Positions 1 through 64,000 of a stretch of 64,000 nucleotides of DNA are shown piece by piece; within the stretch, counting starts at the first letter, position 1, and every line of letters begins with the position of its first letter. Under the pieces are notes generated by a model. That model searched no databases and had not been told where the DNA came from. It saw only the letters and a list, made by a program, of their open reading frames with translations. The position numbers and the translations under genes were made by a program. The stretch is from Patescibacteria group bacterium (lineage in GTDB: Bacteria > Patescibacteriota > Minisyncoccia > 2-02-FULL-40-12 > GWA2-44-9). The stretch covers positions 5,147 through 69,146 of the forward strand of contig JBBTTB010000006.1 of assembly GCA_038064455.1 (NCBI GenBank). Reading direction: 5' to 3'.

Positions 1-7
1 CGATAAA

Positions 8-928
8 GTGTTGGTGTTCTTGCAAACAACCTATTGGACGCCAAGCGTTTCTGATGTGGTGGTGAATGGCGGTATTTCACCAGTGGTACAGACACTTAAT
101 GCAGTGCTTGAAAGTGTGCGTGTGACGGGCGACGTGATTGCTTCAGGCATGAAGAAGACATGGTTTGCCACGCGCGACCTGTTTCCGAATGTGGACGTCT
201 CTATGATGGCTCAATTCTGGAATGGTCGTGAGATCGCGATTGATTCTACAACATCTGATCCCGATGCGAGCATTTTCCGCAGTGACGTAACATCGCAAGG
301 TGCCGAACAATCAAAGGTAGTTCTTGAAAACGGAGGCGAACAGCTCGCAACATTTGGTATTGATTCAACCCGTGGCGAAATCTTCCTCTCCGGGACTTCG
401 AACTTGAATAGTGGTAGCGCGAAAGTCTTCTTTGACTACTCATTCTCGGCACTTATCTCACAAGATGTGCCTATTCGTGTCTTACTCACGTCTGGCCCCG
501 GCATCGCTGGCACGCTCACGGTTCCGGTGAAAAACGAATTTGGCTTTACGGTTCAAGAATTTGGCCAATACAGTAATGGAACCTTTGATTGGCTCGTGAT
601 CGCCCGCCGTGCGGGTCAGGAGGCGGGGGATAGCGCAGTAGTAGGCCCAACCCCGACAGTTTCAGCGACACCTACACCAGCACCCACAGTTGACCCGACG
701 CCTACTCCCGATGTAGTGGCTTCGCCATCGCCAGAACCAACTCCCACTCCGACCATCGAGCCAACCCCGGCGCCAACCGTTGATCCAACACCCGCACCTA
801 CCGTAGATGTTTCCCCGACGCCTACTCCCGATGTAGTGGCTTCGCCATCGCCAGAACCAACTCCCACTCCGACCATCGAGCCAACCCCGGCACCAACGGT
901 AGAACCCTCTCCATCGCCATCTGTGTAA
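8..928 (+). CDS. Secreted or surface protein with a C-terminal Pro/Thr-rich tandem-repeat linker. Probably 5'-partial, since the window starts in-frame at a GTG.
   Basis: Long ORF. The C-terminal third is a PTPTPAPTV.. low-complexity region encoded by a 120-bp DNA tandem repeat. No catalytic motif recognised. Confidence 0.45.
   Translation: MLVFLQTTYWTPSVSDVVVNGGISPVVQTLNAVLESVRVTGDVIASGMKKTWFATRDLFPNVDVSMMAQFWNGREIAIDSTTSDPDASIFRSDVTSQGAEQSKVVLENGGEQLATFGIDSTRGEIFLSGTSNLNSGSAKVFFDYSFSALISQDVPIRVLLTSGPGIAGTLTVPVKNEFGFTVQEFGQYSNGTFDWLVIARRAGQEAGDSAVVGPTPTVSATPTPAPTVDPTPTPDVVASPSPEPTPTPTIEPTPAPTVDPTPAPTVDVSPTPTPDVVASPSPEPTPTPTIEPTPAPTVEPSPSPSV
661..905 (+). repeat. Tandem direct repeat of about 120 bp, two copies. 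About 80 bp are identical between 695-774 and 815-894. It encodes the PT-rich linker.
   Basis: Direct comparison of sequence 695-814 against 815-905. Confidence 0.8.
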
Positions 929-1003
929 TACGATGAAACCATGTCATGTCAAGATTGCGCCACGGAAAGCGGCGCAGGATAATAGAGGAGTAGCTCACAT
1001 GTA

Positions 1004-3451
1004 TTGCATGTCTGCGTACGGACCGAATGCACCCGTGCGGAGGCACACAATCGTGTGTTTATCATGAATATGTATGGCATGCCCGATGCAGTTCTTACTG
1101 CGTCGACTCCGCGTGTTGAGCGCGGACAAGAAGAGGGAATATATCGCACCATTGCGAAGTGGGCGGTGCTCGTGTTCGCGTTTCTACTTCCGCTGTTTGT
1201 GCTCCCCGTAACGAGTGCGATGATAGAAGCGAATAAGTTTGTGTTTTTGATTGTTGTGGCGAGCGTTGCGCTTATCGCATGGTTCCTCGGCATCGTTGTC
1301 TCGGGGACATTGCGCGTGCGCGTATCACCAATACTTACCATCTTAGCGGCGTTTATTGGCGCGGGGATTCTTGCGACGGCACTCTCGGTATCGCCGGAAA
1401 AGAGTTTGTTTGGGAATGGCATTGTCTTTGCCGGTTCGCTCACGAGCATCATTGCGCTCTCGGCGATCGCATGTGTGGCGCTTCACGTATTTGACGATCG
1501 TGGTCGTGTGCTCGCAAAAACGCTTGGTGCTGGCACCCTGCTTGCCCTGGTGATTGGGTTACTGCAGTTGTTAGAGATTTATATCCTTGGCGTTGATGCG
1601 TTTGGTTCTCGTGCATTCAACACCGTCGGTTCCGTGAACGCGCTCGGCATGCTTGCCGCGTTCTCACTTCCGCTGTTTGCGAAGCTACGCCTGCCACTGC
1701 CGCGCCTTAAGAAGGCGAACGTGGCACTTGTGGGAGTGGTGGTGAGTTTAGCAATCTTGGTGATTTTGAACTGGTGGGTATTCTGGGTTGTTACGATTGC
1801 CGGCATGATCGGTCTTATTATCTGGGATAGCGTTGCTTCGCTACGTATGGGAGAGCGTAAATTCCGCATGGCACACTTTCTTCTGCCCATGACCGTTATC
1901 GTGCTTGGAGTGTTTCTTCTCATCGTACACTTCTCGGTTCCTACGGTGCGTAATGCGCTCCCTGTAGAAGTTGCACCATCGTTCGGCCTTTCATGGGATG
2001 TGATGATTAAGACATTTGGGAAGAATTTGATCTCTGGGTTTGGCCAGGAAAACTTCCTTCTCGCGTTTGACCGCTTTGGCGCACAGCGTCTTGCGCAGAC
2101 GACACTTGGGGATATTCGCTTCCTCTCTGGCACCTCTGAAGCTATGACGATGGTGGTAGAGCAGGGTGCGGTTGGTATCTTGGCGCTTGGCACTATGCTA
2201 TGGATGTTTGGTCTTGCGCTCGTGCGCATGGCGCGACGCGTGCAAAGTGATGAAGCGGTGCACGGCGCAGTCTTTAGTATGGCAGTCGCTATGTTGGTTG
2301 GCTTCTTTCTCTTCTCATTTGAAGGAACGCTGATGGGTGTGTTTTTTCTCCTGCTTGCGTTGGTGGCGCTTGCGGCTGCAGCGGATCACGAAGAGCTTAT
2401 TCACATTGAAGAGCGTCCGGCGTGGTCGCTTGCAGCTTCACTGGGCTTTATTACAGTGCTTATTAGTGTCCTGACTGGTGGTTACTTTGTTGCTTCGGCA
2501 TATACGGGTGATGTGCAGTTCGCAAAAGCGTTGCGTGTTACCGATAATGCTCAAGCAAGCGAAAGTATGGCTCGCGCGCTTGCATGGGCGCCTGATACTG
2601 ACCGCTATTTACGCGCTATTGCACAGCGTCAGGTTGCGATTATAGGCACGGAAATAAACGCCCCTGCGGGATCACAAGATGCCGAACGTCAAGCGCGCAT
2701 CCAAACCGCGGTCAATAATGCTATCGGCGCCGCGCGGCGTGCAACAGAAGCTGACTCTTCAGACTCATTGAACTGGTTTACCCTTGCTACAACCTACCAA
2801 CAATTGTTAGGCGTACTAGAAAATGCTGACGGTCTTGCCGAAGATGCCTATAAGAAAACGGCCGATCTCCGTCCGGGAGATCCAACCTTCAGTAATCAGC
2901 TGGGTACGATGTATTTAGCAAAAGCGGATCTTTCCCGCCAGCTTGCTCGCAATGCCGGTGCAAATGCTTCGCGTTTCAACGCGGAAGCAGAGGCTTCGCT
3001 GATCAAGGCAGAAGAACATTTCAAGAAAGCGATTGAAATGTCTTCGAACTTTGGGCAAGCGATCTATAATCTCGGCGCCGTCTACGATCGCCAAGGGAAG
3101 GTAAAAGATGCTATTCGTGAATTAGAGCGCATTGTTCCAGCAAACGCGAACAACGCGAATATGCTCTTTGAACTTGGCTTGCTCTACTATCGCGATGATC
3201 GCAAAACTGACGCGGTCGCAGCATTCGAACGTGCCGTGTTAATCTCTCCTGATTTCAGTAATGCGCGCTGGTATCTCGCCCTTATCTTAGAAGAGCAGAA
3301 GAAGCTCCCCGAAGCTATTGAGCAGGTACAGCGCATATTGTCTCTCGAGGCGAACAAAGATAACGAGACGATCCAAGAGAAACTCGTTCAGCTCGAACAG
3401 GGCCTCGCGACCATCGGCCCTGACGGTGCACTTGATGAAAAGCCATTGTAA
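1004..3451 (+). CDS. Polytopic membrane protein, O-antigen ligase/Wzy-like, with a C-terminal TPR-repeat domain.
   Basis: The N-terminal two thirds is very hydrophobic with many predicted TM helices. The C-terminal 250 aa has TPR-like repeats (AIYNLGAVYDRQGK.., LFELGLLYYRDD.., ARWYLALILEEQKK). Start is ambiguous: TTG at 1004 with a GAGGAG RBS, or ATG at 1064/1070. Confidence 0.55.
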   Translation: MHVCVRTECTRAEAHNRVFIMNMYGMPDAVLTASTPRVERGQEEGIYRTIAKWAVLVFAFLLPLFVLPVTSAMIEANKFVFLIVVASVALIAWFLGIVVSGTLRVRVSPILTILAAFIGAGILATALSVSPEKSLFGNGIVFAGSLTSIIALSAIACVALHVFDDRGRVLAKTLGAGTLLALVIGLLQLLEIYILGVDAFGSRAFNTVGSVNALGMLAAFSLPLFAKLRLPLPRLKKANVALVGVVVSLAILVILNWWVFWVVTIAGMIGLIIWDSVASLRMGERKFRMAHFLLPMTVIVLGVFLLIVHFSVPTVRNALPVEVAPSFGLSWDVMIKTFGKNLISGFGQENFLLAFDRFGAQRLAQTTLGDIRFLSGTSEAMTMVVEQGAVGILALGTMLWMFGLALVRMARRVQSDEAVHGAVFSMAVAMLVGFFLFSFEGTLMGVFFLLLALVALAAAADHEELIHIEERPAWSLAASLGFITVLISVLTGGYFVASAYTGDVQFAKALRVTDNAQASESMARALAWAPDTDRYLRAIAQRQVAIIGTEINAPAGSQDAERQARIQTAVNNAIGAARRATEADSSDSLNWFTLATTYQQLLGVLENADGLAEDAYKKTADLRPGDPTFSNQLGTMYLAKADLSRQLARNAGANASRFNAEAEASLIKAEEHFKKAIEMSSNFGQAIYNLGAVYDRQGKVKDAIRELERIVPANANNANMLFELGLLYYRDDRKTDAVAAFERAVLISPDFSNARWYLALILEEQKKLPEAIEQVQRILSLEANKDNETIQEKLVQLEQGLATIGPDGALDEKPL

Positions 3452-4425
3452 TGAACATCCCTCGCATTCAGATCTCACAAAAGGTTGCGCTTGCATGGAG
3501 TATCACGGGAGCCTTCATTCTCGCGCTCGCGTATGTGCTCGCAGTGCCTGTTGGTGGCGCGCCACGTGAGATTTCCATTGCGAAAGGGCTTGGTACGGAT
3601 GCAATCGCTCGCACTCTCAAGGGTGCGGGCGTTGTGCGCTCATCTCTGGTGTTCTCGTTGTTGGTGCGCGCGCTTGGTGAGGATGGAAATTTACGCGCAG
3701 GGCGCTATATCATACACCCGCGCGACGAGAGTGCGTGGGACATTGCACTTAAAATGGCGGCTGGGCGAGCAGAGCCAGAAGACATTCGCGTGCTTGTTTA
3801 TGAGGGCATGAATGTATGGGAAGTTGACGGCCAACTTGCGGCGGTTGGTCTTATCTCGCGTGGGGCATTTGCAAAAGAGTGGTATCAAGACGAGGGGACA
3901 TTTTTCCCTGACACGTATCGTTTTCTGCCCGGAACAAGTGTTACTGAAATGGGGCGAACTATGCAAGAAAACTTTCGTGCAAAGGCCGGGTTCCCACGAC
4001 AAGATACCCTCATCGTTGCTTCAATGCTTGAGAAAGAAGGAAAGACACAAGAAGAACTGGAACTTATCGCTGGAGTCATCCAAAATCGCATAAAGCGGGG
4101 AATGCCACTTCAGCTCGATGCATCAGTGATCTACGGTGCCTGTATGCGTTCCTGGAAGGCCCAGGGCATGCGTGGTACCTGTGATGTGACCGATGTGCCA
4201 TCGGGGAGGGAAGCGGTCATAGATTCACCATATAACACGTATACACGCAAAGGGTTGCCAGAAAGCCCTATTGCTAACCCGGGGGCGATGGCGATAAAAG
4301 CGGCTGAACACCCGAAGGCATCAAAGTTTTTATATTATCTGTCACCACGCGATGGTAGTAGAGTTATTTTTACCGAAACGTACGCAGAGCATGTACGTAA
4401 TCGCGCGAAGTATTTAGGGATTTAG
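3451..4425 (+). CDS. mltG: Endolytic murein transglycosylase MltG (YceG family).
   Basis: N-terminal TM anchor plus a YceG-like domain (RAGRYIIHP.., C-terminal SPIANPG motif region). ATG overlaps the upstream stop (TAATG). Confidence 0.75.
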   Translation: MNIPRIQISQKVALAWSITGAFILALAYVLAVPVGGAPREISIAKGLGTDAIARTLKGAGVVRSSLVFSLLVRALGEDGNLRAGRYIIHPRDESAWDIALKMAAGRAEPEDIRVLVYEGMNVWEVDGQLAAVGLISRGAFAKEWYQDEGTFFPDTYRFLPGTSVTEMGRTMQENFRAKAGFPRQDTLIVASMLEKEGKTQEELELIAGVIQNRIKRGMPLQLDASVIYGACMRSWKAQGMRGTCDVTDVPSGREAVIDSPYNTYTRKGLPESPIANPGAMAIKAAEHPKASKFLYYLSPRDGSRVIFTETYAEHVRNRAKYLGI

Positions 4426-4440
4426 GTTGGCGTGTATTCT

Positions 4441-4549
4441 GCAAAACCCTACCCAAAGACTCAGCACGCTGTCGCCGCCCTACTGGCGGCGCATCTAGTT
4501 CTCGCACCGTCGTGCTCCGAAATGCTTCGCGTATTGGGTAGGGTTTTGC
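4441..4549 (+). ncRNA. Candidate structured RNA or cis-regulatory leader upstream of rplJ. A 15-bp perfect inverted repeat encloses nested hairpins.
   Basis: gcaaaaccctaccca (4441-4455) pairs with tgggtagggttttgc (4535-4549). Internal hairpins are GCCGCC-ctact-GGCGGC and agcacg/cgtgct. It lies in a 480-bp ORF-free gap before rplJ. Confidence 0.35.
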
Positions 4550-4847
4550 CCATACGTTAGTGTGTCGCCTGTGCCCTCGGTTCTACCCTCTCGCAGCCCG
4601 AACAGTAAGAGTTGCTCAATAACGTAAGGTGAGGGCGAGTAGGAGCGCGAGCATTCGCAGGATGCTCGACGCGTGGTAGAGAGAGGGCATAGGCAACGTG
4701 AGAGGCGGGTATTGAGTGGTATACACTCAATACGGCAGCTTTTCTCGTAGATTCTTGCATTTTATGGGCTTTTTTGTATACTTGTCCGTAAGCCGTAGAC
4801 AGCGGGCGTCCATAAGACCCGCCGAGGAAATACTCTTCAAAAGAGTC

Positions 4848-4875
4848 TGCGGCTGCGCGCAGGCTTTTTTAATTG
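4848..4875 (+). terminator. Candidate intrinsic terminator or attenuator hairpin (ctgcg..cgcag followed by TTTTTT) about 40 nt upstream of rplJ.
   Basis: GC stem followed by a T6 run. Confidence 0.4.
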
Positions 4876-4909
4876 GTCGAAGCGCGTAGCATAAACCGTA
4901 GTTTGTACC

Positions 4910-5581
4910 ATGAAAACACGAACACAGAAGGCAACAGAGCTTTCTCTCTTAAAAGAGAAGCTCCCGAAAGCAACGATTCGCATCTTCACCACGTTTGCAC
5001 GTGATGGGGAGAAAGGATTGTCGGTTGCAGAGATGCAGCAGCTCAAGCGCGCCCTTCGTAAGATCGGGGCAGAATTCCTGATCGCAAAGAAGAACTTGGT
5101 CGCTATCGCATCCAGCGACTTGCAATACGACGGCGTCGATGTCTTCAGCATGAATGGTTCCGTTGGAATCGCACTTGCGGAAGGTGATCAGTATGCCGCC
5201 GCTCGAGAAGTCTACAAGTTTGCTAAAGAGCACGAAGCACTCAAGCTCTACAGTGCATGGGGTGATGGCTACATTACACCAGAACTGCTCGCTGAAATGG
5301 CTACTATGCCGTCACGCGAAGAGTTGGTAGTACGTCTCTTGGGTATGCTCCAGTATCCGATCCGCTCGCTCGCGATGGTCTTGCAACAGATTGCTGACAA
5401 GCAACCTGCGGCACCTGCGCCCGTCACCGCCGAAGGCGGGACCCCGCAAAATGCGGTGGTAGCGGAACCGGTAGCGCCAGTTGTTGAAGAAGCCGCTCCT
5501 GCTCCGGATGTGTCAGCGGAAGCTCCCGCAGAAACACCGGCAGAAGCACCTGCAGTAAGCGAAACGCCTGCTGCTGAATAA
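4910..5581 (+). CDS. rplJ: 50S ribosomal protein L10.
   Basis: Typical L10 N-terminus (..LKEKLPKATIRIFTTFA.. GLSVAEMQQLKRALR). Ala/Pro/Glu-rich C-terminal tail. Confidence 0.9.
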   Translation: MKTRTQKATELSLLKEKLPKATIRIFTTFARDGEKGLSVAEMQQLKRALRKIGAEFLIAKKNLVAIASSDLQYDGVDVFSMNGSVGIALAEGDQYAAAREVYKFAKEHEALKLYSAWGDGYITPELLAEMATMPSREELVVRLLGMLQYPIRSLAMVLQQIADKQPAAPAPVTAEGGTPQNAVVAEPVAPVVEEAAPAPDVSAEAPAETPAEAPAVSETPAAE

Positions 5582-5587
5582 CCACGT

Positions 5588-5950
5588 ATGGACAAAGCAA
5601 CATTTATTGAACACATTGAAAAGATGAGTGTCAGCGAGCTCAATGAGCTCGTCAAGGGGCTCGAAGAGAAGTTCGGTGTCTCCGCCGCGGCATTTGCCAT
5701 GGCAGCACCAGCAGCGGGTGGCGCAGCAGCGGAAGAGAAGGATTCCTTCACCGTTGTACTCACCAACGCTGGCGAGCAGAAGATTCAGGTCATTAAGGTT
5801 CTCCGCGAATTGACCGGCCTCGGCCTCAAGGAAGTGAAGGACATGACCGACAATGTTCCTGCGACCGTCAAAGAGGAAGTAAAGAAAGCAGATGCAGAAG
5901 ACATGAAGAAGAAGTTGATGGATGCTGGCGCAACGGTTGACCTCAAGTAA
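5588..5950 (+). CDS. rplL: 50S ribosomal protein L7/L12.
   Basis: Canonical L7/L12: an Ala-rich hinge and the C-terminal domain ..[21 protein letters not shown]...AGATVDLK. Confidence 0.95.
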
Positions 5951-5972
5951 GCCACTACGCAGGTAGCATCAT

Positions 5973-5995
5973 AAAAGCCCCGTGAGGGGCTTTTA
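5973..5995 (+). terminator. Rho-independent terminator after rplL.
   Basis: GCCCC-GTGA-GGGGC hairpin followed by TTTT. Confidence 0.8.
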
Positions 5996-6118
5996 TGATA
6001 TGGGAGTGAGGACTTGTAAGAATGCTTTAGATATTGTATAATATAAATCTGTTCCTTAAGGTGAAAAACACTTCAATGGCAGAAAAACTGCCGTTGGCAT
6101 AGTGCTAAGGAATGGGTA

Positions 6119-6649
6119 GTGAGGTGCGACATGCGTTGGTTCAGTCTCTGTTGGCTTTTTGCGGTGTCCATCGCGCTCGGTGTGAGTGGCACTGGGATCG
6201 GTTTCATCTTGGGTTTCATGGGCTTGCCGGTTCTGCTCTGGCATCTGGCGGTGATGCATCAGGCCCAAGCCTACTGCGATCTCGTGACCTGCGCCACGCG
6301 CGAAATGCGCATGACGATGTTGGGCGAGTTGGCGCAGAAACTACACGACGCACACGAAGACAACGTCGAACTGCAGCTTCTGGCGTCGCGGCAATCGCTG
6401 ATGGAAGCAGAGAACACCATAGGCGATCCGGAGGCTCGTGCCAAGACGCTGCTGGAGTGGCGCAAGGAGAATGAGGCGCGACTGAAGAAGGAGCAGAAGC
6501 AAGTGGATCGGAAGATTCGCGAGGCGAAACAAGACTTCTGGCGCGCCGCGGGCGTCGTGCATGCGCAGCATGAGGGCCACGCGATGCCCAAGTCGTACAA
6601 GGAGCTGTTGCCGCCCAAGGACGCCGTGCCAGCGTACGACCCCGACTAA
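6119..6649 (+). CDS. Hypothetical GC-rich membrane protein with two N-terminal TM helices and a charged coiled-coil C-terminal half.
   Basis: ORF with its own AT-rich promoter-like box (ttgtataatat, about 6030-6050) and its own terminator. GC is visibly above that of its neighbours. No recognisable family. Confidence 0.4.
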   Translation: MRCDMRWFSLCWLFAVSIALGVSGTGIGFILGFMGLPVLLWHLAVMHQAQAYCDLVTCATREMRMTMLGELAQKLHDAHEDNVELQLLASRQSLMEAENTIGDPEARAKTLLEWRKENEARLKKEQKQVDRKIREAKQDFWRAAGVVHAQHEGHAMPKSYKELLPPKDAVPAYDPD

Positions 6650-6665
6650 GTCCCTACAACAGGGC

Positions 6666-6700
6666 AACGCCAGTGGAGAGCATCTCCACTGGCGTTTTCA
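6666..6700 (+). terminator. Rho-independent terminator.
   Basis: Perfect 14-bp stem aacgccagtggaga/tctccactggcgtt with a 3-nt loop, then TTTT. Confidence 0.85.
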
Positions 6701-6724
6701 TTTCTATACGCTGCTTTCTATTCC

Positions 6725-8659
6725 TTACTGCACCTGCCAGACTTTTTGATCTTCAGTGAGGTAGAAGAGCGAGCCGTTTGGATGCACTGTCGCGGTGACC
6801 ACCTCGTGCTCTTCAGGGAAGGTGATCGTCTTAAAGAGCGAGCCACTCTTCTTATCTACGAGGTAGAGACGATTGAGCGTTGTATCAAGAATGTAGACAT
6901 ACGGGAGGTCTACGCCAGTAAAGAGTTGTGATGCAGGGGATACAGGAAGGCCAGTGCTTACTTCTCCCGTGCGCTCGCCCTTGTAATAGGTGAGGAGGGT
7001 GCCCGTTGTGGTGACTGCGTAGATGTTCCCATCAATGGCGATATCTACGACATCTGCAGGAAGTGAAGCACTACTCTTGAGCCATGCACTTGCGGTGCCT
7101 TTGCCCTGCGCTGCTCCTGAAACGCGCATAATGGTGCTATTTGCAACGCCGTAGAGATTGTCTCCAAATTGTTCAAGATGCGCGAGGGCGGTGGAAAGGG
7201 TGATAGGGGTGACGCTCTGGCCCTTCACCGATGCGGCGTTGGTACCAGCAATAACCGTGTGAAGGGAATCGCTTCCCGTAAGCGCGGTTGCCTGTGCGGG
7301 AACGGTAACCGAGTCAGCAATAGCGGAGGTGCTAATGGCGTTTAATGTGCCGACGGTTTCGGTGGTGCGATACACATACAAGCCGTTCTGTGCAGCGATG
7401 TAGCTGATCTTTGCTTCTTCTTTGCTGTTATCAAATGCGAGTTGCGGTTCAGCGAGTTTTGCCTGATCAAGAGCATCGAGCTCCGCAAAAAGTTCAGAGC
7501 GTATTTCTTGTGCTGCGGTTGATGCGCTGTCTCCAGAGATAAATGGGTTGAGCGCGGCAAGTGATGCGCCCAAGAGGGTTCGTGCTTCCGGAATCTCATT
7601 TTGGTTTACTTTAGTTTTAGCGATCTTCATTTGATCGCGGACATCGGAGATGACTGTTGCGAGGGCTTCTTCTTCTGCGGAGGGCGTCACGAGGGATCGC
7701 ACAAAGAGGGTGCCACCAACGAGTGCGGCGATCATGACGACGAGGCCAATAGCGCGCGAGCGTGGGTTGAGGTCAGTGAGGCCAAGACGGCGGAAGAATG
7801 CCATGACGGGGTTCTTTTTTCGCCCCAACGAGAATTCGGAAGGAATGATGCGAGGAATGGTTTCTTCGCTTCCGAGCGATGTTGGTTGCGCGATGGGGGG
7901 CGTGTCGTGTTGAGGCGCCTGCGCAAAGCGGACTTGCTGTTGTTGTGGCTCTGGTACAAATGACGGTGCCGGCGCGGTGATTTCTCGGATCTTCTGCACG
8001 GTGATGTAGAGTGCGGCGCAGGAGAACGTATCTTTCTGTTCGCGAATAGCGGCAAGCTTTGCGATGAAGGCGTCTTTGTCGAGTTTGTCGAAATCACTCT
8101 TCACAAAGCGCTCTCGTGTGGTGAGCGAGCGATTGGGGAAGAGCGCAAGGAGGCGATCGTGTTCCTGCACTTTGCCGGAGATGATATTTGAGAATTGGCT
8201 GCCAGTGGCATCGGCATCTTTTTCGAAATGCTCTACATTGTTAAGTACATCAACAATGCCGCCCGTGCGCGCGAGGAACAGTTTAAACTTTCCGAGTTTG
8301 GAAATGAGGAGCGAGCCGTCAGCGATGGTGAAGATGCCCATGTTAATCTTTGCACCATTGTTTTCAAACAATTCGGAAACAACTTCGTTTACTTTGCGAA
8401 GCGTGTTTGAGAATGCATCTTTAATAGCAATGCCAGGGCGCGCGTAGTATTCACGCTTTGCAAGCGCGGCAATGAGGTTGAGCGCGTAGGCGAGATCATC
8501 AGTGGGGTGGCTGATGTTGCCGACCACGAAGAGATTACCCAACATGCGGGTGCTGTCTTGCTCGTCGGAGCTGTATGAGAATGCGTCCGCGGGTCCTTCA
8601 GGGTTCGCGCCAGAGATAGAGATTTCGTGGGCAATCGGCTTTAAAGTGATTTTTTCCAT
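6725..8659 (-). CDS. Single-pass membrane protein with an N-terminal cytoplasmic PP2C/SpoIIE-like domain (possibly a degenerate phosphatase) and a large C-terminal extracytoplasmic domain.
   Basis: N-terminal region has the pattern ..GNLFVVGNISHPTDDLAYALNLIAA.. / ..GIFTIADGSLLISKLGKFKLFLARTGG.., reminiscent of SpoIIE-type PP2C motifs but with Asp positions replaced. TM segment LVVMIAALVGGTLFV. Beta-rich C-terminus. Confidence 0.45.
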   Translation of the reverse strand: MEKITLKPIAHEISISGANPEGPADAFSYSSDEQDSTRMLGNLFVVGNISHPTDDLAYALNLIAALAKREYYARPGIAIKDAFSNTLRKVNEVVSELFENNGAKINMGIFTIADGSLLISKLGKFKLFLARTGGIVDVLNNVEHFEKDADATGSQFSNIISGKVQEHDRLLALFPNRSLTTRERFVKSDFDKLDKDAFIAKLAAIREQKDTFSCAALYITVQKIREITAPAPSFVPEPQQQQVRFAQAPQHDTPPIAQPTSLGSEETIPRIIPSEFSLGRKKNPVMAFFRRLGLTDLNPRSRAIGLVVMIAALVGGTLFVRSLVTPSAEEEALATVISDVRDQMKIAKTKVNQNEIPEARTLLGASLAALNPFISGDSASTAAQEIRSELFAELDALDQAKLAEPQLAFDNSKEEAKISYIAAQNGLYVYRTTETVGTLNAISTSAIADSVTVPAQATALTGSDSLHTVIAGTNAASVKGQSVTPITLSTALAHLEQFGDNLYGVANSTIMRVSGAAQGKGTASAWLKSSASLPADVVDIAIDGNIYAVTTTGTLLTYYKGERTGEVSTGLPVSPASQLFTGVDLPYVYILDTTLNRLYLVDKKSGSLFKTITFPEEHEVVTATVHPNGSLFYLTEDQKVWQVQ

Positions 8660-8753
8660 GGGGTTTACTTTTCGAGTCCTCTACGCTAGACTGCGCGGGA
8701 TATTTTCAGGGCGCAGAACGTACTACCTGCATTCTACTGAAACGTCTGACCAT

Positions 8754-8954
8754 ATGTCAAAGAGTGTTCTGGATAACCTGTTTGGTTCGCGTGCGCGAGT
8801 CAAAATCTTAAAATTTATTTTTCGGACACATCCGGAACAGTTTACGTTTCGCGATGTTGTTCAACGCACGCAAGAGTCAGAAGATATTGTAAAAAAGGAG
8901 CTTGCCGTCCTTGAAAGTATGCACTTAGTGCGTCGCATAAGCAACGGTTCATAA
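8754..8954 (+). CDS. Small winged-helix DNA-binding protein, 66 aa.
   Basis: ..FTFRDVVQRTQESEDIVKKELAVLESMHLVRRISNG is a helix-turn-helix-wing pattern. It sits directly upstream of the next gene, which it may regulate. Confidence 0.4.
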   Translation: MSKSVLDNLFGSRARVKILKFIFRTHPEQFTFRDVVQRTQESEDIVKKELAVLESMHLVRRISNGS

Positions 8955-8956
8955 GT

Positions 8957-9448
8957 ATGCCTCCAAAGAAACGAAATCGCACTGGGAAGCGGAAAAAGAA
9001 AGCACGCACGCCAAAACGTGTGGTGCGTCCGCGCGTGGTGATGCCCGGCCCAACCTATGTGGTGAATAAAGAATTCGCGTTCTTTAACGAACTGCATTCA
9101 CTTATTTTAAAACCATCTCCTGCAGAGCGCGGCGAGTTGATGCGCCGCATTGCGTCACTTGGTCGCGTGAAGCTCGCGGTTATCTCCGGAGTCTTTTTAA
9201 ATACACCAGATCAAACAGCGCTCATTGATACGAACGCACCAACCGACTTGTTTTTAGTAGCAGATGATTATAGTAAACAAAAACTCTCTGCATTTTTGAA
9301 AGCCCTTGAATCAGAAGTAGGCAAGGAAATAAAGTTTGGTATCATGGATAGGGAAGAGTTTATGTATCGTTTTGGCATGTTCGATCGCTTCGTGCGCGTG
9401 CTCCTTGAGGGGCCCCACGAGAAGTTGATTAACAAGCTTGGCATTTAG
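8957..9448 (+). CDS. Hypothetical protein with a strongly basic N-terminus (KKRNRTGKRKKKARTPKR) and a possible minimal nucleotidyltransferase-like core.
   Basis: ORF. Basic tail plus ..LAVISGVFLN..DLFLVADD.. (weak similarity to the NTase fold). Its stop overlaps the tRNA 5' end by 1 nt. Confidence 0.4.
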   Translation: MPPKKRNRTGKRKKKARTPKRVVRPRVVMPGPTYVVNKEFAFFNELHSLILKPSPAERGELMRRIASLGRVKLAVISGVFLNTPDQTALIDTNAPTDLFLVADDYSKQKLSAFLKALESEVGKEIKFGIMDREEFMYRFGMFDRFVRVLLEGPHEKLINKLGI

Positions 9449-9521
9449 GGCGCATAGCTCAGCTGGTTAGAGCGTTGCATTCACATTGCAAAGGTCCCTG
9501 GTTCGAGTCCAGGTGCGCCCA
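9448..9521 (+). tRNA. tRNA-Val (anticodon CAC).
   Basis: Folded by hand. Acceptor GGGCGCA/TGCGCCC. D-arm GCTCAGCTGGTTAGAGC. Anticodon stem TTGCA/TGCAA with loop TTCACAT. T-arm CCTGG-TTCGAGT-CCAGG. Discriminator A. No encoded CCA. Confidence 0.8.
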
Positions 9522-9962
9522 CTAAATAGGGCACGCGACAGCCGCTTCCGGTTGTTGCGTGCCCTGATTGCTGCATACGCGCCTGGCTCGAACGCCGGAG
9601 CGATGTGTTGCCAGCTGGCAACACCGCGAGGCGGTGGTCAGTTTACCCGCCCGCCAGTTAGGTGGGCGGGCCCGAGCCCCGACGACTGGTCGGGGCGAGA
9701 GGCGAGACCGAGTCCAGGTGCGCCCACTAAATAGGGCACGCGACAGCCGCTTCCGGTTGTTGCGTGCCCTGATTGCTGCATACGCGCCTGGCTCGAACGC
9801 CGGAGCGATGTGTTGCCAGCTGGCAACACCGCGAGGCGGTGGTCAGTTTACCCGCCCGCCAGTTAGGTGGGCGGGCCCGAGCCCCGACGACTGGTCGGGG
9901 CGAGAGGCGAGACCGAGTCCAGGTGCGCCCACTAAATAGGGCACGCGACAGCCGCTTCCGGT
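9504..9962 (+). repeat. Tandem direct repeat with a 205-bp period, 2.2 copies. Each unit begins with the last 18 nt of tRNA-Val (cgagtccaggtgcgccca).
   Basis: Copy 1 at 9504-9708 (shares the tRNA 3' end), copy 2 at 9709-9913, copy 3 partial at 9914 to about 9962. Copies 1 and 2 are essentially identical. Units are rich in hairpins. Confidence 0.85.
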
Positions 9963-9984
9963 TGCTGCATGCTCCGATTATTGT

Positions 9985-10013
9985 TTGACGTGCGTGAAAT
10001 AACGGCGTATACC
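9985..10013 (+). promoter_or_regulatory. Sigma70-like promoter of island gene A: TTGACG-N17-TATACC.
   Basis: -35 at 9985-9990 and -10 at 10008-10013. The module is conserved upstream of paralog B. Confidence 0.5.
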
Positions 10014-10102
10014 TATGCTGTTCGTTGCGTTCTTTCTCAACACAACATCGGCGGGCTCTACGGAGTTGACCGGTGGCTTAAAGGCTGTGGCTTTTAAGAA
10101 AT

Positions 10103-10864
10103 GTGGTACGACGATACCGCATAGGTGTTACGATGCCTCTCAAGCAAGAGATGCTGGAAGCTGCTCCCAGGGCCGCCTCGTGGCTCGCGGAGCGATGCCT
10201 CAACACGCTGTCTCCGACAGACCGAAGGGCGGTTTTCGATGACGTGGTGCAAGAGGCGATGAACCGTAGCGATGGCGACTCCGCGTCGGCCCTCTTAGAG
10301 CTCGAGCTTCGTTACTTGGATTCTGGCGCGCTCGATCGGGTACCCACGCCAGAGACCGTGGAGGAGCAGTGTTGGGTGCGCTACCTTCTCATCGAGCATC
10401 GCTTCTTGCGCGTGGTGGAGGCTAGGTGCCTGCGTCCCAGCAGTATGGAGCCATTTGCCAACTACAAGCTGTTCGTCTGCAAAGAGGTGGCAGAGTGCTG
10501 GACGCCGACGCTTCATGGGCCCCGTGAGTTGCGGGCTTTCCGCCTTTTGGCGGCAATGGGGTGGTGTGACTCGCCAGAATATCTCGAAGCTTTTTGGGAG
10601 CGCGTTGGCGCATCTATGCCACCGTGGGCGCGCGCGATGTACGCGACTACGAGGGCGGAACAGAATAAGTTCATCGCGATCCTCCGTGAGCGCCTGGATC
10701 GGTTTCCGCGAACCGAGCCGCAGGATCCCGAGGCCGCTTTCTTGTACTGGCTTTCCTTGCCACGTGTACCTGCCGACTTGAGACGCTTGCTCGCCATGGC
10801 GTATGCGAGGATAGTCGGCCCCGACGCGATCATGCGCGGTATGATGCAGCAGCCGCGTAGCTAA
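10103..10864 (+). CDS. Hypothetical protein, island paralog A (GC-rich).
   Basis: 253-aa ORF, with an alternative start at 10133. No known motif. Homologous to the next gene (..RAFRLLAAMGW.. / ..FLYWLSLPRVPADLRRLLAMA..). Confidence 0.5.
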   Translation: MVRRYRIGVTMPLKQEMLEAAPRAASWLAERCLNTLSPTDRRAVFDDVVQEAMNRSDGDSASALLELELRYLDSGALDRVPTPETVEEQCWVRYLLIEHRFLRVVEARCLRPSSMEPFANYKLFVCKEVAECWTPTLHGPRELRAFRLLAAMGWCDSPEYLEAFWERVGASMPPWARAMYATTRAEQNKFIAILRERLDRFPRTEPQDPEAAFLYWLSLPRVPADLRRLLAMAYARIVGPDAIMRGMMQQPRS

Positions 10865-10875
10865 AGCGCCAAACC

Positions 10876-10910
10876 AGCGGCCCCGGACCTGTCCCGAGGC
10901 CGCTTTTTTA
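10876..10910 (+). terminator. Rho-independent terminator after paralog A.
   Basis: gcggcc..ggccgc stem followed by TTTTTT. Confidence 0.7.
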
Positions 10911-10935
10911 TGTGCCTTTTATTCAACATATCTGA

Positions 10936-10964
10936 TTGACGCAAGTAAAATAATGGCGTATATC
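10936..10964 (+). promoter_or_regulatory. Sigma70-like promoter of island gene B: TTGACG-N17-TATATC.
   Basis: -35 at 10936-10941 and -10 at 10959-10964. About 60 bp is similar to the module upstream of paralog A, including a conserved gttgcgt just downstream. Confidence 0.5.
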
Positions 10965-11052
10965 TATAGCTATTTGTTGCGTCCCTTAACAACTTTCGCT
11001 GCTGGGCCCTTAGGGGCTGATCGGCGACTCGGAAGCTACGGCCGACGAGCCT

Positions 11053-12261
11053 GTGCGACACGACGTTGTCGCGTGGAGCACCACTATGGCGCTCAAGATC
11101 GAATTCTGGACATCGGCGGAGGAAATTCTCCGAATGTTGCCGTCAGTATCCGCAGCCATGGCCATGAAGTGGCTTGCGGCGCCCTCGGAAGATCAGGAAT
11201 CCTTCTTGGACGAAATCGTGATGACGGCCGCTCGGCGCTATGACGACGAGCAGACGTTTGCGCTCACCAACCTCATGTGTGCAGTGATCACTGAGCGGGA
11301 AGTTGCTGTCGCCAGAGACGGGACGGGCAACCGCTTCGAGAAGGAAAACGCTGCAAAGGCCGTCGCCGTTGAAAAGGCGCTGAAGTATCTCGACGATCTC
11401 TTCTGGCGCCTACCAGACTCTCGTGTTCAGCTCGACTATGAAACGCGCAAACCATACAACACGGCAGCGCTCACGGGAACGAAAGCGTTCATCTTCAAGC
11501 GTCTTCTGACGCAGTGGAAGTTGGCGGTGCCATCCGAGGTAAGCATCCGTGCGTTTCGTCGCGCGATCGCCATGGGGTGGCCACTCCCCGCGGAGACGAA
11601 GACCCTGCCTGGCGAAAGCGACATCGAACTGAAGGTTCGTGGGCGTTGGGTATCGGCAGATGAGCGCAAGCAGTATCTGACCACCCTACGCGAATGTCTG
11701 GGGGGTTTGACGTCGGATGACCCGGATAGCCTGTTCTCCCACTGGTTCTCACTCCAGGCGGTTCCCTCTGACATCCGGGACCTGCTTGCCATCGCGCGGA
11801 CGAGGCTGGGTGGCCACCACCTGGCATCGCGTGACGTGGTGCGTGCGGGGATGCTCAACGGCTTGCCGCAGTCGGGGGTAGAGGTGGTCGCCGCCTTGGC
11901 TGTTCGTATGCGCCTGGCCGTGGAGGGGTTGACGCGTGTCAAGGAGCTCATCGCCAAGAGTATCCCAGCACCCCACATCCACCAGAGCTACTTCCAACGA
12001 GAGAGAATCATCGCAGAAGGAGTCGAGCGTGCGGTTAAGTACGCTTTCAATTTCTCTCCCGAAACCGTGACGCTGCAAATGACTGTCATGGTGCCGGACG
12101 AGATGTACGGTTCCAACATGTACTACCCCACCGTCGACGCCATCGAGAAGGTACAGTGTAAGGGCAATCTCCTCGACATCGCAATCATGCTGCGCTTTTA
12201 CGATCCGAACGCTCGCGATCGTATCGTGAAGGAGTGCAGCATCGAGGCGGCCCCGCGCTAG
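11053..12261 (+). CDS. Hypothetical protein, island paralog B (GC-rich).
   Basis: 402-aa ORF, with an alternative start at 11086. The central and C-terminal region is homologous to paralog A (..RAFRRAIAMGW.., ..FSHWFSLQAVPSDIRDLLAIA..). Weak hairpin terminator at about 12262-12305. Confidence 0.5.
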   Translation: MRHDVVAWSTTMALKIEFWTSAEEILRMLPSVSAAMAMKWLAAPSEDQESFLDEIVMTAARRYDDEQTFALTNLMCAVITEREVAVARDGTGNRFEKENAAKAVAVEKALKYLDDLFWRLPDSRVQLDYETRKPYNTAALTGTKAFIFKRLLTQWKLAVPSEVSIRAFRRAIAMGWPLPAETKTLPGESDIELKVRGRWVSADERKQYLTTLRECLGGLTSDDPDSLFSHWFSLQAVPSDIRDLLAIARTRLGGHHLASRDVVRAGMLNGLPQSGVEVVAALAVRMRLAVEGLTRVKELIAKSIPAPHIHQSYFQRERIIAEGVERAVKYAFNFSPETVTLQMTVMVPDEMYGSNMYYPTVDAIEKVQCKGNLLDIAIMLRFYDPNARDRIVKECSIEAAPR

Positions 12262-12446
12262 CGGGCAACCCCGACGGTCTCGAGAAGCAATTCTCGGGGC
12301 CGTTTTCTTATCAATTTACTCTTTTCGATGCATGGTGCGAGTGAAATGCTCGCGCAAAGTCCCCAGCTCGGCTGGTGGGGCTCCTGCACACCCCGCGACC
12401 ATTCGTTGTTCACGAAGATCGTGGGGTGTTTTACTTATGCACATTT

Positions 12447-12480
12447 CCGCTGTTGCGCGCATGCTCGGTGGGGTATACTG
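12447..12480 (+). promoter_or_regulatory. Candidate promoter of the mraZ operon: TTGCGC ... TATACT.
   Basis: ttgcgcgcatgctcggtggggtatactgac about 45 nt upstream of mraZ. Confidence 0.35.
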
Positions 12481-12525
12481 ACTAGGTAGTGGTTGTAAGT
12501 GGGAAGAAGTGTTACATCGCAAACC

Positions 12526-12960
12526 ATGCTTATTGGCGAATACCAACACACGATTGATGCCAAGAAGCGTCTTGCGATTCCTTCAAAATTTCGCCGTGAG
12601 CTTGGTGAGCGCGCCGTTGTGACTCGAGGAGTAGACGCATGTTTGTTTGTCTTTCCTCTCCAGCACTGGGAAGTGCTCGCAGAGCGCATTGCAAATCTGC
12701 CCGTTACACAGGGGGATAGTCGGTCGTTTGCACGATTGATGCTCTCCGGCGCTACAGAAGTCGAATTTGATTCCCTCGGTCGCGTACTCATTCCCGATCA
12801 TCTCAAGAGTTACGCAGGATTGAACCGTTCAGTCGTTGTTGCGGGACTCTATAAGCGATTGGAAATCTGGGATGCCGCCGCATGGGAGCGTACCAAGCAA
12901 GAGCTTGAGAAGAATTCCGACCGTATTGCAGAGAAGCTTGGTGAATTAGGAGGCATTTAA
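12526..12960 (+). CDS. mraZ: Transcriptional regulator MraZ.
   Basis: MLIGEYQHTIDAKKRLAIPSKFRREL.. duplicated MraZ/SpoVT-AbrB fold. First gene of the division and cell-wall cluster. The ORF track start at 12499 is probably too long. Confidence 0.85.
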   Translation: MLIGEYQHTIDAKKRLAIPSKFRRELGERAVVTRGVDACLFVFPLQHWEVLAERIANLPVTQGDSRSFARLMLSGATEVEFDSLGRVLIPDHLKSYAGLNRSVVVAGLYKRLEIWDAAAWERTKQELEKNSDRIAEKLGELGGI

Positions 12961-12963
12961 CGT

Positions 12964-13857
12964 ATGACGGAGCACGTACATACGCCAGTTCTTTTAGAAG
13001 AAGTTATCACGCACCTCAACCTGAATCCTGAAAAACGATTCATTGATGCGACCCTTGATGGCGCAGGTCACACCGCAGCGGTGTTGGAGCGCTACCCGGG
13101 TATTCGCATTTTGGGCATTGAGCTTGATCCGGTGCAGGTTGCACAGTTGCCGGAGCGCCGCCCAGAAGTTGCACGGCAGATTATCGTGGTAAACGATAGC
13201 TACGCGAATCTCGCGCAGATCGTTGCTGACCACATCTTTCCACCCGATGCGATCTTGATGGATCTCGGACTCTCTTCGTGGCATTACGAAGTGAGTGGCA
13301 GGGGATTCTCATTTATGCGTGATGAACCGCTTGATATGCGCTTTCAGCCCGAGACAAATCCTACGACGGCTGCGGTTATTTTAAATACCGCTTCCGTTGA
13401 TGAGCTAGAGCGCATACTGGCGACGTATGGCCAGGAACAGTTTGCAGACGCAATCGCATACGCAGTGGTTCGTGCCAGGTCGGCGACGCCCATCCGGACG
13501 ACGTTTGACCTGGTGCGGGTCATTGAAAGCACAGTTCCCGCGTGGTACCGGCATCGCAAGTTGCACTGTGCCACAAAAACGTTCCAAGCACTTCGTGTCG
13601 CAATCAATGATGAGTTGTCATCAGTTGCGAATGGTATTCGAGCTGCAATCGATGTTTTGAATCCCAGTGGACGATTAGCGGTGATCTCCTTCCAAGGCAT
13701 GGAGGACCGCATAGTCAGAGAGGCATTCAAGGCAGCGGTTGCAGGAGGAAGAGGTTCGTGGGTGACGCGAGCGACCCTTCGACCCACATGGGAAGAAGCA
13801 AAGCGAAACCCTCGAGCGCGAAGTGCAAAGCTGAAGTTATTTCAGAAGGCAGAGTAG
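12964..13857 (+). CDS. rsmH: 16S rRNA (cytosine1402-N4)-methyltransferase RsmH (MraW).
   Basis: HTPVLLEEV..., SAM-binding motifs, DLGLSSWHYE-like region. Position is immediately after mraZ. Confidence 0.9.
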   Translation: MTEHVHTPVLLEEVITHLNLNPEKRFIDATLDGAGHTAAVLERYPGIRILGIELDPVQVAQLPERRPEVARQIIVVNDSYANLAQIVADHIFPPDAILMDLGLSSWHYEVSGRGFSFMRDEPLDMRFQPETNPTTAAVILNTASVDELERILATYGQEQFADAIAYAVVRARSATPIRTTFDLVRVIESTVPAWYRHRKLHCATKTFQALRVAINDELSSVANGIRAAIDVLNPSGRLAVISFQGMEDRIVREAFKAAVAGGRGSWVTRATLRPTWEEAKRNPRARSAKLKLFQKAE

Positions 13858-13884
13858 ATCAGTTCGTAGCCAGGGAGGGTAGGA

Positions 13885-14214
13885 ATGCCTTTCCCGGTCC
13901 TCGTGCGTCGTTCGAATCCTTTTTCACCATTTTCTAAACTTGTTGTGCGGTGCAACACGGCGTTCATTTCGATAGTCGTGCTATGTGTCGCGGTGTATAT
14001 TGTGCAATCAAATCGCGTAGCAACCCACACGCTTCGCGTTGGTGAATTACAGCGCGAAACTGTTGCGCTTGCCGCACAGCGTGGCATATTGCTCACGGAA
14101 TCATTTGCCGCCGAAGAACCAGAGCAATTATCGTCATTTGCGCAGAGTCACGCATTCGTTGCTTCACATATGCCCGTACACCTGTTTGAATCAAGCAATG
14201 TCGCACGGCGCTAG
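13885..14214 (+). CDS. ftsL: FtsL-like cell-division protein (small bitopic membrane protein).
   Basis: 109 aa with a single TM helix (AFISIVVLCVAVYIV) followed by a short coiled-coil. Conserved position between rsmH and ftsI. Confidence 0.45.
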   Translation: MPFPVLVRRSNPFSPFSKLVVRCNTAFISIVVLCVAVYIVQSNRVATHTLRVGELQRETVALAAQRGILLTESFAAEEPEQLSSFAQSHAFVASHMPVHLFESSNVARR

Positions 14215-14229
14215 AAGAAGTTTTGTACC

Positions 14230-15954
14230 ATGAAGCGAATTGTACACGAACATACTCGGGTTTTTCTGTTGACGGCGGCATTTATTGCCGCCTTCGTGCT
14301 TGCGGGGTATCGCCTTATTGTGCTTGCGGGGGTGCAGCACGAAGAGTATACAAAGCAGGCGCGCGCACAATCGGAGCGTGCCACAACGCTCGTAGCTCGA
14401 GGGAATATCTTCTTCCAAAACGCTGGTGATATTCGACCAATCGCTGCGGTAAACCGTCGTTTTCCCTTCATCGTGGTTCATACGAGTAATACTGAACCAG
14501 AATTACGTGAGGGAATCGCTGACGCGCTTGCAACGGTGACCGGCGCATCAAAAGACTCCCTCATAACACTTCTAGCGCGTGAGAATAAAGAGCGCACGTT
14601 GCCGTACCGTCTTACAGAAGAGCAAGCGCGTGTCGTAGCCGATTTAGAGCTACCCGGGATTGGTATCGCGTATGCGCTAGATCGCGAGTATCCTAGTGGC
14701 ACCCTTGCGGCTGATGTGCTCGGATTTGTTGGCTACAATGAACAGGGGCGTGCGGGGCAATACGGCATCGAGTCGCGATTTGAAGATGCGCTTTCAGGCT
14801 CGCTTTCACGAAGAAGCTTTTTTGCTGTGACGAATCCAATCAGTATTATTCGCTCACTCATTGGCGGCGAGAGCGCTCGTGCGGAAGAGTCAGATCAGCC
14901 GCGCGATATTATTCTTACACTTGATCACACCATCCAAGCATACGTTGAGAATGCGCTTGATTCAGTGATCACAAAATGGAAAGCAGTGGGGGGTTCCGCA
15001 ATTGTACAGGATCCTCGCACTGGGCGTATTCTCGCGATGGTAGATCGCCCCACATTCAATCCAAACGAGTACCGTACGAGTAAGACAGAGGCATTTTTGA
15101 ATAGTTCTGTGCAGAATATTTTTGAACCGGGCTCCACGTTTAAGCCATTTACGATGGCGGCGGGTCTTGATACCAATGCGCTCACACCACAGACCACCTA
15201 CTATGATACGGGGTCAGTTGAGGTTGCTGATCGTGTTATTAAAAATTCAACACAACGTCCTGCGGGAACGCGAACAATGACACAAGTACTCGAGCTTTCG
15301 TTGAACACGGGGACAGTGTTTGCTGCGAAATTGATAGGCGCGGAAAAATTTCGTGAGTACATGGTGAACCTTGGGTTTGGTCAGCCAACGGGGATCGATC
15401 TCCCAGGTGAAGTGAGCGGCGATATCTCAAATCTTTACTCGGGGCGGGAAATTAACACCATGACGGCTTCATTCGGACAGGGTATCGCAGTGACTCCTAT
15501 TCAACTGGTGAATGCATTAAGCGCCATTGCAAATGGTGGCAGGCTTATGCGCCCACTTATTGTAGATCGCATTATTACGGGAACCCGAGAAGAAATCATA
15601 GAGCCCGAGGTGGTTACCATTCCATTTTCTGAACGTACGGCGAGTCGTCTCCAAACGATGCTTACGAGCGTTATCGACAATGGCTATGATGCTGGTGGGC
15701 GTATCGCGGGCTATGATATCGCTGGAAAGACGGGCACAGCACAGATTTCAGGGCCAGACGGCAAGTATCTCGACGGTATTTTTATTCACACCTTTATCGG
15801 ATTTGCGCCATCGTATGATGCGCGCTATACCGTGCTATTAAAACTGGACCGACCACAAGGTGTGACGTATGCGTCTAATAGTCTTGTGCCAACATTTAAA
15901 GATATCATGCAATTTTTGTTGACCTATGGTACCGTACCACCATCACGACGATAA
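14230..15954 (+). CDS. ftsI: Penicillin-binding protein (FtsI/PBP2-type transpeptidase).
   Basis: N-terminal TM segment. Active-site STFK (..EPGSTFKPF..), SxN region and a KTG motif (GKTGTAQ). Confidence 0.85.
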   Translation: MKRIVHEHTRVFLLTAAFIAAFVLAGYRLIVLAGVQHEEYTKQARAQSERATTLVARGNIFFQNAGDIRPIAAVNRRFPFIVVHTSNTEPELREGIADALATVTGASKDSLITLLARENKERTLPYRLTEEQARVVADLELPGIGIAYALDREYPSGTLAADVLGFVGYNEQGRAGQYGIESRFEDALSGSLSRRSFFAVTNPISIIRSLIGGESARAEESDQPRDIILTLDHTIQAYVENALDSVITKWKAVGGSAIVQDPRTGRILAMVDRPTFNPNEYRTSKTEAFLNSSVQNIFEPGSTFKPFTMAAGLDTNALTPQTTYYDTGSVEVADRVIKNSTQRPAGTRTMTQVLELSLNTGTVFAAKLIGAEKFREYMVNLGFGQPTGIDLPGEVSGDISNLYSGREINTMTASFGQGIAVTPIQLVNALSAIANGGRLMRPLIVDRIITGTREEIIEPEVVTIPFSERTASRLQTMLTSVIDNGYDAGGRIAGYDIAGKTGTAQISGPDGKYLDGIFIHTFIGFAPSYDARYTVLLKLDRPQGVTYASNSLVPTFKDIMQFLLTYGTVPPSRR

Positions 15955-15956
15955 CG

Positions 15957-17255
15957 ATGTCTTATAAACGACTCACGTTAGAAATGGTTCTTAAAGCGCT
16001 CGCTCGAGTGCTTGTATGGCGTTATAGGCCTTTGATTATCGGCGTTACGGGTAATGTGGGGAAGACTTCAACAAAAGAAGCTATCACAACAGTAGTGCGC
16101 ACGCGTATGACGGTGCGAGCAAGTCCTGGAAATCTCAATAACGATATTGGCCTCCCGCTTTCTATTTTGGGTGATTGGGGAGACGCATACTACCATCAAG
16201 GCCCTTCTTTGGCTTTTTGGGTACGAGTTATTGGTTCTGCGGTGCGCGATTGTATTGTGCGTAGCTCGACATATCCGCGGGCGCTGGTACTCGAGTATAG
16301 TGCCGATCGACCTAAAGATATCTCTCGACTTGCGCGTCTCTTTAAGCCGCACATCGCTGTGGTGACGGCAATTGGAGACATCCCCGTGCACGTAGAGTTT
16401 TTCCGTTCTCCCGATGCGGTAGCCCGTGAAAAAAGTGCACTCGTACACGCACTCCTTCCTTCAGATTATGTCATTCTGAACGCAGATGATGAACGGGTGC
16501 TTGATATGCGTCTTTCTGCAAGGGCTCGCGTACGGACGTTTGGTTCTCAAAAAACCGCATCGGCGTCTTTCTCACATGAAGCTCCTTGGATTGAAGACGG
16601 TGTTATGAAGGGTATGGTATGCAAGGTACACTATGATGGCGGCTTTGTACCTGTGCGTATTCCGGGAGTACTTGGTCGCACAACATGCTATGCCGTTGCC
16701 GCGGCCGCCGCAGTGGGGCACATTTTGCATGTAAATGCCCTTGCGATGAGCGAGGCTTTTTCTAGCTACCGATCTCCCGCGGGACGATTACGCATTCTCT
16801 CTGGTATCAAACACACAACTATTATTGATGACACATATAACGCCGCTCCGGCAGCTATGCGCATGGCCTTAGAGACATTGCGTGATGTACCTGCGCGACG
16901 AAAGGTCGCGGTGCTTGGTGACATGCTTGAGCTGGGCGGATTTACTATAGAAGCGCATGAAGCTATCGGTAATAGTGTGCATGCTATTGCACAACGCCTC
17001 GTGTGTGTTGGCGAACGAGCGGCGCTCATTGGCCGCGTTGCTGAAAAACACATGCCAAAGGATGCGGTGCAATACGCACATACCGCAGATGAAGCCAAGC
17101 TCTTAGTGCAAGACCTTCTTGAAGAGGGTGACCTGGTGCTTGTGAAGGGCTCGCAGGGGATGCGCATGGAAAAGATTGTGGCAGAAGTGATGGCAGAGCC
17201 TCAACTCGCGAAAGAGTTGTTGGTGCGCCAGTATGGCCACTGGCTTGCCTCATAG
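15957..17255 (+). CDS. murF: Mur ligase, most likely UDP-MurNAc-tripeptide--D-Ala-D-Ala ligase MurF. It is the only Mur ligase in this cluster.
   Basis: P-loop GVTGNVGKTSTKE. IIDDTYNAAP resembles the DxYNANP motif of MurF. C-terminal Mur ligase domain. Confidence 0.7.
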   Translation: MSYKRLTLEMVLKALARVLVWRYRPLIIGVTGNVGKTSTKEAITTVVRTRMTVRASPGNLNNDIGLPLSILGDWGDAYYHQGPSLAFWVRVIGSAVRDCIVRSSTYPRALVLEYSADRPKDISRLARLFKPHIAVVTAIGDIPVHVEFFRSPDAVAREKSALVHALLPSDYVILNADDERVLDMRLSARARVRTFGSQKTASASFSHEAPWIEDGVMKGMVCKVHYDGGFVPVRIPGVLGRTTCYAVAAAAAVGHILHVNALAMSEAFSSYRSPAGRLRILSGIKHTTIIDDTYNAAPAAMRMALETLRDVPARRKVAVLGDMLELGGFTIEAHEAIGNSVHAIAQRLVCVGERAALIGRVAEKHMPKDAVQYAHTADEAKLLVQDLLEEGDLVLVKGSQGMRMEKIVAEVMAEPQLAKELLVRQYGHWLAS

Positions 17256-17307
17256 GCCATTGCTGTGGCATACTAGATGTCGTTTTAGCATGTTGGCGTA
17301 GCATACT

Positions 17308-17382
17308 GGCCCTGTCGTCTAGCCCGGTCTAGGACACTAGATTCTCATTCTAGTAACACGGGTTCAAATCCCGTCGGGGCTA
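17308..17382 (+). tRNA. tRNA-Glu (anticodon CUC).
   Basis: Folded by hand by analogy to E. coli tRNA-Glu. Acceptor GGCCCUG/CGGGGCU (two G.U pairs). Anticodon stem CTAGA/TCTAG with loop TTCTCAT. T-arm ACGGG-TTCAAAT-CCCGT. Discriminator A. Confidence 0.7.
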
Positions 17383-17387
17383 CAAAT

Positions 17388-17420
17388 ACACAAAGACCCC
17401 CGGGCGGGGTTTTTGTGTAT
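17388..17420 (+). terminator. Terminator hairpin after tRNA-Glu.
   Basis: acacaaa..CCCCGGGCGGGG..tttttgtgt: a long stem followed by a T-run. Confidence 0.6.
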
Positions 17421-17483
17421 TTAGACCCTGTTGGATTTGAACAAGTTATTAATTTATGTTAAAAGTCTTTTTAAGGAGGAGAA

Positions 17484-17687
17484 ATGCAACTACGCTATTG
17501 GCTACAAGTCCAAGGGTGTCCGAAGCATGAAGTGACCAGAGAGCGGTTCATCCAAGCAGAAAGAAACGCTGGGTTTTACCCAAAGAGCGGGAGCGGGGAC
17601 GTGTTGGCAACGGGCGGGTTCTCCAGCGGGGACATCTTGGGATCGATCACCTACGAAGAAAGTGCGGCGGAGAAGAAGGGATCCTAA
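17484..17687 (+). CDS. Small hypothetical protein (67 aa) with a strong RBS.
   Basis: AAGGAGG 6 nt upstream of ATG. Promoter-like TTGAAC-N17-TAAAAG upstream. Terminator-like gaccg..cggtc+T6 at about 17720-17742. Confidence 0.35.
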   Translation: MQLRYWLQVQGCPKHEVTRERFIQAERNAGFYPKSGSGDVLATGGFSSGDILGSITYEESAAEKKGS

Positions 17688-17794
17688 CCATCCCCCACAA
17701 GCGTCCCTAGGGACTCGCTGACCGAGAACGGTCTTTTTTCATAGAGGGGGGTCTTTTCTTGACCTTTTAGGTGTTTCTGCTATCATGGCACCTT

Positions 17795-18109
17795 ATGACA
17801 TTTGCTGTTATTCAGACTGGTGGCAAACAATACAAAGTCGCTGTTGGCGACATTCTTGATATTGAAAAACTCGATGCCGCCGAGGGATCTGAAGTTACCT
17901 TTTCGGAGGTACTTCTTACTGCCGACGACAAAGACATTTCCGTCGGCCAGCCAATCGTAGAGAAAGCGAAGGTAACTGCCCAAGTGCTAGAGCAGGGCAA
18001 GGGCGAGAAGAAAATGGTCTTTCGCTTCAAGGCAAAAACTCGTTACCGTAAAAAGAAAGGCCACCGTCAACTATTCACGAAAGTGAAAATCATCAACATC
18101 TCCGCATAA
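17795..18109 (+). CDS. rplU: 50S ribosomal protein L21.
   Basis: MTFAVIQTGGKQYKVAVGDILDIEKL.. is a canonical L21. The ORF track start at 17771 is probably too long. Confidence 0.85.
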   Translation: MTFAVIQTGGKQYKVAVGDILDIEKLDAAEGSEVTFSEVLLTADDKDISVGQPIVEKAKVTAQVLEQGKGEKKMVFRFKAKTRYRKKKGHRQLFTKVKIINISA

Positions 18110-18175
18110 CGGAGATGTTGTCTTTTTTCGCCGTTGTGGCATAATAGACTCTTCCTTTTAGAGGAACGGAGGGTT

Positions 18176-18379
18176 ATGCCAACAGTGCAGTGTCCCAATT
18201 GTGGCGGAGACGTCTCGTTGATCGGTGGTTCGGATCGTATCCCGACCCGTGCGATGTCTTGCCGTCTCTGCGGTAAGACGCTCGAAGAGGCTCAGGATGC
18301 CGCTCAGCGACTTTCTGAGAAGAACGTCCTTTCGAAGGGCGGCACCGGAGAAGTGATCTGTGACATGCCCGGTCTGTAA
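18176..18379 (+). CDS. Small zinc-ribbon protein (CPNCGG...CRLCGK).
   Basis: GGAGGG RBS. Two CxxC pairs. A second CxxC..CxxC ORF follows in the +1 frame (see findings). Confidence 0.4.
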   Translation: MPTVQCPNCGGDVSLIGGSDRIPTRAMSCRLCGKTLEEAQDAAQRLSEKNVLSKGGTGEVICDMPGL

Positions 18380-18571
18380 CGAATCGCGTAACGTAGTCGG
18401 TATGCACCTTTTCTGCGTTCGTTGCGGGAAGGTGTCTGAACCCCGCACCGAGAGGGTTGCTACCATACTTAAAGATCAGCCGCGCATCACGCGGCCGTCG
18501 CAACCTCCCAGAATGCCACTCTGCACCTAGTGTGTGGGGAGGCGCAGGCCAAGGATTCGTCCTTGGCCTCT

Positions 18572-19171
18572 TTATTTTCTAAAATCGAGTGCGTTCTTGA
18601 GTGTCATCTCATCTGCATATTCCACATGGGTGCCAGAAGAAAGTCCGCGTGCAAGTTTTGTGATCCGTACATGTTCTAAGGGGCGAAGAAGGCTTTCAAT
18701 ATAGAGGGCGGTGGTTTCACCTGGTGCGTGCGCATTGGTGGCTAAAATGACCTCTACGGGGCGATCGGGGTGCGCGAGGGCGCCTACGCGCTGTATGAGC
18801 TCATGAATGCGGAGATTATCTGCAGTGACGCCATCTGCGGGGTGGATGGAGCCACCAAGCACATGATAACGGCCACGGTACAGCCCCGTGCGCTCAACAG
18901 ATTCAAGATCGGTGACCTTTTCTAGTACAAGAATAGTGTACGGATCTCGCTTCGCATCCTCACAGACTCGGCAGGTGTCTCCATCAGATATATTAAAGCA
19001 AGTGGTGCAGGTTTTTACGGCAGTTTTGAGCCGGGTAATGGCATCACCAAGCATTACGAGATCGCGTTCGTCGTGGTTGATGAGCGCCAACACAAAGCGG
19101 AGCGCTTGGCGGGGGCCAACGCCAGGGAGTCTCTGAAGCATGCGCGAGAGCGCAATAATATGTTCGTTCAT
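18572..19171 (-). CDS. recR: Recombination protein RecR.
   Basis: N-terminal HhH (LQRLPGVGPRQALRF), C4 zinc finger (CTTC...CRVC) and a Toprim domain. Confidence 0.9.
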   Translation of the reverse strand: MNEHIIALSRMLQRLPGVGPRQALRFVLALINHDERDLVMLGDAITRLKTAVKTCTTCFNISDGDTCRVCEDAKRDPYTILVLEKVTDLESVERTGLYRGRYHVLGGSIHPADGVTADNLRIHELIQRVGALAHPDRPVEVILATNAHAPGETTALYIESLLRPLEHVRITKLARGLSSGTHVEYADEMTLKNALDFRK

Positions 19172-19177
19172 GGAGAG

Positions 19178-20569
19178 TTAGAACGTTGCGGGGCCGTCGT
19201 AGTTATGCTGACGGTCTACCTCATAGAATTGTAAACTATCTGGGTCAATATAGAAATCAATGTCGCCGGTAGGGCCGTTACGATGCTTTGCAATAATGAG
19301 TTGCGCCATGTTGAGTTTATTTTCTTGCTGGGCCTTGGAGAAATTTACTTTGTCATCGCGGTGAATGAACATGACCACGTCTGCATCTTGTTCAATAGAG
19401 CCGGAGTCGCGCAAGTCAGAGAGCTTCGGGCGATGGCCGTCGCGGCTTTCAATAGCGCGCGAGAGCTGGGAGAGTGCGATAACGGGGATATTTAACTCCT
19501 TCGCAAGTCCCTTGAGCCCCCGAGAGATTTCAGTGACTTGTTGTACAGCGCTATCGTAATCTTTGCGACCCGCCATGAGCTGGAGATAATCAACGACCAC
19601 CGCGCCAAGATTGTGTTCAGCATGGAGGCGACGGGCGACAGCACGCATTTGAAGCACATTCATACTCGCGCTGTCATCGATAAATACGGGCGTAGTTTTC
19701 AGTTCACTAATAGCAGTGGTGATGCGGAGAAAGTCGTTATCTGCGCCATCGTGAGAGAGGCGTCCGGTGCGGAGCTTCCAGAGTGAAACACCAGACTTTG
19801 ATGCAATAAAACGATCAACCACTTGATCTGTGGACATTTCCAAACTAAAGATGGCAACGGGTGTTCCGTTCGCCGCAAGTCGTCCCGCAATATCGATAGA
19901 GAATGCCGTTTTACCTACCGAAGGGCGCGCGGCAATAATGACGAGGTCAGAGCGTTGGAATCCTCCGAGCATTTCATCTAACTTCGTGTGTCGCGTAGGG
20001 AGTCCGCGCAGTTCGCCAGTGTCCTGCGTGCTGATGCGCTCCATCGCGGCATCCAAACTACTGGCAAGCGCTGTAAAGTTTTGTGGGCGAGACTTCTCGC
20101 CGATGGCAAACAATTTACGCTCGGCTTCGTCGAGAAGCGTTTCGGTATCCTCGTCTTCGCGGTAGCCAAGGCCAATGATCTCATGAGCTACATCAATAAG
20201 ATTACGCAGGGTGCGCTTCTTCTGAAGAATGCGTCCATACGTAGAGGCGTGCGCGGCGGAAGGAACTGCGCTTGCGAGTGATGTAAGAAATCCAACGCCG
20301 CCGATGTCTGCAAGCACGCCTCGTTCTGCGAGTACGTTGGAGACACTTAGTACATCGATAGCGTCGCGCTTTTCAAACAAAGAAATCACCGCCTCATAGA
20401 TGTGCTGGTGGTTGCGATGGTAAAAATCTTCAGGACGCAGAAAGTCAACAACGCGGTTGATGGCTTCTCGATCAATTAAAAGAGCCCCTAACAGCGTCTT
20501 CTCTGCGTCGGTGCTATGCGGAGGTGTCTGTGTGGGGACTTGTGGTGCGCTTCCTGCCATGGAGCTCAT
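19178..20569 (-). CDS. dnaB: Replicative DNA helicase DnaB.
   Basis: DnaB N-terminal domain (LLIDREAINRVVDFLRPEDFY..HQHIYEA), Walker A ARPSVGKTAFSIDIA and the RecA-like core. There is no intein. Confidence 0.9.
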   Translation of the reverse strand: MSSMAGSAPQVPTQTPPHSTDAEKTLLGALLIDREAINRVVDFLRPEDFYHRNHQHIYEAVISLFEKRDAIDVLSVSNVLAERGVLADIGGVGFLTSLASAVPSAAHASTYGRILQKKRTLRNLIDVAHEIIGLGYREDEDTETLLDEAERKLFAIGEKSRPQNFTALASSLDAAMERISTQDTGELRGLPTRHTKLDEMLGGFQRSDLVIIAARPSVGKTAFSIDIAGRLAANGTPVAIFSLEMSTDQVVDRFIASKSGVSLWKLRTGRLSHDGADNDFLRITTAISELKTTPVFIDDSASMNVLQMRAVARRLHAEHNLGAVVVDYLQLMAGRKDYDSAVQQVTEISRGLKGLAKELNIPVIALSQLSRAIESRDGHRPKLSDLRDSGSIEQDADVVMFIHRDDKVNFSKAQQENKLNMAQLIIAKHRNGPTGDIDFYIDPDSLQFYEVDRQHNYDGPATF

Positions 20570-20635
20570 TATTCATCTTCTATACGTGTGCGCAACTCTT
20601 TCTGTGGAGAGTGTGTGGATGTCTCCGTGATTCTT

Positions 20636-20664
20636 TTGACCTGCATAGAAAAAAGGTGTATAGT
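20636..20664 (+). promoter_or_regulatory. Near-consensus sigma70 promoter TTGACC-N17-TATAGT.
   Basis: -35 at 20636-20641 and -10 at 20659-20664. It drives the small ORF at 20703. Confidence 0.6.
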
Positions 20665-20702
20665 ACTATCTTCACGACGCATGCTTCACTAAGGAGGAAT
20701 GC

Positions 20703-20876
20703 ATGTCTAAGTCCCAGCCGTCCACCAAGGAGGGGCCCGAGCTCATCAACTACATGGGGACCTATTACAGGGTGGCCGGCTTCTTCCGCCGAAAGGGAGA
20801 GAAGTTCGTGACATTCTGTGGCGAGAGTGGGATCGAGCGGAGCGTGCCGCTCGCGAAGGTCTCCGTGATCGCCTGA
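20703..20876 (+). CDS. Small hypothetical protein (57 aa), GC-rich.
   Basis: AAGGAGG RBS 6 nt upstream. Consensus promoter upstream. Followed by hairpins (GGGGGT..ACCCCC) and a T-rich tract. Confidence 0.4.
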   Translation: MSKSQPSTKEGPELINYMGTYYRVAGFFRRKGEKFVTFCGESGIERSVPLAKVSVIA

Positions 20877-20897
20877 TCGCTAGAGAGCATCTCTCTG

Positions 20898-20935
20898 GCG
20901 AGGGGGGGTGGCAATGTTGCGCTACCCCCTTATTT
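20898..20935. terminator. Bidirectional terminator-like hairpin between the small ORF and the convergent cysS.
   Basis: gggggtggcaatgttgcgctaccccc followed by ttatttatttg. Confidence 0.5.
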
Positions 20936-22394
20936 ATTTGCGCTTTAAACGATAGCCCGTAGGCGTGTCATCGATAGCGTAACCCTTTTGGATAATAGTA
21001 TCACGCAGCTCATCGGCGAGTGTGAATGCTTTTGCACGCTTTGCATCCTGTCGTTGTTCCGCGAGCTCCTGAATATCTTTTGGAATCGGAGCGTTGGGAC
21101 GCGGGATCACGCCAAGGACTGTGTCAAAGAAATCGAAGAGTTGAAAAATCTTGTGTGCGGAATGCATATCAACGGAACGCTTATCAAGTGCCGTGTTGAT
21201 GGCGCGGATACTCTCAAAGAGTATTGCAATGACTGCTGGTGTGTCGAAGTCGTTATTGAGCGCCGTGAGCGCCGCTTCGTGGTGCGTCGCAAGCTCATGT
21301 GCGATTGATGCGTCTTGTTTATGCGCGTAAGGCGTATCTTCTTCTTGCGCAACGAGACGATCAAGACACTCTCTGATACGTGTTACTGCTGTTTCACTTG
21401 CATCGAGTGCTTCGTATGAAAAGGTAAGCGGCGAACGATAATGCGCGCCGAGGAGAAAGAGGCGAATCGCTTGTGGTGAATATGTCTCAAGAAGTGTACG
21501 GAGTGGAACAAAATTACCGAGCGACTTCGACATTTTTTCCTCACCCATGTGTAAGAAGCCAGCATGCATCCAGTGGCGTACAAATGGTGTTTTTCCTGAC
21601 GCGGCTTGTTGTTGCGCTATCTCTGCCTCATGGTGGGGGAAGATGAGATCCTGTGCCCCTCCATGGAGGTCGTATTGAGCGCCAAAGTACGTTTCGCTAA
21701 TTGCGGTGTCTTCTATGTGCCACCCGGGGCGGCCGTTACCCCACGGAGAGTCCCATGAAGGCTCGTAGGCGTAGTTTTTAGCCTTCCAGAGCACGAAATC
21801 GCGCGCACTGCGTTTGTTCTCCTCCAGTGCTACACGGGCGCCTTCTACGAGCGTCTTTGCATCAGTATGCCCAGAGAGAACACCATAGTTGTTTGGAAAA
21901 TCTGTCTCATAAGCGCGCACATCAAAATACACATCAGAAAGATCCATGGGATCGAGCGCCGCATGACCTTCGGCTTTGCGCGCGGGTACTGCGTATGCGT
22001 ACCGCTTGGCTATGAGTGTTTGAATCTGTTGAATAATAGCAGTGATAACATCGGTGGCGCGTACGTACGCGGTCGGGCTCGTGATTCCGAGTAGGCGCGT
22101 GTCGGTAAGAAAGGCTTCCGTATACGTCCGCGCAAGATCTTCAGCTGCTTTTTTCTCCGTGTGTGCGCGTTCAATAATTTTGTTATCGATGTCAGTAATA
22201 TTCTGGATATATGTTACGTGGATGTCTTGTGCGCGTAACGCACGCGCAACGACATCGAACACTACAAAGGTGCGCGCATTTCCAATGTGGATGTAATCAT
22301 AGACCGTTGGGCCACACACAAACATGCGAATAGAATCACCGGGCAAGGCAAGCGGGTCAACCTTTTTTGTGCGTGTGTTGTATGCGTTTACCAT
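20934..22394 (-). CDS. cysS: Cysteinyl-tRNA synthetase.
   Basis: Class I aaRS. CGPTVYDYIHIGNART is the CysS signature with a HIGN variant of HIGH. KMSKSLGN motif. Start is probably Met16 of the track ORF, and it abuts the mntH stop. Confidence 0.85.
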   Translation of the reverse strand: MVNAYNTRTKKVDPLALPGDSIRMFVCGPTVYDYIHIGNARTFVVFDVVARALRAQDIHVTYIQNITDIDNKIIERAHTEKKAAEDLARTYTEAFLTDTRLLGITSPTAYVRATDVITAIIQQIQTLIAKRYAYAVPARKAEGHAALDPMDLSDVYFDVRAYETDFPNNYGVLSGHTDAKTLVEGARVALEENKRSARDFVLWKAKNYAYEPSWDSPWGNGRPGWHIEDTAISETYFGAQYDLHGGAQDLIFPHHEAEIAQQQAASGKTPFVRHWMHAGFLHMGEEKMSKSLGNFVPLRTLLETYSPQAIRLFLLGAHYRSPLTFSYEALDASETAVTRIRECLDRLVAQEEDTPYAHKQDASIAHELATHHEAALTALNNDFDTPAVIAILFESIRAINTALDKRSVDMHSAHKIFQLFDFFDTVLGVIPRPNAPIPKDIQELAEQRQDAKRAKAFTLADELRDTIIQKGYAIDDTPTGYRLKRK

Positions 22395-23659
22395 ATACCA
22401 GGTATGATAAGCAAAATACCAGTGATTGTCATGACCCATGTCGCGCCAAGTGCCAACCCGCGGATGGTTGGGCTACTCACGCGATCGCCGACGATCGCCT
22501 TATTGTTTGCCATGTGGGTAATAAGAAGAATAAGTGGTGGCGAAACAATGGCGTGAAGTATCGCAGTATAAAAAAGTGCTTGTACGGGCGAAATACCGCC
22601 AAATGGAACGATGAGACCAACGAAAGCGGAACATGCAAGAACAATATAAAATGCGCGCGCACGAGAAAATGGTTTATCGAGGCTTCGCTCCCAGTCAAAA
22701 ATTTCTGCGAGCACATATGCGGCTGAACCAGCGAGAACAGGGATAGCAAGAAACCCAGAGCTAATAAGTCCTAGAGTAAATAATACATATGCGTATTCTC
22801 CAGCGAGTGGGCGTAGCGCTTCGGCGATTTGTGCGATGCTCTCAACGTCGCGCGCGCCAGCGCCGTAGAGCGTAGCGCCCGTGAGCGCAACAATAAAATA
22901 GGCAACGACATTTGAAAAAGACATACCGATTACAGTATCGAGCTCAATAACGTTCAGACGATTATCCGTAAGGGGGCGAAATTTACATACGCGGATCCGT
23001 GTATTTTTTTCCCGAACCTCTTCCGCCTCTTCGCTCGATTGCCAGAAGTAAAGGTAGGGAGAAATAGTAGTTCCGAGAATGGCAAAAAATACGAGCACAG
23101 TATCTCGATCCCATGAAAGCGCCGGAAGAAGCGTGTGAACGAGCATGTCATATGCGTCGCCTTGAACAATTGCGAACGCGCCAATATATGCAAGGAGTGA
23201 AAGCGCCAGCCATTTAAAGATCGCAACAATGGTGGCATAGCGGAGCCATATGATCATGCCCACAATGAGAAGAGTAAGTGTAGTGGCGGTGAGCATGGTT
23301 GGAAGTCCGGGGAATAAGAGCTGTGCCGCACTTGTCATGCCAGCGATGTCCGCACCAATATTGAGTACATTAGCTCCAATAATGCCTCCAGAAACAATAG
23401 CGAGAAGCCAGGTAGGATAATGCCGTTTAATATTCCCTGTGAGGCCACATGCCGAAAGTGCGCCAATACGTGCGCTCATTTCTTGGATAGCGATCATGAA
23501 CGGAATGGTAAACGGAAGCGCCCACAAGAGGCCAAATCCTGTTTTTGCACCCGCGATAGAATAAGAAGCAATGCCAGAGGGGTCGTTATCAGAAGCTCCT
23601 GTGATAAGACCTGGACCGAGCGCTTTCCAAAATGATCGAATAGAGCGGAAAAATGCCAC
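22388..23659 (-). CDS. mntH: NRAMP-family divalent metal (Mn2+/Fe2+) transporter.
   Basis: GPGLITGASDNDPSGIASY signature. About 11 TM helices. Confidence 0.8.
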   Translation of the reverse strand: MAFFRSIRSFWKALGPGLITGASDNDPSGIASYSIAGAKTGFGLLWALPFTIPFMIAIQEMSARIGALSACGLTGNIKRHYPTWLLAIVSGGIIGANVLNIGADIAGMTSAAQLLFPGLPTMLTATTLTLLIVGMIIWLRYATIVAIFKWLALSLLAYIGAFAIVQGDAYDMLVHTLLPALSWDRDTVLVFFAILGTTISPYLYFWQSSEEAEEVREKNTRIRVCKFRPLTDNRLNVIELDTVIGMSFSNVVAYFIVALTGATLYGAGARDVESIAQIAEALRPLAGEYAYVLFTLGLISSGFLAIPVLAGSAAYVLAEIFDWERSLDKPFSRARAFYIVLACSAFVGLIVPFGGISPVQALFYTAILHAIVSPPLILLITHMANNKAIVGDRVSSPTIRGLALGATWVMTITGILLIIPGIW

Positions 23660-23741
23660 AACAAAAATATAAGTGCATCTAGTATATCATGAAGTGGCAT
23701 CGCTAGAGCTTCTGTGTGTGTATGATATACTGGCGTTCACT

Positions 23742-24311
23742 ATGAATATTTCTCCACGCGAACAGGGTTTATCGCCCATTGGGATCATCGCTCTTTTTGC
23801 GGGGTTAGTGATCGTAGGAAGTGCCCTGTATGTGCGTTATGGGGTGCCGGACCAATCTGCTCGCGAAGATGGCGAGCCTGTAATCCCCACACCTTCTTCG
23901 ATGCGACCAGAAACTTCAGCGCTTGCGCAGCCCATTCCTTTTTCTGGGACCAAGCTCGCAGGGTCGAACTCGCCATTTCTTGATTTTTCAGTTACTGATT
24001 ACAGCGCTGCAAAAGAGTCGGGGAGAATGATCGTCCTCTTCTTTTACGCAAGTTGGTGTCCTATCTGTAAGGCGGAAATGCCAAACATAGAAGGGGCATT
24101 TAACCAGCTCTCTACGGATCAGGTTGTTGGATTTCGCGTGAACTACAATGATTCAGACACTGATGATGTAGAAAAAGGCCTAGCGCGCGAATTTGGCATC
24201 GCCTATCAACACACGAAAGTATTTGTGAGAAATGGCGCTGTGGTCCTTAAGTCGGGAGAATCTTGGGATACGACTCGATATATACAGGAGATCAATAAAG
24301 TACTTCAATAA
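23742..24311 (+). CDS. Membrane-anchored thioredoxin-like thiol-disulfide oxidoreductase (TlpA/ResA-like).
   Basis: N-terminal TM segment. WCPIC active site in a thioredoxin fold (LFFYASWCPICKAEMP). Confidence 0.7.
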   Translation: MNISPREQGLSPIGIIALFAGLVIVGSALYVRYGVPDQSAREDGEPVIPTPSSMRPETSALAQPIPFSGTKLAGSNSPFLDFSVTDYSAAKESGRMIVLFFYASWCPICKAEMPNIEGAFNQLSTDQVVGFRVNYNDSDTDDVEKGLAREFGIAYQHTKVFVRNGAVVLKSGESWDTTRYIQEINKVLQ

Positions 24312-24313
24312 CT

Positions 24314-25021
24314 ATGCTAGAATTCCCCGTTATCGCAGCATTTGTTGGGGGGCTCGTTTCTTTTCTTTCTCCATGCATCGTTCCTATTGTGCCCGGGTTT
24401 CTGGCATATCTCGCGGGAACAACTCTTGCTGATGCTCCGCAACGTCGCCGCGACATGTTGGTGAATGCGGTTTGGTTTGTGGTCGGTTTTTCACTCGTTT
24501 TCGCAGTGCTTGGGGTGCTCCTCAACACCATCCTCGCAACAGTTGCGTATGATGCGCGCATATGGATGTCGCGCATTGGTGGCGGAGTTATTGTGCTCTT
24601 TGGCCTTATGCTCATGGATGTTATCCGCATTCCCTGGTTTACACAGACGCATGCAATGCAGGTGCACCCCGATACATCGGCACGGTGGCTCACCTCATTT
24701 CTCTTTGGCGCTGCTTTTGCGGCAGGGTGGACTCCATGTGTTGGGGCAGTGTTGGGCGCTATCCTTACTCTTTCTATCGCTCAACCGGGGACTGCCTTCG
24801 TGTTATTAATGGCATATGCGTTAGGCCTCGGCATTCCCTTTCTCCTTGCTGCGCTTTTTGCCTCTGCATTTCAAAAGGGAATTATGAGGTGGGGTGGGGT
24901 ATTGCCATATATTTCAAAGGTATTCGGGGTTCTTCTCGTAGTTATGGGGGTTTTGGTCATGATGCAACGCCTCGAGCGCATTGCATCCTTTGATATTCTG
25001 CTTCAGTTTTTGAGGCCCTAG
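24314..25021 (+). CDS. ccdA: Cytochrome c-type biogenesis/DsbD-like transmembrane electron transporter CcdA.
   Basis: Six TM segments and a conserved Cys in TM1 (LSPCIVPIVPGFLAYLAG). Classic partner of the TlpA-like protein. Confidence 0.8.
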   Translation: MLEFPVIAAFVGGLVSFLSPCIVPIVPGFLAYLAGTTLADAPQRRRDMLVNAVWFVVGFSLVFAVLGVLLNTILATVAYDARIWMSRIGGGVIVLFGLMLMDVIRIPWFTQTHAMQVHPDTSARWLTSFLFGAAFAAGWTPCVGAVLGAILTLSIAQPGTAFVLLMAYALGLGIPFLLAALFASAFQKGIMRWGGVLPYISKVFGVLLVVMGVLVMMQRLERIASFDILLQFLRP

Positions 25022-25043
25022 CTATGTCCACAGGAGGGGGGAT

Positions 25044-25070
25044 TTAGCACTCTTGACTTGAGAGTGCTAA
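25044..25070 (+). promoter_or_regulatory. CIRCE operator (HrcA binding site). Perfect TTAGCACTC-N9-GAGTGCTAA.
   Basis: Exact consensus inverted repeat. The spacer carries TTGACT (-35-like), with TATACT 18 nt downstream. hrcA may be leaderless. Confidence 0.9.
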
Positions 25071-25090
25071 ATTTTCTATACTATCCCTGC

Positions 25091-25849
25091 ATGCTTACGG
25101 AACGACAACAGCACCTCTTAGAGTTCGTTATTCGAACCTATGTACAGACCGCAGAACCCGTTGGTTCTGCGGCGGTGTGCGCGAGCGCTGGCATGGATGT
25201 GAGCCCTGCAACTATTCGTAATGACATGCAGGCGCTTGAAGAGCTTGGGTTTCTTACCCAGCCGCACACTTCAGCCGGTCGCGTGCCTACCGACCGTGCA
25301 TACCGTTGGTTTGTTGATGAGTTGGTGCGACGTGATGAGCATGCACTTGTTCCCATTCGTGATCGTCGTCGCATTGATGCCGTTGTGGGTGAGGCTACTT
25401 TCGACTCTCATTCGTTGAGTAGACATCTTGCCGCAACGCTCGCTGATCTCTTGGATAGCGCTGTCATCACACACGTTCGAGACCACGATGATTTTTATAA
25501 ATTTGGTCTCTCGGAGTTGATGGCCTTCCCAGAGTTTCAGCGTCTCGAGCGAACGATGCACGTTATGCATTTTGTTGATCGCTTCGATGATTTGTTCGGA
25601 GGCATAGAAGACGCGTTCTTCGGAAGCTGGCGGAGTGAGCCATATCGCATCTTTATTGGTAGAGAAAATCCTGTACGGACTATCCAAGATGAAGCAGTGA
25701 TCGTGGCGCGCTACCGTCTTCCGGGTAACCTGTCTGGTCTCCTCACTATTATTGGACCGATGCGTATGGACTATCGTCGTAATCTTGCATTACTTGCATA
25801 CGCAACCGACGCGCTGTCACGTGCCGCAGAAGAATCTGATGCTTATTAA
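25091..25849 (+). CDS. hrcA: Heat-inducible transcription repressor HrcA.
   Basis: MLTERQQHLLEFVIRTYVQTAEPVGS.. is a canonical HrcA N-terminal wHTH. Confidence 0.85.
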   Translation: MLTERQQHLLEFVIRTYVQTAEPVGSAAVCASAGMDVSPATIRNDMQALEELGFLTQPHTSAGRVPTDRAYRWFVDELVRRDEHALVPIRDRRRIDAVVGEATFDSHSLSRHLAATLADLLDSAVITHVRDHDDFYKFGLSELMAFPEFQRLERTMHVMHFVDRFDDLFGGIEDAFFGSWRSEPYRIFIGRENPVRTIQDEAVIVARYRLPGNLSGLLTIIGPMRMDYRRNLALLAYATDALSRAAEESDAY

Positions 25850-25855
25850 GCTCTC

Positions 25856-26371
25856 ATGACACATACCAACACACCACATCCAGAAGTTTCAGAAAGCGCC
25901 CAGCGGATCACCGAACTTGAAGGTCAGCTCGCTCGTGCGCACGCTGACTTTATTAACTATCGTAAAGATGAATCTCGTCGTGCGATAGAGATGACCGAGC
26001 GTGCAGGGGAGCGCGTGGTAAACGACCTTCTCGAAGGGCTCGATTCTGTTGAGGCGTTAGTAGCGCACACGCCTGAGGCCGTCCAAACGCAATTCGCTGA
26101 TTGGTCAAAGGGCCTTGTCTTAGTTCGCGATCAGGTGCGTGCCGTCCTTATGCGCCACGGTGTCGTTGAGATTCCCTTTCAAGGAGTGGCTTTTGACCCA
26201 GCGCTTCATGAGGCTATCGGCAATGATGTGGTTGCCGACGTGGGGCAGGATGGAATGATCACCTCATGCCTCCGTGTCGGATATACCATGCATGGTCGCG
26301 TGCTTCGTCCAGCGCAGGTGCGCGTTGGTTCGTTCCGTGAGCAGAAGAAAGACAAAGCAGTAGCGCAGTAA
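25856..26371 (+). CDS. grpE: Nucleotide exchange factor GrpE.
   Basis: Coiled-coil N-terminus and a GrpE C-terminal beta domain. Position is hrcA-grpE-dnaK. Confidence 0.85.
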   Translation: MTHTNTPHPEVSESAQRITELEGQLARAHADFINYRKDESRRAIEMTERAGERVVNDLLEGLDSVEALVAHTPEAVQTQFADWSKGLVLVRDQVRAVLMRHGVVEIPFQGVAFDPALHEAIGNDVVADVGQDGMITSCLRVGYTMHGRVLRPAQVRVGSFREQKKDKAVAQ

Positions 26372-26446
26372 TTCATGAGAACGGGGAGAGTTTCTGCGTG
26401 GCGATGCTCCGCAGGCTACTCTTCCGGTTCGAAGAGTGATCAAGTA

Positions 26447-26579
26447 GAGCGCATTCCACAATAAACAGCATTCGGAGCCCGAGCGGGCAGGGTGTCTCCG
26501 TAAGGAGACGAGCGAGGGCGAGTGAGACCGCACAGTCCCGCTGGGGCTGTGACGGGACTGTTTATGTGGAATGTGCTCT
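26447..26579 (+). ncRNA. Highly structured element of about 130 nt in the grpE-dnaK intergenic region. Candidate cis-regulatory RNA or small RNA.
   Basis: About 22-bp near-perfect outer stem agagcgcattccacaataaacag / ctgtttatgtggaatgtgctct. It encloses a GTCTCC-GTAA-GGAGAC GNRA hairpin and an 8-bp cagtcccg/cgggactg hairpin. Confidence 0.35.
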
Positions 26580-26593
26580 ACGAACTATTATTT

Positions 26594-28465
26594 ATGACAA
26601 AAATTCTTGGTATTGACCTTGGAACAACTAATTCAGCAATGGCAATAGTAGAAGCTGGCCAGCCTCGTGTTCTTGAGAATGCCGAGGGCATGCGCACAAC
26701 GCCTTCCATTGTTGCCATGAAAGGAAGCGAGCGGTACGCCGGTGTTACCGCAAAGCGTCAGGCGGTCACAAATCCGCACCACACGCTTTATTCGATCAAG
26801 CGCCTCATCGGCCGTCGTTTTTCTGACGCAGAAGTGCAGAAGGATAAAAACCTTCTCCCATATCAGATTCGCCAGGGCGTACACGATTCTGTTGAGGTAC
26901 TCATGGGAGACAAGTGGTACAAACCGGCAGAAATCTCCGCGATGATCCTTCAAAAGATGAAAGCAGACGCCGAGAGCCGTTTGGGTCAAAAAATTACGGA
27001 AGCGATTATCACTGTTCCCGCATACTTCGATGACGCACAGCGTCAGGCGACCAAAGACGCGGGAGAAATCGCCGGACTGACCGTACAGCGCGTTATTAAT
27101 GAACCAACTGCTGCCGCACTGGCGTACGGGTTCAATAAAAAGAAGGATGAAAAAATTGTCGTCTATGACTTTGGTGGCGGTACCTTTGATATCTCTGTGC
27201 TGGAGGTTTCAGAAGACACCATCGAAGTGAAGGCGACCGGCGGCGATACCCACTTGGGTGGCGATGATCTTGACCAGCGCATTATTCATTTCTTTATCGA
27301 TGAATTTAAGAAAGAGCAGGGCGTCGACATCTCAAAAGATCAGATGGCGCTCCAGCGCTTGAAGGATGCTGCAGAGAAGGCAAAACACGAACTCTCCAGC
27401 ACGCCACACGCAGAAGTGAATATTCCATTTCTTACCGCAGACGCGAGCGGGCCAAAGCACTTCACGATGACATTCACGCGTGCCAAGCTGGAAAGCTTAG
27501 TGCACGATCTCATCGACCGTTCTATTCAACTTACGCGTGATGCGGTGAAAGAAGCCGGATTCTCGCTCTCTGATATTCACGAAGTGGTTATGGTGGGTGG
27601 CCAGACACGCATGCCTGCTATCGTTGATGCGGTTCGAACGCTCTTTGGAAAAGAGCCACACAAAGATATCAATCCAGACGAGGTGGTTGCTATCGGCGCC
27701 GCAATTCAGGGAGGTATCATGCAGGGCGACGTGAAAGATGTCTTATTGTTAGACGTGACCCCGCTTTCTCTTGGTATCGAAACTATGGGTGCGGTCATGA
27801 CAAAGATGATCGAAAAGAACACCACCGTTCCCGTTGCGCGAACGCAGGTATTCTCAACAGCAGCTGATAACCAGCCTTCTGTAGAGATCCATGTGTTGCA
27901 GGGTGAGCGTCCTATGGCAGCTGACAACAAGACGCTCGGCCGCTTCATTCTCGATGGCATCCCACCAGCGCCTCGCGGCGTACCACAAGTTGAAGTAACC
28001 TTCGACATTGATGCGAATGGCATCTTACATGTTAAAGCGAAAGATAAGGCAACGAACAAAGAGCAATCTATCCGTATCGAAGGATCTTCCGGTCTTACCG
28101 AAGATGAAAAGAAGCGCATGGTTGCGGACGCAGAACAGTTTGCCGCCGAGGACGCGAAGAAGAAAGAGCTTGTCGATATGCGCAATGCAGCAGAAACACT
28201 TGTCTACACATCTGAAAAAACATTAAAAGATGCGGGTGAGAAAGTGAACGCAGATGATAAAAAGGCCGTTGAAGATGCGATGGCCGCAGTAAAGCAAGTA
28301 AAAGACTCTGACGATGTCGCCGCTATCAAGAAAGCAGTAGAAGGTCTTTCAACTGCAGTGCAGAAAGTGGGGCAAGCGATGTACCAACAGCAACAGGCAC
28401 AGGCAGCCCCAGAACAGCCGAAGGAAGAGATGAAAGAAGAAAAGCCAGCAGAAGAGCAGAAGTAA
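26594..28465 (+). CDS. dnaK: Chaperone DnaK (Hsp70).
   Basis: [20 protein letters not shown].., DLGGGTFD and the rest of a full-length Hsp70. The track start at 26522 is too long. Confidence 0.95.
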
Positions 28466-28863
28466 AAAGAAGAGCCCCGACGGAAAGTTTCCGCCGGGGG
28501 AGAGAGGGGTGCTAGTAGAACCGAGCGCTGCGGTGCGTGGGGCGCCCGGAATGTGATCGCTTCAGGAACGTGGGCCGACGATTTTTTGGCTCTTGTGGCC
28601 GAGGTGAGTGATTACCTGCCACGACGTGCCCGATGTGCCAGGACTGGCACTTCGGGTCGAAGTAGGCGTGGATCCTACCACCATCGGTTCTGTGCGGGTC
28701 ACCATCGCGCCATCGCGCAACGACCCATGCCGCTTCTCGGCCACGGTATCGCCGCTTGTGACAGATGTGACACCAACCACATGCGAACTTCCTGTGTTGC
28801 GGACCTTCGGGCATCCGCACCTCCTCTACGAATATCGTAGCGCTGTGTTAGAATAAATGCATT

Positions 28864-29643
28864 ATGGAAACTGTGGATACACAAAAAGAATGGGGCCTCC
28901 TCGTGCTGACGTTTTTTGTTGCGGGGGCGCTCTGGGGCACGGCGCGTATGTGGTTGGGGCCTACCGTACAAACGCTCTCTGACCCCTTCTTGTGGGGGCC
29001 GGTGCTTATGGTGGGAGTTGTACTCGCGGCGGTTATGAGCGTGAGCTACCTACTTGTTGAAAGTAAGTGGTGGCGGTTTGGTATTTCATGCGCGGCACTT
29101 GCACCGCTTGTTCTCGTGTTACCAGTAAGTGGAGCGTATGTAGCTGCGCTCTGTGCGTCATTGCTCATTATGAGTCTTGGGGCCCGTGATATTTCCATAC
29201 ACGCTGACCACGGGCGTGGTACAGGAAAGATTGTTACGGCGCTCTTTATCGCCGCATCACTTGCATACCTTATGGCTCCTGCGGTGCAAGATCGTGCGAA
29301 CACGGGGATTGTACCCGATAGCGCCATCGGCATGATACAAAAAACTGTTGGAGCTATTGTCGGCTCGGAACTCGATAGGCTCCCATTCTTTCAACGCAAA
29401 GCAGTAGAGGAGCAAATCGCAGAACAAACTATAGCGACGATCAATACACTCTCTGCGCCATTTGCAAAGTATATTCCCGCGGTACTCACTCTTACGCTGT
29501 TCGCAGTGCTTATCAGCGTAAAGCCCATCTTCTCATGGCTTGCAAGAATCACTGGCCTGTTTATTATCTGGCTTATGCAAAAAATGCACATTGTTGAAGT
29601 GCATACAGAGACGATAGAACGGCAGAGATATGCTTTGCGCTAA
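28864..29643 (+). CDS. Hypothetical polytopic membrane protein.
   Basis: Several hydrophobic helices. No recognisable family. Confidence 0.35.
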   Translation: METVDTQKEWGLLVLTFFVAGALWGTARMWLGPTVQTLSDPFLWGPVLMVGVVLAAVMSVSYLLVESKWWRFGISCAALAPLVLVLPVSGAYVAALCASLLIMSLGARDISIHADHGRGTGKIVTALFIAASLAYLMAPAVQDRANTGIVPDSAIGMIQKTVGAIVGSELDRLPFFQRKAVEEQIAEQTIATINTLSAPFAKYIPAVLTLTLFAVLISVKPIFSWLARITGLFIIWLMQKMHIVEVHTETIERQRYALR

Positions 29644-30119
29644 GGCGTTGGCGTTGGAGAGGCTTCTGGTGAGGGGGACGGCGAAGGTGAGGGAGAGAGT
29701 ATGGGGTCTGATACATTGCCAAGCACCGTAATATCACATCGATCAGTGCGCGCGGGGATGATTCCATTCGCAGGATCTCCCGAGATAAGCACTACGGGAT
29801 ACGCGCCCGGAGTTGCGAAGGTGACGGTAAACGATGCGCCGCTCCCCGCCACTGGCGATCCTTGCGGAGCGCGCCATGCATACATGCTCGGGTTGCCTCC
29901 AGAGGCAGTGAGCGTGATGTTCTCACCACTCGTAATAGTTGCGGTAGCGGGAAGGCAGAATGTTTGTGGCGGTGCTTGTGAAATATCAACAGCACTCTGC
30001 GAACCAACTCCACGGAAAAGCTGTACAAAAAATGGACGGTCCTGGAGCCACCATCCAGCGGCAACAATGGCGAGTGTTCCTCCTAGGGCGAGTAGTGTCT
30101 TGCGAAGCGTATGATCCAT
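29640..30119 (-). CDS. Hypothetical secreted protein with an N-terminal TM or signal anchor, a beta-rich domain and a C-terminal (SP)n/(TP)n tail.
   Basis: Signal-anchor LLALGGTLAIVAAGWW. SPSPSPSPSPEASPTPTP tail. Confidence 0.35.
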   Translation of the reverse strand: MDHTLRKTLLALGGTLAIVAAGWWLQDRPFFVQLFRGVGSQSAVDISQAPPQTFCLPATATITSGENITLTASGGNPSMYAWRAPQGSPVAGSGASFTVTFATPGAYPVVLISGDPANGIIPARTDRCDITVLGNVSDPILSPSPSPSPSPEASPTPTP

Positions 30120-30172
30120 ACCCTATAGTATATGTCTGATCCCCGTATTCCCACAAGGACAATCTATCCACT

Positions 30173-30970
30173 ATGAAAGACCCCTATAGCATTTTGGGCG
30201 TTTCACGCTCTGCATCAGCGGACGAAATCAAAAAAGCATTTCGTTCTTTAGCGCACAAGCTACACCCTGATAAAAAGGGTGGCGATGCAGAAAAATTTAA
30301 AGAAGTAAATGAGGCATACCAAGTGCTCTCTGATACAGAGAAGCGTGCGCAGTATGACCGCTTTGGCTTTGCAGGGCAGGGATCCTATGGCGGCGGGCAA
30401 CAGGGTGGAGGTCACGCTGGTTTTGATGGCACAAACTTCTGGGATTTCTTTGGTGGGGGCGGAGGTCAGCAACAGCAGGCAGGCTTTGGATTTGAAGACG
30501 TGTTTAATATGTTTTCTGGAGCTGGAGCCGCTCCTCGCGGTCCACAGAAAGGAGAAGATATGTATTTTCAGGTGCAAGTAGAGAAAAAGGATCTTGGAAA
30601 AACGCGAACGTTTTCTTTTGAGGGCTTCACTTCATGTGCAACGTGTCACACGAGCGGCGTGAAGCCTGGTTCGCGTATGAAGTCATGCGATACGTGTAAG
30701 GGTTCCGGACAAGTGCGCCAGCAAGTGAGAACGCCCTTTGGTGTATTTGCACAAACAGGTGTGTGTAATGCATGCGAAGGGCAAGGTGAAACGCCAGAAA
30801 AGAAATGCGAATCATGTGACGGCGTTGGCCGTTCGCGTGGTAAGAAAACGATAGAGATTCACATTCCAGAAAAGCTTGAAGGGGACTACGCTATCGCGCT
30901 TCCCGGATTTGGACACGCGGGAACGCGCGGAGCACCTGCGGGAGACGTAGTTATCACCCTCAAGCGCTAA
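30173..30970 (+). CDS. dnaJ: DnaJ-like co-chaperone, truncated form: J domain, G/F region and a CR zinc-finger domain with a short C-terminus.
   Basis: J domain with HPD (AHKLHPDKK). Gly/Phe-rich linker. Four CxxCxG(x)G-like repeats. Only 265 aa, so most of the C-terminal substrate and dimerisation domain is missing. Confidence 0.7.
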
Positions 30971-30987
30971 ACAAAGAGCCATGCGAC

Positions 30988-31539
30988 GTGCTAGACTGCA
31001 CTCGTATGGATGTACTCGAAAAGTTTAACCTCGCGCACATTGGGGCGAATATTCAAGCGCTCACGGGACCACAAGAACTTTTTGGTATCGCGTTGGTGGC
31101 ACTTATTGCGCTGTACGGCATGAGTGTAGGAAAAACACGCGCCATTGTTTCGCTGTTAAGTATTTATATTGCGTTCACGCTTGCTTCCGCTTTTCCTTTT
31201 GTCGGCTTCCTTGAACGTATCCCATGGGTGGCGGCAACTGATGCTGGCATTGTTCGTGCCGGACTTTTTCTCGTTGCGTACATAGGCGCCTTTTTTATCT
31301 TTCAAAGTACGTCACTGCGTTCACGGTTATCTATGGGGGAGATGAAGCTTCCGCATGTACTTTTGATCAGCGTAGCGCAAGTAGGATTCTTGATGAGCAT
31401 TCTCCTTTGGTTTGTGCCATTCACTGCGTTGCCAGATCACATCGCATCACTGCATCCTTATTTTGGAACCCCAGAAGCATTTTTTGTGTGGGCACTCTTG
31501 CCGCTTGGTATCATGCCGTTTGTGCACGGCCATAAATAA
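30988..31539 (+). CDS. Hypothetical membrane protein with four TM helices.
   Basis: Hydrophobic ORF followed by a terminator. Confidence 0.35.
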   Translation: MLDCTRMDVLEKFNLAHIGANIQALTGPQELFGIALVALIALYGMSVGKTRAIVSLLSIYIAFTLASAFPFVGFLERIPWVAATDAGIVRAGLFLVAYIGAFFIFQSTSLRSRLSMGEMKLPHVLLISVAQVGFLMSILLWFVPFTALPDHIASLHPYFGTPEAFFVWALLPLGIMPFVHGHK

Positions 31540-31546
31540 AACAAAA

Positions 31547-31576
31547 CCCACCGTTGTGTTGGTGGGCTCTTTCATG
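31547..31576. terminator. Bidirectional terminator hairpin.
   Basis: CCCACC-gttgtgtt-GGTGGG followed by ctctttcat, between convergent genes. Confidence 0.6.
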
Positions 31577-31592
31577 CGTTAGGAGCGTGGTC

Positions 31593-32009
31593 CTAGCGAA
31601 TGAGGTTGGCGGTAAGTTGTACAGTGATGTAGATGCTCATTGGCCCAAAGAGCGCCCCTAGGATGTAGGAGACATCGAACGTGTCTCGTTCGAATGGCTT
31701 GCCGAGAGCCGAGAGTATTTTCTGTGCCCACCGTACCTTTGCTTCTTGCAGTGCGTAGATCGTGATGTAGGTGTTCCACACCACCATTGCCACCAAGATG
31801 GCGGCGAGCGGAGTGAGCACTTCTTGAAGCACGAATGTTTCGGGGCCAAATGTGCGCACCAGCACTGCCAGCAGTGCCCAGGGAGCGATGAACGCACACA
31901 CGCTCACCACACTTCCCATGAGGACGCCACAGGCCATGGATGGCCTCATGCTTCGTTCGGCCGCCTTGTCCTTTTGCGCGAGATCTTCTTTGATGAGAGT
32001 GGGCATCAT
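31593..32009 (-). CDS. Hypothetical small membrane protein.
   Basis: Hydrophobic ORF translationally coupled (ATGA overlap) to the upstream small membrane ORF. Confidence 0.35.
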   Translation of the reverse strand: MMPTLIKEDLAQKDKAAERSMRPSMACGVLMGSVVSVCAFIAPWALLAVLVRTFGPETFVLQEVLTPLAAILVAMVVWNTYITIYALQEAKVRWAQKILSALGKPFERDTFDVSYILGALFGPMSIYITVQLTANLIR

Positions 32010-32266
32010 TCCTCCTTTTTGTTTTTGAGTCTCGCCGCTCTCTCGTTTGTGAGGAATGTGTCGTAGCTCACAAAAAAGGTCCAGAGAGACCCCAAGAGTC
32101 CAGTGTAGATGATGATGACATCGCCGTGGTCTTTGGGGCCACCAATCTCCATCGAGAGGAAAAGATAGGTGGCTTCGAGCGCGATAAGGACACTACCAAC
32201 CATCCCAAGCCAGCAGCAACGCTTCCACTCGGGGAACGACTTCCAGAGCTTCCAGTAACCTCGCAT
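32006..32266 (-). CDS. Hypothetical small membrane protein.
   Basis: 86 aa with two TM helices. Overlaps the downstream gene start by 4 nt. Confidence 0.35.
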   Translation of the reverse strand: MRGYWKLWKSFPEWKRCCWLGMVGSVLIALEATYLFLSMEIGGPKDHGDVIIIYTGLLGSLWTFFVSYDTFLTNERAARLKNKKEE

Positions 32267-32321
32267 TGCGGCACCTCCTTAAACTTACTATATCACTTTT
32301 ATAGAAAAAGTACAGAGCTTC

Positions 32322-32894
32322 CTATTTCTTTCCCATGCGTTCAGCATACTGACCGGTTTCAGTGTTTACGCGGATGATGTCTCCTTCTTCGATGAAGAGT
32401 GGTGCGTTAATGGTAGCACCAGTGTCGATTTTTACTTGCTTTACGCCACCTTGTGCCGTATCGCCACGAATAGCTGGGGGAGCTTCCACAACAGTAAAGT
32501 CCATTTTAACCGGGAGTTCTACGTTGATGATCTCTCCATTAAACATGAGTGCATCAAGTACCGTGTTTGCTTTTAAATATTGCACGCCAGTGCCGATAAT
32601 TTCCTGAGCGAGCTGGAAGCGTTGGGAAGAATTGCCCTCTTCAGAAAACCAGTATTGGTCTCGGTGGTTGTAGAGAAAGGTGACTTTCTTGCGTTGTACG
32701 TCAGCTTCATCAAAGACGTCAGACTGTGCAAAGTTGCGTTCGAGCACTTTACCGTTGATGACGTTACGCATACGTGTTTGCACCACAGGGCGACGCTGTT
32801 GCATCTTAAGGTGGTGCGTTTCAAGGACCATATATGGCTGGTCCTCGTAAATGAAATACATCTTCGGTTTTAGGTCGTTGACGCCGAGTGACAT
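32322..32894 (-). CDS. efp: Elongation factor P.
   Basis: 190 aa. KOW-like N-domain (..NDLKPKMYFIYEDQPYMVLE..) and two OB domains. Terminal GKK. Confidence 0.75.
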   Translation of the reverse strand: MSLGVNDLKPKMYFIYEDQPYMVLETHHLKMQQRRPVVQTRMRNVINGKVLERNFAQSDVFDEADVQRKKVTFLYNHRDQYWFSEEGNSSQRFQLAQEIIGTGVQYLKANTVLDALMFNGEIINVELPVKMDFTVVEAPPAIRGDTAQGGVKQVKIDTGATINAPLFIEEGDIIRVNTETGQYAERMGKK

Positions 32895-32946
32895 AGGAAA
32901 ATAAGGTTATTGTGCCGGACGATTGTACTATATCTTCGTGCTTGTT

Positions 32947-33891
32947 TCAAGGCAAAGAAATATTGGGAAAGAAGGCTTTGTTGCCGTTTAAAAAGAGTGA
33001 TGCGGGAAGCAGTTTGCCACCGGGTTGTTGGAGAGAATCAACGGCGAGCACTCCAGAACCGCACGTAACGAGGAAAGACCCCTGGGCATATGCGTACACA
33101 GTGCCCGGAGCCCCCGTGCCAACGCTCTCTGGGAGTGCGTGGGCACGATGGATGCGCACATCTTCGCCATTCCACGGCGTCCATGCGCCCGGTTCCTGTG
33201 CAAACGCGCGGATATGATTATAAATAGCCTCGCTCGATTGCTCCCATGATATGCGCCCCGTCTCTCGCGTGACCATGTGCGAGAATGTTGCGTGGTCGTG
33301 GTCTTGTGGCTGTTTTTGTGCCGTGCCTTCTTTGATATGCATCAGCGCAATGTGCATGAGCTCTGCGCTTTCTCGTGCGGCACGCTGTAATACATCGGAG
33401 AAGTACTCATCAGGAGCGATAATAAACGGTTCCTGCAAAAGAATGGGGCCATGATCCATTTCTGCATCGATGCGCATAATACTGATAGCGCTTTGAGTGA
33501 CGCCATCTTTTATAGCATATTGCAGTGGCGCGGGACCGCGATACTGCGGAAGCTTGGAAGGATGTGCATTGATGAATCCGTGGCGCGGGATAGAAAGGAG
33601 CGCCTCGGGAATAATCTTGCCATACGCGACAACCACGCAGACATCTGGCTTGAGAGACTCTATAAGCTTTTTTGCTTCAGATGTTTTCAGAGTTGTGGGC
33701 GTATGCGTGGGGATGGCGTGAAGTTCAGCAATAGAAGCAACGGGCGTTGGGGTAAGAATTTTTGATCTCCCCTGGTGTTTTGCGGGTGCTGTAATGACGC
33801 CACATACATCGAACTCTTTCGACTCAATAAGCTTCTGCAGTGTTGGTACGGCAAATGTGGGGGTTCCCCAAAAAAGAACTCTGTAGCTCAT
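32947..33891 (-). CDS. fmt: Methionyl-tRNA formyltransferase.
   Basis: VLFWGTPTFAVPTL.., formyltransferase motif (FINAHPSKLPQYRGPAPLQYAI) and the C-terminal tRNA-binding domain. Confidence 0.85.
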   Translation of the reverse strand: MSYRVLFWGTPTFAVPTLQKLIESKEFDVCGVITAPAKHQGRSKILTPTPVASIAELHAIPTHTPTTLKTSEAKKLIESLKPDVCVVVAYGKIIPEALLSIPRHGFINAHPSKLPQYRGPAPLQYAIKDGVTQSAISIMRIDAEMDHGPILLQEPFIIAPDEYFSDVLQRAARESAELMHIALMHIKEGTAQKQPQDHDHATFSHMVTRETGRISWEQSSEAIYNHIRAFAQEPGAWTPWNGEDVRIHRAHALPESVGTGAPGTVYAYAQGSFLVTCGSGVLAVDSLQQPGGKLLPASLFLNGNKAFFPNISLP

Positions 33892-34370
33892 GATATTTTT
33901 TTCTGCTCTTTTGCGCGATCAGCGATGACGGTGCCATTGAGGTGATCGGTCTCATGCTGTAACACTCGTGCGAGAAAACCACGCGCTCGGAATTTATATT
34001 TTTTTCCATCGGCGTCATACCCTTTAAACATGACTTTTTTTGCACGAAAGATGGGCATGTACGTGTTGGGAATAGAAAGGCAGCCTTCTTCCAAGACATC
34101 CGTTTCTTTTGAGTATTCAGTAATCTCCGGATTCGCAAATGCGTCAGGGATGTTGTGCTCTTTTGCGAGCTCGGCGTCAATAACGAAGAGGCGAAGCTGT
34201 TGTCCCACTTGATTTGCGGCAAGCCCAACGCCATTTGCGGCAAGCATGGCGGTTCGCATGTCTGCAATGAGCTTAGAAAGCTGTGCGCTCCCAAACCAAT
34301 CGTCGGGGACGTCTGGCATTGGGGTCTTTAAGATTTTTTGTGGAATGGTAACGATTTCCATTTCGCACAT
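33888..34370 (-). CDS. def: Peptide deformylase.
   Basis: GVGLAANQVG, EGCLSIP and HETDHLNG motifs. 4-nt overlap with fmt. Confidence 0.9.
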   Translation of the reverse strand: MCEMEIVTIPQKILKTPMPDVPDDWFGSAQLSKLIADMRTAMLAANGVGLAANQVGQQLRLFVIDAELAKEHNIPDAFANPEITEYSKETDVLEEGCLSIPNTYMPIFRAKKVMFKGYDADGKKYKFRARGFLARVLQHETDHLNGTVIADRAKEQKKIS

Positions 34371-34388
34371 AGTACCAAGTGCGAAGTC

Positions 34389-36251
34389 TTACAGCAACGC
34401 CTCATCGAGCGATGGCGGGTTCGCAATGATGCGCCACGGTTGTGGTACGTGAGGGGCGATATGCGCAAAATCGTGAACTTCCTTTGTGCGAATCAGTATA
34501 ACGCCCACCGTTTGGGCGCGGTCTCTGAATATGAGTGCGGGCACTGGTGTGCGCACCGTAACGCGTTCTTGGAGCTTATGATGTTGGATTGCCTGCATGA
34601 GGAGCTGGGCACATGTTTTTGCGTGCGTGTGTACGTGTGCTGGCGATGCACCGCGAATAGTGAGAGCAATAAGATGCCATGCGGGAGGATAGCCCGTGAC
34701 TTGGCGAGCTTGAAATTCAGATTCGAGCCACTGCGGCACGTCATACTGTGCGGTAAGCGCTGGGTGATGTGGCGCATACGTTTGTACATGAACACTCTCT
34801 GGCTCCCACGCACGGAGTAGTGCGATCGTTGCGGCGCTTGATTCATCATTCGCAAAATCGGGACGATATGTGAGCGTATCGAACGAAGGAACAATAATGC
34901 GTCGGAATGCTACAGAGTGCTTCCAGCGGAAGAGTTTTGCAGTTGCAACAAGTATGGCATCAGGATGTTCGCGAAGGTGCGCAAGCACGGATTCGGGATG
35001 CGCCGTGGAATCATCAAGCATAAAAATAGGGACATCCGGTGCCAAAAAGGCACTTAGTGAAGCAATTTTTTCTATGCCCGTCGTACCCGTAGCATACAGA
35101 GATACTTTATGGCATCGCGGACAGCGATCAGGCGCTGGGCGAGATTGCGTACAGCGGTAGCACATGAGCTGTGGCGGCTCTGTGGCGCGTGTAATGCGCA
35201 TGGGAATATTGCAGTTGGTGCATGCGGCATATGCACCGCAGAGGCGACAGGTATATAGTGATGCAAAACCTTTTCGTGTTGCATACACAAGTGTGTGACC
35301 GTGGGGATCCACTCGGAACACATCCTCGATGCTTCGCGCATACAAGTTGGCGTGTCCTGCGGCACGTTCAGCCCCCATATCTACAACGTGAAGCGTGTGT
35401 GATCTTTCGAGAAAGTTTTTTGTATCACTGCTTTTTGCCTGTACTAAAGGGAACGTGGTTATCGTTGTATATGTCGCGCCCCATTGTGTAGCGAGCCACT
35501 GCGCGAATGTCGCCGCATGAAGGCGAGGCGAACCTTCGCTCCAATGTCCTATGTGGCGTGGGTCAATCACAATGATGCGCGCGCAATCCATAAACGGCGC
35601 AAGGAGTGCGCTTCGAGTACCTATAATGACGCGCGCGTTTCCGTCAGCGATTGCTTCTCTTGCCGCGGTGAGCGCCTTCGCCCCAAGGTTTTTAGAAATG
35701 ACAACCGGATTATGCGCCGCCAACACTTCTGCATATACGGGGATCCATTCGCTGTCGGGAACGATAATACAGGCCTGCGTCCCTTTCCGTAGCGAAGCGC
35801 ATAGTTTTTGTACTACAGCACGTTCTTCACTCATAGAAGCGATTATTTCTTCTTCCGGCCGTTGTTTTGGTTTTGCTTCGGGAAGGCGAAGGAGTAGCGA
35901 TGTGCGTGGACGAGCTCGTGACAGATCGGGGAAAAGAAGTGTGCACGCAGTCGCGAGAGAAATGCACGCTGTTTGTGCAATCCATGTAGCTACTGCGAGT
36001 GCGCCATCACTCACGATGAGGGCTGGATCGTACGCCGATATGATTTTTTTAGGCGCAAATGAGCCGGAGCGAATGCGCTGGCGGGCTTCAGAGAGCGAAT
36101 GCACCTCAAGAACGATACCGTTGATTGTTCGTCGTGCGAGAGGGACTTTAACGAGCGACCCACGCGGTACTGGCGTGAGCGAGAAATAGGAGAGCGTTTC
36201 TGGCGCCTGGATGGGGATACGCGTAAGGGGGATAATGGTAAGAATAACCAT
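34389..36251 (-). CDS. priA: Primosomal protein N' (PriA)-like, with degenerate ATPase motifs.
   Basis: PriA-type N-terminal DNA-binding domain, Cys-rich zinc region (CRLCGAYAACTNC...CYRC...CPRC) and C-terminal domain. The Walker A position reads ASMSEERAVV and the DEEH box reads DPRH. Confidence 0.6.
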   Translation of the reverse strand: MVILTIIPLTRIPIQAPETLSYFSLTPVPRGSLVKVPLARRTINGIVLEVHSLSEARQRIRSGSFAPKKIISAYDPALIVSDGALAVATWIAQTACISLATACTLLFPDLSRARPRTSLLLRLPEAKPKQRPEEEIIASMSEERAVVQKLCASLRKGTQACIIVPDSEWIPVYAEVLAAHNPVVISKNLGAKALTAAREAIADGNARVIIGTRSALLAPFMDCARIIVIDPRHIGHWSEGSPRLHAATFAQWLATQWGATYTTITTFPLVQAKSSDTKNFLERSHTLHVVDMGAERAAGHANLYARSIEDVFRVDPHGHTLVYATRKGFASLYTCRLCGAYAACTNCNIPMRITRATEPPQLMCYRCTQSRPAPDRCPRCHKVSLYATGTTGIEKIASLSAFLAPDVPIFMLDDSTAHPESVLAHLREHPDAILVATAKLFRWKHSVAFRRIIVPSFDTLTYRPDFANDESSAATIALLRAWEPESVHVQTYAPHHPALTAQYDVPQWLESEFQARQVTGYPPAWHLIALTIRGASPAHVHTHAKTCAQLLMQAIQHHKLQERVTVRTPVPALIFRDRAQTVGVILIRTKEVHDFAHIAPHVPQPWRIIANPPSLDEALL

Positions 36252-36328
36252 TGTTTTACTTAGTGTAGCGCACGCACAGAGGCCCGCAATGGCTTCACAG
36301 GAGAGGGGAATACGGTATACTGATCACT

Positions 36329-37684
36329 ATGGATATCCGCGTTCGCATTGCGCCTTCACCGACGGGCCTTTTACATATCGGAACCGCTCGTACGGCGCTT
36401 TTTAACTGGCTCTTTGCGCGACACGTTGGCGGCGCATTTTTGATACGTATTGAAGATACTGACAAAGAGCGTTCTACAAAAGCGTTCGAAGACGACGTCC
36501 TCAATGGCCTCGCATGGCTTGGTCTCACACCCGATGAAGCTATCGTGCGTCAGTCAGAGCGTACGCACATCTATACGGCCCGCCTAGAGCAGCTTCTCGC
36601 TGAAGGAAGGGCATTCTGGTGCCATCATACAAAAGAAGAACTTAATAGTGAGCGCGCACAACAGACCGAAAGAAAGGAAGCGCTCGTGCACGTGTGTTCT
36701 CATAAACATGAAGCGCGCGGCAAAGAAGTCGGGGAGGTTATTCGTCTTGTAGGTGCTACTGCATCGCGCCCACTCGTTTTCCCTGATGTGATTCGTGGAG
36801 ACATCGCTTCTGATGCGCTTCTTCTCGGCGACATGGCGATCGCAAAGGACGTACACGAGCCCCTCTATAATTTTGCCGTTGTCGTCGATGATGCCGACAT
36901 GCGCATCTCTCATGTGGTTCGTGGTGATGACCATATCTCGAATACGCCAAAACAGATGCTTATTGCAGAGGCGCTCGGTGTTGCGCAACCGTTGTTTGCG
37001 CACGTCCCACTTATTCTAGGCACCGATCGATCTAAAATGTCGAAACGCGATGGTGCAACATCGATCATGGAATACAAAGAGGATTTCCTACCTGAAGCTC
37101 TCGTGAATTTTATTGGCGCGCTTGGGTACACGTATGATGCCGAGCTGCTTTCAAAGGAAGACATGGCGAAGGCATTTGAGCTCTCGCGCGTGCATGCAAG
37201 TGGTGCCGTATTTGATCAAGCGAAATTACACTGGATGAATGCGCAGTATATTCGGAAACTTACTCCAGATACACTTCGTGATCTTGCACATGTTCCTGAA
37301 ATGCCCGATGCGGCATTCCCGTTTGTCAGTGATCGTCTTGATCGTTTACGCGATGTGAGCTCGTTCTCATTCTTCTGGGAAGATCCGCAATACGATGCGA
37401 CGCTCCTTTCGTGGAAAGGCGCACCGCTTGCCGATGCGCAAAAAGCGCTTGGCCGAGCACACGACATGTTGAAAGAGCTCGCCGTGCATGATGCCGCTTC
37501 TGTGCGCGTAGTATTAGAAAATATCGCGGGTGAGTTTGGTGGTCGTGGACCGGTGTTCTGGCCGGTACGCGTCGCGCTATCAGGGAAAGAGAAATCGCCG
37601 GACCCCGCAGATATTGCGGGAGTGATTGGTCGAGATGCCACATTACGTCGCATTGATCACGCGTTGTCGCTCTGCACTGTATAA
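36329..37684 (+). CDS. gltX: Glutamyl-tRNA synthetase.
   Basis: RVRIAPSPTGLLHIGTARTALFNW.. HIGH region. KMSKRDG motif. Confidence 0.9.
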   Translation: MDIRVRIAPSPTGLLHIGTARTALFNWLFARHVGGAFLIRIEDTDKERSTKAFEDDVLNGLAWLGLTPDEAIVRQSERTHIYTARLEQLLAEGRAFWCHHTKEELNSERAQQTERKEALVHVCSHKHEARGKEVGEVIRLVGATASRPLVFPDVIRGDIASDALLLGDMAIAKDVHEPLYNFAVVVDDADMRISHVVRGDDHISNTPKQMLIAEALGVAQPLFAHVPLILGTDRSKMSKRDGATSIMEYKEDFLPEALVNFIGALGYTYDAELLSKEDMAKAFELSRVHASGAVFDQAKLHWMNAQYIRKLTPDTLRDLAHVPEMPDAAFPFVSDRLDRLRDVSSFSFFWEDPQYDATLLSWKGAPLADAQKALGRAHDMLKELAVHDAASVRVVLENIAGEFGGRGPVFWPVRVALSGKEKSPDPADIAGVIGRDATLRRIDHALSLCTV

Positions 37685-37686
37685 CT

Positions 37687-38931
37687 ATGCGTATTTTTAC
37701 TTCAATTCTTTTAGCAACGAGTATCTTCTCCTTCTTTGTGCCCATTGAAGCTTTCGCGGCGGAAGATCCTCGAGTTATTGAATTGCGCCAGCAGATTCAA
37801 GCACTTGAACAGCAGGCGAGTCAGTATAAATCAAACATTGCTGATGAGCGTTCAAAAGCCGATTCTCTCCGAAAAGAAATTAATCTGCTCAATACACAAA
37901 TCCAAAGCATTGAAAATCAACTTGCATTGACGGGTAAAAAAATAGAGCGAACTACGTTTGAAATTCGCGGCGTGGAAGGCACTATCGGAGAAAAAGAAAT
38001 ATCCATATCACGAAAGAAAGAATCAATCGGCCGCCTCGTGTTCGCACTCGACCAACATGATCAAGAAAACATGCTCGAACTTCTCATGAAGAGCTCGAGT
38101 ATGTCTGATTTCTTGCGGCAAGAGCAATATGCAGAAAGTGTCGCGCAAGAACTCCTTAACGTTATTGAAGGGCTTAAGCACGAAAAGGCGGTACTTGAAG
38201 GGGATAGGCAGGAGTTGAAAGTAAAAGAGCGCGAGCTGGAGCAACTAAGCGTCGAACAGCTCAACACAAAACTCTCATTGGGTTCTGCAAAATCTGGTAA
38301 GAATACGTTGCTCACGCGAACGAAGGGTCAAGAAGCCGAGTATCAAAAAATGTTGAAAGAGATTGAAAAGCGACAGGCAGAATTCTTTGCCGACCTTATC
38401 GAACTAGAACAAAAAGTTATTGCGGGAGGTTTCTATAATGTGCGCGTGCAAGCACAAAACGTACCACCAAAAGGAACAAAGATTTTCCAACCGCCGTATC
38501 CAAAAGGGGAGTATGTTATCACCCAGGGCTTTGGGATGACGTCGTATGCACGACGTGGGGCATACGGAGGCAAGCCGCATAGTGGTGTTGACCTTGTTGC
38601 GGGGCATGGCACTCCCGTGCGATCGATCGGTGATGGCGTTATTATTGCGAGCGGTCTTAAAAACCCTGGATGGGGGAATTGGATTGCAGTCAAACATCCG
38701 AACGATCTCGTGAGTGTATATGGTCACATGAGTTCGGTGGTACCGTTTGGCCAGGGTGCCGCAGTGCAGGTGGGAACGGTCATTGGATTTGAAGGTTCAA
38801 CAGGCAACTCAACGGGATCACACCTTCACTTGAGTTTATATAAAGAATTTTTCACGTACACGAACGAAAGCAACGGTATGCTCTACTTTAACTATTTGCA
38901 GGGGACTATTAACGCACTTGATTACATGTAG
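37687..38931 (+). CDS. M23/LytM-family peptidoglycan endopeptidase with an N-terminal coiled-coil (EnvC-like).
   Basis: Signal peptide, a long coiled-coil, and M23 motifs HSGVDL...HLHLSLY. Confidence 0.75.
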   Translation: MRIFTSILLATSIFSFFVPIEAFAAEDPRVIELRQQIQALEQQASQYKSNIADERSKADSLRKEINLLNTQIQSIENQLALTGKKIERTTFEIRGVEGTIGEKEISISRKKESIGRLVFALDQHDQENMLELLMKSSSMSDFLRQEQYAESVAQELLNVIEGLKHEKAVLEGDRQELKVKERELEQLSVEQLNTKLSLGSAKSGKNTLLTRTKGQEAEYQKMLKEIEKRQAEFFADLIELEQKVIAGGFYNVRVQAQNVPPKGTKIFQPPYPKGEYVITQGFGMTSYARRGAYGGKPHSGVDLVAGHGTPVRSIGDGVIIASGLKNPGWGNWIAVKHPNDLVSVYGHMSSVVPFGQGAAVQVGTVIGFEGSTGNSTGSHLHLSLYKEFFTYTNESNGMLYFNYLQGTINALDYM

Positions 38932-38933
38932 CC

Positions 38934-40187
38934 ATGAGAACAGGAACTATTCTTATTCTTGGCGGTGGCTTTGCAGGAGTACGTACAGCACTCGATCTTG
39001 AAAAGACGCTCGGTGCGCGAGCGAATATTATCTTAGTAGATAAGAACCCATACCACCTCTTCTTGCCAGCACTCTATGAGGTTGCTGCAGCGTATGGTGC
39101 ACCACATGATCCATACACCATTATGTTGCGCCGTACTGTCGCCATCCCATTTAAGGATATCTTCGAAGGTAAGCGCATCACTCACATGCAGGCATCTGTG
39201 CTTGATGGAGATCTCGAACGGCGGATCATCCGCACGGACACAGGAATAGAAATTCCATATGACTTTCTTGTAGTTGGCTTGGGGAGTGAGGCTTCCGATT
39301 TTGGCATTTCTGGCGTCACCGATTATGTATACGGCTTTAAAACCCTTGATGACGCGATTGCCATTAATACTCGCCTCACCGATCTATTCCAAGAGGCAGA
39401 GCGGGGTGAGCGACGACTCCCCATTCGCGTTCTTGTGTGTGGTGCAGGTTTTACTGGTATTGAAACAGCTACAGAAATTGGCTCATGTGTGAAAAAATTT
39501 GCACGTGAGTGTAAGCTCCGTGGCCAGCCGACACACATCACGCTCTTTGATGCGAACTCCGATCTGTTGCCCAACGTTTCCGATGGTGAGCGTGAACGTA
39601 TAAAAACGCGCCTAACCGCTCGTGGTGTAGCGCTTGTATCTGGTGCCCGCGTTTCTTCAATCGAGTCTTCTTGTATTCATCTCGCTGATGGCCGCAGCTT
39701 TGATGGAGATATCATTATCTGGACCGCGGGCGTCCGTGCCCCGGGCGTCCTAGAGCGGATACACGGCCTTGATCTCACGCCTCAAGGTAAAATGGTCGTT
39801 GATGAGCAATTGAATATGCGACGGTATCCGAATGTATTTGGTGTTGGTGACGCAATTCATTTTATGGATCACGCGACTCAAAAACCAATTCCTGCTATGG
39901 CATACCTTGCTATGGATCATGGGAAGATCGCCGCACAAAATATTTTAAGAGTGATTGAAGGTAAAGAACTTCGCACACACAAACCCTCGTACGGTGTGTG
40001 GGTTGCTCCTGTTGGAGGCAAGTATGCTGTTGCACGTCTTCCCGGAGGCATCGTCTTTGGGGGTTTCGCCGCATGGCTCTTTCGAGAGTTCATCGATCTC
40101 CATTATTTCATTTCCATCTTACCGTTTAAAAAAGCCCTCTCACTTTTTTGGAGAGAGATAAAAGTTTTTACTGCGAACGATTTGTAG
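38934..40187 (+). CDS. ndh: Type II NADH dehydrogenase (NDH-2)/FAD-dependent pyridine nucleotide-disulfide oxidoreductase.
   Basis: Two Rossmann GxGxxG motifs (ILGGGFAG, VCGAGFTG). NDH-2-like spacing. C-terminal amphipathic tail. Confidence 0.7.
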   Translation: MRTGTILILGGGFAGVRTALDLEKTLGARANIILVDKNPYHLFLPALYEVAAAYGAPHDPYTIMLRRTVAIPFKDIFEGKRITHMQASVLDGDLERRIIRTDTGIEIPYDFLVVGLGSEASDFGISGVTDYVYGFKTLDDAIAINTRLTDLFQEAERGERRLPIRVLVCGAGFTGIETATEIGSCVKKFARECKLRGQPTHITLFDANSDLLPNVSDGERERIKTRLTARGVALVSGARVSSIESSCIHLADGRSFDGDIIIWTAGVRAPGVLERIHGLDLTPQGKMVVDEQLNMRRYPNVFGVGDAIHFMDHATQKPIPAMAYLAMDHGKIAAQNILRVIEGKELRTHKPSYGVWVAPVGGKYAVARLPGGIVFGGFAAWLFREFIDLHYFISILPFKKALSLFWREIKVFTANDL

Positions 40188-40465
40188 CGACCCATAGATC
40201 GCGCAGGGGAGAGGAGTGTCTTTTTTATGGAGGTGTCCCCCGGCATATGGCAGGGAAGTGGTTATGCGGAGGAGAGGGATAGAAGGAAGTGGCGCACTTA
40301 AAAAATGTTTCATGCGCACGCGGCGACATGATCAACGCACCGCAGATTAAGAAAGAGGACATTGTGCGGGATTATTAAAAGTTCTTATTTCAAAGGCTTT
40401 TCAGAAGACCCTACGTCGCATAACCTATATTGTGCGACAGTCTCTCCTATGCGCGATATGGCGGT

Positions 40466-40500
40466 TTATATAAAAATCAAAGCGGCCCGGGTGTGGGCCG
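40466..40500 (-). terminator. Rho-independent terminator for the minus-strand gene 40544-40900.
   Basis: On the minus strand, GCGGCCC-acaccc-GGGCCGC followed by TTTGATTTTTAT. Confidence 0.7.
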
Positions 40501-40543
40501 CTCTCCTGTTTTTGATCTCTGCCTCCTCTTGTAAGGATGCCTC

Positions 40544-40900
40544 TTATCTCCTTTCAGCCCCTTGGCACTCTTTGGCTCCGACCCTGACCTTTAGGCACCC
40601 CGCACCCTTATCCAGGTCATACGGGTGCATGTGGATCAAGAACTTGCCTCCAGGAGCCTCCAGACGTGTCACCGTGGGTGCGTTGACCTTCGTAGCGCCG
40701 TCTGCAACGACGCACACGCGGTCAACGGGAATCGTTCCGAACGCTTCAGCGCCTTGTGGGTTCAGCTCGATATACATCACGCCGAGCAACTCGTGTACGT
40801 CGGCGAACCTGCCGCACGTTGCGCGTTCATGTACTGGCAACAGTGTTTTCGTTTCGCCAACGAGAAACACCTGCGCAGCCATCAAAAACAGAAATTTCAT
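40544..40900 (-). CDS. Small secreted hypothetical protein (118 aa) with a signal peptide.
   Basis: GGAGG RBS. MKFLFLMAAQVFLVGET signal. Own terminator. Preferred over the overlapping plus-strand ORF 40362-40937. Confidence 0.45.
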   Translation of the reverse strand: MKFLFLMAAQVFLVGETKTLLPVHERATCGRFADVHELLGVMYIELNPQGAEAFGTIPVDRVCVVADGATKVNAPTVTRLEAPGGKFLIHMHPYDLDKGAGCLKVRVGAKECQGAERR

Positions 40901-40976
40901 CTCCGCCTCCAAAACATATTATACAATAATAATGTAAATAATCAAATATACGCCACGGTATGCTCTTGATACACTA

Positions 40977-41663
40977 ATGTCCATGTCCCGCCTCATATTT
41001 GATATCGAAACCGTTGGAGCCGATTTTGAGAGCTTTGATGCCACAACGCAGGAGTACCTCCTCTCCAGTGCGAAAACGCCCGAAGAGCAAGATTTAGTAC
41101 GTGATCGCATGGGGTTCTCTCCACTTACAGGAGAAATCGTGGCTATTTCCATTTTAAACCCCGACACCCACAAAGGAGCTACGTTTTTTCAGGCACCCGA
41201 GAGTAACCTTGAGCCGTATACAAAAGATGACGTGCAATATGTCCCCAGCACCGAAAAAGAGATCCTCCAACGCTTTTGGGACGCCGCGCGCTACTACGAT
41301 CAGTTCATCACCTTCAACGGACGCGCATTTGATGCACCGTTTGTGATTGTGCGCTCTGCGGTGCACAGCGTGCATCCTACGCGTGATCTAATGCCTAATC
41401 GGTACAGCGGTGAAGGTCACGTAGACCTTTTTGACCGCCTCTCGTTCTTTGGTGCGGTGCGGAAGACCATGAGCCTCCACATGTGGTGCCAAGCGTTTGG
41501 TATCGCAAGCTCGAAAGCTGATGGAGTCACGGGTGATGATGTGGCTCGCCTGTTCATGGAAAAGAAGTATACCGATATCGCTGAATACTGTTTCCGTGAT
41601 GTGGTTGCTACCGCGGAGTTATTTAAGATCTGGGAGACGTATATGCAACCTCCCCGAAGATAA
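40977..41663 (+). CDS. DnaQ-like (DEDDh) 3'-5' exonuclease of the PolB-exonuclease-related family.
   Basis: Exo I motif LIFDIETVGA. RNase H-like fold pattern with later Asp/His motifs (..FNGRAFDAPF.., ..HVDLFD..). Confidence 0.6.
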   Translation: MSMSRLIFDIETVGADFESFDATTQEYLLSSAKTPEEQDLVRDRMGFSPLTGEIVAISILNPDTHKGATFFQAPESNLEPYTKDDVQYVPSTEKEILQRFWDAARYYDQFITFNGRAFDAPFVIVRSAVHSVHPTRDLMPNRYSGEGHVDLFDRLSFFGAVRKTMSLHMWCQAFGIASSKADGVTGDDVARLFMEKKYTDIAEYCFRDVVATAELFKIWETYMQPPRR

Positions 41664-42406
41664 TGAACGAATATTCAAGCGTCGCAGACTTTCGTGCAAA
41701 AGCGGGCTACGAACATGGCGGCATGTGGTATCCCCGTGTTACCTCTATTCTTTCTATTAAGGCAAAGCCTGCGCTGTATGCGTTCTATGGTCGCATGCCA
41801 AGCTTTGCGGCCGGCAAAGCAATGACCGAGCGCTCAGCACAAGAAGGCACTGCGGTGCACGAAGCAGTAGAGAACATCCTTCGAGGCAAAGTAGAGGAGC
41901 CATCCCCCGCCGTATTACCAAGTGTGCGCGCCTTTCAAGCATTTCTCATGGCGCATGATGTAAAACCGTTAAGTATAGAAGAGCCGGTTATAAATGATGA
42001 GCACCACTACATTGGCACCCTTGATGTGCTCGCCGAGATCGATGGCCGCGTGGGTGTGCTAGACATTAAAACTTCAAAAGGCATTTACCGTGAATATGGT
42101 ATGCAAACGGCGGCCTATATTGGTGCCCTTCAAGAACGTGGCACACTCCCCGACCTCACGAGTTGGGTCATTCGCCTGGATCAACACAAGGAATGCGAAA
42201 CATGTGGTGCGCGCATGCGTTCAAAAGGTGGTATGCCTACGGTGCGTGGCGGTGTTTATACGTGCAGACACACATGGTCACCCGAACATGGCGAATATGA
42301 ATTTAGTGAACTCCTCGACACCCAGCACAACTTTGAAGCATTCCTTGCCGCAAAGAAGCTCTGGGAATGGGAGCACGTAGCGTTTCTGAAAGAAATTGCC
42401 AAATAA
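41663..42406 (+). CDS. PD-(D/E)xK nuclease of the RecB/Cas4-like family with a C-terminal Cys cluster.
   Basis: Motifs E (HEAVE), D (IGTLDVLAE), D-x-K (GVLDIKTSK) and QxxxY (QTAAYIGAL). Followed by C-x2-C...C-x-H (CETCGAR...CRH). Start overlaps the exonuclease stop (ATGA). Confidence 0.6.
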   Translation: MNEYSSVADFRAKAGYEHGGMWYPRVTSILSIKAKPALYAFYGRMPSFAAGKAMTERSAQEGTAVHEAVENILRGKVEEPSPAVLPSVRAFQAFLMAHDVKPLSIEEPVINDEHHYIGTLDVLAEIDGRVGVLDIKTSKGIYREYGMQTAAYIGALQERGTLPDLTSWVIRLDQHKECETCGARMRSKGGMPTVRGGVYTCRHTWSPEHGEYEFSELLDTQHNFEAFLAAKKLWEWEHVAFLKEIAK

Positions 42407-42448
42407 AGAGAGCGATGGTACGATTTTCCCTTCGAAGGAGGCGGTGAG

Positions 42449-42658
42449 ATGATTACGCTCGACATTGAAGTTGACCTGACAGCAGAGGGCCTGTGCGCAC
42501 TTGATGAGATGGGCGAACATTGGGGACGCTCCAAAAGCGAGCTCGCCATCCTCGGCTGGACGCTCTTGATGCAGGCGCGTCTCTGCCATACGGAGGGAAC
42601 GCCTATCGAATGCACGCTCCCCGACGGCACAGTCGTGAGGATCTCTGCCCTGAAGTAG
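42449..42658 (+). CDS. Ribbon-helix-helix (CopG/Arc-like) DNA-binding protein.
   Basis: GAAGGAGG RBS. ..LDEMGEHWGRSKSELAILGW.. matches the RHH signature (LDELAxxxGRSRSELI). Confidence 0.5.
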   Translation: MITLDIEVDLTAEGLCALDEMGEHWGRSKSELAILGWTLLMQARLCHTEGTPIECTLPDGTVVRISALK

Positions 42659-42662
42659 GCAT

Positions 42663-42696
42663 GCCCCCCGCACCATTGCGGGGGTTCGTTTTTATC
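42663..42696 (+). terminator. Rho-independent terminator.
   Basis: CCCCCGC-accatt-GCGGGGG followed by TTCGTTTTT. Confidence 0.8.
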
Positions 42697-43120
42697 TGCA
42701 ATTATCCGCCAGAGAGTATCCTGCCGCTTGGGCGGCGAGTTCATTATCGAACCAGAGTTTGTTTTCTTCTTTAATACGCGAAACACCAGAGCACCAGCTG
42801 TAGTGGTACTTCTTACTGGAAGAGCTTTTTGAAACCACCACGCGGGCATCTCGAGGCGCTTGCGGTGCCGGGGTTTTGCCGCCCCCTATCCCCGCCTGGC
42901 TCGCAAGCTGTGCTGTGAATATCTGCGCGCCGTCTTCTATGGTAATGGGTGCTACGGTGCCGCTTTCCTGTGACTTGAGGCCTAATTGGTAGCTGATAAA
43001 GGCAATGGCGACCATGCACAGCACGACAAAGATCTCGTGGAATGAGCGCTTGACGAATGTAGCTGTTTTTGCTAGGATTTCTCTCACGTTTATTAGTTTA
43101 CACGATCCGCTATGGCACAT
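42692..43120 (-). CDS. Hypothetical membrane-anchored protein with a conserved-looking C-terminal Cys-containing domain.
   Basis: TM helix FVVLCMVAIAFISY. C-terminus KYHYSWCSGVSRIKEENKLWFDNELAAQAAGYSLADNC, vaguely like the Ada N-terminal metal-binding layout. Start is uncertain: 43120 overlaps the divergent rpmA, and the alternative is 43015. Confidence 0.3.
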   Translation of the reverse strand: MCHSGSCKLINVREILAKTATFVKRSFHEIFVVLCMVAIAFISYQLGLKSQESGTVAPITIEDGAQIFTAQLASQAGIGGGKTPAPQAPRDARVVVSKSSSSKKYHYSWCSGVSRIKEENKLWFDNELAAQAAGYSLADNCR

Positions 43121-43396
43121 ACAAAGGCAATAGGTTCAACACAACTTGGACGCGACTCACAGCCAAAATATCGTGGCGTGAAGTTGCATGACGGACAAAA
43201 GGCAGCAGCCGGTAACGTGATCATCCGTCAAACGGGTAGCACGTACCTCGCTGGTGACGGTGTCCGCGTTGGCAAAGACTACACACTCTATGCCGCGCAT
43301 GATGGCATTGTTCGCTTTACCACTACTCGTAAAATGAACTATGATGGCTCACGTCGCGTAGCGAAAGTGGTCCACGTTATTCCTGCAAAGAGCTAA
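43112..43396 (+). CDS. rpmA: 50S ribosomal protein L27.
   Basis: MAHTKAIGSTQLGRDSQPKYRGVK... is a canonical L27. Confidence 0.9.
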   Translation: MAHTKAIGSTQLGRDSQPKYRGVKLHDGQKAAAGNVIIRQTGSTYLAGDGVRVGKDYTLYAAHDGIVRFTTTRKMNYDGSRRVAKVVHVIPAKS

Positions 43397-43404
43397 TCAC
43401 AAGC

Positions 43405-43438
43405 CTCGAGAAAACACCGCCCCATGGGCGGTGTTTTT
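43405..43438. terminator. Bidirectional Rho-independent terminator between convergent rpmA and rplI.
   Basis: ACACCGCCC-atg-GGCGGTGT followed by TTTTTG. Confidence 0.8.
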
Positions 43439-43439
43439 G

Positions 43440-43895
43440 TTACTCCTCGGTGCCAGTGATGGTGACCATGACGGGCGCCTCGACTTCCTCAAAGAGGTTG
43501 AGCGTGGCAGTGTGTTCGCCCACTGTTTTTATGGCATGTTCGGCGATATGTACGGCGTCTACTTCCACAGATACCCCTAATTGCTTCAAAATGGCCTCTG
43601 CGAGCTCTTTTCGGCCCACTGCGGCAAAGAGGGTGCCTGAAGCGTTTGCCTTCTCCTGGAGCGAAATATGGGCTCCGGAAAGCTTATCTCGTAAGGCAAG
43701 GGCCGTATCGCGCTCTTCTGCCATAAGGAGGCCTCGCTTTTCCTGAAGAGCGGCAGCTTCTTTTTCAGCGTTCTCGGTTGCGAACTTCGCAATGCCACGA
43801 GGGATGAGAAAGTTGCGTGCATAGCCATCGGTCACCGTTTTAATGTCCCCGATCTTGGCTACACCGCGGACGTTGTGCAAGAAGATTACTTTCAT
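43440..43895 (-). CDS. rplI: 50S ribosomal protein L9.
   Basis: [32 protein letters not shown].. is a canonical L9. Confidence 0.9.
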
Positions 43896-43904
43896 AAGTG
43901 GGTA

Positions 43905-45131
43905 TTATTTCAGGAGTTCGAGTGCTTTGTCAAGTTGTGGATCTTTGCCCGGAGTGCCAAACACTACCGTTCCTGCCGTGATTGCATCTTCGGAGAGCAC
44001 TACTTTTACATCCGGCTCGATCCCCTTTTCTGAAATAGAGATACCATTTGGCGTAAGCCAGCGCGCAACAGTGACTTTGAGCGCAGAACCTCCGGGGAAT
44101 TCAATGACTTCTTGCACAGAACCCTTGCCGAACGTCTTTTCACCTACGATGCGGATACTGCGAACATCATGGAGCGCGCCGGCAAGAATCTCTGACGCCG
44201 AAGCAGAGCCGCCATTGGTAAGAATAACGATCGAGTAGTCGCGAAGCTCTGGCTCGCCAGAAGTGCGAAAGACATTTTCGCTTCCATCACCAAACCGTTC
44301 AATGGTGACGGTGCTTCCTGGATCCAAGAACCATCCAGCAATATACACGGAAGAATCCAAGAGGCCTCCCGGGTTACTGCGAAGATCAAGAATGATATTC
44401 TTTGCACTTGTCTTTTGGATCTCGCGCGCCGCTTTGCGGAATTCATCGTCAACATTCTGGTTAAATGTTGAAAGCTCTATATATGCAGTGTTGGCATTTA
44501 AGAGGGACCACTCCACTGCGGGGATGCGGATGTTTTCACGCACCATGGCAATATCGGCATCGGGGTTGCCGTTGCGACGAATAGAAAGCGTGACCGTGCT
44601 TCCACGACTGCCACGAATAAGAGTGACAGCTTCTTCTACCGTCATGTCGGCCGTTGTTTTTTTATCGATAGCGAGAATAATATCTCCCGTGCGAACGCCA
44701 GCACGAAATGCGGGAGTATTTTTGATCGGAGAAATGACCGTGAGAAGATCGTTTCGTTTGCCAATCTCAATGCCGACACCGGAGAACGTTCCGGAGATCT
44801 CATCGCGGAACTTTTTATTCGTCACCGGCTCAAAAAAGACAGTGTATTGATCACCCGCCGCTTGGATCATGCCCGCGATGGCGCCATAGATAAGATCTTG
44901 TGTGCTTAGTTTCTCTGAATCAACAAAACGTTCATGAAGCGCATCCCACGCATTCCAAAAGAGTGTGAAGTCGACATCAGCAGGTTGGCCAACATTCTCT
45001 CGTACCAGCGTGCTCGCATGTTGCAAGGAACCACCAAGTGACCCCTCATCAGCAACAGATCCTAATATAAAACCAGCAGCGAGTGCTGCGAGGATACCTC
45101 CAAGTAATGTTAATTTTATGTGTCGTTCCAT
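43905..45131 (-). CDS. ctpA: Carboxyl-terminal processing protease (S41, CtpA/Prc-like) with a PDZ domain.
   Basis: PDZ (GVGIEIG...GDIILAIDKK) and S41 catalytic region (LDLRSNPGGLL..., TNGGSASASEILAGAL). Confidence 0.8.
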   Translation of the reverse strand: MERHIKLTLLGGILAALAAGFILGSVADEGSLGGSLQHASTLVRENVGQPADVDFTLFWNAWDALHERFVDSEKLSTQDLIYGAIAGMIQAAGDQYTVFFEPVTNKKFRDEISGTFSGVGIEIGKRNDLLTVISPIKNTPAFRAGVRTGDIILAIDKKTTADMTVEEAVTLIRGSRGSTVTLSIRRNGNPDADIAMVRENIRIPAVEWSLLNANTAYIELSTFNQNVDDEFRKAAREIQKTSAKNIILDLRSNPGGLLDSSVYIAGWFLDPGSTVTIERFGDGSENVFRTSGEPELRDYSIVILTNGGSASASEILAGALHDVRSIRIVGEKTFGKGSVQEVIEFPGGSALKVTVARWLTPNGISISEKGIEPDVKVVLSEDAITAGTVVFGTPGKDPQLDKALELLK

Positions 45132-45133
45132 TA

Positions 45134-45949
45134 TTATGTATGTAATCGCTGTGGGAATAATCCGTAGGTACGGAGATAGCGCATTCCGTCAAGAATGTGC
45201 CGTCGTGTCGTTTGTTTCATGAGCGCATCCCACAGCCAGAAGCGCCCCTTTGATTCACGTCGCAAGTAATGATACATGCGAGCACGTGATGCGCGGACAA
45301 CAGTGAGCCTATTGTCCCAAATACGTCGTGCCCAGTCAACGTCACTCAAGTAGTGAAAGAACGTTGGATTAAAAAAACCAACGCGTTGGAGCGTCTCGCG
45401 GCGCGTCATAAGTGCTGCACCAAGTGCCCAATCAACTTCTTGGAGCTCTTCTGTCTGCGCATTAGTATAGAGATACGCATTGAGTGCTTTTGTGCGTCCC
45501 GGGATCCACATGCGCCGCGCGAGAATACTTGAAAGCGTTGGCATGCGGAATGTTGAAGCTTGCACAGTGCCATCAAAATTGAAAAGTGTTGGCGCAACGA
45601 GTCCAATCGCGGGATGTTCCTCCAATGTATGCGCCAGCATTTCAAGCGAGCCATGTTCTGGGACGATATCGGGATTCAAAATACAGATATAATCCCCTGT
45701 CGCCCTCTCTACACCAAGGATATTTCCTTTTGTGTAGCCAGTATTCTCTGTACGAGGCACAAGCACAATGTTTTGAAAGAGCGCCGCGCCTTCATCGCGC
45801 ACCACTGCGCGTGTTTCTGGTGTGGAGGCACTATCAACGATGATCACCTCAAGGTCTGTGGTGGGTAAAACGGCACGCGAGAGTGATTGCAGTGCGAGGC
45901 GCAGAAGCGCTGGCCGCTGATAGTTCACAATAATGCAAGAAATACGCAT
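45134..45949 (-). CDS. Family 2 glycosyltransferase.
   Basis: ISCIIVNYQRPALL.., DxD-like ILNPD and other GT2 core features. Start is trimmed to Met20 of the track ORF to avoid a 53-nt overlap with the LCP gene. Confidence 0.65.
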   Translation of the reverse strand: MRISCIIVNYQRPALLRLALQSLSRAVLPTTDLEVIIVDSASTPETRAVVRDEGAALFQNIVLVPRTENTGYTKGNILGVERATGDYICILNPDIVPEHGSLEMLAHTLEEHPAIGLVAPTLFNFDGTVQASTFRMPTLSSILARRMWIPGRTKALNAYLYTNAQTEELQEVDWALGAALMTRRETLQRVGFFNPTFFHYLSDVDWARRIWDNRLTVVRASRARMYHYLRRESKGRFWLWDALMKQTTRRHILDGMRYLRTYGLFPQRLHT

Positions 45950-45953
45950 GTGA

Positions 45954-46961
45954 TTATTGCATTGAAGTGCTAATAAAATCACGGACGATCTGCCAATTAC
46001 CATCACGTGGCAAAAGCACGTAAGAACCCGTAGAGCTCTTTGTCTCCTGGAGCACGTTCTCGGGAGTAAGTACGATGCGTTTCTGCGTGGTTGATCCGCT
46101 TAGTGATTTACCTAGAGACAAAAGGCTCGTCATGTCTAATACATTAATATCAGTAACAATGTGAGAGCGAATCGTCTGCATGAGCGCTACGATACGCCCG
46201 GGCTCTGAAAGGAGTTGGAGTGATAGTGCCTTATCTTTAATAGCACTGATTACTTGCTGTTGGCGCCGCGCGCGATCAAAGTCGTTTGAGGAATAACGCG
46301 ACCGAACATAGTAGAGCGCTTGTTCGCCGTTGAGATGATTTTCTCCTGCTGGCAATAAGAACGTATAGCCCCACTGCTGTTTTTCTTCAAACGGCGTAGC
46401 TAGTGTAATAGTGATGCCGCCAAGATCATCAACGATCTTCTGAAATGCGGTGAAGTTAAAGACGACTGCGTGGTCTATATATACGCCAGTGATCTGCGAT
46501 ACTAATTTTTTAGTCCCGTTCAATCCAAGATATTCATATGCGGCGTTGAGTTTGTCGGCCCTCGTGTCCGTAATGCGAGTATACAGGTCGCGTGGAAGTG
46601 AAATTAAAGCTGATTTTTTCGTAGACGTATCGTAGCGTAAAAGCAAAATGGTGTCCGTAAGAAGCCCGCCATCAGGATCGTCTTTACCGCGCATGCCAAG
46701 GAGTAAGATATCGAGTGTTGCGTCTTTATCTGGAGTCACATACGAATCTTCTTCAATAGCGTGCACAAGCTCTGGAGGAAGTACGTGGTCAGCAATAATA
46801 GCTGTTCCAGACCCGCCTAGAGTGATATCAAAGCTTGTATTACGAAAAGACTGTGTCCACGCTATAAGCGCTATGGCACACAGTATAAGCCCTACGACGG
46901 TCAGCACGACTCTTCGAGAAGTGCGGGATTCTGACAATTGTTGGTTATTTAGTGAATACAT
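45954..46961 (-). CDS. LytR-CpsA-Psr (LCP) family cell-envelope polymer transferase.
   Basis: N-terminal TM segment. LCP core ..DTILLLRYDTSTKKSALISLPRDLY... Confidence 0.75.
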   Translation of the reverse strand: MYSLNNQQLSESRTSRRVVLTVVGLILCAIALIAWTQSFRNTSFDITLGGSGTAIIADHVLPPELVHAIEEDSYVTPDKDATLDILLLGMRGKDDPDGGLLTDTILLLRYDTSTKKSALISLPRDLYTRITDTRADKLNAAYEYLGLNGTKKLVSQITGVYIDHAVVFNFTAFQKIVDDLGGITITLATPFEEKQQWGYTFLLPAGENHLNGEQALYYVRSRYSSNDFDRARRQQQVISAIKDKALSLQLLSEPGRIVALMQTIRSHIVTDINVLDMTSLLSLGKSLSGSTTQKRIVLTPENVLQETKSSTGSYVLLPRDGNWQIVRDFISTSMQ

Positions 46962-48010
46962 GACCGAAGCTCATCTCCAGAAACGAGCACACGTTGTTGC
47001 ACAAAGCCACGCTTTCGAAGCATACGGGGCAATAAAACGATCGCCTCTCCTATGCCTCGGAGTACGCTCCAATCAAACAGAAGCGCATAGCACAGGGCCC
47101 CAAGATCGCGCGCCAGAATAAAAGGAGCATCTATGAGAAGATGCGTACGCAACTCATTCTTAACCATTGTACACCTATTATTTCTCCAATCCAATTGGCG
47201 TTTCAGAGGTGTAATGGCTCGTCGTGCGCGGATGCGAGATGGCACCAAGGACTGCCACCAGTGCCTTACAACAGATTTTGTTGTTGTACGGTCGTGATAT
47301 GCGTGCGCGGTGGGGCACAACACCTGTTTCCAGTCGCGTAAACGCATGCGCCACGCAATATCGAGATCGTCACCGTACCCTATGCGCAGATCGCCTATGT
47401 GTGCGTAATAGTCTTTATCAATAATACCCTCCTCGAGTGCGCTATCGAGTAAGGCGCTCTTCTTAAAGAATGGCATTGCTCCCTCAACGCCGAAAATAGG
47501 CGCGGTATCGTGTTGGCCGTCGTCCTTCTCCCCTTGTCCGATATTATATACACGCCGCGAACGAGACATGCCAAAGCCGCACGTATCAATGATGTGTGAT
47601 TGATCCCATGTATTTGAGGCAATGTCCGCGAATGTGTATTGGAATACCTTTGCCTGTACCGCGCCGATACGTTCATCAGCGTCTGCACATGTAACAAGTG
47701 CTTCGATACAATCTGGCGCCAAAAGCACATCTACCGAAAGCGAAAGGATATATGCGCCGTGCGTATACTGCATCGCTTCAACCTGTCCTGGCCACATGCC
47801 AATATTGTGAGGATGTGCGATCATCTTAGCTTGAGGCAACATCTCCTGTGCGACAGCGCGCGTTTCATCGCGAGAGGCGTTGTCAAAAACAATGACTTCG
47901 ATGTTCTGATATGTTTGTTTCAAGAGCGCTTCAGCGCACGCGCGCATGTAGCGAGCACCGTTTGAAACAACCAGCACAACGGAAACGAGTGGGTTAGATG
48001 CGGTGCTCAT
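46949..48010 (-). CDS. Family 2 glycosyltransferase.
   Basis: VSVVLVVSNGARYMRACAEALLKQTYQNIEVIVFDNASRD.. is a GT2 N-terminus with DxD. Confidence 0.7.
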   Translation of the reverse strand: MSTASNPLVSVVLVVSNGARYMRACAEALLKQTYQNIEVIVFDNASRDETRAVAQEMLPQAKMIAHPHNIGMWPGQVEAMQYTHGAYILSLSVDVLLAPDCIEALVTCADADERIGAVQAKVFQYTFADIASNTWDQSHIIDTCGFGMSRSRRVYNIGQGEKDDGQHDTAPIFGVEGAMPFFKKSALLDSALEEGIIDKDYYAHIGDLRIGYGDDLDIAWRMRLRDWKQVLCPTAHAYHDRTTTKSVVRHWWQSLVPSRIRARRAITPLKRQLDWRNNRCTMVKNELRTHLLIDAPFILARDLGALCYALLFDWSVLRGIGEAIVLLPRMLRKRGFVQQRVLVSGDELRSCIH

Positions 48011-49583
48011 GTTTTTGATATCCCATAATCACTGCGCATACGGCGCCGATAAGAAGCAAGGCGCGCTCATCAAACAGTGCCGCATCGGTGATAAGGTACG
48101 CCCATATCCATGGCAACATAATAAGCGCCGTAACAAGGAACGCTTGATCACGAGGCGTTGTTGCTTTTCGTAATGCGCTTATTCCCGCAAAAAGAAGGCT
48201 TGCAAGAAATGAAGTGAACGCGAGAAGCCCGAAAAGACCAATCTCGCCGGCTATATGGAGATATACGTTATGCGCAGAAGATCCCGCATCAGCAAAACGT
48301 AGCTCCTGATCGAGAATGATGGGATATTGGCCAATGCCGACTCCAAGCAGTGGGCGCTTTTCTATAGAATCCAACGTGGCTCGCCAGATGGCAATGCGCT
48401 GACTATTTGATGTCTCGCCAAAATCAATAATGGAGCGCAGACGTCTAGTGAATAACAGATCATCTCCTTTGCTTAGTAAGAATTGCGGAGAAGTGACTAT
48501 AGGCCACGCTACAAAGAATAGTGCAAAGAAAAGAATCGACGTTACGGTAACATAGCGCAGTAACGTTTGCGCTTGTCGTGAAAGGGTATGTCGTAGGAGC
48601 ACTATGAGTAATACGCCAAGCGGAACAACTCCAATGCTTGCAACCCACATGCCACGGGTTCCTGAAAGGATGACGAATAAAAAGATAACGGGAACGAATG
48701 CGACCCACATACTTACTCGAGTGCGTGCTAACCGCCTAAGTGTTTCATACGCCTGCGCAGGGATACGAGAGTGTGCAAGCGCGGCGGCCATCACCGCAGG
48801 CACAAGTGCTATGAGGACCATGGGAAATGTGTGTGAATCCGGAAGGAGTGAGAAGATACGTAGAGAAAGTTGCTCACCATAGTATGCAAACCACGTGTTT
48901 CCAACGCTCGTTACAATCTCACTCCACTGCGTACCGAATTGTCGCAACTGGACTCCCTCACCCCAGATGCGCATGAAGGCATAGATGTCCATGATATAGG
49001 TTGAAAAAAGCTGAATGCCGGCAACGCCAACAAGCAACATAGCGACCCATCGCATACACGCAAAGAGCGCGCTGCGCACCTCTTCTTTGTGTGACAAGAG
49101 TGCGATAACTCCGAGCGGAAGAAGAGCGTTCGCAAAATAGATCAAACGCTTTAATGCTATCACACTATCCCCTGCAACACTTAGCGAGAGCACCGCAATA
49201 CTAAAGAGAGCTATGAGAGACATTCCTGCCGGTGATCGCGCAAGGCCGGTAACATCTGATAGATTCTTGCGATAGGCATAAGCTCCACGCACTACAAGAA
49301 ACACTGCAAACAACCGCCACATATTGAAATTATCAAATGTTTGAGTGATCGGAAGCGCAAGTGCACACGGCACCATCCCAACGAAATAGACGGCCGCATT
49401 CTCAAGCGACATGCGCGTCATGGCAAAAAGTCCGAAGAAGAGCACAAAGAAACTCGCCTCTCGTGGCAAGAATCCTGCCATAACGGCAAGCGAGATAATC
49501 CAGCTAATCACAAGCGGCGCCCGCCACGATTGAAAGAAGTGTGAAAGCATTATGACAGCGTTTCTGTTATTGCGGATATCCAT
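47994..49583 (-). CDS. O-antigen ligase/polymerase (Wzy/WaaL)-like polytopic membrane protein.
   Basis: More than 10 TM helices with a large periplasmic loop. Sits in the glycosyltransferase cluster. Confidence 0.55.
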   Translation of the reverse strand: MDIRNNRNAVIMLSHFFQSWRAPLVISWIISLAVMAGFLPREASFFVLFFGLFAMTRMSLENAAVYFVGMVPCALALPITQTFDNFNMWRLFAVFLVVRGAYAYRKNLSDVTGLARSPAGMSLIALFSIAVLSLSVAGDSVIALKRLIYFANALLPLGVIALLSHKEEVRSALFACMRWVAMLLVGVAGIQLFSTYIMDIYAFMRIWGEGVQLRQFGTQWSEIVTSVGNTWFAYYGEQLSLRIFSLLPDSHTFPMVLIALVPAVMAAALAHSRIPAQAYETLRRLARTRVSMWVAFVPVIFLFVILSGTRGMWVASIGVVPLGVLLIVLLRHTLSRQAQTLLRYVTVTSILFFALFFVAWPIVTSPQFLLSKGDDLLFTRRLRSIIDFGETSNSQRIAIWRATLDSIEKRPLLGVGIGQYPIILDQELRFADAGSSAHNVYLHIAGEIGLFGLLAFTSFLASLLFAGISALRKATTPRDQAFLVTALIMLPWIWAYLITDAALFDERALLLIGAVCAVIMGYQKHEHRI

Positions 49584-51514
49584 CGGTCAGCATGCGCACG
49601 CCATGTGTATGTCTTAGCCCGCGCACGAATGCGATCGCGAAATGCGGCATCGGTGCGTAGGGTAAGCGATTCCACCATAACTTTCCGCATTCCTTCCGAT
49701 GTGATTGGTTGTGGCACATACAGCGCATCTTCTCCAAATATTTCATGTGAAAGTGGCGTGTCAGCAACAATGGGTATCGCACCGTGGGCAGCTCCTTCAA
49801 CAGGAGGCAAACCAAACGACTCTGCATCTGACACATACACTATAGCATGAGCTTTTGCATATAATGCTTCGAGATCTTGTTCAGAAATGTGTGGCGTATA
49901 GGTGATGCGCATGCCCTGCGTCGCGAGTGCGTGCACTTTCTCGGCAATAAGCGGCGGCGTGTATTTATCGGCACCTGCAAATACGCCGCCAACATCGGGA
50001 TGCGTTACATATACTCTTTCTAATGCTTCTAACATTTCACGCACATGACGTCGCTCAAATGCTTGCCCCACCCATGCGAAGATCGGTTCCCGTGCTCCGG
50101 TGCTATACGCGCCCGTATCACGCACTGCCAGATGATTTACTATAACGTTCCGTGATGGTTGACGGAATGCTTGCGAAAGAAGTTTGGCAGAGTCGTGAGA
50201 AAGCGTCATGACGCGTGTGGCGTGGCGATATGCCCACCCCGCAAAAAGTCGGTATGCGAGACGATATTTCAGCGGAAGCGATGTTCCAAACATTTCGTAC
50301 CCAACATCAGGAGTAAGCATGACGAGAGATGCGCGAACCCACGTGAACGGCAGTATGTAGTTTGGGAAATAAAGTGCACGCACTCCATGCCAATAGGCTA
50401 AGAGGGGCATCCATATATGGTAGTGCAGATTAAATGATGCCGGGAACCACTGTGGTTTTGTTATATGGCATTGAAAGAATTCAAGGTGCTCCCACGGCCC
50501 CGGCACAATACGTGATTTAAAGTAGAGGTGGATAACAAACTTTTGCCCAAGGTGTGGTTGTTGTGCTAATTCATTGACGAGTTCGCGAGTCATGCGCGCT
50601 ACACCACCCACAGGATCTTCAAGTGACTCTGCTTCAATACCAATGTGTGCGCGCTGTGATGCTGGGTTCCCCCACACGCCTCGAAGCGCCAATGAAAGAC
50701 CGCGCAGTACACCTCGCCAGTATGCGCTTCCCATGGATGCCCCTAGCGCTCCACGCAGAAAGGCATAGATACCCCACACCACCGCGCGCATGTTGTTTCC
50801 ATATACCCACTCAACAAAGAGATAGTTGCGGGCATGCAGGGTGGCAAGGGTAGCGCTAGGTAGCGCCTTTGTTGCTGCAGATCCCTCATGAAATATGCTC
50901 GTTTCGCCAGTGCGTATTGTTATAGCCTTTTGGCGAACTCGCCACGTAAGCGCTACGTCTTCCCAATAGAGAAAAAAGCGTTCATCCCACCACCCTATCG
51001 CATCGCCACTCGTAATATGAAGAGCGCACGCCGCTCCATGTACATATGCGCGTTCATCCGTAAGCGGCGCATTGCCTCGAAGACCAACGGGCATGCCGCC
51101 TACATACGTGATGCGCCCCGAATAAACCCGCTTCCCGCCTTCCTCTATTGGGAATGCCACGAGTCCTGGCGCACCGCTAAGATCTTTCTGTATCGTTTCG
51201 CGGAATGCTGGAGAGACCCGTGTGTCACTGTTAAGAAACACAAACCATGTTGCTCCATCAGTTCGTGCGCGCACAACACCAGCATTATTTCCAGCTCCAA
51301 ATCCCCCGTTGTAGGATGCATGAACGTGCCGCGCTATTGGAATGCGAGATGCAAATTGCTCATGCTCTGCTTCGGTATATTCATTGTTATCGATAATGTA
51401 CCAATGAATATCCGTTCCCAGATGTGGCAGAAGCGACTCAGCGAGTCGTAGTATGGGCGCTTCTTTTCCAAAATGAACCGTGATAATTGCGATCATGATA
51501 TAAATGTCTGCCAC
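49550..51514 (-). CDS. Bifunctional glycosyltransferase: N-terminal GT2 domain fused to a C-terminal GT4 (GT-B) domain.
   Basis: N-terminus TVHFGKE.., WYIIDNN, FLNSDT (GT2). C-terminus ..ESFGLPPVEGAAHGAIPIV.. (GT4 EX7E-like). Confidence 0.6.
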   Translation of the reverse strand: MADIYIMIAIITVHFGKEAPILRLAESLLPHLGTDIHWYIIDNNEYTEAEHEQFASRIPIARHVHASYNGGFGAGNNAGVVRARTDGATWFVFLNSDTRVSPAFRETIQKDLSGAPGLVAFPIEEGGKRVYSGRITYVGGMPVGLRGNAPLTDERAYVHGAACALHITSGDAIGWWDERFFLYWEDVALTWRVRQKAITIRTGETSIFHEGSAATKALPSATLATLHARNYLFVEWVYGNNMRAVVWGIYAFLRGALGASMGSAYWRGVLRGLSLALRGVWGNPASQRAHIGIEAESLEDPVGGVARMTRELVNELAQQPHLGQKFVIHLYFKSRIVPGPWEHLEFFQCHITKPQWFPASFNLHYHIWMPLLAYWHGVRALYFPNYILPFTWVRASLVMLTPDVGYEMFGTSLPLKYRLAYRLFAGWAYRHATRVMTLSHDSAKLLSQAFRQPSRNVIVNHLAVRDTGAYSTGAREPIFAWVGQAFERRHVREMLEALERVYVTHPDVGGVFAGADKYTPPLIAEKVHALATQGMRITYTPHISEQDLEALYAKAHAIVYVSDAESFGLPPVEGAAHGAIPIVADTPLSHEIFGEDALYVPQPITSEGMRKVMVESLTLRTDAAFRDRIRARAKTYTWRAHADRWISAITETLS

Positions 51515-52539
51515 GCTTCGCGGAACCGAGCTTCGGAGAAAAAGGCACCTCGTGCGCGGATGGCCTCTTTATTATACGTTCGTTGCTCAAAGCGTACGAG
51601 GCATTCTCCTATCGCTTCCGGGATAGCATCATCAAAGAATTCGCCAGTTACACCTTCTTCTATAATTTCAGTGGCGCCACCAGCGCGCAAAGCAAGCACG
51701 GGCGTTCCATGAGCATGTGTTTCAGCGATAGTAAGACCAAAATCTTCTTCGTTCGGCACGATGAGCGCGGTGGCATGCTCCATATACGCGCCTAGAATTG
51801 CTTCATCCACGTGCCCCATAACGTGCACGTTTGGTGTCGCTTGACGTTGTAAAGAGTGAAGTAATGGCCCTGTCCCAATAATAACAAGATCGCGCTGAAG
51901 TCGTGAAAAGAGTTCTAACAGCATGCTCACATTTTTGTATGCGTAGAGTCGTCCCACAAAAAGATAGTAGGGCTTCGAGTGCGGCATGGGAGAACCAGCG
52001 TGTGCAGATTTTACCGGAGGATAGATGATCGCCTTTGCAGTGTGTGCGTAGTATGTCTTTATGCGCTCTGCTGCCGTTCGTGAGATAGCAACCCATTCAG
52101 TGATACGCTGTGCGGCTGCGCTGTCCCACAAACGCATCAGATGACGCATAAGGCGCATGCCACGTTGTGCGTGAGTAAGATCCCACAACTGCCGCGGAGG
52201 GCTCATACAATAAGAGATGTGGCGCGTTGTACGCGGTACAATAACCCCCTTACTCACCAACCCGCTCACCGAAATGACCACATCGTACCCAGTGAAATCA
52301 AAAGATTCTATAGCGAGTGGTAAAAGCAGTGCAATGAGAGGTCGAAAGCGAAGAAAAGAAGGAATGGCGCCGATGAAACTCTCACGGATATCGGCGTGCG
52401 GAAAAGCAGCACGAACACGCGCGTGATCCGCGTAGGCAGTATATATGGGGGCATCAGGCCAGATACGGTGCAGTGCATGCACAAGCTCCTCTGATCCCGA
52501 TACCGATGTGATCCAGTCGGTAACGAGTGCAATCTTCAT
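51493..52539 (-). CDS. Family 4 (GT-B) glycosyltransferase.
   Basis: YLFVGRLYAYKN.., EEDFGLTIAETHAHGTPVLALRAGGATEII. Confidence 0.7.
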   Translation of the reverse strand: MKIALVTDWITSVSGSEELVHALHRIWPDAPIYTAYADHARVRAAFPHADIRESFIGAIPSFLRFRPLIALLLPLAIESFDFTGYDVVISVSGLVSKGVIVPRTTRHISYCMSPPRQLWDLTHAQRGMRLMRHLMRLWDSAAAQRITEWVAISRTAAERIKTYYAHTAKAIIYPPVKSAHAGSPMPHSKPYYLFVGRLYAYKNVSMLLELFSRLQRDLVIIGTGPLLHSLQRQATPNVHVMGHVDEAILGAYMEHATALIVPNEEDFGLTIAETHAHGTPVLALRAGGATEIIEEGVTGEFFDDAIPEAIGECLVRFEQRTYNKEAIRARGAFFSEARFREAWQTFIS

Positions 52540-53543
52540 GAACGCTTTGCGATGACGTTTTTCTTATAGACATCGAGATTTTCAAGCACAATGCCTGTAC
52601 CGCGTGCCACACAAAAGAGCGGATCGTCAGCAATATGTGCGGGGACACCCGTCACCTTCGTGATGAGCTGATCAATATTGCGCAACAATGCGCCGCCCCC
52701 AGAAATAGTGATGCCGCGATCCATAATATCCGAGCAGAGCTCCGGCGGTGTCACTTCAAGCACCTCTTTGATAATCTGAATCACTTCACGCAAACTTTCG
52801 CTAAGCGCATCAGTCAGTTCATTCGAACCGATTTCAATAATTTTCGGGAGACCTGAAGTAAGATCGCGCCCCTTGATGGTAATCTTTTCTTCGTTCGCCT
52901 GTTTCATAGCACTCCCAATCGCAATTTTCATGAGTTCTGCGGTGCGCTCTCCAATCGCAAGTGCATGGCGCTTCTTAATGTATTCAACAATGGCGAGATC
53001 AAATTTATTCCCACCGATGCGCACCGACGATGCGCTCACAATGCCTCCGAGTGAAATTACCGCGAGTTCTGTTGTCCCGCCACCGATATTTAAAATCATG
53101 TTCCCAATCGGACTATTGATAGGGATGCGCGCACCGATTGCCGCAAGCACCGGCTCTTTCACTAAATAAACTGCTTTTGCACCGGCATCGAGCGTTGACT
53201 CAATCACGGCACGTTTTTCCGTTGAAGTGATCCCGGCGGGGACGGAGATGAGTACTTCTGGCTTCAAAAAAGAGAAAAGCCCCCCAGCGCGCTTAATAAA
53301 GTAGCGGAGCATCGCACCAGTAATGCGATAGTCTGCAATGGCGCCATCAACGAGCGGGCGTGAAATGATAATGCTATCTGGCGTGCGCCCGATCATTTCT
53401 TTTGCCTTGTTTCCAACTGCCAGAATAGTGTTGTCGAGCACTGAAACGGCCACAACCGAAGGCTCGTTGATAACAATCCCCTTGCCGGGGACGAAGACAA
53501 CTGTGTTGGTCGTACCGAGATCTATGCCTATTTTACGTGCCAT
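52536..53543 (-). CDS. mreB: Rod-shape-determining actin homologue MreB.
   Basis: [18 protein letters not shown].. and actin-fold motifs. Start is trimmed to Met20 of the track ORF. Confidence 0.85.
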   Translation of the reverse strand: MARKIGIDLGTTNTVVFVPGKGIVINEPSVVAVSVLDNTILAVGNKAKEMIGRTPDSIIISRPLVDGAIADYRITGAMLRYFIKRAGGLFSFLKPEVLISVPAGITSTEKRAVIESTLDAGAKAVYLVKEPVLAAIGARIPINSPIGNMILNIGGGTTELAVISLGGIVSASSVRIGGNKFDLAIVEYIKKRHALAIGERTAELMKIAIGSAMKQANEEKITIKGRDLTSGLPKIIEIGSNELTDALSESLREVIQIIKEVLEVTPPELCSDIMDRGITISGGGALLRNIDQLITKVTGVPAHIADDPLFCVARGTGIVLENLDVYKKNVIAKRS

Positions 53544-53632
53544 AAAGCAGAGAAAGTGTAGCGTGTTATGCGGGGGTATGCAACCTGACATTTCTGGCAT
53601 TTAGTCAAGTTTTCCTGTATACTACCTTAGCT

Positions 53633-54442
53633 ATGGAAAAGCGAAAGCGCCGTATATTACTCGCTATAACCGTCCTTGTTTTTATTACAGGGACGTATTG
53701 GGCTATCATGGATGCCCAAGGATACACCTACAGCTTCTCGCAGGGGCGCTTTATTCGTACGGGAACCATTGTGCTCCGTCTTAACGAAACGGCAGATGTG
53801 CTCTTAAATGGAGAACGGAAAGGAAGCACGTCATTCCTCTCTCGCTCATTTGGTATAGAAGAATTACTTCCCGGCTCTTACACGGTAAGCACCTATCGTG
53901 ACGGCCTCTCTTCATGGAGTAAAGTTGCCTCTGTCTCCGAAGGCCTCATTACAGAATTTCCACACGTGCTCATGCTCCCTACAGATGAAGCGCGCATCGA
54001 ACTTCTTCGCTCACGCCTTGAATTAGATATGGCGGAACCGGCGCTCTTGCCCCTTCCCTCTCCTCATCCTCGTCAAACTCCTGTAGTGAGTCCCGTCCCA
54101 GATTCAACGCTCGCGTGGCGTAGCGATACGCTCATGCTTATTCAGAAAGATGGCACGCGCACTGATATCGTGAAGAACCCCACAGGCGCACGCCTTTCAG
54201 CGCGCCAAGATCGCTTGCTATGGTGGAGTGGCCGCGATCTCTGGGTGATGTGGCTTACACCGAACGGCACACAGCCTTTCTATCCTCAAGGGTACATAGA
54301 ACGTATTTTCCGTGCTTCACGTCCCATTACCAATGCAATGTGGTTTGATGAAAACGCTACGCACATCGCTTTTAACGAGGGCGCAGGTATTCGCATCATC
54401 GAAATCGATACTCGCGGTGGAGTAAACATCATTCGCTTATAA
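53633..54442 (+). CDS. Hypothetical membrane-anchored protein with a PEGA-like beta domain.
   Basis: N-terminal TM segment ILLAITVLVFITGTYWAI. GSYTVSTYRDG segment. Confidence 0.35.
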   Translation: MEKRKRRILLAITVLVFITGTYWAIMDAQGYTYSFSQGRFIRTGTIVLRLNETADVLLNGERKGSTSFLSRSFGIEELLPGSYTVSTYRDGLSSWSKVASVSEGLITEFPHVLMLPTDEARIELLRSRLELDMAEPALLPLPSPHPRQTPVVSPVPDSTLAWRSDTLMLIQKDGTRTDIVKNPTGARLSARQDRLLWWSGRDLWVMWLTPNGTQPFYPQGYIERIFRASRPITNAMWFDENATHIAFNEGAGIRIIEIDTRGGVNIIRL

Positions 54443-54446
54443 AAAA

Positions 54447-54479
54447 GCGTCCCCGTGAGAGCGGACGCTCTTTTGGGGA
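54447..54479. terminator. Bidirectional terminator hairpin.
   Basis: GCGTCC-ccgtgagag-CGGACGC followed by TCTTTTG. Confidence 0.6.
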
Positions 54480-54481
54480 CA

Positions 54482-54853
54482 TTACGTATGGTCCAGACGG
54501 TTTTCCAGAAATTCGAAAATGGCAGCTGGGACCACCCGGGCGATTCTTTTTCGAATCTCGCGCCGCATATGCCGCTTGACCTCTACTTCACCCCACACGG
54601 GCGGCCGCGCATTGAGATCTGAGAGAAGCCAGCAGTGTGGGGCACCGTGGGCATCTTCTCTCGCGATAGGGACAAGTCCTAGGACCTCCTCGACAGTCCC
54701 TCCGGGACGAAGTTGGCTCAACACAGTCGCAAGCTCCGATCTTTCGAGAATCACCGAGCACGCCTCCGCCCCCCATCGAACGCAGAAAAGTAGCTGAAGA
54801 CGCACCTCCCCACTCTCTCTCGTGATAAAGCCGAACTGTTCGCTAGCCTTCAT
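54482..54853 (-). CDS. Hypothetical GC-rich protein (123 aa).
   Basis: ORF only. Higher GC than the flanks. No motif recognised. Confidence 0.3.
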   Translation of the reverse strand: MKASEQFGFITRESGEVRLQLLFCVRWGAEACSVILERSELATVLSQLRPGGTVEEVLGLVPIAREDAHGAPHCWLLSDLNARPPVWGEVEVKRHMRREIRKRIARVVPAAIFEFLENRLDHT

Positions 54854-54963
54854 CTGCCTTATCTCCTTTATCTGCCTCTAGTGAGAGGCGGCGCTAAGAC
54901 TACATCTTTTATTACTGTTTGTCAATAAACCAAAACGCCCCGTGAAGGGCGTTTTGTGTGAGA

Positions 54964-55494
54964 TTAACGCTTTGACCACTGCGGTGACTTGCGTGCTTTC
55001 TTGAGACCATACTTACGGCGTTCCTTCATACGTGGGTCGCGAGTGAGGTAGCCCGCTTTCTTGAGCTTCTTGCGGAAGTTCGTATCAAACTGCTCAAGTG
55101 CACGAGAGATACCGTGGCGGATTGCTTCTGCTTGGCCAGCGATACCACCGCCATTCACTAATGCGGTAACCTTGAAACGTGCGAGTGACTTTAGCTTGCG
55201 GAGAGGTGCCTCAACGTGGAGCCACAATGATTTATCCGAAAAATACTCCGTATAGTCTTTGCCGTTGACCACAACGAGTGCGCGGTCTTCTTTCAGCGCA
55301 TCAGTAGATTTGCGCGTAAAGAGACGCACGCGAGCAACTGCGTTCTTGCGACGTCCTACGGATTCAAAATACTTTTCTTTGGTGCCAAGCTCCTTATCAC
55401 TCTCTTCAAGAGAAGGAAGCGTAGGCTCGTCAGTGTCTTCATCAGGCACTGCGATTCCGAGAACATCTAATGGTTGTGTGTCGTTCTGTTGCAT
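54964..55494 (-). CDS. rpsI: 30S ribosomal protein S9, with an acidic N-terminal extension.
   Basis: The C-terminal 130 aa is a canonical S9 (..GGGIAGQAEAIRHGISRAL.. ending ..KRK-like basic tail SKR). Confidence 0.9.
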   Translation of the reverse strand: MQQNDTQPLDVLGIAVPDEDTDEPTLPSLEESDKELGTKEKYFESVGRRKNAVARVRLFTRKSTDALKEDRALVVVNGKDYTEYFSDKSLWLHVEAPLRKLKSLARFKVTALVNGGGIAGQAEAIRHGISRALEQFDTNFRKKLKKAGYLTRDPRMKERRKYGLKKARKSPQWSKR

Positions 55495-55503
55495 GCGATA
55501 AAA

Positions 55504-55860
55504 TTAGGCAAACACTAAACGCAGGATCATGCGAGCGCGGAGCGTGTTATCTGGGAGCATACTGCGGACCATGCGGCGCAGGACTTCTTTTGGCTTCTTC
55601 TCCCACAGTGAACCGAGCGTACGCGAGTTAAGACCGCCTGGATAGCCAGAGAAGCGGTAGATTTGCTTCTGTTCGAGTTTGTTGCCAGTAAAGACAACTT
55701 TGTCTAAGTTGAGGATGCGTACCGAGATTTCTGGATCCACGGAAGGATTATAGGTAACGAGATGCTTGCCGCGGAGCAATGTTGCGATACGCGTAGCAGC
55801 GCGACCAATAGATTGGCCTGCCATGTCGATCTCAACGATGTTTTTAGGTGTGGCAGTCAT
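55504..55860 (-). CDS. rplM: 50S ribosomal protein L13.
   Basis: ..MAGQSIGRAATRIATLLRGKH.. Start is trimmed to Met28. Confidence 0.9.
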   Translation of the reverse strand: MTATPKNIVEIDMAGQSIGRAATRIATLLRGKHLVTYNPSVDPEISVRILNLDKVVFTGNKLEQKQIYRFSGYPGGLNSRTLGSLWEKKPKEVLRRMVRSMLPDNTLRARMILRLVFA

Positions 55861-55861
55861 A

Positions 55862-56209
55862 TTATGCAACAAATTCAATGCGAACCATCGGTGAACCATC
55901 AGAGGGACGCTGGCTAAGCGGAACGAGACGTGTGTATCCACCTGGGCGAGATGCGAAGCGTACCGAGATATCCTTCACGAGCTTCTCCGATGCCTTCTTA
56001 CCAACGCGAGTCATAAGCTCACGACGTGCGGCCACAGTACCCTTTTTCCCCAAGGTGACCAGCTTTGCCACCGTTGACGTGAGCGTCTTTGCGCGAGCGG
56101 TGGTTGTGGCAATGTAACCATGCTCGATCAGTGCAGTCGCAAGAGAGCGCAATAAGGCAGCGCGTTGATTACGTTCCCGTCCAAATTTTCGTAGGTTGCC
56201 TCGTTTCAT
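55862..56209 (-). CDS. rplQ: 50S ribosomal protein L17.
   Basis: MKRGNLRKFGRERNQRAALLRSLATALIEHGYIATT.. Confidence 0.9.
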   Translation of the reverse strand: MKRGNLRKFGRERNQRAALLRSLATALIEHGYIATTTARAKTLTSTVAKLVTLGKKGTVAARRELMTRVGKKASEKLVKDISVRFASRPGGYTRLVPLSQRPSDGSPMVRIEFVA

Positions 56210-56218
56210 GTGCAATAA

Positions 56219-56965
56219 TTATGCTTCCTTTTCCTTCTTTTTGCTGCTCTTTACGACTGGAGCGTCTTGGGATACTACATCAGGGACCTCAATCTTGGCA
56301 AGGGAAGTGAAGTGATCCGCAAGAATTTCAGAAGCATTGCGGAGCGCCGCTTCTGGAGTAAGGGTGCCATCGGTGACGATTTCCATGGTTACCTTGTTAA
56401 AGTCGATACGATCGCCAACGCGAATGTCATCGATGCGGAAGTTCACCAATTTCACTGGCGAGAAGATAGCATCAACGGCAATGACGCCAATAGGAAGCTT
56501 CTCTTTCTGGCGCTGCTCTGTAGGAACATAGCCGACACCACGCTCAACCGTGAGCTCCATGCTTACCGAAGCTTTCTTATCGGTGATAGTAAGAATTGGC
56601 TGTTCTGGGTTGATCACTTCAACATCCGCAGGAAGTTTCATGTCACCAGCAGTAACAACTTTCTCGCCCTTAGATTCAAGCACAAGAGTCACGGGACCGT
56701 CAGCAAATGAGCGCAAACGAATTTTCTTTACATTCAAAATAATCTGGATTGCGTCTTCAAGAACGTGGTCAATAGAAGAGAATTCGTGGTCAACACCCTG
56801 GATCTTAATAGAAGTAACCGCCGCACCCTGCAATGAAGAAAGCAATACGCGGCGCAATGGGTTTGCAACCGTTGCGCCATACCCTGGCATGAGAGGACCA
56901 ACCTCGAAAACGCCGCGGGTGTTGCTGCGTTCGATCGTGGTGATTGTGTAAGGAGTTTGAATCAT
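56219..56965 (-). CDS. rpoA: DNA-directed RNA polymerase alpha subunit (short form with a reduced C-terminal domain).
   Basis: The alpha N-terminal domain aligns (..FEVGPL.PGYGATVANPLRRVLLSSL.G.AVTSIKI.GV.HEF..). Only 248 aa. Confidence 0.85.
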   Translation of the reverse strand: MIQTPYTITTIERSNTRGVFEVGPLMPGYGATVANPLRRVLLSSLQGAAVTSIKIQGVDHEFSSIDHVLEDAIQIILNVKKIRLRSFADGPVTLVLESKGEKVVTAGDMKLPADVEVINPEQPILTITDKKASVSMELTVERGVGYVPTEQRQKEKLPIGVIAVDAIFSPVKLVNFRIDDIRVGDRIDFNKVTMEIVTDGTLTPEAALRNASEILADHFTSLAKIEVPDVVSQDAPVVKSSKKKEKEA

Positions 56966-57049
56966 ACGGGTGTGCGTCGTGGTGTTATGGTGAGCGGTCA
57001 GGAGGATTCGTGTCGGGAGCGCTCATATAACTACGCGATGCAACAGAAA

Positions 57050-57688
57050 TTATCGTGAATAATATTCAATAATTGCCTGCAAATCATCAACTTTCAAACC
57101 ACTGGCATCCATCTTCGGAATGGTGGTTACCGTTGCGGTCATTGTCTGCTTATCAAGCACCATCCATGCCGGAGCTTCATAGTTTGCAAGCCACTGCGGC
57201 ATAAGACTCCCCATGAACACATTCTTCTTGCTGCCTTCGCGGATACCAAGGACGTCGCCTTGCGAGACGCGGAATGAGGGGATGTTAACTTTGCGGCCAT
57301 TCACCGTAATGTGGCCGTGGCTTACGAGCTGACGTGCTTGGTCGCGAGATTGAGCGAAACCCATGCGGAAGACAGAGTTGTCTAGACGCGTTTCAAGTGC
57401 GGCGATCATTGCGTCATATGGATCTGTCTTTTCAGTAAGGGCGCGCTGGATGATGCTCTTAAACTGCTTTTCCATGAGACGATACGTCTTACGCACCTTC
57501 TGCTTCGAACGAAGCTGGAGGCCGAACTCTGAAACCTTTCCAAAGTTACCTGTTTTCCCGTGTACACCAGGTGGGTATGGACGACGCACCATCGCTGATT
57601 TCTGCGAGTGAGAACGCTCACCTTTCAAGGCAAGCTTTTCTCCTAAGCGACGCTCAATTTTCTCTCGTGGTCCAAGATATCGTGCCAT
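57050..57688 (-). CDS. rpsD: 30S ribosomal protein S4.
   Basis: MARYLGPREKIERRLGEKL... S4 domain. Confidence 0.9.
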   Translation of the reverse strand: MARYLGPREKIERRLGEKLALKGERSHSQKSAMVRRPYPPGVHGKTGNFGKVSEFGLQLRSKQKVRKTYRLMEKQFKSIIQRALTEKTDPYDAMIAALETRLDNSVFRMGFAQSRDQARQLVSHGHITVNGRKVNIPSFRVSQGDVLGIREGSKKNVFMGSLMPQWLANYEAPAWMVLDKQTMTATVTTIPKMDASGLKVDDLQAIIEYYSR

Positions 57689-57700
57689 AGTATGTAATGA

Positions 57701-58138
57701 TTAGATGCGACGTGGCTTACGAGCGCGGACACCATTGTGTGCAACGGGTGTGCGATCAAGCAATGAAAGAATGTGCAGCCCACTCGATGCGATTCCGCGA
57801 ATAGCAGATTCGCGAGCTGGGCCTACGCCACGAACAACGATCTTTAAGTTTGCAACGCCGTACTTCTTTGATTTTTCAAGACAGTCCTTTGCCACCAAGT
57901 TCGCAGCATACGGAGTTGATTTCTTCGTACCTTTGAATCCAAGAAGCCCAGAGGAACACCAGGACAGCACGTTTCCCTTCATGTCAGCGATAGAGATGAT
58001 CGTGTTGTTATACGAAATGGAAATATTAGCGATGCCATTCAGTACTTGACGCTTCGCACCACGGCGTGCAGGAGCCGCGGCACCTGGTGTCGCGGAAACT
58101 TCAGTATCAACTTTTGTAACAATTTTCTTCTTTCCCAT
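57701..58138 (-). CDS. rpsK: 30S ribosomal protein S11.
   Basis: ..GIANISISYNNTIISIADMKGNVLSWCSSG.. is a canonical S11. Confidence 0.9.
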   Translation of the reverse strand: MGKKKIVTKVDTEVSATPGAAAPARRGAKRQVLNGIANISISYNNTIISIADMKGNVLSWCSSGLLGFKGTKKSTPYAANLVAKDCLEKSKKYGVANLKIVVRGVGPARESAIRGIASSGLHILSLLDRTPVAHNGVRARKPRRI

Positions 58139-58143
58139 ATGAA

Positions 58144-58530
58144 TTAGGTCTTTTGGTTTGCATCCTTGCGGCCAGAACCCATGGTCTTACGAACGTTGCC
58201 ACGTGTCGTGCGTGAGTTGCGGCGAGTGTTGCCCTTTAATGGCAGGCGGCGAGCCAAACGGCTTCCATGAAGAGTGCCGATATCTTTATATCGCTTAATG
58301 TTCTGTCCGATTTCTTTACGAAGATCGCCTTCGAGTTTATGGTCACGCTCAAGAATCTTCTGAATACGGTTGAGTTCATCAGCGCTCAATTCTTGCGCAC
58401 GCTTGTCGCCATCAACCTTTGCCTCAACGAGAACCTTCTTACTTGTTGCCAAACCTACGCCATATAAATACTGAAGGGCGTAGAGCACTTTCTTATTATC
58501 AGGAATTTGGACACCAAAAATACGAGGCAT
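58144..58530 (-). CDS. rpsM: 30S ribosomal protein S13.
   Basis: MPRIFGVQIPDNKKVLYALQYLYGVGL.. Start is trimmed to Met25 of the track ORF. Confidence 0.9.
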   Translation of the reverse strand: MPRIFGVQIPDNKKVLYALQYLYGVGLATSKKVLVEAKVDGDKRAQELSADELNRIQKILERDHKLEGDLRKEIGQNIKRYKDIGTLHGSRLARRLPLKGNTRRNSRTTRGNVRKTMGSGRKDANQKT

Positions 58531-58534
58531 AATC

Positions 58535-58648
58535 TTAACCTTGACGCTGTTTATGCTTTGGATTCGAGCAAATGCAATAGATGCGCTTCTTGCGGCGCAC
58601 AAGCTTACACTTATTACACATAGGGCGGACAGAAGCTCGTACCTTCAT
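58535..58648 (-). CDS. rpmJ: 50S ribosomal protein L36. Not in the ORF track because it is under 60 aa.
   Basis: Minus-strand translation [37 protein letters not shown]. It carries the C-x2-C...C-x4-H zinc ribbon and the canonical ..NPKHKQRQG end. Lies between infA and rpsM as in most bacteria. Confidence 0.85.
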
Positions 58649-58673
58649 AACAATCGTTTAAATATAGTAATGA

Positions 58674-58883
58674 TTAATTCCGATACACAATCCGGCCACG
58701 GGAACCGTCTAGAGCCAGCTCCACAGCTACGGTGTCTCCCAGCATAACCTTGATACGATGGAGGCGCATCTTCCCCGCGAGATATGCGAGTATAATGCGG
58801 CCGTCGGGCAACTGAACGCGAAAGTTCGTGTCAGGCAATGCCTCAACTACCATACCGGTTATTTTTTGCTTCTGGTCAGCCAC
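58674..58883 (-). CDS. infA: Translation initiation factor IF-1.
   Basis: ..GMVVEALPDTNFRVQLPDGRIILAYLAGKMRLHRIKVMLGDTVAVELALDGSRGRIVYR is a canonical S1-like IF-1. Probable GTG start at 58883. The ATG at 58931 would add a non-conserved extension. Confidence 0.8.
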   Translation of the reverse strand: MADQKQKITGMVVEALPDTNFRVQLPDGRIILAYLAGKMRLHRIKVMLGDTVAVELALDGSRGRIVYRN

Positions 58884-58963
58884 TCGTGAAAAGGAGCCGC
58901 ATCCGTACATACAAACGGCGCGAGCTTGCATATGGTAGCAAAGCCGCGCTCCGCTGTCAACGA

Positions 58964-61051
58964 CTATTCATTTGCGGGGCTCGGTTGAGGAGTTGCGTAG
59001 ATCAGTTCGACTGAAATGTTGTTCGTGTCGTCCGGAGCCTTCGTCGCCCAGCGAGGCGAGAGCGTCACGCGGGCAGAGCTAATCTGTGCCTCCTGCGATC
59101 TGATAAAGCTTTCCAGTTGTCCTCGTGTTTTACCTCGTACACCGTCACGAATAGCATCTGCGGAAACTGCAGCAAATGCGGTTCCCCCAACTTGTACCGT
59201 ACCTCGCAGTGTTCCTGCCTTTTCATCAAATATAGGACTTGTTACAGAATACGTTAGATATTCAGGCAAGATAGAAACGGGATGTCGCTTCTCAAGGGAT
59301 TCTTTAATAAATGCGTGCATGTCTTCTTCACGAAAACCAACAGTGGTGATTGTTTGCTTCGCACTCGCCGTGAAGGTATCTACGGGTTCGTCTTGCTGTG
59401 CTGATGTAGTGATCTGTACTTCTGAAACTTTACTTGCACCGTCTACAATGACGGCACGCGTGCGTGCGTCGGTAAGTGCATCGGCGATAAGCTGTTTGAG
59501 GTCATTTTCAACTGCAGCACGAGCTTTTACGATATCAGCTTCGGTAACCACCTTCGCTTTACCTTGAATGCCTCCTGCCATCGGAGCAGATGACGTTGCT
59601 GTAAACTTCGCATACCGTTCAGCGTCATTACGTTCTTTAAATGCTGAAAATACAAAAGACGTTGGAGCTATATTGTAGGTAGCGCCAGGCTTATCGGCGA
59701 TGACCTCTACAGTAGCTTTTCCGGGTTCAGAACCACGTATGCCGGGCACGGTAATAGTGCGAAGGGTGCGGAACATGAGGCCTTCTTTTGTTTCAAGACG
59801 CGTCGTTGCGATAAACGTCTGTGGCGTTGCGCTAAACGCGTTCATAATAGTGACGGTGCCACGAGCCTTTTGAGCGACGTCGCGCTCACCGGTTGCGGCA
59901 AAGGTTTGTGATGCCGTTTTTTCAATGGTAATAAACTGCCCTGGCATAACCCCCGTAGCTATGTTCGCCTCTTTTACGTTGCGATCAGCGAGTACAGGCA
60001 AGCTTGCCTCAAGTTTTGATGGGGCCGGAAAAATAGCAAGGTGCGCTGACTGCGGCGTAAATAGATAAATAGCAAGCGCTGATATTGCTAAAACAGTAAG
60101 ACCAATGCCAATCTTTCCAATGGTAGAAATACCTTCGCCACGAGGTGTCACCACGCGTGGTTGCGTAGATCCCTTACGGAAAAGGCGCGAGAACCAAGAT
60201 CCACGCTTTGCTGAAGAAGCCACCGGAGGACCCCAGATACCACCCTCCTTGCTTGGCTCACCCCATACTGTAGCGAGGTCTTCAACGCGAGTCTCTCTCT
60301 GCAGCGGCACCGTGGAGCGCTTTCCCTGTGTGCCGCGTACTGGCACGGCTCGTCCACGACCGATCGCCGAAGGGACGGCACTATCAAGGCGTCGGCCAGA
60401 AGCGGCAAGCGTTGCGTGCGGCATGCTACCAGAAACAGCAACTTCTTCCGCCTCTAAATCCTCTAATTCTTCCGGAGATGGCTCAAGATCGTCTTCAAGA
60501 ACATCTTTATCTACGTCATCAGTATCTACATCATCTCCCTCTTCGACTTTTGTACCGTCGGCGTCAAGTTCTTCTTCATGAAAACCTTCGTCGTCCTTCT
60601 GACGCTTCGTGCCCGGCTCTTGATCATCATAAAAACCATCTCCGTCCTTATCAATTCCTCGATACGGCGCATGGTCGGGGATTTCACTGTCATCTTCATC
60701 TGGCTCACCCATAACTTCATCCGATGGAAGCACGACATCATTTCTTCCGGATACCGCCAACTGCGCTGCTGGCTTCTTCCGGGCGCCGCCTTTTGGTGTA
60801 TTGAGCACTACTTCAAACGCATGATCACGAGCAAGCGCCGCAACATCCGAGTTGGGCGTCATAAAGGTGATGCGCTTTTCATTTGCGAGCGCCTCACTGG
60901 CAAGTGTTGCAAAGTCTTCTATTTGAGAAAACGCCTTGGAGCGTTTTGGGAGAATAAAAACAACCTCCGAGGCGGGCGTCCCTTGCACAATGCCAAGAAG
61001 CTCGTCGAAGGTATCGTCCTTGAGGACGTGTATGATTTTAGTACCTGCCAT
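58964..61051 (-). CDS. Large hypothetical bitopic membrane protein with a cytoplasmic N-domain, a long acidic disordered linker, a TM helix and a roughly 350-aa extracytoplasmic domain.
   Basis: TM segment IGKIGIGLTVLAISALAIYLF. Asp/Glu-rich linker. No motif recognised. Start is placed at Met61 (MAGTK..) because the upstream 180 nt carries an independent plus-strand promoter and small ORF. Confidence 0.4.
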   Translation of the reverse strand: MAGTKIIHVLKDDTFDELLGIVQGTPASEVVFILPKRSKAFSQIEDFATLASEALANEKRITFMTPNSDVAALARDHAFEVVLNTPKGGARKKPAAQLAVSGRNDVVLPSDEVMGEPDEDDSEIPDHAPYRGIDKDGDGFYDDQEPGTKRQKDDEGFHEEELDADGTKVEEGDDVDTDDVDKDVLEDDLEPSPEELEDLEAEEVAVSGSMPHATLAASGRRLDSAVPSAIGRGRAVPVRGTQGKRSTVPLQRETRVEDLATVWGEPSKEGGIWGPPVASSAKRGSWFSRLFRKGSTQPRVVTPRGEGISTIGKIGIGLTVLAISALAIYLFTPQSAHLAIFPAPSKLEASLPVLADRNVKEANIATGVMPGQFITIEKTASQTFAATGERDVAQKARGTVTIMNAFSATPQTFIATTRLETKEGLMFRTLRTITVPGIRGSEPGKATVEVIADKPGATYNIAPTSFVFSAFKERNDAERYAKFTATSSAPMAGGIQGKAKVVTEADIVKARAAVENDLKQLIADALTDARTRAVIVDGASKVSEVQITTSAQQDEPVDTFTASAKQTITTVGFREEDMHAFIKESLEKRHPVSILPEYLTYSVTSPIFDEKAGTLRGTVQVGGTAFAAVSADAIRDGVRGKTRGQLESFIRSQEAQISSARVTLSPRWATKAPDDTNNISVELIYATPQPSPANE

Positions 61052-61155
61052 CGCATAAAAGTATAGCACAGAGCCCCTAGAATACGTGTGGAATAGTGGG
61101 TAAAGTGGGCCTTGCTTTTTATTCCGTCCTGTGCTATAATGAGCTCTGGTGATTT

Positions 61156-61167
61156 TGTGGTATAATC
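61156..61167 (+). promoter_or_regulatory. Extended -10 promoter (TGGTATAAT).
   Basis: ttgtggtataat at about 61156-61167. A second TATAAT sits at about 61136. TSS is predicted about 7 nt downstream. Confidence 0.5.
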
Positions 61168-61184
61168 CGCTTGGAGGCCAGCCA

Positions 61185-61286
61185 ATGCTCTTTCTCGCCT
61201 GCTCGTTCGCCGCCCTGTGCGGCATTCTCAAGATCTTGGACCGGATGTACCCGGTGCAGGATCAGCCCACCCCCGACAAGAAGTAG
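61185..61286 (+). CDS. Candidate small hydrophobic protein (33 aa).
   Basis: GGAGG RBS 8 nt upstream of ATG. MLFLACSFAALCGILKILDRMYP... Followed by the hairpin CCCCCGAC-aagaagta-GTCGGGGG plus a T6 tract (about 61270-61305). Confidence 0.3.
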   Translation: MLFLACSFAALCGILKILDRMYPVQDQPTPDKK

Positions 61287-61303
61287 TCGGGGGCCGTTCT
61301 TTT

Positions 61304-64000
61304 TTATACGCCAAAGCGCATCGTGCAGTAGGTGCACTCACGGTCGTCACATTTTTTATCCCAGAAAGAAAGTGCCAGCACTTCAGAAATCACTTTTTTA
61401 ATAGCTTCTTTGGTTTCGGCAACGGGGAGTTCATTAAGAGTGAAAGATTCTCCGCGGTATTTTTCACGTGTGTCTGGCTGTATGTATTCAATTTGACCCG
61501 ATGTCATCTGTAGTGCGCCACCCTGGTAGCCTTGAAGGAGAATGGAATAAAATGCGAGCTGACGCGCCTCATCACCCGTCGCGTCTTTTGTTTTCCCTAA
61601 CAGCGCGTTGCGCGTTTTAAACGCTCCTGTTTTGTAATCTAAAACGTGCGCTTCTGTTGGTGACAGCTTTTCAAGTTTGTCGAGTGCGCCGTGAAGCACA
61701 ATGCCTTCATGCGCCGGTACATCTGAAATACGCAATTCATACAGCGCATCGCGGCGCCACAGTGATGCGCGCTCTGTAAGATATCCATCAACCATTTCTA
61801 ATCCACGTTCTTCAAGGCGCTTGCGGTCACGCATTGTAAGGGGTTCGTGCTCGAGTGCTTTTATAAATGTGGCCCGTGCGATAGTAGGCACATGCTCCCC
61901 TGTGTGTGTAAACGCTTCTCCGTATGCGCGCAGTGCCGCATGAATCGCAGTACCAAGCTGTGCGTGTGCATGAGGTGCCTCTGGCATGCGCACTAAGTTC
62001 CTGAAGAAAAACTTCCACGGACACGAGAGGTAGTTGTTCAACGCCGTCACTGAAAGCCCTGATGTGAGAAAAAGATCTTTCACGTACGCGTGCACGTCTG
62101 CCGGTGGTTGTGGTACTGCCGCCTGCGTAGCGTAGGTCGTAAGATATGCCGCTTCAAATGCGTCTACCGGGAATGTCTCTAGGTGAGCTGGATGTAATTC
62201 TGTGATAAACCGAGAAGGCAGTCGTTCCCTATCTTCGAGATCGCGTACCGAGTAGGTAATATAGGCGACATCTTGTGCGCGCGTGAGCGCTACATAAAAT
62301 ACATTGCGTTCGTCGCTTTCAGGGTCTTGAGATACTGCGTCGGTAATGCGATACACCTTTTCGGGAAGCGTGAGGAGCTCGCGGCGCTGCTTGCCTCCCC
62401 ACGTGCCATCAACGGCGTGGGCTATGATAACCACCTTAAACTCGAGCCCTTTTGCACGATGTGCGGTCATAACACGTACATACCCCACGGGGAGCGCGTG
62501 GACAGGGAGTGCGAGCGCGCCGTGATCATGTGCGCGAACAAGCGCATGCCATACTGCATCGAGAGGAATATCCGGAGAACGCGCCACGACACCGCGCACC
62601 GCAGCGTAGAGCGTGCGGAGTGCACGCATGTCGGTCATATCCTCGGGAGAATCAAAGAGATCAATAAGAGGAATGAGAAGATCGAGGAGCGCAAGTGGGC
62701 CGTGCTGTCTGCCATGCTCGTGTGCTTTTATGATGTGTGCGGCAAGTTCTAGAAAAAGCTTTGGGTGCACAATGCCCACATCACGAAGCGCTGATTCAGA
62801 ACGGATAAGATTCCACGCATCTTGTCCGGAGCGGAGCGAGCGTAGGAAGCGGAACACATCGATAACATCGCACTTCCCCGCGCCAGCTTGAAGCGCTTCT
62901 GCAAGTGCATACTGATCGCCCGCGTTACAGGCGGTACGAAAGAGCAGTAGGAGTGACCGCATGCGAGGATGACGAAACAGTGATTGGTTCGCCGTGTGGG
63001 CGGCACGAATGCCCGCGCGGCCAAGTGCGCGCACAATGGGTTCTGCGTGCGCGTTGTCTCGAACCAGTATCGCGATCTCTTCGGAAGCGACTCCATCGGC
63101 AATATGTGATTGCACAATGCGCGCAATACCAAAAAGCTCTACATCGGTGTGAGAAAAAACCCCAAGACGTACTGGAATACCCGCAAGCGCTCGGTGCGCA
63201 TGGAGAGGCTCACTCTGTGGCGCAAGGCCATGAGCCGCATCGAGTACGTGTTGCGTTGAGCGATAGTTGGTATCGAGTGTCACCACACGCATTTTTTTAA
63301 ATGCTCGCTGAAGCGCGTGAAAGTTTTCATGCGACGCTCCCTGAAAACGGTAGATGGCCTGCTTCGTGTCGCCAACAACAAAAATATTCGGACTCGCGTC
63401 GTCGTGAATAATTGCATCTACTAGCCCATGCTGTGCGGCGTTTGTATCCTGGTGCTCATCAATGAGAATGTGTTGGTAGCGCTCGCGCACATCAGCGGCG
63501 ATTTCACTGTCGTGCATCATCGCATCGCGCGCGCGAATAATCATATCGTCAAAGTCATACCAGCGGCGTGCGGCACACGCATCCATATATGCTCCATAGA
63601 GCTTTACGAGCTCCGCGCGTCGCGCGTACATGCGATCTGATGTTTCTTTTTCATCATCTCCGGGAACATCCTCTCGAACAATCTGCGTAAACACTTCTGG
63701 TGATACGCCCTCGCGCTTTAATTCACTGATAGCACGGACACAATGCTGGATATAATATTCAGGATCACCACTCGGACGGAGCGCTTCATATTCTCCGGTT
63801 TGTAAAAGTTCGGAAAGGAGATCAACGCCTTCCACATCGGTCATTGCGCGGCCACCAATCACATCAGGGAATGCATCTGCATGCGCTTGAATAATATTGT
63901 GGGCAAAGCCATGAAACGTCGTGATGGAAACGCGATATGCATCTGGCCCAATGAGATCCGCAAGGCGTTTGCGCATCGCAAGAGCGCCAGATTCTGTGAA
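61304..64000 (-). CDS. UvrD/AddA-like superfamily 1 DNA helicase fused to a C-terminal RecB-family nuclease domain. N-terminus lies beyond the window edge.
   Basis: Helicase motifs (TFHGFAHNII, VLIDEHQDTN, ..TNYRST.., VMTAHRAKGLEF). C-terminus has ..HVLDYKTGAF.. (a RecB nuclease DYK motif) and a terminal Cys cluster CDDRECTYC. Confidence 0.8.
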   Translation of the reverse strand, partial: FTESGALAMRKRLADLIGPDAYRVSITTFHGFAHNIIQAHADAFPDVIGGRAMTDVEGVDLLSELLQTGEYEALRPSGDPEYYIQHCVRAISELKREGVSPEVFTQIVREDVPGDDEKETSDRMYARRAELVKLYGAYMDACAARRWYDFDDMIIRARDAMMHDSEIAADVRERYQHILIDEHQDTNAAQHGLVDAIIHDDASPNIFVVGDTKQAIYRFQGASHENFHALQRAFKKMRVVTLDTNYRSTQHVLDAAHGLAPQSEPLHAHRALAGIPVRLGVFSHTDVELFGIARIVQSHIADGVASEEIAILVRDNAHAEPIVRALGRAGIRAAHTANQSLFRHPRMRSLLLLFRTACNAGDQYALAEALQAGAGKCDVIDVFRFLRSLRSGQDAWNLIRSESALRDVGIVHPKLFLELAAHIIKAHEHGRQHGPLALLDLLIPLIDLFDSPEDMTDMRALRTLYAAVRGVVARSPDIPLDAVWHALVRAHDHGALALPVHALPVGYVRVMTAHRAKGLEFKVVIIAHAVDGTWGGKQRRELLTLPEKVYRITDAVSQDPESDERNVFYVALTRAQDVAYITYSVRDLEDRERLPSRFITELHPAHLETFPVDAFEAAYLTTYATQAAVPQPPADVHAYVKDLFLTSGLSVTALNNYLSCPWKFFFRNLVRMPEAPHAHAQLGTAIHAALRAYGEAFTHTGEHVPTIARATFIKALEHEPLTMRDRKRLEERGLEMVDGYLTERASLWRRDALYELRISDVPAHEGIVLHGALDKLEKLSPTEAHVLDYKTGAFKTRNALLGKTKDATGDEARQLAFYSILLQGYQGGALQMTSGQIEYIQPDTREKYRGESFTLNELPVAETKEAIKKVISEVLALSFWDKKCDDRECTYCTMRFGV

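Follow-up and report, generated by a model that had tools for sequence, protein, structure and literature searches.

What lies between the tRNA-Val gene and mraZ in this Patescibacteria genome: one integrated element, or neighbors with separate histories? An earlier note on this DNA had suggested that 9448-12310 looks like an integrated element or remnant; in the full form of this model the duplicated tRNA tails would be scars of attL/attR type left by a tyrosine recombinase whose gene has been lost. When the locus is analyzed together with its relatives and with metagenome contigs, a different reading is preferred, which we hold with moderate confidence: two unrelated things adjoin, an array of small, non-autonomous, tRNA-targeting structured elements (9504-9979) and a foreign cassette (9980-12317). 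Throughout, the window is the whole 64-kb stretch of DNA that was analyzed.

A tandem array behind tRNA-Val

The tRNA-Val(CAC) gene abuts the stop codon of a conserved 163-aa gene (8957-9448), and 57 related loci share the gene order around it. Its 18-nt tail, CGAGTCCAGGTGCGCCCA, occurs exactly at 9504, 9709 and 9914 and nowhere else in the window, at the 205-bp spacing previously noticed; the chance expectation for matches in the window is 0.08, even with three mismatches allowed. The repetition extends beyond the tail to the whole 205 bp: TRF delimits an array at 9504-9979 (period 205, 2.3 copies, 98% matches; GC 67%), in which copies 1 and 2 are 100% identical across 205 nt and copy 3 is a 66-nt partial of 94% identity. 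The duplication noticed earlier is confirmed, and it represents a change in the copy number of a 205-bp non-coding unit rather than a set of att scars of the neighboring island. Coordinates of all features are collected in Table 1.

Table 1. Features of the tRNA-Val locus, in coordinates of the window.
Feature	Position	Strand	Description
tRNA-Val(CAC)	9448..9522	+	ARAGORN; Rfam tRNA 71.5 bits; intact
Direct-repeat copy 1	9504..9569	+	tail from T-loop C56 to discriminator (9504-9521) plus 48-nt trailer including P0 hairpin
P0 hairpin, unit 1	9527..9566	+	predicted fold: 18-bp stem, CUUC loop, no U-tract behind
5' arm, unit 1	9578..9590	+	CGCGCCUGGCUCG
Conserved core, unit 1	9591..9708	+	MFE fold, covariance model, covariation
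Second full 205-bp unit	9709..9913	+	same sequence as 9504-9708 (100%), comprising tail copy 2, P0 hairpin, 5' arm and core
Direct-repeat copy 3	9914..9979	+	exact tail copy and degenerate hairpin (94% identical), then U-rich UUAUUGUUU
Promoter and leader of gene A	9985..10132	+	TTGACG-17-TATACC; leader ~115 nt
Gene A	10133..10864	+	243 aa; orphan-family protein, shorter paralog of gene B
Promoter and leader of gene B	10936..11085	+	TTGACG-17-TATATC
Gene B	11086..12261	+	391 aa; small family, metagenomes/MAGs only, 83 cluster representatives
Intrinsic terminator of gene B	12273..12310	+	right end of island
Remnant 3' end of ancestral small membrane-protein ORF	12318..12365	+	homology with empty-site relatives resumes

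The unit is predicted to fold stably (MFE -130 kcal/mol, z = -9.5). In the predicted structure the 5' arm pairs with the next tail copy (9709-9722) to form helix P1, in which U60 is bulged and CCCA is left single-stranded. With its 4-nt 3' overhang P1 looks like an acceptor/T-stem stack, and among family members it covaries with the sequence of the tRNA. Within the core, helix P2 takes the form GCCGGAGCGAUGU-hairpin-ACCGCGAGGCGG and P3 and P4 make a three-way junction, with a lineage-specific GC hairpin at 9647-9669. The covariance model R1 scores the core of unit 1 at 173 bits, and the P0 hairpin has a counterpart in the spacers of other family members, a CUGC/CAACUGCUUG-loop hairpin ahead of the 5' arm. 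Direct-repeat copy 3 is probably the ancestral trailer and terminator of tRNA-Val, because a relative with an empty site (L005) shows a similar hairpin with TTGTTTGAC behind it. Between tRNA-Val and the unit no sigma-70-like promoter turned up, which, together with the missing U-tract after the hairpin behind the tRNA and the U-rich stretch after the last copy, suggests that the unit is co-transcribed with tRNA-Val.

The adjoining GC-rich island

The block that follows the array (9980-12317) has a GC content of 58.3%, against 50.9% in the rest of the window and at most 54.4% in other 2.3-kb windows (s.d. 1.5%), so the compositional contrast first judged by eye is borne out. Third codon positions agree, with GC3 values of 0.72 and 0.73 in genes A and B compared with 0.42-0.57 in all 33 other long ORFs. 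As had been stated, both genes are of unknown function: neither has a Pfam match, and a PHROG search returned one weak match to a family of unknown function. They are related to each other (BLASTP 1e-12; a profile search for the family picked up gene A as P0123), the promoter and leader of gene A are repeated ahead of gene B, with the 20-mer AAATAAYGGCGTATAYCTAT at 9997 and 10948 only, and gene A has a terminator of its own at 10877-10909. The structure model of gene B is confident and mostly helical, with no solved relative and no recombinase relative. The island does end just before mraZ (12526-12960; Pfam MraZ 1e-37), stopping about 200 nt short of it.

Relatives provide the empty site that the earlier note had proposed to look for. 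None of the 57 syntenic Yanofskybacteria-type loci has the island, nor do the two closest relatives, L005/L012 (flanking protein 97.7% identical) and L008 (92%). It stands in the place of about 0.6 kb of small ancestral ORFs between the tRNA terminator and mraZ, and its right junction truncates one of them. L008, L011, L015 and L014 do have the repeats and the unit, with the island missing.

Foreign composition and absence from relatives are what one integrated element would be expected to show, and the repeats invite the same conclusion, since duplication of a tRNA tail beginning in the T-loop is a classical sign of integration; Williams is said to have described in 2002 this T-loop sublocation of integration in tRNA genes. 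Integrative elements also form tandem arrays, and large serine recombinase genes lie beside tRNA 3' ends in some related contigs (L048 and L129). Against this, all three tail copies lie upstream of the island and none is found at its right edge (12250-12400), even with three mismatches; the direct repeats bound the 205-bp unit on both sides and not the 2.3-kb island. The repeats and unit occur without the island in the four relatives just named, and dozens of other tRNAs are followed by the unit too. In other lineages the homologs of genes A and B sit between dnaB and cysS as ordinary genes of the chromosome, and no tRNA lies near them. In agreement with the original remark that no integrase is present, neither island gene resembles a recombinase by Pfam or PHROG, nor does the structure model of gene B, and three large serine recombinases used as tblastn queries had no match in the window. 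That the whole of 9448-12310 is one integrated element is therefore improbable, and for the island the model is largely refuted: it is foreign, and the repeats are not its att sites. The island probably came by recombination at a variable spot rather than via a site-specific integrase. In the preferred reading it was acquired horizontally and separately from the array, and consists of two paralogous orphan genes, both equipped with a promoter, a leader and a terminator.

A family of structured elements at tRNA genes

The array units belong to a large and apparently uncatalogued family of structured tRNA-associated elements. Searching metagenome contigs, as the earlier note had proposed, yielded at least 120 stretches by pattern scan and 117 hits by covariance model, placing the family in more than 100 metagenome contigs overall; in viral contigs, phages and plasmids there were 0 matches, and an origin as phage or plasmid sequence was rejected. 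Rfam 15 (4227 models) recognizes only tRNA, at E <= 1 in window positions 8500-13500 and at E <= 0.1 at the elements of six other member loci, by which known RNA families (tmRNA, group I/II introns, ribozymes, IS605/RT-associated motifs) were also rejected, and a literature search found no description of this element family. All named carrier genomes are Patescibacteria MAGs, and the host-phylum assignment rests on these named genomes.

Members typically sit some 40 nt behind a tRNA gene, on its strand, and consist of P0, a 5' arm, a core of ~100 nt (P2 and the P3/P4 junction) and a 3' arm that copies the last 18 nt of the neighboring tRNA and pairs with the 5' arm (P1), the non-coding repeat unit measuring 134-205 bp across the family. 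A same-strand tRNA stands within 300 nt upstream in 76 of the 93 assessable distinct copies (median gap 42 nt); in the other 17 no antisense tRNA takes its place. The linked tRNAs span 34 isoacceptors and 19 amino acids. The tail of the local tRNA is copied exactly (18/18) in 33 of the 76 and with at least 16/18 matches in 41. In every exact copy inspected base by base the identity starts at C56; the right end of the tail repeat is variable, from 19 to 81 nt among inspected copies, and tRNA identity runs past the mature 3' end into non-functional trailer, for up to 48-60 nt. The 5' arm follows each local tRNA, variable nucleotide 59 included, with nucleotide 60 bulged.

The structure is supported by compensatory change, 11 such pairs being found in three lineages alone. 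In an alignment of 79 metagenome copies the paired fraction of cells is 90.1%, where shuffles reach 66% and slid controls 34-53%. Double changes occur in 45 of 48 pairs, and the covariation score is 0.357 against 0.10, with the pairing counts somewhat inflated because the alignment was fitted to the model's own structure. Internal helices contain 56 G.U against 11 A.C, an excess that marks the tRNA-sense strand as the folded one. A conserved secondary structure backed by compensatory changes on one strand points to a structured non-coding RNA.

Distribution and possible mobility

At the tRNA-Val locus the element is carried by 7 of ~60 relatives, and the nearest neighbor of most carriers is without it; L005/L012, the closest relative (flanking protein 97.7% identical), is an empty site for the element as well. 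The sister assembly L004 has one full unit where the window has two, the second being the one that is missing. Core similarity is independent of tRNA type (0.46 at the same tRNA and 0.50 at different tRNAs), and the most alike cores (0.85-0.93) sit at different tRNAs. In L066 the last stretch of the element corresponds to nt 49-73 of the kind of tRNA-Val carried by a 98.8%-identical neighbor (L022), while the tRNA-Val upstream of it is a different one.

All-against-all clustering of the ORFs neighboring family copies revealed no recurrent transposase, integrase or reverse transcriptase. Large serine recombinases occur near only a few copies, and the one reverse transcriptase seen near elements is an RVT_1 gene ~6 kb off in L011. 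Comparison with SINE-like, target-primed retroelements gives a mixed picture: the 55/56 junction is fixed and the right end of the duplication varies, but an A-rich tail is not seen on the element.

Relation to known systems

Several described systems share part of this picture. Integrative elements of tRNA genes, both those with tyrosine-integrase attL/attR sites and tycheposon-type hotspots with integrase-less satellites, likewise have a tail repeat starting in the T-loop, an intact tRNA, tandem arrays, presence or absence among close relatives and variable foreign DNA beside the tRNA. They differ from what is seen here, where the unit is a non-coding 134-205 bp with a covarying core behind at least 34 different tRNAs, the 5' arm is complementary to the tail copy, no integrase was found and the kb-sized island is unbounded by repeats. 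Small repeats such as MITEs, REP/BIME, PATEs of IS200/IS605, Correia/NEMIS, RUP and BOX are similarly short, multi-copy, non-coding and patchy, with stable hairpins and co-transcription with neighbors, but they have terminal repeats of their own, short fixed target duplications and no tRNA targeting, whereas here the terminal inverted repeat is the target tRNA sequence and the duplication is at least 18 bp. A MITE-type transposon was rejected on the grounds that the arms follow the local tRNA, the duplication spans 18-81 bp and no recurrent transposase lies nearby.

XerCD-exploiting IMEX (such as CTX-phi with its satellites) integrate in the form of folded single strands. They resemble the unit in that inverse target copies ~100 nt apart fold with bulges, the target is regenerated, tandem arrays form and some lack a recombinase of their own. 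Their target is dif and not a tRNA tail, the folded arm here covers positions 56-69 only, and they pass through a single-stranded DNA stage, whereas the G.U excess here would fit RNA at least as well. TnpB/IscB omega RNAs and the IS110 bridge RNA also place a structured scaffold before 16-20 nt of flanking target sequence; in the present case there is no TnpB, IscB or IS110 gene nearby, the stretch that would serve as guide is locked up by the 5' arm and Rfam models of IS605-associated RNAs fail to match. The tmRNA tRNA-like domain, YrlA/Y RNA, tRNA-derived SINEs and eukaryotic tRNA-targeting retroelements offer an acceptor/T-arm helix with a single-stranded 3' tail and an association with tRNA genes, but the unit has no full 7-bp acceptor stem and no T-loop, is not called by ARAGORN or Rfam, and shows no reverse transcriptase, poly-A or internal promoter. 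Patescibacterial tRNA introns are structured RNAs of the same phylum tied physically to tRNA genes; they interrupt the anticodon loop at 35/36 and match Rfam intron models, in contrast to an element that lies downstream of an uninterrupted tRNA and matches no intron model.

Mobile element or functional RNA

The anatomy and the family, its covariation and strand, its linkage to tRNAs with exact tail copies, its patchiness and the difference in copy number are observed; the mobility, insertion point and RNA form of the element we infer. In the preferred explanation, a selfish non-autonomous element would enter tRNA genes in the T-loop, between positions 55 and 56, leaving the tRNA tail on both sides of itself and the tRNA intact, and would be transcribed together with the tRNA, with the tRNA-sense strand folding as RNA. 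Through the direct repeats on its two sides the element could be lost precisely, which would account for the empty site in L005/L012, or be amplified in tandem, which would account for the second unit here against a single one in L004. A simple cut-and-paste or att model leaves the match of the 5' arm to each local tRNA unexplained. It is conceivable, if doubtful, that the unit is a new class of protein-less mobile element or an RNA-guided module specific for tRNA genes. A conserved scaffold of that kind would insert at T-loop 55/56 of essentially any tRNA gene. With every insertion the target would supply both arms anew, its duplicated tail serving as the 3' arm and the complement of that tail, nucleotide 60 skipped, as the 5' arm, perhaps by snap-back or target-primed synthesis or by host-enzyme recombination of a folded single strand. 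If true, such a target-templated mechanism would be undescribed for any transposon, integrase or retroelement.

The unit might instead be a vertically inherited, immobile functional RNA module of tRNA operons, a minority possibility but one that deserves weight. It could serve as a processing or termination module, as a decoy or regulator of tRNA 3'-end maturation in which the 5' arm and the two tail copies compete, or as a stable small RNA freed by RNase P or RNase Z at the acceptor/T-arm-like helix, with selection or local gene conversion keeping the tail identical. The strong covariation and strand-specific G.U pairs are consistent with such a role, as are the constant tRNA-sense orientation wherever a tRNA is linked, the suggested co-transcription, the likeness of P1 to an acceptor/T-stem stack with its overhang, the lack of a mobility enzyme among the neighboring ORFs and the frequent divergence of copies within one contig (32-66%). 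Patchiness could result from repeated loss through the direct repeats rather than from gain. The identity reaching 48-60 nt into the trailer nevertheless points to a DNA-level event, the cores do not correlate with tRNA type, and in L066 the tail derives from a tRNA-Val other than the upstream one. An essential function is unlikely, since the unit is missing at most loci of tRNA-Val and also at the window's two other tRNAs.

In principle, the extra unit in the window could be an assembly difference. That the two-unit tandem is an artefact, or the single unit of L004 a collapsed repeat, gains some plausibility from the complete identity of copies 1 and 2, from two assemblies of essentially the same organism differing by exactly one unit, and from the poor handling of such repeats by short-read assemblers. 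We nonetheless think it very unlikely: both assemblies have at least one unit between two tail copies, and unrelated contigs have independent tandem pairs of the family, with periods of 177 bp (L140) and 186 bp (L136). An artefact would in any case touch copy number alone and not the existence or nature of the element. Within a single contig, the best case of near-identical cores (97.7%) with different arms is L126; its copies are neighbors, and gene conversion could have produced them.

The tail repeats and the GC-rich island are separate features

The 18-nt tail of tRNA-Val, CGAGTCCAGGTGCGCCCA, is present at 9504, 9709 and 9914, as the earlier note had claimed, and recurs nowhere else in the 64 kb with three mismatches allowed (chance expectation, 0.08 matches). 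Tandem Repeats Finder reports a single array with a period of 205 nt and 2.3 copies, of which copies 1 and 2 are identical across the full 205 nt and copy 3 is a 66-nt partial copy (94%); the GC content of the array is 67%. The adjoining block is indeed GC-rich, at 58.3% against 50.9% in the rest of the window, with all other 2.3-kb windows within the 64 kb at or below 54.4%, and the GC3 of its two genes is 0.72 and 0.73, compared with 0.42-0.57 in all 33 other long ORFs. The block also ends just before mraZ, as described, the gene starting about 200 nt further on.

When the locus is compared with its relatives, these two features come apart. The window organism is a Yanofskybacteria-like MAG of the Paceibacterota (Patescibacteria) from Hainich groundwater, and the order at the locus is conserved: a 644-aa gene, a small ORF, a 163-aa gene, tRNA-Val(CAC), a variable stretch and mraZ-rsmH-ftsL-PBP-murE. 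In the closest relative (L005/L012; 97.7% identity of the flanking protein where the two align), a hairpin, a promoter and three small ORFs separate tRNA-Val from mraZ; an empty site thus exists, with neither the repeat, the structured unit, gene A nor gene B. No homolog of gene A or gene B was found at the locus in any of 57 syntenic loci. Homology between the window and L005 or the next relative, L008, starts again at about 12318, within the 3' part of an ORF for a small membrane protein. Both relatives have this ORF intact; in the window the island has cut it down to a remnant at the right-hand junction. Because the island is absent from the 57 syntenic loci and homology resumes in a cut ORF, we conclude that it is a real, lineage-specific insert of foreign composition that took the place of about 0.6 kb of ancestral DNA. 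No tRNA-tail copy was found at its right edge.

L008 (a complete 615-kb genome, CP129474.1) is island-free and carries one copy of the unit's structured part behind tRNA-Val, ending in a tail copy with a repeat of 26 nt. The structured unit also lies behind tRNA-Val in L011, L015 and L014, where the terminal copy fits the local tRNA-Val in each case; these tRNAs vary in the T-stem, T-loop and acceptor, and the pairing 5' strand varies to match. Since the repeats and the unit are present in relatives without the island, the repeats belong to the 205-bp unit. The earlier note's proposal that they are att scars of the island finds no support, and its integrated element survives in part: the island is real, unusual and foreign, but two separate features had been joined as one.

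Other variation was seen at and near the locus. There is a tandem pair of tRNA-Val CAC genes in L020 and a tRNA-Val CAC with a GAC gene in L016, and in L011 tRNA-Val and the element have the reverse orientation with respect to the conserved genes on either side, with an RVT_1 reverse-transcriptase gene and a 616-aa serine recombinase 3-7 kb upstream. Beside tRNA-Glu, downstream of murE, L005 encodes a 68-aa GIY-YIG ORF; the matching place in the window holds a 67-aa unannotated ORF, a further case of a short variable stretch next to a tRNA.

The unit has a conserved fold and ends in the tail sequence of its tRNA

The 205-nt unit has a computed folding energy of -130 kcal/mol (z = -9.5 against dinucleotide shuffles), with a hairpin, P0, and a multi-branch domain closed by P1, in which a 5' arm pairs with the tRNA-tail copy. 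Compensatory changes are present in 11 pairs from three lineages, and a covariance model built from those lineages detects the unit at just 7 tRNA-Val loci among about 60. Among 79 metagenome copies, whose alignment was fitted to the model so that the pairing and covariation figures lean somewhat towards structure, 90.1% of cells are paired (66% when shuffled, 34-53% with partners slid), 45 of 48 pairs have changes on both sides, and covariation scores 0.357, compared with 0.10. Counts of G.U and A.C in the internal helices are 56 and 11, an excess of G.U which indicates that the folding strand is the tRNA-sense one.

The 5' arm is the complement of tRNA positions 56-59 and 61-69, with nucleotide 60 bulged. 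It tracks the variable nucleotide 59, and is therefore a complement of the tail and not a copy of the 5' side of the T-loop. A minihelix with an insertion, in which the arm would directly copy the T-stem 5' strand and T-loop, was rejected on the same ground, as the arm carries the complement of nucleotide 59 and not T54 (window, L140 and L087). Usually, a hairpin with a near-invariant loop and closing sequence, CAACUGCUUG (CUGC tetraloop), lies directly 5' of the arm; the empty-site relative L005 has a similar hairpin with the loop CUUC as its tRNA-Val trailer. A tmRNA-like or T-box-like role was discarded, as the defining features are all absent.

Features of the tRNA-Val locus, the structured unit and the loci compared (window positions unless a locus is named)
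Feature	Position	Description
tRNA-Val(CAC)	9448-9522	Rfam tRNA, 71.5 bits
Repeat array	9504-9979	
P0		18-bp hairpin; computed fold of the unit
P1		helix closing the multi-branch domain, CGCGCCUGGCUCG with the tRNA-tail copy; computed fold
P2		GCCGGAGCGAUGU-hairpin-ACCGCGAGGCGG; computed fold
P3/P4		three-way junction; computed fold
Core 3' end of the unit		...GGCGAGAC
CAACUGCUUG hairpin, examples	L014 4589-4610	also L111, L091, L102, L153, L177
Island	9980-12317	
Promoter and leader, gene A	9985-10132	leader compared
Gene A	10133-10864	
Promoter and leader, gene B	10936-11085	leader compared
Gene B	11086-12261	
Other leaders compared	L001 9850-10030; L189 1040-1225; L191 1235-1395	
ORF remnant	12318-12365	last ~15 codons of the small membrane-protein ORF
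Intact small membrane-protein ORF	L005 9127-9262	
tRNA-Val CAC tandem pair	L020 4385-4573	
tRNA-Val CAC and GAC	L016 2792-3893	
Inverted tRNA-Val and element with the upstream RVT_1 and serine recombinase genes, L011	1447-5146, 8535-8746	
68-aa GIY-YIG ORF	L005 14307-14513	
67-aa ORF	~17480-17690	
L066 element	L066 322-600	
L022-type tRNA-Val	L022 4406-4478	
Large serine recombinase genes	L148 3122-5018; L132 1187-2107; L048 4492-5356; L129 11361-12949	near copies or tRNA 3' ends

A widespread family behind tRNA genes

A degenerate P2 pattern occurs in at least 120 stretches of the metagenome collection, and the covariance model gives at least 117 confirmed matches. Among the matches listed, 76 of the 93 assessable distinct copies have a same-strand tRNA at most 300 nt upstream (median gap 42 nt), none of the remaining 17 has an antisense tRNA in its place, and the linked tRNAs comprise 34 isoacceptors for 19 amino acids. 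An exact 18/18 copy of the linked tRNA's tail is found in 33 of the 76 copies, and at least 16/18 in 41. In all exact cases inspected the identity starts at T-loop C56 (slash; tRNA ..GGTT/CGA.., element ..GARGC/CGA..), and the right end of the repeat is variable, from 19 to 81 nt, long repeats extending through the tRNA's terminator hairpin. The motif RCGAAG directly follows 10 of 78 linked tRNAs and 0 of 100 other tRNAs.

What appeared to be an att-like duplication is a tandemly duplicated member of this widespread family of structured elements tied to tRNA genes. The named carrier genomes are all Patescibacteria. Rfam 15 scans of the unit and other member loci returned nothing but tRNA, a P2 pattern scan of viral contigs and a BLAST search of phages and plasmids with the unit gave no match, and literature searches turned up no description of such a family. 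Group I introns do occur in Patescibacteria tRNA genes, and an explanation by such introns was rejected because those described sit in the anticodon loop (PMC13011429). Among known transposons, integrative elements and tRNA-like RNAs none has this design; what sets it apart is the combination of a conserved RNA scaffold, a 5' arm complementary to the tail and an exact tail copy from C56.

Patescibacteria are a little-studied phylum with small genomes. If the family is as it appears, it constitutes a widespread genetic element that is absent from Rfam and was not found in the literature, and it may mislead predictors of tRNAs and islands: duplicated tRNA tails in these genomes are not automatically integrase att scars, nor the limits of genomic islands. 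It also raises the questions of what recognises the T-loop 55/56 boundary, how the arms are matched to each tRNA and whether a transcript would affect tRNA maturation.

Mobile element or resident RNA

We give about an even chance to the reading that the unit is a small non-autonomous mobile element tied to tRNA genes. There are several signs of movement, or at the least of active recombination. Cores behind the same tRNA are no more alike (similarity 0.46) than cores behind different tRNAs (0.50), the best-matching cores (0.85-0.93) belong to different tRNAs, tandem pairs occur in the unrelated contigs L140 and L136, and at the tRNA-Val locus the carriers' nearest neighbours are mostly without the element. 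In L066 and L022 the flanking protein is 98.8% identical, yet their tRNA-Val(CAC) genes at this locus differ considerably; the element in L066 has nt 49-73 of the L022-type tRNA-Val at its end and another tRNA-Val upstream. From its sequence this end resembles the tail of a former resident, which would have been displaced when a new tRNA arrived together with the element. Two adjoining copies in L126 were downgraded as proof of recent transposition, gene conversion being possible. A junction fixed at the 3' end of the element, with a duplication whose far end varies, might reflect att-type recombination in which the element brings its own tail copy, or alternatively a target-primed process; the flanks (window against L005, L008 against L005) are too diverged to separate an att-type from a target-duplication model.

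Other results count against mobility, and a non-mobile functional RNA is a possible, if rather doubtful, alternative. All-against-all clustering of 865 neighbouring ORFs revealed no recurrent enzyme near the element, large serine recombinases lie near the element at a few loci only, copies within several multi-copy contigs are divergent, and standard mechanisms offer no explanation for a 5' arm matched to each tRNA. The classical reading, in which the tail repeats are integrase att scars of an island, is improbable, as the repeats occur in island-free relatives. There is likewise a slim chance that the window's extra unit is an assembly artefact, since L004, a sister assembly from the same organism, shows one full unit against the window's two; this bears on copy number only and is compatible with the other three readings.

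One of the large serine recombinase genes, in L148, stands alone among what are otherwise housekeeping genes. At a distance of about 400 nt is a copy of the element whose tail is tRNA-Ser-like and which has no tRNA upstream; this may be an autonomous relative, or chance proximity.

The island carries two paralogous orphan genes

The island itself is an ordinary cassette of horizontal origin, though an orphan one, located at a variable site. Its two genes are of unknown function, as the earlier note stated: they have no Pfam match, and the sole PHROG match is weak and itself function-unknown. They are paralogous (BLASTP 1e-12), have in common a promoter, TTGACG-17-TATAYC, and related leaders of about 115 nt, and each has a separate terminator. 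A word-indexed search of 5.8 billion proteins returned only the protein itself and one relative at 32% identity, and a profile search returned 83 unannotated family members among 1.84 billion cluster representatives. Searches of gene A, gene B and a 50-member family against Pfam, PHROGs and PDB sequences gave no meaningful match, and a tblastn search of the phage collection with gene B gave none at all. An AlphaFold model from the 50-member alignment is confident and mostly helical (pLDDT 91, pTM 0.82), and no informative relative was found among solved structures. The homolog in other lineages lies between dnaB and cysS as an ordinary chromosomal gene; in the window's genome dnaB and cysS adjoin each other.

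As a lesser point, the cassette thus adds a confidently modelled family without a solved structural relative, together with a conserved leader. The leaders of the distant family members P0002, P0124 and P0129 have the motif CTACGG..GCTAG..TTACGA in common, and on sequence grounds the shared leader is a candidate cis-regulatory RNA of this orphan protein family.

Follow-up and report, generated by a model that had tools for sequence, protein, structure and literature searches.

A 205-bp hairpin-dense tandem repeat that begins inside a patescibacterial tRNA-Val gene, probably an att-type insertion scar

A 205-bp tandem repeat in a patescibacterial chromosome was found to begin inside an intact tRNA-Val(CAC) gene and to repeat the 3' end of this tRNA downstream, with GC-rich, hairpin-rich, non-coding DNA between the repeated ends. 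With somewhat better than even confidence, the array is explained as a set of att-type direct repeats that arose by a site-specific, integrase-type insertion at tRNA-Val(CAC) and were amplified later. The layout can be read, as a slightly better than even choice, as attL, filler, att, filler and attR. The att reading is favoured because the tRNA is intact, direct copies of its 3' end start from the T-loop, the repeated block is sharply bounded, and the foreign DNA behind it is absent from relatives. A preliminary description of the window (the whole 64-kb stretch of DNA that was analysed) had offered a recombination-site array as one possibility. That idea came near the best reading, but the period is set by three copies of the tRNA 3' end and not by arm-type sites.

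Only one array was reported by TRF, at 9504-9979, with a period of 205, 2.3 copies, 98% matches and a score of 924. A repeat search showed that the 205-nt units at 9504-9708 and 9709-9913 are 100% identical to each other. The tandem repeat of 205 bp that had been noticed at first sight is therefore real, with its end moved from 9962 to 9979. Three 66-nt copies are contained in the array, the third of which, at 9914-9979, is 94% identical. Each copy opens with a 51-nt identity block without a single mismatch across all three, and past this block copy 3 carries 4 mismatches in 15 nt (9965, 9969, 9973 and 9975), after which similarity fades. The hypergeometric probability, calculated by hand, that all 4 mismatches fall in the last 15 of the 66 positions is C(15,4)/C(66,4) = 0.0019. 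So sharp a boundary of the 51-nt block (p ~0.0019) argues for an att core in diverged arms rather than uniform drift after a plain duplication.

The repeat starts at 9504, the third base of the T-loop, a point that was missed on first reading, and the part of the identity block that lies within the tRNA runs from this base through the base after the discriminator. A start in the T-loop is one of the canonical att sublocations, which are the anticodon loop, the T-loop and the 3' end. There are three occurrences of the tRNA 3' 18-mer GAGTCCAGGTGCGCCCAC, where chance would give 0.04, and exact tRNA 3' fragments in direct orientation are located downstream at 9709-9727 and 9914-9932. At the junction between the units, the filler end GGCGAGAC is followed immediately by the tRNA end CGAGTCCAGG. 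The interval between direct repeats measures 186 bp and contains neither an integrase nor any other gene. The tRNA gene itself abuts the upstream ORF 8957-9448 adjacent to its stop codon, and it is 100% identical to the tRNA-Val of the closest relative, L001. Coordinates of the features are collected in Table 1.

Table 1. Features of the tRNA-Val(CAC) region and of the segment downstream of it (window coordinates)
Feature	Position	Strand	Description
Intact tRNA-Val(CAC)	9448-9522	+	ARAGORN; Rfam tRNA 71.5 bits; T-loop 9502-9508
Identity block, copy 1	9504-9554	+	last 19 nt of tRNA and 32 nt of trailer; attL-like core
Strain-specific segment	9523-12315		array, ORF A and ORF B; 58% GC; 2.8 kb
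Hairpin 1, tRNA trailer	9528-9565	+	17-18 bp; loop CUUC; two G.U pairs; -34.1 kcal/mol; z -7.1
Filler X, copy 1	9570-9708	+	139 nt; 70.5% GC vs 51.3% for the window
Inverted tRNA-like segment CGCGCCTGGCTCGAAC	9578-9593	+	imperfect inverted copy of tRNA 3' part, 15/17
Hairpin 2, long, imperfect	9593-9636	+	-26.4 kcal/mol; z -3.1; palindrome 9605-9624 at tip
Hairpin 3, CCCGCCCGCC/GGTGGGCGGG	9646-9670	+	10 bp; one G.U pair; -23.1 kcal/mol; z -4.4
Hairpin 4, GCCCCGAC/GTCGGGGC	9676-9696	+	8 bp, perfect; no T-run after
Second unit	9709-9913	+	tRNA 3' fragment 9709-9727; trailer hairpin 9733-9770; filler X 9775-9913
Third, partial copy	9914-9979	+	identity block 9914-9964, then 4 mismatches; attR-like
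Promoter-like TTGACG-N17-TATACC	9985-10013	+	ahead of ORF A; homologous copy ahead of ORF B
ORF A	10133-10864		in strain-specific segment, right of array
ORF B	11086-12261		in strain-specific segment, right of array

The third copy is probably the native host copy, and thus attR-like, as judged from its sequence: it continues into ATTATTGTTTGAC, which it has in common with the tRNA trailer of L001. In L001 a hairpin with the same CUUC loop stands at the same offset past the tRNA (-25.8 kcal/mol) and is followed by ATTGTTGTTTGAC. The trailer hairpin of copy 3 has a stability of -18.5 kcal/mol (z -2.1), all four of its mismatches weakening the stem, and copies 1 and 2 carry a stronger trailer hairpin joined to foreign DNA. 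In the proposed course of events, recombination within the 51-nt identity block would have regenerated an intact tRNA on the attL side, while the native tRNA 3' fragment would have been pushed downstream to the attR side, where it would now be seen at 9914-9979 with its decayed hairpin. The foreign DNA between the att copies, about 155 bp of 70% GC, hairpin-rich and non-coding, with no recombinase, may be a deletion remnant or a miniature att-only element. The second identical unit could then have come from unequal recombination, slippage or re-integration between identical blocks. Possibly, the hairpins of the filler are terminators, or protein or recombination sites, of a lost element. Integration of this type predicts an attP in which the core lies between GGCGAGAC and TAAATAGGGCACG, and excision would be expected to leave an empty-site junction in which CCCTGGTT is joined to CGAGTCC...CGGTTG and this in turn to CTGCATGCTCC.

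Relatives were compared in a set of 80 mraW-anchored loci obtained by a MraW-anchored search. In the closest one, L001, MraW is 97% identical and the flanking DNA about 89-91% identical. By blastn, L001 is collinear with the window up to 9523 (L001 8719), the exact tRNA end, and again from 12316 (L001 9350). In place of the strain-specific segment between these points L001 has an unrelated 630 bp, and it is without the unit. Two other relatives (L003 and L016) have a nearly identical tRNA-Val with a terminator and mraZ immediately behind it, which is an empty site. Furthermore, a second copy of the tRNA end was found in 0 of 14 relatives with a syntenic tRNA-Val, and the unit had no blastn similarity in the fetched loci. 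A covariance model of hairpins 2-4 (R1) gave no credible match in 54 patescibacterial loci totalling 0.86 Mb; the best foreign match (L014, E about 0.09) was in a coding region, at its end. The gap between tRNA-Val and mraW in the relatives ranges from 578 to 3932 bp, varying without att repeats. The window is core chromosome of a Paceibacteria / Yanofskybacteria-like genome, and its genes include mraZ, mraW, PBP, Mur ligase, DnaB, CysS, DnaK, GltX, MreB and RpoA.

The same variability lends some weight to a local rearrangement without any mobile element or integrase. The tRNA end and its trailer would then have been doubled by replication slippage or by unequal crossing-over, and the conserved tRNA would have been the anchor for illegitimate or homology-facilitated recombination that brought in the GC-rich filler. 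The window contains no recombinase gene, the interval between tRNA-Val and mraZ varies in many relatives without att repeats, units that are 100% identical are what a recent duplication would give, and dense hairpins promote slippage. Against this, the boundary of the duplication must have hit the T-loop, a canonical att sublocation, by chance; a sharp 51-nt block followed by divergence (p about 0.002) is not uniform drift; 2.3 copies require at least two separate events; and the filler is compositionally foreign. A purely local origin is thus considered unlikely.

The att reading is weakened, in turn, in that the 64 kb contain no integrase: a Pfam search of 39 large ORFs found no integrase or recombinase domain. 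ORF A and ORF B were considered for the role of the missing recombinase and rejected, as neither belongs to a Pfam, PHROG or NCBIfam family, and the predicted structure of ORF B (pLDDT 89) has no recombinase-like or other fold match in the PDB. A right-hand att copy was also sought where the variable segment ends on its far side (about 12316), and this possibility was rejected because none was found. The att reading is weakened, too, by the stretch that carries ORF A and ORF B: it likewise differs from L001, falls beyond the att-bounded interval and has no repeat at its right edge, so that the break in homology at the tRNA cannot be credited to the units alone. Further points that weaken the att reading are that the identity block extends 32 nt beyond the tRNA end, that 205 bp is far under the size of any described integrative element, and that such a hairpin density is atypical of attP.

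As for the two ORFs themselves, they are orphan paralogues, of which ORF A matches itself only. Each is preceded by a leader of some 135 nt, and in the consensus fold of the two leaders 7 of the 36 pairs are maintained by double changes. The family of ORF B counts 46 representatives in 1.84 billion proteins, and its homologues in other Patescibacteria are encoded beside dnaB or immediately upstream of dnaE. The ORF B family may merit separate study.

The number of units is taken from the source assembly alone, and "at least two" is the best statement of it; the dependence of the two identical copies on this assembly also weakens the att reading. Logan unitigs of the same strain (ERR3858121, ERR3858120) break at both edges of the array, one corresponding to window 4650-9484 and another beginning at 9935, 30 nt before the point at which copy 3 diverges. 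Such a stop at 9484 and restart at 9935, together with the exact identity of the two units, could speak for an artefact of the assembly in the tandem arrangement or the copy number, in which a 205-bp loop of the graph stands for one integrated unit plus excised circles, or for strain variants placed in series. However, the collinearity of both flanks with L001 shows that the contig is not a chimera, and the copy-3 junction was assembled independently in a Logan unitig (L084). Since all k-mers of a contig have to be present in the reads, the junction at 9700-9775, made up of filler end, tRNA end and a tail of the copy-1 type, would also imply at least two copies of the tRNA end per molecule if the final k exceeded 53. 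An artefact is accordingly held to be highly improbable.

The exceptional hairpin density that first drew attention to the repeat is confirmed: all the hairpins listed in the preliminary description are present in the unit, and the + strand of one unit folds with an MFE of -130.1 kcal/mol (z -9.5 vs 200 shuffles). The - strand reaches -115.6 kcal/mol (z -6.5 vs 200 shuffles). DNA palindromes alone would give the same stability in a single-sequence fold. The stem formerly given as AGGGCACGC...GCGTGCCCT belongs to a longer one of 17 bp, 9528-9544 / 9549-9565, with two G.T pairs. The perfect 20-bp palindrome GTGTTGCCAGCTGGCAACAC occurs at 9605-9624 and at 9810-9829, with 0 expected by chance. Written as RNA, hairpin 3 reads CCCGCCCGCC-AGUUA-GGUGGGCGGG and hairpin 4 reads GCCCCGAC-GACUG-GUCGGGGC. 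The inverted tRNA-like segment at 9578-9593 matches the tRNA 3' part with a score that is equalled in only 8 of 1000 shuffles, and in the MFE structure it is predicted to pair with the next copy of the tRNA end, closing a multi-branch fold. The segment GGCTCGAAC (9585-9593), described earlier as T-arm-like, did not stand up as a direct match to the tRNA, since 708 of 2000 shuffles are as good; its interpretation as a decayed direct copy of the tRNA was rejected on account of this chance-level match. No terminator-like site was found within 9523-9979, and a T-rich stretch, ATTATTGTTTG, follows copy 3 only. The idea that the hairpins are a set of intrinsic terminators was rejected, as they are GC-rich but without a T-run in 9523-9979.

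Such folding raises the question whether the 3' trailer of tRNA-Val carries a structured RNA with a function, co-transcribed with the tRNA. The units would fold into multi-branched structures closed by 9578-9589 and the next copy of the tRNA end; this closure would resemble an acceptor/T-stem minihelix whose CCA-like tail is free, so that hairpin RNAs could be cut out by tRNA-processing enzymes. Consistent with this, the + strand fold (-130.1, z -9.5) is stronger than that of the - strand (-115.6, z -6.5), the stem pairs that are not Watson-Crick are G.U on the tRNA-sense strand in 3 of 3 cases, read-through is plausible since nothing terminator-like stands between the tRNA and the array, and chance is an unlikely source of the inverted tRNA-like segment by which the fold is closed (8/1000 shuffles). 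On the other side, palindromes in DNA yield an equal single-sequence stability, three G.U pairs out of three have a probability of only about 0.125, and the tRNA fragment at the start of each unit is left unexplained. Rfam likewise gives no match at E<=10, and neither in L001 nor in the 54 patescibacterial loci was the unit found by blastn or covariance model (best E 0.09), leaving no homologues to support covariation. As to compensatory changes in relatives, no homologue of the unit was found, and the two copies in the window are identical. A functional trailer RNA is therefore regarded as quite unlikely.

The Rfam result has a defined scope. Rfam 15 at E<=10 over 9000-10500 returned the tRNA only, and at the gathering threshold the whole window yielded two tRNAs and nothing else; a known RNA family was rejected on this basis. 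The "novel structured RNA" of the preliminary description is not supported, with neither an Rfam match at E<=10 nor a relative that has the unit. In fact, no conservation of the unit in any relative was found, as far as the collections allow, which is the outcome that the description itself had named as speaking against its proposal. What remains in favour of a structured RNA, namely single-sequence stability and a G.U bias on the + strand, is weak.

The array does not code for protein. The ORFs over it had been judged not credible as coding, and rightly so: 205 equals 3n+1, and a search of 5.8 billion proteins gave no relative of the 123-aa ORF that spans the repeats. The exclusion of a CRISPR array also holds, as the "spacers" are identical and no cas genes are present, cas domains having been found in none of the 39 large ORFs of the window. 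Integron attC, CRISPR, group II intron, retron and ribozyme were all dropped for want of a defining feature or an Rfam match. There are no dispersed copies of the unit elsewhere in the 64-kb window or in 92 loci. A blastn search of phage and plasmid collections with the unit gave 0 matches. Six exact patterns from the unit gave 0 matches in viral contigs, a search of limited sensitivity, being confined to exact patterns. A metagenome scan with the 20-bp palindrome gave one unrelated 22-bp chance match (L081). That the filler was not found in the phage, plasmid, viral and metagenome searches, so that there is no donor and no evidence of mobility, further weakens the att reading.

A more far-reaching version can be formulated, in which the unit would be a live miniature "att-only" element made of the 51-nt core and about 155 nt of hairpins, excising as a mini-circle and re-integrating in tandem by means of an integrase supplied from another part of the genome or by a phage of Patescibacteria. 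In addition or instead, the hairpins might be released as small RNAs from the trailer of tRNA-Val by tRNA-processing enzymes acting at the closing helix that resembles an acceptor/T-stem. This version is very unlikely. If true, mobility of a 205-bp att-only element, or the processing of RNAs out of a tRNA trailer, would be new in kind; the unit would represent the smallest described tRNA-targeting integrative module, and an ultra-small bacterium would have a tRNA-linked RNA of a new type.

If the favoured reading of an att-type scar is true, the scientific gain is modest. It would make tRNA-Val(CAC) a target of site-specific integration in a lineage of Patescibacteria, and the gap between tRNA-Val and mraZ a hot spot of gene flux. 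To our knowledge, few integrative elements are known in Patescibacteria. Where hairpin-dense repeats are met beside tRNA genes, duplicated tRNA ends should be checked for before new RNAs are proposed.

Among known systems, the REP/BIME and MITE repeats are, like the array, short, GC-rich, hairpin-forming, non-coding and intergenic. Unlike them, the array has no dispersed copies in the 64 kb or in relatives, and a pattern of terminal inverted repeats with a short target duplication was not established. Small RNAs derived from the 3' external transcribed spacer of tRNAs, such as 3'ETS-leuZ in E. coli, resemble the array in being a structured segment directly 3' of a tRNA, on the same strand and with no terminator between. 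The known 3'ETS sRNAs are single, not tandem, and have no tRNA fragments, whereas the array is tandem, has tRNA fragments inside and shows no conservation; a role as an sRNA would thus be putative.

A closer likeness is found in islands of the Islander type. A regenerated tRNA gene with a displaced fragment is the signature that is used for mapping islands (PMC4383910), and T-loop att sublocations as well as direct repeats of 15-221 bp have been described (10.1101/2020.11.02.365908). Like these islands, the array has a tRNA that is intact and whose 3' end is copied in direct orientation, a start in the T-loop and a foreign insert that is absent from relatives. However, Islander requires an integrase, and the 186-bp interval of the array holds neither integrase nor gene; moreover, the array repeat runs 32 nt past the tRNA, and it has no known donor.

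Remnants that are flanked by att sites and lack an integrase (CIMEs), and their accretion, have been documented (PMC5704250), and tandem accretion is documented at tRNA and tmRNA genes (PMC5704250, PMC3146451). In the ssrA islands of Dehalococcoides, serial att copies occur at one target, with insertion midway through the T-loop (PMC3146451), and att-flanked prophages occur in Patescibacteria (10.1101/2024.03.08.584096). The CIMEs and tandem accretions of the ICESt1 family and of Dehalococcoides ssrA share with the array the flanking att sites, the lack of genes for recombination and transfer, and the serial att copies. The described CIMEs and islands span kilobases, carry cargo and differ between tandem members, whereas the units of the array are identical, 205 bp long and non-coding. 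Judged by its structure, the array would fit the definition of a CIME, with excision as a putative property. In conclusion, the array is most probably an att-repeat scar at a tRNA gene, unusual in its size, its hairpin content and the phylum of its host.

The interval downstream of tRNA-Val(CAC), at window 9523-12480, is a variable hot spot in Paceibacteria-like genomes. Across the window and the relatives' loci L001-L018, found by the mraW-anchored search, tRNA-Val(CAC) and mraW lie between 578 bp (L003) and 3932 bp (L014) apart, and the gene content in between is unrelated. In L011, from a Yanofskybacteria MAG of 42% GC, there is likewise, just after tRNA-Val, a hairpin-forming stretch of anomalously high GC content (8196-8300), and a scaffold gap comes next; no sequence similarity was found between this stretch and the 205-bp repeat unit of the window.

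The orphan paralogues that occupy the interval in the window, ORF A and ORF B, belong to a patescibacterial protein family with 46 representatives among 1.84 billion proteins, which found no match in Pfam, PHROG or NCBIfam. The AlphaFold model of ORF B is confident (pLDDT 89, pTM 0.79), and its comparison with the PDB returned no fold match at E<=0.001. Elsewhere in the Patescibacteria, homologues of ORF B adjoin dnaB in divergent orientation or overlap dnaE, lying directly upstream of it. The patescibacterial locus L085, which shows synteny with the 18.5-28 kb region of the window, carries a gene of this family between dnaB and cysS, a place at which the window has none; the cassette thus shifts location between genomes.

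Members of the ORF A/ORF B family and the elements ahead of them

Feature	Locus	Position	Remark
ORF A	window	10133-10864	family member
ORF B	window	11086-12261	family member
ORF B homologue	L085	6001-7176	family member
ORF B homologue	L088	6001-7143	family member
ORF B homologue	L091	5792-6994	family member
Promoter-like site	window	9985-10013	TTGACG-N17-TATAyC, ahead of ORF A
Promoter-like site	window	about 10928-10956	TTGACG-N17-TATAyC, ahead of ORF B
Leader of ORF A	window	9996-10135	~135 nt
Leader of ORF B	window	10953-11088	~135 nt

The promoter-like sites and leaders of the two genes are homologous to one another, and the motifs TGTTCGTTG and CTCTACGG recur in the leader of the 32%-identical homologue in L085. 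An RNAalifold consensus built from only the two leader sequences contains 36 pairs, seven of which are preserved by changes on both sides. The leader is a candidate cis-regulatory RNA.

Two further features of the window lie outside this interval. ORF 8-928, which has no Pfam match, contains within 689-906 a direct repeat of 98 nt (94% identity, spacing 120) together with a 24-nt tandem repeat, and this tract, going by the sequence of the repeat, appears to be rich in codons for Pro and Thr. The tRNA-Ser(GGA) predicted by ARAGORN at 57489-57577 (-) is probably a false positive, since it falls within ORF 57050-57688 (-), which resembles ribosomal protein S4, and Rfam gave no tRNA support there.

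Just past the far end of the interval, three direct AGTGG-type repeats with 10-bp spacing lie at window 12488-12513, just 5' of the mraZ ATG (12527). Such repeats are also kept ahead of mraZ in L001, the closest relative, and those of the window resemble MraZ binding sites and are putative operator boxes of that protein.

Follow-up and report, generated by a model that had tools for sequence, protein, structure and literature searches.

The window analysed here is a stretch of 64,000 nt from a Patescibacteria group bacterium (GCA_038064455.1, contig JBBTTB010000006.1, positions 5,147-69,146 of the forward strand), with contigs that derive from samples of Hainich groundwater. Positions 9985-12313 of this window comprise two monocistronic units, both on the plus strand and each consisting of a promoter-like module, a leader of ~115 nt, a coding sequence and a terminator. 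The first unit starts with the promoter-like module TTGACG-N17-TATACC (9985-10013), and its leader consists of a 5' single-stranded start (10020-10045), which was recognized by sequence comparison and holds a GTTCGTTGCGT box, and a predicted RNA of three hairpins (10046-10135) with the loops UACG, UGUG, and CGACGA, which was delimited by single-sequence folds and by covariation in a leader alignment (A7). This leader ends in the Shine-Dalgarno (SD) sequence AGGTG and the ATG at 10133 of gene A (10133-10864), which encodes a short paralogue of 243 aa that, according to BLASTP and the family HMM, contains the N-terminal helical region only. Gene A is followed by an intrinsic terminator (10876-10909), read from the sequence as AGCGGCC...GGCCGCT and then TTTTTT. 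The second unit has the same order, with the promoter-like module TTGACG-N17-TATATC (10936-10964), a 5' single-stranded start with a ATTTGTTGCGT box (10972-10995), three predicted hairpins (10996-11088; loops UUAG, UACG, and CGACGU; folds, covariation and a covariance model), the SD sequence GGAG with the ATG at 11086, gene B (11086-12261), whose product of 391 aa is a full-length family member by the family HMM and the AlphaFold model, and an intrinsic terminator (12273-12313). For the latter, the terminator scan gave a stem of 14 pairs at 12273-12304 with a T-rich tail, and the T-run as read from the sequence reaches about 12313. A tRNA-Val(CAC) gene (9448-9522, plus strand; identified by ARAGORN and by the Rfam tRNA model with 71.5 bits) and 2.3 copies of a tandem repeat with a 205-nt unit (9504-9979, plus strand), found by a repeat search, lie to the left of the two units.

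The open reading frames of 253 aa (10103-10864) and 402 aa (11053-12261) given in the initial annotation do exist as maximal GTG-started frames, but the real starts are the ATG codons at 10133 and 11086. The start of A agrees with the NCBI record P0003, the N-terminus of B (MALKIE) aligns with that of the orthologue P0002, an SD sequence is found 5-8 nt upstream of both ATG codons, and both GTG codons fall within the leader hairpins. Because of these starts, the 5' UTR is ~115 nt long rather than ~85 nt as initially proposed. The suggestion of a duplicated promoter module held up: the 64 kb of the window contain TTGACG-N17-TATAYC at two sites only, with 0.00 occurrences expected from shuffles. 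The A and B units are ~80% identical over 70 bp that begin shortly ahead of the -35 box and run up to the first hairpin, and their coding DNA and proteins are 42.6% and 27.9% identical, respectively. At orthologous loci, too, a -10-like hexamer can be read ahead of the hairpins with similar spacing, and the transcription starts of A and B were placed only from such hexamers. The conserved gttgcgt of the leader lies within the similar 70-bp part, but the heptamer alone is hardly distinctive (17 occurrences in the window versus 11.6 expected); the CGTT core of this 5' box recurs in orthologues. Each gene indeed has its own terminator, a hairpin with a T-run, and the two terminators resemble each other (repeat family D4). 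The terminator scan missed that of A because its loop exceeds the 8-nt limit of the scan.

Protein family and paralogy

A and B are true paralogues, with a BLASTP E value of 1e-12 and 24% identity over ~255 residues that include both of the sequence blocks on which their relationship was first proposed. Word-indexed protein searches recovered only 2, 1, and 3 matches, and the family was revealed solely by an exhaustive profile search, which yielded 83 proteins (cluster representatives) at E<=1e-3 and 39 at E<=1e-10. The family HMM matches A with an E value of 1e-46 and B with 9e-80. The few representatives with a name or placement all belong to the Patescibacteria (CPR), namely a Saccharibacteria MAG, 'Patescibacteria group bacterium' and 'Candidatus Parcubacteria'. 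Peptide-pattern scans of genome and metagenome contigs found nothing beyond the already known Saccharibacteria locus, and the wide alignment (A4) was too divergent as a seed for a contig scan.

The family is one of soluble, mostly helical proteins that fall outside every sequence family and solved fold searched. Its conserved motifs include the invariant W144 and W220, and B is divided into a helical N-terminal region (residues ~1-292) and a C-terminal alpha/beta domain (~300-391). Structure prediction, which the initial annotation had proposed as a check, gave a confident AlphaFold model (pLDDT 91.1, pTM 0.83) that matched no solved fold; with an alignment of three sequences the model was unusable (pLDDT 51). 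Sequence and structure comparisons with the PDB and with the viral predicted folds of BFVD found no similarity over most of a domain. As the first reading of the sequence had it, neither protein contains a known domain: Pfam, NCBIfam, PHROGs, PADLOC, and PDB gave no match, and the lowest E values for A and B were 0.27 in Pfam and 0.0025 in PHROGs, the latter for a family of unknown function. No Pfam match was shared among the 54 family members scanned, and NCBIfam and PADLOC gave a meaningful match for 0 of 12. No homology to a housekeeping family was found, and the genes are conserved, as the 83 representatives show. A literature search found nothing relevant.

A and B are diverged paralogues, of which B is full length and A consists of the N-terminal region only. 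A is without the last 130-150 residues, the C-terminal alpha/beta domain among them, and lies on a long branch in the family tree; it retains the invariant W, F, W, P, and G positions of the family. Complete short forms also occur elsewhere as free-standing genes, for instance P0012 (259 aa). The structured part of leader A is 54% identical to that of leader B and 31-44% identical to that of any orthologue, which fits duplication of the whole unit. The proposal that an entire cassette was duplicated and then diverged is therefore borne out in so far as A and B are true paralogues in complete units with leader A nearest to leader B, but A is not a full copy, and the similarity of the leaders is more than a relic of the duplication.

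The three-hairpin leader

On comparative sequence evidence, the leader is a conserved RNA structure of three consecutive hairpins directly 5' of the SD sequence. The same architecture is predicted upstream of orthologues in at least seven other genomes, whose proteins are only 25-35% identical. When nine leaders of the close subfamily were folded singly, all nine showed three hairpins, and seven showed all three in the same register, while three individual hairpins folded in an alternative register. UACG occupies 17 of the 27 hairpin loops, and in 9/9 leaders the end of hairpin 3 is 0-8 nt from the SD sequence. In an alignment of only these nine leaders, made by hand around the proposed structure, 96.6% of the cells pair (67% in shuffles) and 26 of the 30 pairs have changes on both sides, a number that was reached by none of 500 shuffles; slid controls pair at 36-45%. 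The seven orthologues alone gave a similar result (96.9% paired, double changes in 21/30 pairs, 0/500 shuffles). Compensatory changes in most pairs, together with G-U pairs in ~16% of paired cells, suggest that the structure works only on the mRNA strand. Such changes in the same hairpins of seven orthologues also argue against reading the likeness of leaders A and B as a residue of duplication.

Covariance models agree with this picture. Model R1 found solely ten sites in 132 kb, all upstream of family genes, and scored 29.5 bits on leader A. A leave-out model (R3), built without A and B on a properly gapped alignment, found both leaders at the right place, weakly, with 14.4 bits (E 0.26) for leader A and 11.6 bits (E 1) for leader B, the two matches ranking 3 and 5. 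The more distant family members at L008 and L020 were not matched by the model and share only a GC hairpin just before the SD sequence. Rfam gave nothing at E<=1 on either leader (positions 9300-12600 scanned) and no family on the leaders of six orthologous loci; the three-hairpin leader is previously undescribed, and Rfam contains no such family. A search for a pairing role of the 5' single-stranded region found none. Single folds suggested that the 5' box (GTTCGTTG) and the SD/AUG region pair in a closing helix, but this helix was rejected when native 5' regions were compared with shuffled ones, since the SD sequence was no less accessible with the native region in eight leaders. In the predicted folds, the SD sequence is only partly paired.

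Composition and origin of the gene pair

Consistent with the initial description of the genes as GC-rich, no other part of the window is as GC-rich as this segment. The GC-rich islet around the two genes, whose right border is undefined, has 59.8% GC versus 51.3% for the window, and it contains the five 1-kb windows with the highest GC content in the 64 kb. The GC3 values of A (0.717) and B (0.730) compare with a window median of 0.485. At other loci the family gene matches the composition of its host in 6 of the 8 cases compared. B clusters with P0004 and P0005, whose genomes of origin have 58-60% GC.

In relatives the family gene is single-copy and is located between dnaB and cysS, with dnaB upstream in five, cysS downstream in five, and both flanks seen in four loci. 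The dnaB-cysS slot in the window contains only a 57-aa ORF. A remnant of the family gene in this slot or elsewhere in the window was considered and rejected, as the family HMM run on six-frame ORFs of the window finds no copy besides A and B.

The last 19 nt of tRNA-Val form the start of the adjacent repeat, and each 205-nt unit consists of the tRNA 3' end and four GC-rich hairpins (folding energy -130 kcal/mol, z -9.3). The final copy is partial (9914-9979; 94% identity) and stops 5 nt short of promoter A. In another assembly of the same genome there is one 205-nt unit fewer; two agreeing assemblies may rest on the same reads. All three copies of the tRNA end lie within 9504-9979, left of both genes, so that they bracket only a 139-nt spacer and not the genes, and there is no copy near 12262-12498. 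The heptamer ctgattg, which had been taken as a hint of cassette-like acquisition, is present at 9564, 9769, and 10932 but occurs 5 times in the window versus 10.5 expected, and therefore carries no signal. As signs of cassette junctions or of kinship between the tRNA-trailer repeat and the modules of A and B, CTGATTG, GTTGCGT, and TTGTTGCGTNCC were all rejected, with counts at or near chance. There is no integrase Pfam match within 10 kb on either side of the genes, and no integrase, attC-like site or flanking repeat bracketing A and B was found. A phage or viral origin was likewise rejected, as the proteins have no relative in IMG/VR contigs and no meaningful PHROG or BFVD match; two segments of the 205-nt repeat have no exact match in IMG/VR contigs.

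The foreign-like GC content of A and B, the adjoining tRNA-Val gene with its 3'-end repeats, and the lack of the family gene in the dnaB-cysS slot together suggest that A and B were probably acquired horizontally. The whole transcription unit may have been duplicated in a donor of higher GC content, and the pair may then have been transferred into the region between tRNA-Val and mraZ, with the ancestral dnaB-cysS copy being absent here.

Possible role of the leader and comparison with known systems

We propose that the leader would act in cis as a post-transcriptional control element, probably governing expression of the gene behind it. The leader accompanies the gene at each of its locations, and its last hairpin lies right against the ribosome-binding site; most likely, therefore, a factor that binds the hairpins would block this site. 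The preferred candidate for this factor is the encoded protein itself, and if so, a single regulatory circuit would be common to A and B. The leader is possibly a feedback operator: it is conserved, structured, adjoins the ribosome-binding site and is inherited with the gene, and the hairpins were found nowhere but upstream of family genes. With a median pI of 6.4, the family is mildly acidic, and it has no recognizable RNA-binding domain, and its charge and domain content lend no support to binding of the leader by the product. Taken as a whole, a conserved leader serving as a control element in a duplicated unit that was gained by transfer is the best explanation of the locus, with a probability of roughly 0.6. 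A bolder version, which we consider speculative and rather unlikely, is that the protein together with the three UACG-capped hairpins makes up a single RNA-protein module specific to Patescibacteria, in which the protein would recognize the hairpins on its own mRNA and on that of its paralogue, the N-domain-only A would modulate or compete with B, and the whole unit would move between genomes. Such a self-contained mobile unit would explain the varied locations of the gene and its foreign composition here and at L020.

Two alternative accounts concern how the pair arose. A plain, recent tandem duplication, with the upstream likeness as leftover identity without function and A as a decaying copy, would agree with the proximity of leader and promoter A to those of B (54% in the structured part, ~80% in the promoter part), with the similar terminators, and with the truncation and long branch of A. 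However, neutral decay cannot account for the gap between 42.6% identity in coding DNA and ~80% in the promoter part, the hairpins recur with compensatory changes in orthologues of other genomes, the invariant residues are intact in A, and complete short forms such as P0012 stand free elsewhere, which makes this account distinctly improbable. The units might instead be mobile gene cassettes, integron-like or tRNA-targeting, that were acquired successively with the tRNA 3'-end repeats as attachment sites. This would fit the adjoining tRNA-Val and the 66-nt direct repeats of the 3' end of this tRNA, the foreign composition of A and B, and the varied locations of the family gene, which is found at dnaB/cysS, next to tRNA-Glu and a GIY-YIG gene (L015), and in a patch of deviant GC rich in toxin-antitoxin genes (L020). 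It is very unlikely, though, given that no integrase or recombinase lies within 10 kb on either side, that the repeats are wholly left of the genes and bracket 139 nt, that neither gene is followed by a repeat or an attC-like imperfect palindrome, that both units, in contrast to integron cassettes, come with a promoter of their own, that CTGATTG is at chance level, and that viral contigs gave no match.

Two further accounts accept the hairpins and assign them another role. The hairpins could be real and yet no operator, and would then only protect the mRNA from decay at its 5' end or act as a module for processing or folding. Among small hairpins, those with UNCG-type tetraloops on GC-rich stems have the highest thermodynamic stability, and the lack of invariant unpaired nucleotides outside the loops and of an RNA-binding signature in the protein would suit such a role. 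Protective 5' hairpins, however, normally lie within a few nucleotides of the 5' end, and here a single strand of 13-30 nt precedes hairpin 1; furthermore, the retention of UACG in 17/27 loops and the fixed position of the last hairpin beside the SD sequence suggest recognition rather than bulk stability. We therefore regard stabilization as unlikely. A metabolite-sensing riboswitch or an RNA thermometer would also be a structured, conserved 5' UTR right before the ribosome-binding site, and in A, L006, and L015 the stretch from SD to AUG could form a small hairpin. Against this, the leader has no multi-helix junction and no conserved internal-loop nucleotides, its conservation being confined to tetraloops and stems; the 5' region sequesters the SD sequence no better than shuffled versions do; none of the hairpins is followed by a terminator-type U-tract; and no Rfam riboswitch was matched. 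No ligand pocket or alternative pairing was seen, as the hairpins are independent and no alternative pairing of the SD sequence is evident, and we consider this account highly improbable.

The Patescibacteria (CPR) make up a large share of bacterial diversity, and their small genomes consist in large part of genes for proteins without a known function; to our knowledge, few cis-regulatory RNAs have been described for them. The locus offers a cleanly definable protein family with a confident structure prediction and no known fold, a compact RNA motif that is absent from Rfam, shows clear compensatory changes and is physically tied to this family, and a naturally occurring pair of diverged copies, one of full length and the other with the N-domain alone, under the same type of leader. 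These are concrete experimental handles on an orphan CPR function. If the transfer is true, a small transcription unit has replaced its resident counterpart horizontally.

With integron gene cassettes the locus shares compact single-gene units arranged in tandem and in the same orientation. In contrast to such cassettes, A and B each have their own promoter-like site and terminator, only terminator hairpins follow the genes, no attC or intI is present, and the orthologues occupy a fixed chromosomal slot. The likeness to tRNA-gene-associated genomic islands is closer in several respects: the islet follows immediately on the 3' side of a tRNA gene (tRNA-Val ends at 9522), the 3' end of this tRNA recurs in direct repeats, the composition is strongly deviant, and the islet carries genes that relatives have elsewhere. 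It differs from these islands in being only ~2.8 kb long, in having no integrase gene, and in that the repeats do not flank the whole islet or bracket the genes. The ompA-type 5' stem-loop stabilizers resemble the leader in having very stable hairpins in an untranslated leader, but hairpin 1 here starts 13-30 nt from the inferred 5' end, and there are three hairpins with conserved loops and an SD-adjacent position. Autogenously regulated leaders are known from ribosomal-protein leaders and from the E. coli thrS operator. Unlike in those systems, the A/B protein is neither a ribosomal protein nor a synthetase, the proteins of the family are mildly acidic, none of the Rfam leader families gives a match, and we know of no cellular RNA that the leader might mimic. 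As in those systems, hairpins in the 5' UTR abut the SD sequence, the leader is inherited with the gene and shows compensatory changes, and the paralogous genes could share one type of operator.

Layout and gene starts of the tRNA-Val islet

The GC-rich islet beside tRNA-Val(CAC) (9448-9522) holds two monocistronic units, which carry genes A and B and are followed downstream by mraZ, rsmH and ftsI. The promoter-like sites of A (9985-10013) and B (10936-10964) share the pattern TTGACG-N17-TATAYC, which has only these 2 matches in 64 kb, with 0.00 expected, and the upstream 70 bp of the two genes are about 80% identical, in agreement with the common module described in the initial annotation. 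As also proposed there, each gene has its own terminator; the two are alike, each a hairpin plus a T-run, located at 10876-10909 for A, as read from the sequence, and at 12273-12304 for B, where the stem came from a scan and the T-run was read to about 12313.

The protein lengths reported initially, 253 and 402 aa, correspond to the maximal GTG-started ORFs. A is 243 aa long in the public annotation (P0003), the B N-terminus MALKIEFW aligns with MALKIESW of an orthologue (P0002), and a Shine-Dalgarno sequence (SD) is located 5-8 nt 5' of an ATG in both genes. The true starts are likely ATG 10133 for A (+ strand, 243 aa) and ATG 11086 for B (+ strand, 391 aa), and the leaders preceding them would therefore be about 115 nt long instead of the 85 nt first given. 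The public record of B (P0001) starts at 11164, giving 365 aa instead of 391, which we judge to be 26 codons too late from where the leader and SD lie and from the alignment with orthologues.

The promoter-like site of A begins 5 nt past the last partial copy of a tandem repeat (9504-9979, 2.3 copies), whose 205-nt unit opens with the 3'-terminal 19 nt of tRNA-Val. This copy is 94% identical, which is what a displaced original tRNA end would be expected to show. Folding of the unit gives four GC-rich hairpins of very high stability, some with G-U pairs (-130 kcal/mol, z -9.3), and the unit has no match in Rfam or viral contigs. In an NCBI assembly of the same genome (locus L004), which is 100% identical over 21 kb, 1.3 repeat copies are present vs 2.3 in the window. 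Two short sequences were considered as links to this region: CTGATTG, initially taken to hint at cassette-like acquisition, carries no signal, as the window has 5 copies where 10.5 would be expected, and TTGTTGCGTNCC (9552-9563, 9757-9768, 10974-10985), found in the first hairpin of the repeat (3' arm) and once more in module B (5' box), was rejected as a repeat-module link, since 3 matches against 1.6 expected, with one mismatch allowed, are not significant.

An orphan protein family known from Patescibacteria

A and B are paralogues of an orphan family that has to date been observed in Patescibacteria alone. The paralogy proposed in the initial annotation was confirmed by BLASTP (E 1e-12, 24% identity), with both quoted blocks inside the alignment; overall identity is 54% in the structured part of the leader, 42.6% in coding DNA and 27.9% in the proteins. 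Word-indexed searches of 5.8 billion proteins returned A and B themselves and one relative, P0002 (32% identity), and searching 1.84 billion cluster representatives exhaustively with a profile returned 83 proteins at E<=1e-3, 39 of them at E<=1e-10, usually 340-400 aa long. Where sources are named, they are 'Patescibacteria group bacterium', 'Candidatus Saccharibacteria' or 'Candidatus Parcubacteria', and the product is always hypothetical. Family members are soluble and mildly acidic (median pI 6.4), and their alignment contains the motifs LYWxLPD, an invariant Trp, AFR(R/F)xIA, ESxxE-x-ARGR, W-x6-P and ARAxxGGxxLAxRDIRN. A covers just the first ~260 residues of B with the invariant residues kept, and complete short forms are also free-standing genes elsewhere (e.g. 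P0012). Neighbour joining places B with P0004, P0005 and P0002, and A on a long branch.

That neither protein has a recognised domain held in Pfam and PHROGs; furthermore, none of 54 members scanned shared a Pfam match, none of 12 matched NCBIfam or PADLOC, and a profile search with the family found no PDB sequence. The structure prediction that had been proposed gave a confident AlphaFold model of B (54-sequence alignment, pLDDT 91.1, pTM 0.83), with a predicted long helical region of ~292 residues followed by a C-terminal alpha/beta domain of ~90 residues, yet Foldseek matched it to no solved fold in the PDB (best E 0.02, TM 0.14) and to no viral fold in BFVD.

A covarying three-hairpin leader adjoins the Shine-Dalgarno sequence

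Nine leaders were compared, those of A and B and of seven loci of close-subfamily relatives (L001, L006 and L015-L019). Single-sequence folding gave three consecutive hairpins in all nine, in the same register throughout in seven, three individual hairpins adopting an alternative register. The first hairpin is built of two stems, outer and inner; the second contains 8-9 pairs and the third 4-8, with 0-8 nt between the end of the third and the SD. UACG occupies 17 of the 27 loops. In an alignment fitted by hand to the proposed structure, standard pairs fill 96.6% of 237 pair cells vs 67% when shuffled, falling to 36-45% with partners slid 1-3 columns, and both sides change at 26 of 30 pairs, matched by none of 500 shuffles. 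The seven orthologue leaders alone, realigned with Infernal, are 96.9% paired with double changes at 21/30 pairs. G-U makes up ~16% of paired cells in the hand alignment, which means that only the mRNA strand supports the structure. Single-sequence z-scores are modest (-1.6 to -2.0). The covariance model, run over 132 kb, gave matches at the ten sites upstream of genes and nowhere else, and a model from which A and B were left out placed both leaders exactly but weakly in the whole window (A, 14.4 bits, E 0.26, rank 3; B, 11.6 bits, E 1, rank 5). Neither the window leaders nor six orthologous loci matched Rfam 15, and the distant members L008 and L020 share only a GC hairpin directly before the SD.

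The leader stays with the family gene in different settings, namely the dnaB-cysS slot, tRNA-Val in the window and tRNA-Glu in L015, and we infer from the sequences that it is a post-transcriptional control element. A factor bound to the hairpins, most simply the gene's own product as a candidate, would occlude the ribosome-binding site; this is favoured on the basis of the co-inherited leader, the conserved loop sequence and the last hairpin touching that site. The main rival is that the hairpins are purely a stabiliser. A riboswitch or thermometer is unlikely, because the leader lacks a junction and a conserved unpaired core and offers the SD no alternative pairing.

In A, pairing is also possible between the SD and the start codon (10123-10138, AGGUGU-UACG-AUGCCU), which would form a fourth UACG-capped hairpin, and an analogous AGGCA...UGCCU is found at the equivalent place in L006 and L015; all three genes begin Met-Pro. 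An orphan hairpin of 9 bp with GTTTTAC after it (12390-12434) is located downstream of terminator B and ahead of the mraZ promoter; its loop includes ATTCGTTGTTCAC (12401-12413), which resembles the leader 5' box (GTTCGTTG; GTTCGTTCAC in L017) and could be a remnant or chance.

Genomic position, origin and relation to known systems

The initial annotation had raised a tRNA association of homologues, which holds for the window and L015; the usual position is between dnaB and cysS. dnaB, 60-68% identical to that of the window, lies upstream of the family gene in L001, L006, L016, L017 and L019, cysS lies downstream in L001, L006, L015, L017 and L019, and the family gene's GC3 there is like that of its neighbours. 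The window has dnaB next to cysS; the slot between them (20561-20933) holds just a 57-aa ORF (20703-20876), which has a promoter-like site and an SD of its own and is unrelated to the family, and the family HMM found no further copy besides A and B. Both genes are foreign in composition and non-ancestral in position: GC3 is 0.717 in A and 0.730 in B vs a window median of 0.485, 9523-12310 contains the five most GC-rich 1-kb windows, and the closest relatives of B are in genomes of 58-60% GC. The foreign GC3, the GC-rich relatives of B and the slot without a family gene thus point to horizontal acquisition of the pair, with a resident copy probably lost.

Elsewhere, a distant member in L020 (1381-2448) has GC3 of 0.52 vs 0.30-0.34 in its neighbours and adjoins nucleotidyltransferase/HepT-like and AbiEii toxin-antitoxin genes; here, too, the family may have moved horizontally. 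In L015 (111-498), the family gene is immediately preceded by a GIY-YIG endonuclease gene beside tRNA-Glu(CTC), whose 5' end is duplicated (about 131-143 vs 423 onwards); the endonuclease gene resembles a homing-endonuclease insertion.

The proteins and leaders belong to no curated protein or RNA family tested, and the orphan family and its leader motif are both new. The A/B units lack the defining features of integron cassettes, and the islet those of integrase-borne islands; no integrase is encoded within 10 kb of it, and the tRNA 3'-end repeats sit wholly to the left of A and B. The location resembles a minimal tRNA-linked islet, and the arrangement would be closest in its working to an autoregulated mRNA leader.
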